From assembly GCA_027001995.1 (NCBI GenBank), contig JALTLO010000113.1, forward strand, positions 1-13,835: DNA of 13,835 nucleotides. The letters run 5' to 3'. Positions 1-13,835 of this stretch are shown piece after piece. The DNA is from Planctomycetota bacterium. GTDB taxonomy: Bacteria; Planctomycetota; GCA-002687715; DRQF01. Within the stretch, counting starts at the first letter, position 1, and every line of letters starts with the position of its first letter. A model generated the notes under the pieces. That model made no database searches and was not told the origin of the DNA. It saw only the letters and a program-made list of their open reading frames with translations. Made by a program: the position numbers and the translations under genes.

Positions 1-84
1 GTGCAAAAAAGTTCCGGCTGCCATGAGAAACGCGGCCGACAACATGATGTTGATGACGACAAAAACGCGTGCGACTTGATTCAT
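1..84 (-). CDS. 5' end of a hypothetical membrane-anchored or exported protein (partial, runs off left edge)
   Basis: Not in the ORF track. The reverse complement from ATG at 84 reads MNQVARVFVVINIMLSAAFLMAAGTFLH, open to position 1: a basic residue followed by a ~20-aa hydrophobic helix. A purine-rich leader (AGAAGGGAAAGAACAGGA) lies immediately upstream, with a promoter at 233-260. Confidence 0.75.
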   Translation of the reverse strand, partial: MNQVARVFVVINIMLSAAFLMAAGTFLH

Positions 85-232
85 TCCTGTTCTTTCCCTT
101 CTCTGGGCGTTCCTTTGATTGATGGAGAAAAGCTATCTGCCGCTGCGACCTTTGTAAAGTGCAGACTCGGCATCGAGGCCCAGCGGAGCAATTCTTCATC
201 GGGAACGAACTATCCCTTTGCGAATGGTCAGG

Positions 233-260
233 ATTCTATGGGCCCGGACGGGGATGTCAA
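233..260 (-). promoter_or_regulatory. sigma70-type promoter TTGACA-N16-TAGAAT
   Basis: On the minus strand, a perfect -35 TTGACA (260-255), a 16-nt spacer and -10 TAGAAT (238-233, 5/6 consensus). It lies in the intergenic gap after the lnt stop and points at the gene starting at 84. Confidence 0.65.
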
Positions 261-289
261 GTAAACATCTTTTCCCATAAATCGCCCCC

Positions 290-2014
290 TCATTTGTGCT
301 TAGCCCGAGGCCCCAAAAAGACGGCCAAAACCAACATGATGAAGAGGATCCTTTCGGCCCAGATTCCACCTTCCACCGCAAGAGGTTCCTGAATTCCCAA
401 GTGAATTCGTGCTGTCAAAGTGCCTTTTTCATCCTTACGCAGCATATTTGACAGAGATTCGCCGGTGGGTGCCACAAAAGTACTGATTCCCGTGTTGCTC
501 AAACGCAGAATTCCCAAGCGATTTTCGACTGCCCGAAATCGTATTTGTGCGTTGCAAAGATCCCGCTCATTGCTGTCGTTGTACCAGGCGTCATTACTGG
601 TGTTGACGATAAATTCTGCGCCGTTTCGCCGACCTTCAGCAAAAATTTCGGGAAAAACGACTTCGTAGCAAATGTTCACGCTGAATTTGTGCCGATTGCC
701 TCCCAATTCCACATCCCAAATAGCGGTTTCATTGCCCGCAGTCATCGCTGGCAAGTAGCCCGCCGTATTCCGTACCCAATCGGCCAATTCCCGACGTTTG
801 TAAGTCAAAGCGGGAAAGGGAATGTACTCGCCAAAGGGCACCAGCTTCTGCTTGTCGGCTCTTTGGGTGGCTCTTAGGAATTGAGGTGGTTGGGACCCTC
901 TGGGGGTGAAATCGAGAAGTATGGCGCTATTGCGTTCACGTACTCCTTCGCCACGCTCATCATATTCCCCCACCGGCATATCGTCATAGGCCACCACCCC
1001 CATGAGGAATTTAGGCAGGGCAGAATAAGCAGCACAGACTTCCAAGAACTCCTGTGCAACACTTTTCCCTTTAAGAGGACGACGCTTATTAAGAATGGCG
1101 TGGAGAGGATAACCACGGCGCAAACGTCCTGGAACAACCTGGGAATCATCGACTCGAAAGAAAGATGTTTCCGGCCACACAAAGAGATCAATATCGTTTT
1201 CCTGAGACGCGGCCTCAGTCATCAAACTCAGACACTTCAAATATCTTTTCTCGGCAGGGTTTTCGCCAGCGACCAAACGCTCTTCTTGAGGAATATTTGG
1301 TTGAATGCCGCAGATTTTAGGACCTTCTACCATCTGCCCACGGATCGCCTCTAAACGGTAATGGCCGTAGGTTAGGATTGCCGTCAAACCGATGCCACAG
1401 CCTAATGCGGCCATCCCCAGGGATTTCTTGCTGATTCCACGACATGACCCACAAGCCAGCAAAATGATGTCGGCCACCAAACCATTGATGGCCCAAAGCA
1501 AGAAACTCAGAGGATAGACTCGCGCCACATCCGCCACCTGTATCCACTGGGTCCATTCATGAAGCATATAGCCCGGGTCGTGCCAAGCGATACCGGAGGT
1601 ACCTAAGCGACGAGCCCCATCGAAAGCCGTCATGGCCAGGGGAACGATCAAAGCCATGGGCCACTTCGTTCGCCGAATCAAATGGCGCATAGCCCATCCG
1701 AAGGGCCAAGAAAGAACCAAGAAAACCACCGACACAATGATCCAACCTATATGCCCAGCGGCCTTGGCTCCAGCTAAGGATGCAAGCCAATAGAGCAGGG
1801 CCCCGCCCCAAACGAACATGCCTGTGAGGTAACCCGCCCAATATCCTTTTTGGGGGTTGGCGGCGGCAAAGGCAAACCAAGGGGCGGCAGCCACAAAAAT
1901 GAGCCCCGTCCAATTGAGTGGTGGATAGGCACAGGTCAAAAGGCCAAAGGACAAGGCAGCAACCAAGATGTGAAGCCAACGGTCGGAACGGCCTGAGGCC
2001 TTCTTCTTGCTCAC
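290..2014 (-). CDS. lnt: Apolipoprotein N-acyltransferase
   Basis: N-terminal multi-TM region followed by a nitrilase-fold domain with Lnt motifs QPNIPQ, WPET (catalytic Glu), KQKLVPFGEYIP (Lys), ICYE (Cys), NTSNDAWY, RAVEN and SNTGIS, plus a C-terminal TM helix. The GTG start overlaps the moeA stop (GTGA). Confidence 0.95.
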   Translation of the reverse strand: MSKKKASGRSDRWLHILVAALSFGLLTCAYPPLNWTGLIFVAAAPWFAFAAANPQKGYWAGYLTGMFVWGGALLYWLASLAGAKAAGHIGWIIVSVVFLVLSWPFGWAMRHLIRRTKWPMALIVPLAMTAFDGARRLGTSGIAWHDPGYMLHEWTQWIQVADVARVYPLSFLLWAINGLVADIILLACGSCRGISKKSLGMAALGCGIGLTAILTYGHYRLEAIRGQMVEGPKICGIQPNIPQEERLVAGENPAEKRYLKCLSLMTEAASQENDIDLFVWPETSFFRVDDSQVVPGRLRRGYPLHAILNKRRPLKGKSVAQEFLEVCAAYSALPKFLMGVVAYDDMPVGEYDERGEGVRERNSAILLDFTPRGSQPPQFLRATQRADKQKLVPFGEYIPFPALTYKRRELADWVRNTAGYLPAMTAGNETAIWDVELGGNRHKFSVNICYEVVFPEIFAEGRRNGAEFIVNTSNDAWYNDSNERDLCNAQIRFRAVENRLGILRLSNTGISTFVAPTGESLSNMLRKDEKGTLTARIHLGIQEPLAVEGGIWAERILFIMLVLAVFLGPRAKHK

Positions 2015-3282
2015 GTCAGCTCTCGAGAGCGCTGGGCCGGCAGGCGTAGAGGCTCTGGTTCCGTCAAGATGACCTCAATGAAGTCTCCCACGGATGGAAC
2101 TGGCTCATTGGCTTCTATGATGATGAAACCATTGGCATCCAAGAGCCCTCTCAGATCACCGCTGCCATGCCACTCAACCTGAGAGACTTCCAGACCTCCA
2201 GGCCCCATGGTCACACGGGCTGGCAAGTGTTGAGTCCGGCGAATCGACTTGCCCCGGATGGGACGCAGGAGATTGGCTTTCGTGACCAAGGTATGAGGCC
2301 CCGCTAAACCGATGAGCCCCCGCAGAAAAGGTCGGACAAAAAGTTCAAAGGTGCAATAAGAACTGACGGGATTGCCAGGGAGACCAAAAACCCACTGCTT
2401 GGAGCCATCGTCGCGGTTGAGAAACCCAAATAGCAGAGGTTTACCTGGCTTCATGGCCACTTTCTCTATGAGCACCTCCAACCCACGATTCTTTAATTCG
2501 TGGTGAACGTGATCAAAATCTCCCATGGACACACCCCCAGAGAGAATCAGAACATCTGCTTCAAGCCCTTCTTCGATAGCTCTCCGGGTCGCTTCTTGGC
2601 TATCAGCGATAATTCCAGCGAATTGAGCGTCAATCCCAAGGCCAAGGGCTCGCACTTGAGCAGCCAGCATCGAACCATTGGATTCGCGGATCTGTCCTGG
2701 GCCCGGTTTGCCCCCTCCTGGAGGCACAAGCTCATCGCCCGTGGCATGAATTCTGACAGTGGGCTGACGATAGACCAACACTTGGGATTGCCCCAAAGTC
2801 GCCAGCATACCAATCTCAATGGGACGCATGGTTATCCCTTGATGAAGAATCACTTCCCCCACCTGCATGTCTTGGCCACAAGGCGCGACATTCTGTCCCA
2901 GGGCACAGCCCTCTTGGATCTCCACCCGTCCGTCGTCCAACTCCTTGGTTTTCTCCACCATTTGAACGCAATCGGCCCCATCTGGGACCGGTGCACCGGT
3001 CATGATCTTGACCCCTTGACCAGGGCCGATTTCACCAGAAAACACCTCCCCCGCCGGGACAATTCCACAAATTTCGATCACCCCGCCAGTCTGAGGGACT
3101 TCATCAGCCCGAAAGGCGTAACCATCCATGGCGGAGCGATTAAACGGGGGAATGTTCATGTCAGCCAGCACATCGTGAGCCAAAACACGCCCCAGGGCCC
3201 GATCCAAGGAGACGGACTCTGTGGCTGTTATCTGAGGAGTAGCCCCGGCCAAGACCCGAAGAGCTTCATGCTTTTTCATCAT
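2011..3282 (-). CDS. moeA: Molybdopterin molybdotransferase MoeA (gephyrin-like)
   Basis: Motifs ALGRVLA, PPFNRSAMDGYA, IMTGAPVP, TGDEL, ESNGSML, SGGVSMGDFD, MKPGKP and GLPGNPVSS; 423 aa. The start is ATG 3282 or 3279 and overlaps the upstream TGA. Confidence 0.96.
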   Translation of the reverse strand: MMKKHEALRVLAGATPQITATESVSLDRALGRVLAHDVLADMNIPPFNRSAMDGYAFRADEVPQTGGVIEICGIVPAGEVFSGEIGPGQGVKIMTGAPVPDGADCVQMVEKTKELDDGRVEIQEGCALGQNVAPCGQDMQVGEVILHQGITMRPIEIGMLATLGQSQVLVYRQPTVRIHATGDELVPPGGGKPGPGQIRESNGSMLAAQVRALGLGIDAQFAGIIADSQEATRRAIEEGLEADVLILSGGVSMGDFDHVHHELKNRGLEVLIEKVAMKPGKPLLFGFLNRDDGSKQWVFGLPGNPVSSYCTFELFVRPFLRGLIGLAGPHTLVTKANLLRPIRGKSIRRTQHLPARVTMGPGGLEVSQVEWHGSGDLRGLLDANGFIIIEANEPVPSVGDFIEVILTEPEPLRLPAQRSRELT

Positions 3283-4625
3283 GATGGATTCTCTGCTTCC
3301 TGATCCCGAATAACATCCATGAAAGACGACACCGAGAAAACCGCTCGCCCCAGCCCCGTTTCCCCATAACCCATTGGAGCGGGCAGGTTGTTGCGTTCAA
3401 AAGTCTCCCGCCAAACGCGCAAGAGACCAACGTGATAACGCAAAGATGCCGGACCTCCTCCCTTTTCCCCCAAGACACTCAAGGGTTCTGGGCACCAAGT
3501 GGTAAAACGGGGCATAACCCCCCTCGACATGAAGAATTCCAAGCCTTCCCCGGTGGAAGCCCAAGCCTCTTCTTCTGTCAGGAAGCCAAATGGCTTGGCC
3601 ATCTCGATGCCAGCAACAAAATTAGGGATCACTGAATTCTTTGGGAAGATTTCCGCGGCCTGAAGAATGCGCTCAATCCAGGTATCTCGCCCGACGTAAC
3701 GGCTCTTTCCAGGGCAGACCTTCTCGAACAGGTCTTTATCCCAGATTTCGTAGTTGGGATGATAAATTTGAATCCCCGCATCACGAATTCTCCGGACGTC
3801 GTCCGCAGGGAGAGCCTGAACCACCATCTTACCAATCCATTTGTTGGGAAATGCCTGCTCAATGGCTTCGGCATATTTGATGTAGTAGTCGGCTTCTGAT
3901 TCGCCCTTTAACTCAGAAGTGATACTCCCCCCAGTGAGGGTGTAGGCTTTCGCTTCGGACTTGGAATCGGCAATCAAGCGGAGGGCTTCAATCATGCGAT
4001 CCACAGGTTTCACCGCATTGTAAATTCGCTCTTCTTCCCTTTGCTGGCGAAAATTCCGGTTGATGTCACAAAATTGGCATTCCTCGTCTCTGCCAAAATA
4101 CTGACACATGCGAAAGACCGTGAGATAAAGGAGATACCCCCATTCGATGGTAGGTGCGGTCTCAATGAGAGGGGTCCCATCCTTCGTCTTACCACCATAG
4201 TAAGGGGGTGTTGGCGAAAAGGAGACCTCCGCCACCTCTTCCCCTGCCAGAGCCAGAACACAGCCCGTGCCTTCAGCTCCCTCACCATCGACTCGAATGA
4301 TGCGATAAGGAGAATCCGGGTTCAGGCGGACGGAAACTGTGGTTTTCGCCAAATTCTCTCGCCCTCCAAAGAAACGGATCTCTTCTGGGGCTCTGGCTTT
4401 AGAGATTTCATCCAACTGAGACAAAGGAGCCCGGTCAAAGCTAAAAATGAAATAAGATTTGCGGGCATAATCACCCACCGCCTGAAAAGCTTCAGGCTCA
4501 AAAGCCACCCCCAAACGGAGCATGTCTTCTTTGTAAACCGCTTCTGCGGGGATATCGGAAAACTCTTGGCGCACTTTCTGCACCCTTTCCCGATGTTCGC
4601 CGCCCTGATTTCTTGTGTTTTTCAT
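3279..4625 (-). CDS. Radical SAM superfamily protein of unknown function (CX8CX2C)
   Basis: C174-QYFGRDEE-C183-QF-C186 with an aromatic residue before the last Cys, a downstream TLTGG glycine motif, and NYEIWD...CPGK as in BioB-related/COG2516-like radical SAM proteins; 448 aa. Confidence 0.88.
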   Translation of the reverse strand: MKNTRNQGGEHRERVQKVRQEFSDIPAEAVYKEDMLRLGVAFEPEAFQAVGDYARKSYFIFSFDRAPLSQLDEISKARAPEEIRFFGGRENLAKTTVSVRLNPDSPYRIIRVDGEGAEGTGCVLALAGEEVAEVSFSPTPPYYGGKTKDGTPLIETAPTIEWGYLLYLTVFRMCQYFGRDEECQFCDINRNFRQQREEERIYNAVKPVDRMIEALRLIADSKSEAKAYTLTGGSITSELKGESEADYYIKYAEAIEQAFPNKWIGKMVVQALPADDVRRIRDAGIQIYHPNYEIWDKDLFEKVCPGKSRYVGRDTWIERILQAAEIFPKNSVIPNFVAGIEMAKPFGFLTEEEAWASTGEGLEFFMSRGVMPRFTTWCPEPLSVLGEKGGGPASLRYHVGLLRVWRETFERNNLPAPMGYGETGLGRAVFSVSSFMDVIRDQEAENPS

Positions 4626-4820
4626 TAATCACTGAAGGAAAGAGGTTAATCTGCTATTTGCTGATTCGCTCAAATTCTCACACAATCCCAGAGTTGGATC
4701 AAATGACCTTTGATTCCTGGGTGAGCATCCCCGGCAATTGAGAATCGCCGAATAAATATAGACATAGTTGGGTTCGACTTCCGTATCTGAAGCGCTCCTC
4801 CACTTGCAAACGAGACAAAC
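4626..4820. promoter_or_regulatory. Divergent promoter region with an inverted repeat (ATCAAA-N5-TTTGAT, 4698-4714)
   Basis: A 195-bp, relatively AT-rich gap between divergent start codons, with nested inverted repeats near its centre. No confident -35/-10 pair assigned. Confidence 0.5.
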
Positions 4821-6134
4821 ATGAAATCCGGAAATGTCGTCATCTTCCTTGCGGTCTTGCTCTTGGCTGGGTGCCAAATGGACAAAGACGAGAAGACTTC
4901 CAAAGAGAAAAAAAAATCGGGAACCTCAACGGAGGTCGAACTGGTCCGTACCGCCATGACGGAACGGGGTAGACTTCTGGCTAAGCTTGCCATCACCGCC
5001 CGAGTTGAAGCTCTGGAGCAAACAGAAATCTTGCCCAGGGTGGAAGGTACGGTGGTGGAGGTCTTCGCCGATGAAGGCGACGACGTGACCAAAGGCCAAC
5101 TCCTGGCCAAAATCGAGAGCGACGAGGCCCAGATCCGAGTTGCAGCCCAGGTGCTGGCAGTGGAACAAGCGGATTTGGCCATTTCGATGGCCAAAATTTC
5201 ACGGGATGAAACCAAATCCGTCTACAAGGCCTTCGAGACGACTCTAGCCAAAGAGCTAAATGAAAGAGAACGGGCCCTGGCCCAACACGCCAAGGGTGCC
5301 ATTTCCGACAAAGACAGAGACGCGGCGGTTTTCGTCTACAACAAGGCTTTAGCGGATAAAGAACAAGCAGCCCTCAAAGCCAAGAAAGCAGAAGAAGAGG
5401 TTCTCAATGCCAGCATCCAAAAACGCACAGCCACAAACACTTTGGATGCAGAAAAACTCAAACTGAGCTTCACTGAGTTGAGAGCCACTATCGCTGGCAA
5501 GCTCATCAAGCGCTATTTGCGTGTGGGGCAAAAGGCGACTATGGGGCAAAGCGCTTTCAAGATCGCCGACCTCTCTTCCCTTGTTGTTCGTGCCCGTATT
5601 CCGGAAACCGACTTGCGAGTCCTCAAGCAAGGCCTGCGCGTCGTCCTCAGCGCCACCGCATTCCCAGGCGTCCAATATCGAGGCACTGTCGACTTGATTG
5701 CTTCGGAAATCGACACAGACGGAGGGCAAGTCGATGTCAGAATCAAGCTGGAACCTGGCGAGCCACCGCTGCGCCCCGGCATGTTCGTGTCTGGCCACAT
5801 CGTCACCGAAGAGCGTGAAGGCTCTTTGCTGATTCCGAGAAAAGCCCTGCTCTTCGATCGAGATCGGCCCTACATTTACGTTGTTGACCATGTTGGCGAC
5901 AAACGTTGCGCCAAGAAAGTCTACCTACGCCGAGGTCTCCAAAACGCCACCCATGTGGAATATCTGCCCATGGCTGGAGAAGACGCAAAAATCAACGACC
6001 GCAGCGAAATCGTGATCGTCGGCCTTGACCGCCTCACAGATGGAGGTGCCATCGAAATTGAAGGTGAAAACGTCGAAGGAGGCCAAGGAAGCAACGGCAA
6101 AAACGACAAATCCACCAAGAGCGCGACGGAATAG
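4821..6134 (+). CDS. RND efflux periplasmic adaptor (membrane fusion protein), lipoprotein
   Basis: Signal peptide with lipobox LAG-C18. Lipoyl halves (VEGTVVEVFADEGDDVTKGQLL; RATIAGKL) flank an alpha-hairpin with a KGAIS tip. It also has LRPGMFV, LLIPRKAL and GLDRLTDG, and lies directly upstream of RND permeases. Confidence 0.95.
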   Translation: MKSGNVVIFLAVLLLAGCQMDKDEKTSKEKKKSGTSTEVELVRTAMTERGRLLAKLAITARVEALEQTEILPRVEGTVVEVFADEGDDVTKGQLLAKIESDEAQIRVAAQVLAVEQADLAISMAKISRDETKSVYKAFETTLAKELNERERALAQHAKGAISDKDRDAAVFVYNKALADKEQAALKAKKAEEEVLNASIQKRTATNTLDAEKLKLSFTELRATIAGKLIKRYLRVGQKATMGQSAFKIADLSSLVVRARIPETDLRVLKQGLRVVLSATAFPGVQYRGTVDLIASEIDTDGGQVDVRIKLEPGEPPLRPGMFVSGHIVTEEREGSLLIPRKALLFDRDRPYIYVVDHVGDKRCAKKVYLRRGLQNATHVEYLPMAGEDAKINDRSEIVIVGLDRLTDGGAIEIEGENVEGGQGSNGKNDKSTKSATE

Positions 6135-6145
6135 GAAACCAATCG

Positions 6146-9100
6146 ATGACGTCGCAAGAAGAACACGAACCAGGCATTATCCCTTTGGTAGTCGACCGTC
6201 CGGTGGCTGTGTCCATGGTTGTCTTGGCCGTAGCCGTTTTCGGCTGGATTTCGTTTCAAAAACTATCACTGACCCTGCTGCCAAAAATCAGCTACCCATC
6301 CTTAACGGTACGAACGGAGTATCCTGGATCAGCCCCGGCGGAAGTTGAAGAGCTGGTCACCAAACCTTTGGAAAGCAACTTAGCTGTCATTAGCAATCTG
6401 AACAGCTTTCGTAGTATCTCCAGAGCGGGTGTCTCCGATCTGATTTTGGAATTCGAGTGGGACACCAACATGAATTTCGCGGCCCAAGATGTCCGCGAGA
6501 AAGTCGACCAGGTCCGTGGATTCTTGCCCCAAGACGTCAAGAAACCCCTGCTCCTCAAATACGACCCCACTTTAGACCCCATCATGAGATTAGGGCTCTA
6601 TGGCGAACTGGACTTAGAGCGCATTCGCTACTACGGCGAAGAGAAAATCAAAAAGGAGCTGGAGAGCATCCCGGGGGTGGCCGCCATCAAAGTGCGGGGA
6701 GGATTCGAATCCGAAATCCGCATCGACATCAGTGAGATTTCTCTTCAGCGCAACGCCCTCACCATCGGCGAGATCCAACAACGGCTCTCAGAAGAAAACA
6801 TCAACTTAGCCAGTGGACTCCTACGGGAAGGAGACACGGAATATTTGGTGCGCACACTCAACGAGTTCAAGAGCGTTGAAGAAATCGCAGACTTGGTAGT
6901 GGCCGCTCGCAACAACAGCTACATCCGCCTCAAAGATGTGGCGAAAGTTCACCGAGCCAACAAAGAAGCGGATGTCATCACCCGCATCGAGGGCCAGCCC
7001 AGCGTTGAGATTGCGATTTTCAAAGAGGACGCAGCCAACATTGTCCAGGTCAGCAAGTTGGTCAAGATCAAGTTGTTCGGAGCCGACTTTGCCAAGCGCC
7101 TCAAAGACGGCGTTGTGGCACCCCGGACCGAGGACAACAAGAAAGTCAAAAAGGGCAAAGAACTGGAAGCCCTTGCGGCAGCGAAACCAATAACGGAGAC
7201 CCTGCCTGCAGGCATCCACATTCGGTTGCTTTCCGACCAAAGTCGCTTCATTCAAAGTTCGATCAAAGAAGTCCAGACCTCGGGCATCATCGGTGCCATC
7301 GTCGCTATCTTAGTGCTTTTGGTTTTCCTCAAGCGCATTGTCTCCACTTTAGTCATCGCCATCGCCATTCCTATTTCCATCATCGCCACATTCGGACCGA
7401 TGATGCAATTCGATGTCAGTCTCAACATCATGTCCTTGGGAGGATTGGCCTTAGGCATTGGCATGCTGGTGGATGCGAGCATTGTTGTTTTGGAGTCGAT
7501 CGCCCGCTGCCGAGACGAAGGTGACAGCCTCAGAGACGCGGCTATCCGGGGAACAAGAGAAGTGGGAGGTGCGGTGGTTGCCAGTGTACTCACCACCATC
7601 GCCGTTTTCTTACCCATCGTCTTCGTCGAAGGAATTGCTGGCGAGATCTTCAAGGACCAGTCGCTGACAGTGGTTTTCTCTCTGTTGGCTTCCTTAGCTG
7701 TGGCGCTTTTCTTCATTCCCATGTTGGCAGCCCGCCCCTTTTCAGAAGGGAATCTTGGCAAGCGCCGATCTTTGAAGCAGTACGGTGGTGATGTTTGGCG
7801 ACTCCTCAAGACACGTTGCTTTTTGTCTTGGCCTTGGGTCTTGGGCCTAATTTCTTGGTTCAAAAACGCTGGCCCCGTCAAAAGGGTCTTCGCGGCCTTG
7901 GTGTTACTGCCTCTTTTGCCAATCACAGTCCTCATTGAGCTGGTTGCCAAGGTTCCTTTCATCGCCATTGTCGGCATTTTGCTGGTGATCAAAGTCGTCG
8001 TTGGTGTCCCTGCCATGGTGCTGGCTGTTCCGGCCAAGGCTTTCTCTAAGATTTTCGACGGGGGCTATGCCCTTGTTGAAGCCAGTTACTCTCTGGCACT
8101 GAAGGCCGCTCTAAGCCAACGGGCCCTGGTTTTACTGGGTGCCATTGCGCTCACAGGATTCGCATGGAAGCTGATGGATCAAGTTGGCATCGATCTCATC
8201 CCCGAAATGCATAGCGGCGAGATCATTGTTGAAAGCCAAAGACCCGTGGGTACGTCTCTCGCGAGCAACGGTCGTCTCACTCTCACTATGGAAGAAACCC
8301 TCATTGCAATGAAGGAGGCGGGCAAGTTTGACGGTCGAGGTATGTCTTCGTCTATGGGGGTGGCCCGGGACGAAATCGCACCGGCAGGAGACGGTCCCCA
8401 CACAGCAAAGATTTATCTGAAGCTTCCGGTCGGCCCGGACATGGCTTCAAAAGAAGCCGAAGTGATTGAGACCCTCCGAGAAGGTCTGGCCAAAAAGGTC
8501 GGTTCCGGCGACTTGGCATTTACAACGCCCAAGCTCTTCACTTTCAAGAACCCCTTAGAAGTGCAGGTTTTGGGAGACAGCTTAGAAAAAGTGGGCGTGA
8601 TCGCTGATCGCTTGGAAACCCGCTTGATGGCCATGGACACCTTGACCGATGTGCGATCTTCCGCAGAGCAAGGAAGTCCCGAATTCGTCATCAAGTATGA
8701 TCGCCTCAAGCTGGCTGATCGGGGTTTGAAACTGACGGACGCTGCCAACGTCCTACGAGACAAAATAAAGGGAGTTATTCCAACTCGCTATTCGGAGACA
8801 GCGGAAGGCCGAAAAATTGATGTCTTGGTCAAGATCCCTGACGAACTTGTTGCTTCCGCCAGCGCCCTGAGAGATATCGAAGTCGCCAAGGTCAACGATA
8901 AAAGCGTGCGCTTAGGTGAAGTTGCTACAGTCCTTCAAGGCCGAGGCCCCTCGGAGGTCCGACGTATCGGTGGTCAAAGAGGTGTTATCATCACAGCCGT
9001 TCCCGACGGTGTCGACCTTAAAAATGCGGCCAACCAGATTCGCGAACATGTAGAAGACATGCGGCGAGAAGACCCAAAGAGCTTTCAAGACATTGTCGTT

Positions 9101-9667
9101 AAGGTTGGCGGACAAAGCCAAGAGGCCGACAAGTCAACCAAAGAGCTTCTTTTCGCCTTACTCTTAGCCATGATTTTGGTCTACATCGTCATGGCCTCTC
9201 AATTCGAGTCTCTTCTGGATCCTTTAGTTATCATGATTTCCAGTGTTTTCGCTGGGGTCGGCGCTGTTTTTGCTCTCGTCTTGCTGGACATTGCAGCCAG
9301 TGTTGTGGTCTTCATTGGACTCATCATGTTGGCAGGCATCGTGGTCAATAACGCCATCGTACTCATTGACAGCATTAACCGCCTCCAACGAATCCATGGG
9401 CTCAGTCGCAAAGAGGCCATCTTTAAGGGAGGAAAGATGCGTTTGCGGCCCATTCTCATGACCACCCTCACGACGGTTTTAGGCCTTCTACCCATGGCTC
9501 TGTCAACGGGAGAAGGGGCTGAGATGCGTATGCCCATGGCGGTAACCGTCATTGCTGGTCTTTCCCTGAGCACCATCCTGACCTTGATCATCATCCCGGT
9601 GGTCTATTCCGCGGCCCACGGTTCCATCGACTCTTTGAAGAATCTGCTGAAGGGAGAAGAAGCATGA
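6146..9667 (+). CDS. RND efflux permease subunit 1 (AcrB/AcrD/AcrF family)
   Basis: RPVAV N-terminus, YPGSAPAEVEELVTKPLE, LNIMSLGGLALGIGMLVDASIVVLE (TM4), SQFES, GIVVNNAIVLID (TM10) and RLRPILMTTLTTVLGLLPMAL (TM11); 1173 aa. Confidence 0.96.
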   Translation: MTSQEEHEPGIIPLVVDRPVAVSMVVLAVAVFGWISFQKLSLTLLPKISYPSLTVRTEYPGSAPAEVEELVTKPLESNLAVISNLNSFRSISRAGVSDLILEFEWDTNMNFAAQDVREKVDQVRGFLPQDVKKPLLLKYDPTLDPIMRLGLYGELDLERIRYYGEEKIKKELESIPGVAAIKVRGGFESEIRIDISEISLQRNALTIGEIQQRLSEENINLASGLLREGDTEYLVRTLNEFKSVEEIADLVVAARNNSYIRLKDVAKVHRANKEADVITRIEGQPSVEIAIFKEDAANIVQVSKLVKIKLFGADFAKRLKDGVVAPRTEDNKKVKKGKELEALAAAKPITETLPAGIHIRLLSDQSRFIQSSIKEVQTSGIIGAIVAILVLLVFLKRIVSTLVIAIAIPISIIATFGPMMQFDVSLNIMSLGGLALGIGMLVDASIVVLESIARCRDEGDSLRDAAIRGTREVGGAVVASVLTTIAVFLPIVFVEGIAGEIFKDQSLTVVFSLLASLAVALFFIPMLAARPFSEGNLGKRRSLKQYGGDVWRLLKTRCFLSWPWVLGLISWFKNAGPVKRVFAALVLLPLLPITVLIELVAKVPFIAIVGILLVIKVVVGVPAMVLAVPAKAFSKIFDGGYALVEASYSLALKAALSQRALVLLGAIALTGFAWKLMDQVGIDLIPEMHSGEIIVESQRPVGTSLASNGRLTLTMEETLIAMKEAGKFDGRGMSSSMGVARDEIAPAGDGPHTAKIYLKLPVGPDMASKEAEVIETLREGLAKKVGSGDLAFTTPKLFTFKNPLEVQVLGDSLEKVGVIADRLETRLMAMDTLTDVRSSAEQGSPEFVIKYDRLKLADRGLKLTDAANVLRDKIKGVIPTRYSETAEGRKIDVLVKIPDELVASASALRDIEVAKVNDKSVRLGEVATVLQGRGPSEVRRIGGQRGVIITAVPDGVDLKNAANQIREHVEDMRREDPKSFQDIVVKVGGQSQEADKSTKELLFALLLAMILVYIVMASQFESLLDPLVIMISSVFAGVGAVFALVLLDIAASVVVFIGLIMLAGIVVNNAIVLIDSINRLQRIHGLSRKEAIFKGGKMRLRPILMTTLTTVLGLLPMALSTGEGAEMRMPMAVTVIAGLSLSTILTLIIIPVVYSAAHGSIDSLKNLLKGEEA

Positions 9668-12600
9668 GCCCGATGGAAAGATTCGTTTCTATCACCCTGA
9701 AGCGACCAGTCACAGTGCTCATGCTCTTGTGCTCCACCATCCTCATCGGCGTCTTAGCCCAACTCAACTTGCCCTTGGAGTTGTTGCCATCCGGCTTTCA
9801 AAAGAGTTCCGTCTCCATTGACATCCCTGTACCCAACTCCAACCCCATTGAAGTGGAAGAGCAGGTGACCCGCCCCACTGAAGATGTCATTCGGCAGATG
9901 TCCGGGTTAGAAGAAATCGAAACGCGCTCCAGCAAGAACTCCAGCCATATCAATCTTCAATTCAGTAAGGGACGCAATCCCGACGAAGCCTTTGCTGAGG
10001 TGCGTGATCTCATGGAGATTGCCAAACTATCCTGGCCCGACGATGTCCAGGACTACCGCACTTTCCGCTTCAACTTGGACACGGATATACCTGTCCTCAG
10101 TTTTGGTGTGCTCTTAGACAAATGGGAATCTGACACTTCATTCGTCCTCGACGAGAAAGTCACCAAAGTACTGGAATCTGTCGATGGCGTGGCTCGGGTC
10201 AACGCCATGGGAATCGTGGAAGAGTCAATCCGCATCTTCGTCAACAAGGAGAAAGCCCGGGCTTTGGGCATTTCTCTGTTCGAGCTAGCTCAAACCTTGG
10301 GTGGCGACAACCGAGACGTCATCGGAGGACGCATCAAAGAAGGCGATCGCTACTTCTACCTCCGGTCCTTGGGCCGCTTCGCGAACCTGGAGGAGTTAGA
10401 AAACTATCCCATTCGCCGGGACGTGAAGATGAAAGACGTGGCAGAAATCGTGGCCGCCAAGTCCTTTCGCGACCGGGTCTTCCGCCTCAACGGCAGCCGC
10501 GCTGTTTGGTTTCAAGTTTACAAGGAATCCAGTGCCAACACCGTCCAAGTTTGCAAAGCCATCAAACGAACCCTCGAAGAGAAAATCAAGGTCGACCCGC
10601 GTTTGATCGAAAAGGAATGGTCTTGGTTTCAAAGTGACAACCAAAGCACGGGGGCCATCATCACAGATGCCCTCTCTGGCTTAGTCCGCTCGGCTCTCAT
10701 CGGAGCTCTTCTGGCGATCATCCCCCTATTCATCTTCTTGCGCCGTCTGCGGATGACCCTGATTATCATGTTAGCCATCCCCTCGTCTTTGTTGATCACC
10801 CTGGGTTGTATTTACTTCACCGGTGGCTCCCTCAACCTTTTGTCTATGATGGGCATCACCATTGCCATTGGTATGTTGGTTGACAACTCTATCGTTGTAG
10901 TCGAGAACATTTTCAGCAAACGACAATCTGGTTTGGGAGCTCAAGCAGCGGCTCTAAAAGGCACTTCAGAAGTGGCCTTAGCTGTGGTCTTGGCCACCCT
11001 CACCACCATCGCAGCCTTTTTGCCTCTCATTTTCATGGATGCCAGTGCCCAGGCTGCTTTCTTCGCCGAAGGGGTGGGATTGCCGGTTTGCTACGCGGTC
11101 TTGGCCTCCCTCTTGGTGGCTCTTTTCTTCATTCCTTTGGCCACGGTCTTTCTCTATCGCGACAAACCTGGAGACGACCCGAACCGGAGTTTCTACCAAG
11201 ATGCCCGTGCATGTTTGGCGGGCAACAACGACTCCATGAGTAAGAAGTTCGCTATTCTCGCCCTGCCATTGGCACCTTTTTACTTTTTCTCAGACCTATC
11301 TCTCAAAGCGATCTCCCAACTTGAGCGTTTCCAGGCCTGGGTCGTCAGCAGAGCCCTGAAACAGCGGTTCTTGGGGTTACTCATTATCTTTGGTGCAACA
11401 ATCGCCCTGACGTCGGCTATCGCTCCCCGGGCGAAGTTTGTCAGTTCCGACGACGACTCCGGTGGTTTTCTCAAGATCGACGTGGAGCTCGACAACAACT
11501 ACACACTGGGAGATGCCAATGTCGTCTTCACCCAGGTGTTTAACAAGCTGCAAGAAGACTGGGACAAATTCGGATTCACTTTCAGCTACATGGTCTTCGG
11601 CAAAGAAGGCGGCCAGATCACCGCCGCCCTCGACAATCAAGATGGCGAATACACCAAGATGGTGAGCGAAGAATTAGCCAAGACAATGCCGGAAATCCCA
11701 GGAGCCCGAGTTCGAGTAGGAATTGAGCGCAAGAACGCCGAGGCTTCAAACCTAGACATCCAAGTTTTTGGTGAAGAAGTCAAAGTCTTGACTCGCATCA
11801 GTGAAGATCTACGGGAGAAATTAGAGGCCGTCGAAGGAATCACCCGGGTCTCCGGCGGTGCCGATCGCCGCACAGAAGAAATCATCATTCGCCCCAACCG
11901 CGAGCGGATGCAATTCTTTGGCGTCGAACCAAGGACGCTCATGGGAACGGTTCAATACGGCATTCGAGGCCAAAGACTACCCGACTTCCATTTCGGCGAT
12001 CAGAAGATGCAAATGATCATCGAATTCGAGAATGTTGGTGACACGACAGTCAACGACCTGAAAAGAATGGGGATCTGGTCCTCCACCACGAACCAGACCC
12101 AACCTCTGTCCAACTTTGCTGACATCCACTACGCCAAGGGCTTTGGTACCATTCACAAGAGCAATGGACAATCATCGGTCCATCTGATTGCCGAAACCAT
12201 CGACGGCAAAAGTAAAGAAGTCACTGGGGCTGCTGCCCAGGTCTTGGCCGACTACGATCTTCCCAAGGGATATACTTGGCGGGAAACCTCCAACGAAGAC
12301 CTCAAGGATGAGTATATGCAGATCATCTCCACGGTCGTCTTGGCAGTTGTCCTCATTTTGCTGCTCATGGGTGTCCTTTTTGAGTCAATCATGTTGCCTC
12401 CAGCGGTCTTTGCCACTATTCCATTCGCTTTAGTTGGAGCCTTTTGGTTCTTGGTGCTAACGGACAGCCCCGTTGACATGATGAGCATGATTGGCGGCAT
12501 AATTTTGGTGGGCATCGTGGTCAATAACGGCATCGTGTTCATGGACGCTGCCCATCGGAGCGTCCTGGACGGCATGCCCCGCACAGAAGCTCTTATCTCT

Positions 12601-12876
12601 GCAGGCCGCCGCCGACTCCGTCCCATCTTGATGACGACAGCCACCACCATCGTCGGTTTGGCTCCTATGGCCGTGACCAAATCCACCAGTGGTTTTGTTT
12701 CCTACGAATCCATGGCCCGAGGTGTCATCGGCGGTCTCACCATATCCACTCTCGCTACTCTGATCGTTGTTCCCATCTTCTACAGCCTATTCGACGACCT
12801 GCGCAAAGTCTTAGGAGAAGCCTGCCGCGTCATCGTCGGCAGCGGCCGCAGTGCCCAAGGACTCAACCAACGTTAA
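9664..12876 (+). CDS. RND efflux permease subunit 2 (AcrB/AcrD/AcrF family)
   Basis: KRPVTV, EVEEQVTRPTE, LNLLSMMGITIAIGMLVDNSIVVVEN, GIVVNNGIVFMD and RLRPILMTTATTIVGLAPM; 1070 aa. ATGA overlap with permease 1. Confidence 0.96.
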   Translation: MSPMERFVSITLKRPVTVLMLLCSTILIGVLAQLNLPLELLPSGFQKSSVSIDIPVPNSNPIEVEEQVTRPTEDVIRQMSGLEEIETRSSKNSSHINLQFSKGRNPDEAFAEVRDLMEIAKLSWPDDVQDYRTFRFNLDTDIPVLSFGVLLDKWESDTSFVLDEKVTKVLESVDGVARVNAMGIVEESIRIFVNKEKARALGISLFELAQTLGGDNRDVIGGRIKEGDRYFYLRSLGRFANLEELENYPIRRDVKMKDVAEIVAAKSFRDRVFRLNGSRAVWFQVYKESSANTVQVCKAIKRTLEEKIKVDPRLIEKEWSWFQSDNQSTGAIITDALSGLVRSALIGALLAIIPLFIFLRRLRMTLIIMLAIPSSLLITLGCIYFTGGSLNLLSMMGITIAIGMLVDNSIVVVENIFSKRQSGLGAQAAALKGTSEVALAVVLATLTTIAAFLPLIFMDASAQAAFFAEGVGLPVCYAVLASLLVALFFIPLATVFLYRDKPGDDPNRSFYQDARACLAGNNDSMSKKFAILALPLAPFYFFSDLSLKAISQLERFQAWVVSRALKQRFLGLLIIFGATIALTSAIAPRAKFVSSDDDSGGFLKIDVELDNNYTLGDANVVFTQVFNKLQEDWDKFGFTFSYMVFGKEGGQITAALDNQDGEYTKMVSEELAKTMPEIPGARVRVGIERKNAEASNLDIQVFGEEVKVLTRISEDLREKLEAVEGITRVSGGADRRTEEIIIRPNRERMQFFGVEPRTLMGTVQYGIRGQRLPDFHFGDQKMQMIIEFENVGDTTVNDLKRMGIWSSTTNQTQPLSNFADIHYAKGFGTIHKSNGQSSVHLIAETIDGKSKEVTGAAAQVLADYDLPKGYTWRETSNEDLKDEYMQIISTVVLAVVLILLLMGVLFESIMLPPAVFATIPFALVGAFWFLVLTDSPVDMMSMIGGIILVGIVVNNGIVFMDAAHRSVLDGMPRTEALISAGRRRLRPILMTTATTIVGLAPMAVTKSTSGFVSYESMARGVIGGLTISTLATLIVVPIFYSLFDDLRKVLGEACRVIVGSGRSAQGLNQR

Positions 12877-13043
12877 TCTGTGGCCGAGCAAATAAATGGA
12901 CGGAGACAGGCCAAGTCAGCCTTCCGGTTCTACGTCGGTGACTGACATCGAGCTCGTCAACGCCCGGAATTCGAATGGACCTCGGGCGCAAGACGGACAA
13001 AAAATGTGTTGACGACAACTATCTGAAGGTCGCCCCCTCGTGT

Positions 13044-13321
13044 CTATTCGATCGTTAATTGAATCGCGTTGCTTATGGCGACGGGCGCCCCATTGGCGCC
13101 GGTTGTTCCCATGACACACTGAAACGTCGTCAGGATGCCTGGAGGCAAGTTCGGCAAGATGACGCCAAATTCGCCATCGCCGCTGAAACCCGTATTAAAG
13201 AATGGATTAGCGCCGGTGCCAAGGTTCCCGTCCGCAAGAACTTCGATCCCCGTGGGAATCCCATGAACGTCCAATGCCCCGCCGAGGTCCAAAGATCCAA
13301 GAATTGGATAGGACTCCGCCC
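13044..13321 (-). pseudogene. 3' remnant of a gene, probably the C-terminal beta-rich domain of a secreted protein, truncated by the adjacent element
   Basis: Protein-like Gly/Pro-rich segment SYPILGSLDLGG...LPNLPPGILTTFQCV...ISNAIQLTIE* ending at TAG 13044-13046. The track's TTG start (13367) lies inside a hairpin of the structured element, and the first ~15 aa are atypical. Confidence 0.55.
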
Positions 13322-13494
13322 GTGAAGAGCCCTTTTTTCGCCACGGTCTTTGAGGCTCGGTTGCCAACTGACCTCATTTATCTTGGCTGTCGGCATCCGA
13401 GGTATGCCTCTTAAACCTCGGGGGTTTTGGGGGCGGAGCCCCCATCCTTCTTGGCACCGAAGGTGCCGTCATCTAGAAAAAAAGAGGCCTTCAC
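13322..13494. other. Highly structured non-coding element: outer inverted repeat, 4 hairpins and a candidate pseudoknot
   Basis: Outer IR GTGAAGAGCCCTTTTTT (13322-13338) / AAAAAAAGAGGCCTTCAC (13477-13494). Hairpins: TGAGGcTCGGTT-gcc-AACTGACCTCA (13351-13376), GGCAT-N7-ATGCC (13392-13408), TGGGGGC-GGA-GCCCCCA (13428-13444) and GGCACC-GAA-GGTGCC (13453-13467). Confidence 0.7.
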
Positions 13495-13503
13495 TTCCAG
13501 CTC

Positions 13504-13531
13504 TTGACAAGCGTTCAGCGAAGGCCAAAGT
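13504..13531 (+). promoter_or_regulatory. Candidate promoter for the Cys-rich ORF
   Basis: Perfect TTGACA at 13504-13509. Only a weak -10 (CAAAGT, 13526-13531, 16-nt spacer). Confidence 0.3.
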
Positions 13532-13561
13532 CTCTGGTACTTGAACTCCGGAGACCAAACC

Positions 13562-13835
13562 TTGTCACAAACATGGCCGCCAAAATCCAGCCTTTGGGCT
13601 CTTCTATTCGAAATTGACCTAGAATTTCGCGATCAGGTTAGGTTAGCCGGGTGCCAACACTGTGGCGGCAAGCTTCATCAAGCGAACTTTATGCGCAAGC
13701 CCCGAGGCAACACCCAGGATCTCGAACCGCATCACAAACTCCGATTTGGCTTATGCTGTGCCGAATCTGGCTGCCGTCGTCGAGTATTGCCTCCTTCATC
13801 TCGCTTTCTTGGTCGCCGGGTCTACTTAGGCATTA
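13562..13835 (+). CDS. Cys-rich putative Zn-binding protein of the type found upstream of DDE integrase/ExeA-like ATPase genes (partial, runs off right edge)
   Basis: Not in the ORF track. GGAG (13550-13553) lies 8 nt before TTG 13562. It translates open to the edge as MSQTWPPKSSLWALLFEIDLEFRDQVRLAGCQHCGGKLHQANFMRKPRGNTQDLEPHHKLRFGLCCAESGCRRRVLPPSSRFLGRRVYLGI, with CxxCGG-LH, RKPRG and CCxxxGCRRR-PPS-RFLGRRVY. The family link is from recall, not a search. Confidence 0.8.
   Translation, partial: MSQTWPPKSSLWALLFEIDLEFRDQVRLAGCQHCGGKLHQANFMRKPRGNTQDLEPHHKLRFGLCCAESGCRRRVLPPSSRFLGRRVYLGI

What the first reader, a model, noticed from the sequence alone, without database searches (positions are those of the whole stretch)
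13322..13494. ~173-nt multi-stem structured element at the probable end of a poorly characterised mobile element
Seen: most of this stretch can be paired. A ~16-bp outer stem with two single-nt bulges (13322-13338 with 13477-13494) encloses four hairpins (13351-13376, 13392-13408, 13428-13444, 13453-13467). Hairpins 2 and 4 are degenerate copies (GGCATCCGAGGTATGCC vs GGCACCGAAGGTGCC). The mismatches in stems 1 and 4 are G.T on the + strand, which favours the + strand as the folding strand. The element sits between a truncated gene and the promoter/RBS of the Cys-rich ORF. Established: several IS families encode structured RNAs or ssDNA hairpins at their ends (IS110 bridge RNA, IS200/605 omega/reRNA and subterminal hairpins, IS91 ori/ter). 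Inference: this may be an undescribed element-encoded ncRNA or ssDNA recognition structure used with the Zn-binding protein and a downstream transposase.
Basis: partly seen in the sequence, partly recalled or inferred. Interest (0 to 1): 0.8.

Follow-up and report, generated by a model that had tools for sequence, protein, structure and literature searches.

The report
Broken transposon end with borrowed hairpins
The folded stretch is not one RNA but the clipped left end of a three-gene jumping element related to Tn6049, and it carries half of a hairpin module that also sits beside several unrelated kinds of jumping gene and that I could not find described.

Summary
The helices are in the sequence and fold better than shuffles, but the 173 nt are not one unit. 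They are the left end of a Tn6049-like transposon: Zn/HTH ORF, IS481-like DDE transposase, ExeA-like ATPase. This copy lacks the terminal 34 nt, and 13322-13331 is a remnant of a minus-strand host gene. The outer stem pairs 16/16 here but 0-10/16 in 10 other left ends, and an inverted repeat around the promoter outcompetes it. Hairpin 1 is an inverted pair of 19-bp end repeats, probably transposase sites. Hairpins 2-3 are the 'A' half of a roughly 200-nt A-B module seen beside IS3, ISL3, ISNCY and IS110 transposases at 111-138 nt spacing. It has no Rfam match. A sibling element holds the module intact in its right end; here it is split between the two ends. 47 of 51 relatives with a visible end lack module A. 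A dedicated RNA for the Zn protein is unlikely. The shared module is the real lead, though its function and folding strand are unresolved.

The parts
13044..13331 (-). 3' remnant of a host gene (C-terminal domain of a large protein), cut by the element; supplies the foreign 10 nt (13322-13331) of the 'outer stem' 5' arm
   Evidence: 55% identity over 92 aa to the C-terminus of a C187 ORF, E 7e-34; not present in any other left-end copy
13332..13338 (+). First surviving bases of the transposon left end; the terminal 34 nt (TGT terminal repeat and first end repeat) are missing in this copy
   Evidence: 4 of 4 high-identity copies in G000 start matching at 13332; C134, C107 and C176 carry the intact tip, C23 an eroded one; loose ends at 13332 in runs X1, X3, X4 are the intact tip
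13340..13358 (+). 19-bp end repeat, probable transposase-binding site (site 2)
   Evidence: 18/19 and 14/19 copies in the right end, 13/19 at the intact left tip; background for >=13/19 is 0.0001
13369..13387 (-). Degenerate inverted end repeat (site 3); with site 2 it makes 'hairpin 1' and its extension
   Evidence: 11/19 here (background 0.003); a near-perfect inverted copy in G006:C274; only these site-to-site pairs survive in the 11-copy consensus, the inner stem does not
13392..13421 (.).
   Evidence: Also in a sibling right end (L157) and an IS3 end (L191); covariation not above shuffles in 10 sequences, with S2 out of register in that alignment
13420..13444 (.).
   Evidence: Recurs beside IS3, ISL3, ISNCY and IS110 transposases and alone in Roseobacter plasmid intergenic DNA
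13453..13467 (+). Hairpin 4, a lineage-specific stem with a C-GNA-G triloop on the + strand
   Evidence: A-T to G-C compensatory pair; loops GAA/GTA/GCA in G000 and G006 copies, CTA in the C176 fragment
13477..13483 (+). A-run upstream of the -35 box (UP-element-like on +; U-tail behind the promoter hairpin on -); misread as the outer stem's 3' arm
   Evidence: Kept in four G006 copies that lack the partner T-run; an A-rich stretch (>=6 of 12) precedes the top inverted repeat in 17 of 41 relatives
13486..13526 (.). Inverted repeat (10-bp arms, 21-nt spacer) around TTGACA at 13504-13509; -10-like hexamer at 13526-13531.
   Evidence: I23; P 0.90-1.00; an inverted repeat in the 130 nt upstream beats all 15 shuffles in 41 of 76 homologues without a SEC-C gene vs 2 of 19 with one (some best hits are the RBS hairpin); the promoter call is by eye, the sigma-70 scan did not list it
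13530..13555 (+). Hairpin that buries the GGAG ribosome-binding site (13550-13553)
   Evidence: -11.8 on + vs -6.5 on -; equivalent hairpin at about -43..-4 in many homologues
13562..13835 (+). 5' part of the Zn-ribbon/HTH-like first ORF of the transposon; the DDE transposase (C113:14164 on), ATPase (C134:851-1705) and right end (C134:1905) lie beyond the window
   Evidence: Five invariant Cys in 62 homologues; weak HTH hits in 19 of 62; 40% identity to the first ORF of Tn6049; 38 and 37 of 39 loci with >=3 kb downstream carry the DDE and the ATPase

Best explanation
The stretch is the clipped left end of a Tn6049-like DDE/AAA+ transposon and works mainly as double-stranded DNA. Shown: gene order, homology, true ends, end repeats in both ends, and loss of the terminal 34 nt in this copy. 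Inferred: the 19-bp repeats are transposase sites, and two of them facing each other give hairpin 1; the A-run, TTGACA and -10-like hexamer are the promoter of the three-gene operon; the inverted repeat around it is an operator, most likely for the Zn/HTH protein, or a minus-strand terminator; the RBS hairpin damps translation. This copy cannot be cut at its left end because the TGT tip is gone. The outer stem is a by-product of the junction, by chance or because pairing steered the deletion. Between the end repeats and the promoter this sub-lineage carries half of a passenger A-B structured module. My single most likely reading of that half is a DNA-level fold on the G-rich strand (C-GNA-G mini-hairpins with a fold-back G-tract) that the transposon does not need; this step is inference only.
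For: Copies break off at 13332 and carry a TGT tip. DDE 46-49% and ATPase 54% identical to Tn6049, length about 3.4 vs 3.5 kb. Ends flanked by 6-bp (3 pairs, 0.023 expected by chance) and 5-bp (1 pair, 0.094 expected) duplications in G006. End repeats in both ends. Outer stem 16/16 only here, absent from the 11-copy consensus, outcompeted by the promoter repeat. Promoter and RBS repeats family-wide. Module A absent from 47 of 51 visible ends and from Tn6049 but present beside unrelated transposases.
Against: The outer duplex is better than 99.6% of random flanks, so it is not plain noise, and intact G000 copies keep a weaker version (-10.9). Hairpins 3 and 4 and the pseudoknot-compatible helices are kept in G000 and G006 copies whose neighbouring sequence has drifted, which suggests some selection. 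The transposase sites, promoter and operator were not tested. The join of C113 to C134 rests on a 127-nt overlap inside a repeat.
Confidence: 0.78

Rival explanations
1. Module A, with module B in the right end, is a functional structured nucleic acid shared by circle-forming IS families. In this lineage the transposon ends were placed inside it, so A and B regain their order only when the ends are joined in a circle or tandem dimer. This can hold together with the best explanation.
For: A-B spacing is 111-138 nt in 12 tandem and 116-120 nt in 2 convergent loci. The B hairpin covaries: 5 of 8 pairs have double changes and a U.G pair is kept in 17 of 19. Of 12 B hits not used to build the model, 4 have A 79-93 nt upstream on the same strand. 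The contiguous unit in L157 aligns with the left end (unit 9-77; score 62.5 vs best shuffle 34.5) and with the right end (unit 130-183; 45.0 vs 38.5). Circles are reported for an IS1202-family member (10.1101/2022.12.17.520857, passage); for IS3, ISL3 and IS110 this is recalled.
Against: The A-to-B distance across a virtual junction is 291 nt, not 111-138, and no junction is in the assembly. B occurs in either orientation relative to A. The G006 right end did not beat shuffles against L157 (30 vs 36). S2 scores 4.8 vs 4.4+-0.6 for controls over 25 modules, with no strand bias (12 G.T vs 14 A.C). The B model found only 2 hits, both training sequences, in 100 sources, mostly Zn-ORF loci. 8 of 12 held-out B hits lack an intact A.
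Confidence: 0.25
2. One reading: 13322-13494 is one element-encoded RNA or ssDNA structure that works with the Zn protein and transposase.
For: z -4.2 and -6.7 against shuffles; outer duplex in the top 0.4% of random flanks; no Rfam match.
Against: The 5' arm is half host DNA; the stem is absent in 10 other copies; most Zn-ORF elements lack the region; it overlaps and loses to the promoter repeat.
Confidence: 0.04
3. Module A is a selfish or neutral REP-like repeat, spread by recombination or by an unknown nuclease into non-coding IS ends, with no role for the element.
For: A stands alone between ordinary genes in Roseobacter plasmids and twice in an anellovirus GC-rich region (PMC3819664, passage), so the hairpin can arise or spread independently. 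Its distribution in the Tn6049-like family is patchy.
Against: In G000 the A pattern occurs only in the 3 element copies. The fixed A-B spacing and the covariation in B imply constraint.
Confidence: 0.3
4. The junction at 13331/13332, and so the outer stem, is an assembly chimera.
For: The element is a multi-copy repeat, and C113 has a 10-N gap just after the window.
Against: A separately assembled contig of run X1 covers 12972-13361 with no differences at depth 7.4, like the unique flank (7.09). It has only 30 letters beyond the junction, one short of the tool's bridging rule, and X1 may be the source sample.
Confidence: 0.06

Closest known systems
Tn6049 of Cupriavidus metallidurans CH34 / P. 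aeruginosa pHS87a (PMC2864759, PMC4739549; passages read)
   Same: Order of small Cys-rich ORF, IS481-type DDE transposase and GspA/ExeA-like ATPase; 40%, 46-49% and 54% identity; about 3.4 vs 3.5 kb; short TGT...ACA ends; inverted repeat before the first ORF.
   Different: Left end about 265 nt rather than about 135-155; carries modules A and B, which the A pattern did not find in Tn6049; 5-6-bp duplications in the G006 relative vs 4 bp; Tn6049 has a fourth small ORF after the ATPase; this copy has lost its tip.
IS481 family transposases (NCBIfam NF033577)
   Same: Best family hit of the transposase fragment, E 1e-18; TGT ends.
   Different: The 245-aa fragment is far below the cut-off (67.6 vs 224 bits). 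The element has accessory Zn/HTH and ATPase genes and several end repeats, more like IS21, Mu or Tn7 ends (recalled).
IS110 bridge RNA, IS200/IS605 omega/reRNA, IS91 ori/ter
   Same: Structured non-coding DNA at an element end; module B also lies just 3' of two IS110-family genes.
   Different: The enzyme here is a DDE transposase with TIRs and target duplications; no Rfam match; no guide-like variable segment was seen; the region is dispensable in most relatives.
Class I intrastrand purine triplex motifs (PMC4666352, passages) and C-GNA-G DNA mini-hairpins (PMC13037366, PMC3201870; abstract starts only)
   Same: On the + strand module A has the class I order (third strand, purine strand, pyrimidine strand); hairpins 3 and 4 have C-GNA-G loops.
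   Different: The stems are 5 nt, below that paper's 6-nt minimum; G006 copies have a 2-nt loop in hairpin 3; folding was not tested.

Membership tests
Tn6049-like transposon | Small Cys-rich ORF, IS481-type DDE gene and GspA/ExeA-like ATPase in one operon | tested here: met
   (the C113-C134 join rests on a 127-nt overlap)
Tn6049-like transposon | Short imperfect terminal repeats TGT...ACA | tested here: met
   Intact G000 copies and right end C134:1905; absent from the window copy itself, which is truncated
Tn6049-like transposon | Short target duplication (4 bp in Tn6049) | tested here: inconclusive
   G006 relatives show 6 bp (3 pairs) and 5 bp (1 pair), none of 4 bp; G000 left and right flanks gave no match by eye
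Tn6049-like transposon | Active transposition | not testable with these tools
   Many ends with different flanks imply past movement
IS481 family (NF033577) | Transposase score above the curated cut-off | tested here: inconclusive
   Only the N-terminal 245 aa were scanned: 67.6 vs 224 bits
IS110 bridge RNA system | DEDD (RuvC-like) recombinase as the element's enzyme | tested here: not met
   DDE/rve and HTH_32 hits only
IS200/IS605 or IS91 ssDNA/omega systems | HUH transposase or TnpB/IscB gene; no TIRs | tested here: not met
   The element has three genes, none with such a hit, and has TIRs
Any Rfam 15 family | Match at gathering score | tested here: not met
   Window, 14 loci and 13 loci: all hits below gathering score
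   0-10 of 16 pairs in 10 other left ends; absent from the consensus
   No RNA holder listed
Genome-wide REP family | Many stand-alone intergenic copies in the host genome | tested here: not met
   3 A-pattern matches in G000, all in element copies
Class I intrastrand triplex | G-tract, G-tract, C-tract order with stems of 6 nt or more | tested here: not met
   The order is met (13420-13443) but the stems are 5 nt; definition

The most novel reading that the evidence does not exclude
The A-B unit is an undescribed, functional structured nucleic acid of about 200 nt that IS3, ISL3, ISNCY/IS1202, IS110 and Tn6049-like elements have each captured. In this planctomycete lineage the transposon's own ends sit inside it, so the unit would be put back in order only at the circle or dimer junction: a stage-specific switch for a DDE/AAA+ transposon.
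Probability: 0.15. Interest if true: 0.78.

Novelty: new variant of a known kind. Interest (0 to 1): 0.4.

Why it matters
As reported, the object is a patchwork and should not be pursued as one RNA. Two things remain worth having. First, the Tn6049-like family is widespread (594 of 599 scanned metagenome stretches encode a relative) and barely studied; its end repeats, promoter repeat and Zn/HTH protein are now mapped and testable. Second, a covarying non-coding module recurs at fixed spacing in the ends of at least five unrelated IS families, and I found it neither in Rfam nor in the papers searched. If it has a function, it would be a shared accessory of transposition rather than a family-specific guide RNA.

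Tried and rejected
Rfam scans: only sub-threshold hits; the suhB hit reflects the minus-strand promoter hairpin plus U-run. blastn of the hairpin cassette against plasmids gave only short hits at E about 9; other module queries gave 20-50-nt partial hits. A strict pseudoknot pattern found 0 viral contigs. Searches were meant as two phyla but drew the same 130 genomes (2 hits), so they count once and say nothing about phylum. One search used mis-indexed columns and is discarded; one search repeats it, with S2 still out of register for the G006 rows. In one search the RBS rows (off by one) and the G006 S2 rows (MAFFT register) are not usable. I first thought wobbles in S2 marked the minus strand; a strand-neutral count did not support this. 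Tn6048 was considered and rejected (10.4 kb). AlphaFold model of the Zn protein: pLDDT 70, no PDB match at E<=0.001, only weak zinc-ribbon and homeodomain rows; no solved homologue by sequence. No RNA holder was listed for the stretch, which is no evidence either way. No RE-LE junction in the assembly. Earlier findings: no look-alikes. The repeat family at 12933-13015 was looked at and not resolved.

Full report
1. The observation. The four hairpins and the outer stem can be drawn at the stated places. The 173 nt fold better than dinucleotide shuffles on both strands: z -4.18 on +, -6.70 on -. When the region is widened to 13300-13565 or 13250-13600, the outer stem drops to P 0.00-0.10. Rfam has nothing at gathering score.

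2. The element. The window ends inside a Cys-rich ORF. The contig goes on into an IS481-like DDE transposase (NF033577 E 1e-18, below cut-off on a fragment). Across a 127-nt overlap with C134 follow the rest of the transposase, an ExeA-like ATPase and a right end at C134:1905. The first ORF is 40% identical to a small ORF on C. metallidurans pMOL28 and P. aeruginosa pHS87a, followed there by an IS481 transposase and an AAA ATPase. The papers (passages read) name this 3.5-kb element Tn6049, with a gspA-like ATPase, 12-bp TGT...ACA ends and 4-bp repeats. Our transposase is 46-49% and the ATPase 54% identical to it; our element is about 3.4 kb; 38 and 37 of 39 homologous loci with enough downstream DNA carry the DDE and ATPase genes. 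The first protein has five invariant Cys in 62 homologues, weak HTH hits in 19 of 62 and no solved relative. The host is a planctomycete according to an earlier, unchecked note on this genome.

3. The outer stem is a junction product. All 4 high-identity copies in the genome stop matching at 13332. Three of them continue into a 34-nt tip beginning TGT, as do loose contig ends in runs X1, X3 and X4. In G006 such tips pair with right ends through 6-bp (3 pairs, 0.023 expected) and 5-bp (1 pair) duplications among 6 left and 16 right ends, so these are true ends. The window copy has lost the tip, and 13322-13331 belongs to a minus-strand host gene remnant. The outer stem has 16 of 16 pairs here and 10, 7, 8, 7, 7, 7, 2, 0, 3, 3 in the 10 other left ends. 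It is absent from the consensus fold. Against this reading, only 0.4% of 19,991 random flanks pair as well. I put that down to selection of a striking case, or to a deletion steered by the hairpin (a mechanism recalled, not tested). The junction is present in a separately assembled X1 contig at single-copy depth, though with 30 rather than 31 letters past it, and X1 may be the source sample.

4. Hairpin 1 is two end repeats facing each other. A 19-bp repeat at 13340-13358 recurs in the right end (18/19, 14/19), at the intact left tip (13/19) and inverted at 13369-13387 (11/19). The background is 0.0001 for >=13 and 0.003 for >=11. One G006 copy has a near-perfect inverted site. The site-to-site pairs are kept across copies while the inner stem is not. 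Arrays of such repeats at both ends are what DDE transposases with helper ATPases bind (established for Mu, Tn7 and IS21; recalled). Binding itself is inferred.

5. What the family does conserve. In 41 of 76 distinct upstream regions without a SEC-C gene, the best inverted repeat in the last 130 nt beats all 15 shuffles, against 2 of 19 with one. It lies mostly at about -85..-40, sometimes at -43..-4 over the RBS (the window itself was matched by 1 of 15 shuffles, and many sequences are related). Mismatches in those repeats are 46 A.C to 16 G.T, a lean to the minus strand. In the window these features are 13486-13526 around TTGACA, with the A-run in front, and the RBS hairpin 13530-13555. I read them as promoter, operator or antisense terminator, and translational damper; this is inference. 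Most relatives have a short left end of about 155 nt: 47 of 51 with a visible terminal motif lack the hairpin 2-3 region. The strict pattern finds it in 4 of 66 non-SEC-C upstreams, all from G000 and G006, and in 5 of 19 SEC-C elements.

6. The borrowed module. Hairpin 3 with its extra G-tract and the adjoining helix (module A, 13392-13444) occurs in 9 of 401 genomes of the phylum by a strict pattern, with 0 for the reversed control. Away from this element it lies before ISL3 and after IS3 transposases. There it is followed by a second hairpin, module B, which our element carries in its RIGHT end. B covaries: 5 of 8 pairs have double changes in 19 sequences, and a U.G pair on the C-rich strand is kept in 17 of 19. 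The two strands have equal consensus energy. A model of B hit 9 of 141 genomes of a general sample, a lower bound since 33 candidates per genome were scored. Of 12 hits not in the training set, 4 have A 79-93 nt upstream on the same strand. Proteins from 4 of those 12 loci were scanned: ISNCY, IS3 (with IS630 next to it), IS110 (partial, below cut-off) and an ExeA-like ATPase. The A-B spacing is 111-138 nt in 12 tandem loci and 116-120 nt in 2 convergent ones. A sibling Tn6049-like right end (L157) holds the whole unit. Its first part aligns with our left end and its last part with our right end, so this lineage has the unit split between its ends in circle order. Against a function: the virtual junction gives 291 nt; no junction is assembled; the G006 right end does not beat shuffles; the pseudoknot helices are not above shuffles in 10 sequences; S2 is barely above control and shows no strand bias in 25; the B model found no new hit among 100 sources; and A alone occurs between ordinary genes in Roseobacter plasmids and in an anellovirus. 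On the + strand A has the order of a class I triplex with 5-nt stems, and hairpins 3 and 4 have C-GNA-G loops, known as very stable DNA mini-hairpins (abstract starts). B's wobble points to the other strand. The strand and the molecule (DNA or RNA) remain open.

7. Is it in print? The element type is (Tn6049). For the module: no Rfam family in 27 loci. Exact-motif searches found one paper, on the anellovirus palindrome, and none for six further motifs. Topic searches (listings only) showed nothing on it. The IS1202 preprint has no passage on non-coding structure. A 2026 preprint on non-coding clusters does not name these IS families in its main text, but its supplements are closed and could hold the motif. 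Subscription journals, including the original Tn6049 description, were not searchable.

8. Verdict. The 173-nt multi-stem element is not a real unit. It is a truncated, immobile left end of a Tn6049-like transposon: a new variant of a known kind (confidence about 0.78). The shared A-B module is real as a recurring, partly covarying sequence, apparently undescribed and of unknown use. The boldest reading, a junction-assembled switch, gets about 0.15. Overall interest 0.4.

Noticed in passing
window 13324-13330 and G000:C134:1906-1912: Read outward, the flank left of the clipped left end and the flank right of the C134 right end share 7 nt, an inverted rather than direct relation. It may be a palindromic target or chance; the two contigs are linked only through a repeat.
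   Followed up: partly
window 12897-13015: Degenerate member of a repeat family with at least 11 other copies in G000 (72-84% identity), many near contig ends; identity unresolved.
   Followed up: partly
G000:C134:1720-1870 (right end of the element): Module B with a closing stem that changes on both sides among IS3, IS110 and Tn6049-like ends, enclosing two conserved unpaired segments. A better RNA candidate than the finding itself.
   Followed up: partly
L022, L025-L030, L102, L106, L113, L120, L125 and others: A sub-group of Tn6049-like elements carries a divergently transcribed SEC-C-motif gene in the left end (21 loci), and some have a further AAA-type gene after the ATPase.
   Followed up: no
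L152 (viral contig): The GC-rich region of an anellovirus has the module A hairpin with its extra G-tract twice; probably convergent.
   Followed up: partly
G000:C134:37034-37080: The C134 copy of the Zn ORF has a short tandem duplication that changes its C-terminus, and the element is cut off before the transposase gene.
   Followed up: no
window 3279-4625 (-): 448-aa ORF with a CxxxxxxxxCxxC-type Cys cluster, radical-SAM-like by eye, with no Pfam hit at E<=1.
   Followed up: no
window 4821-12876 (+): RND-type efflux operon: a membrane-fusion-like gene and two AcrB-like genes in tandem (by eye).
   Followed up: no
L002:2308-3501 (G000:C134): RuvB-like AAA domain preceded by an HNH-like segment, next to the C134 left-end copy.
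   Followed up: no
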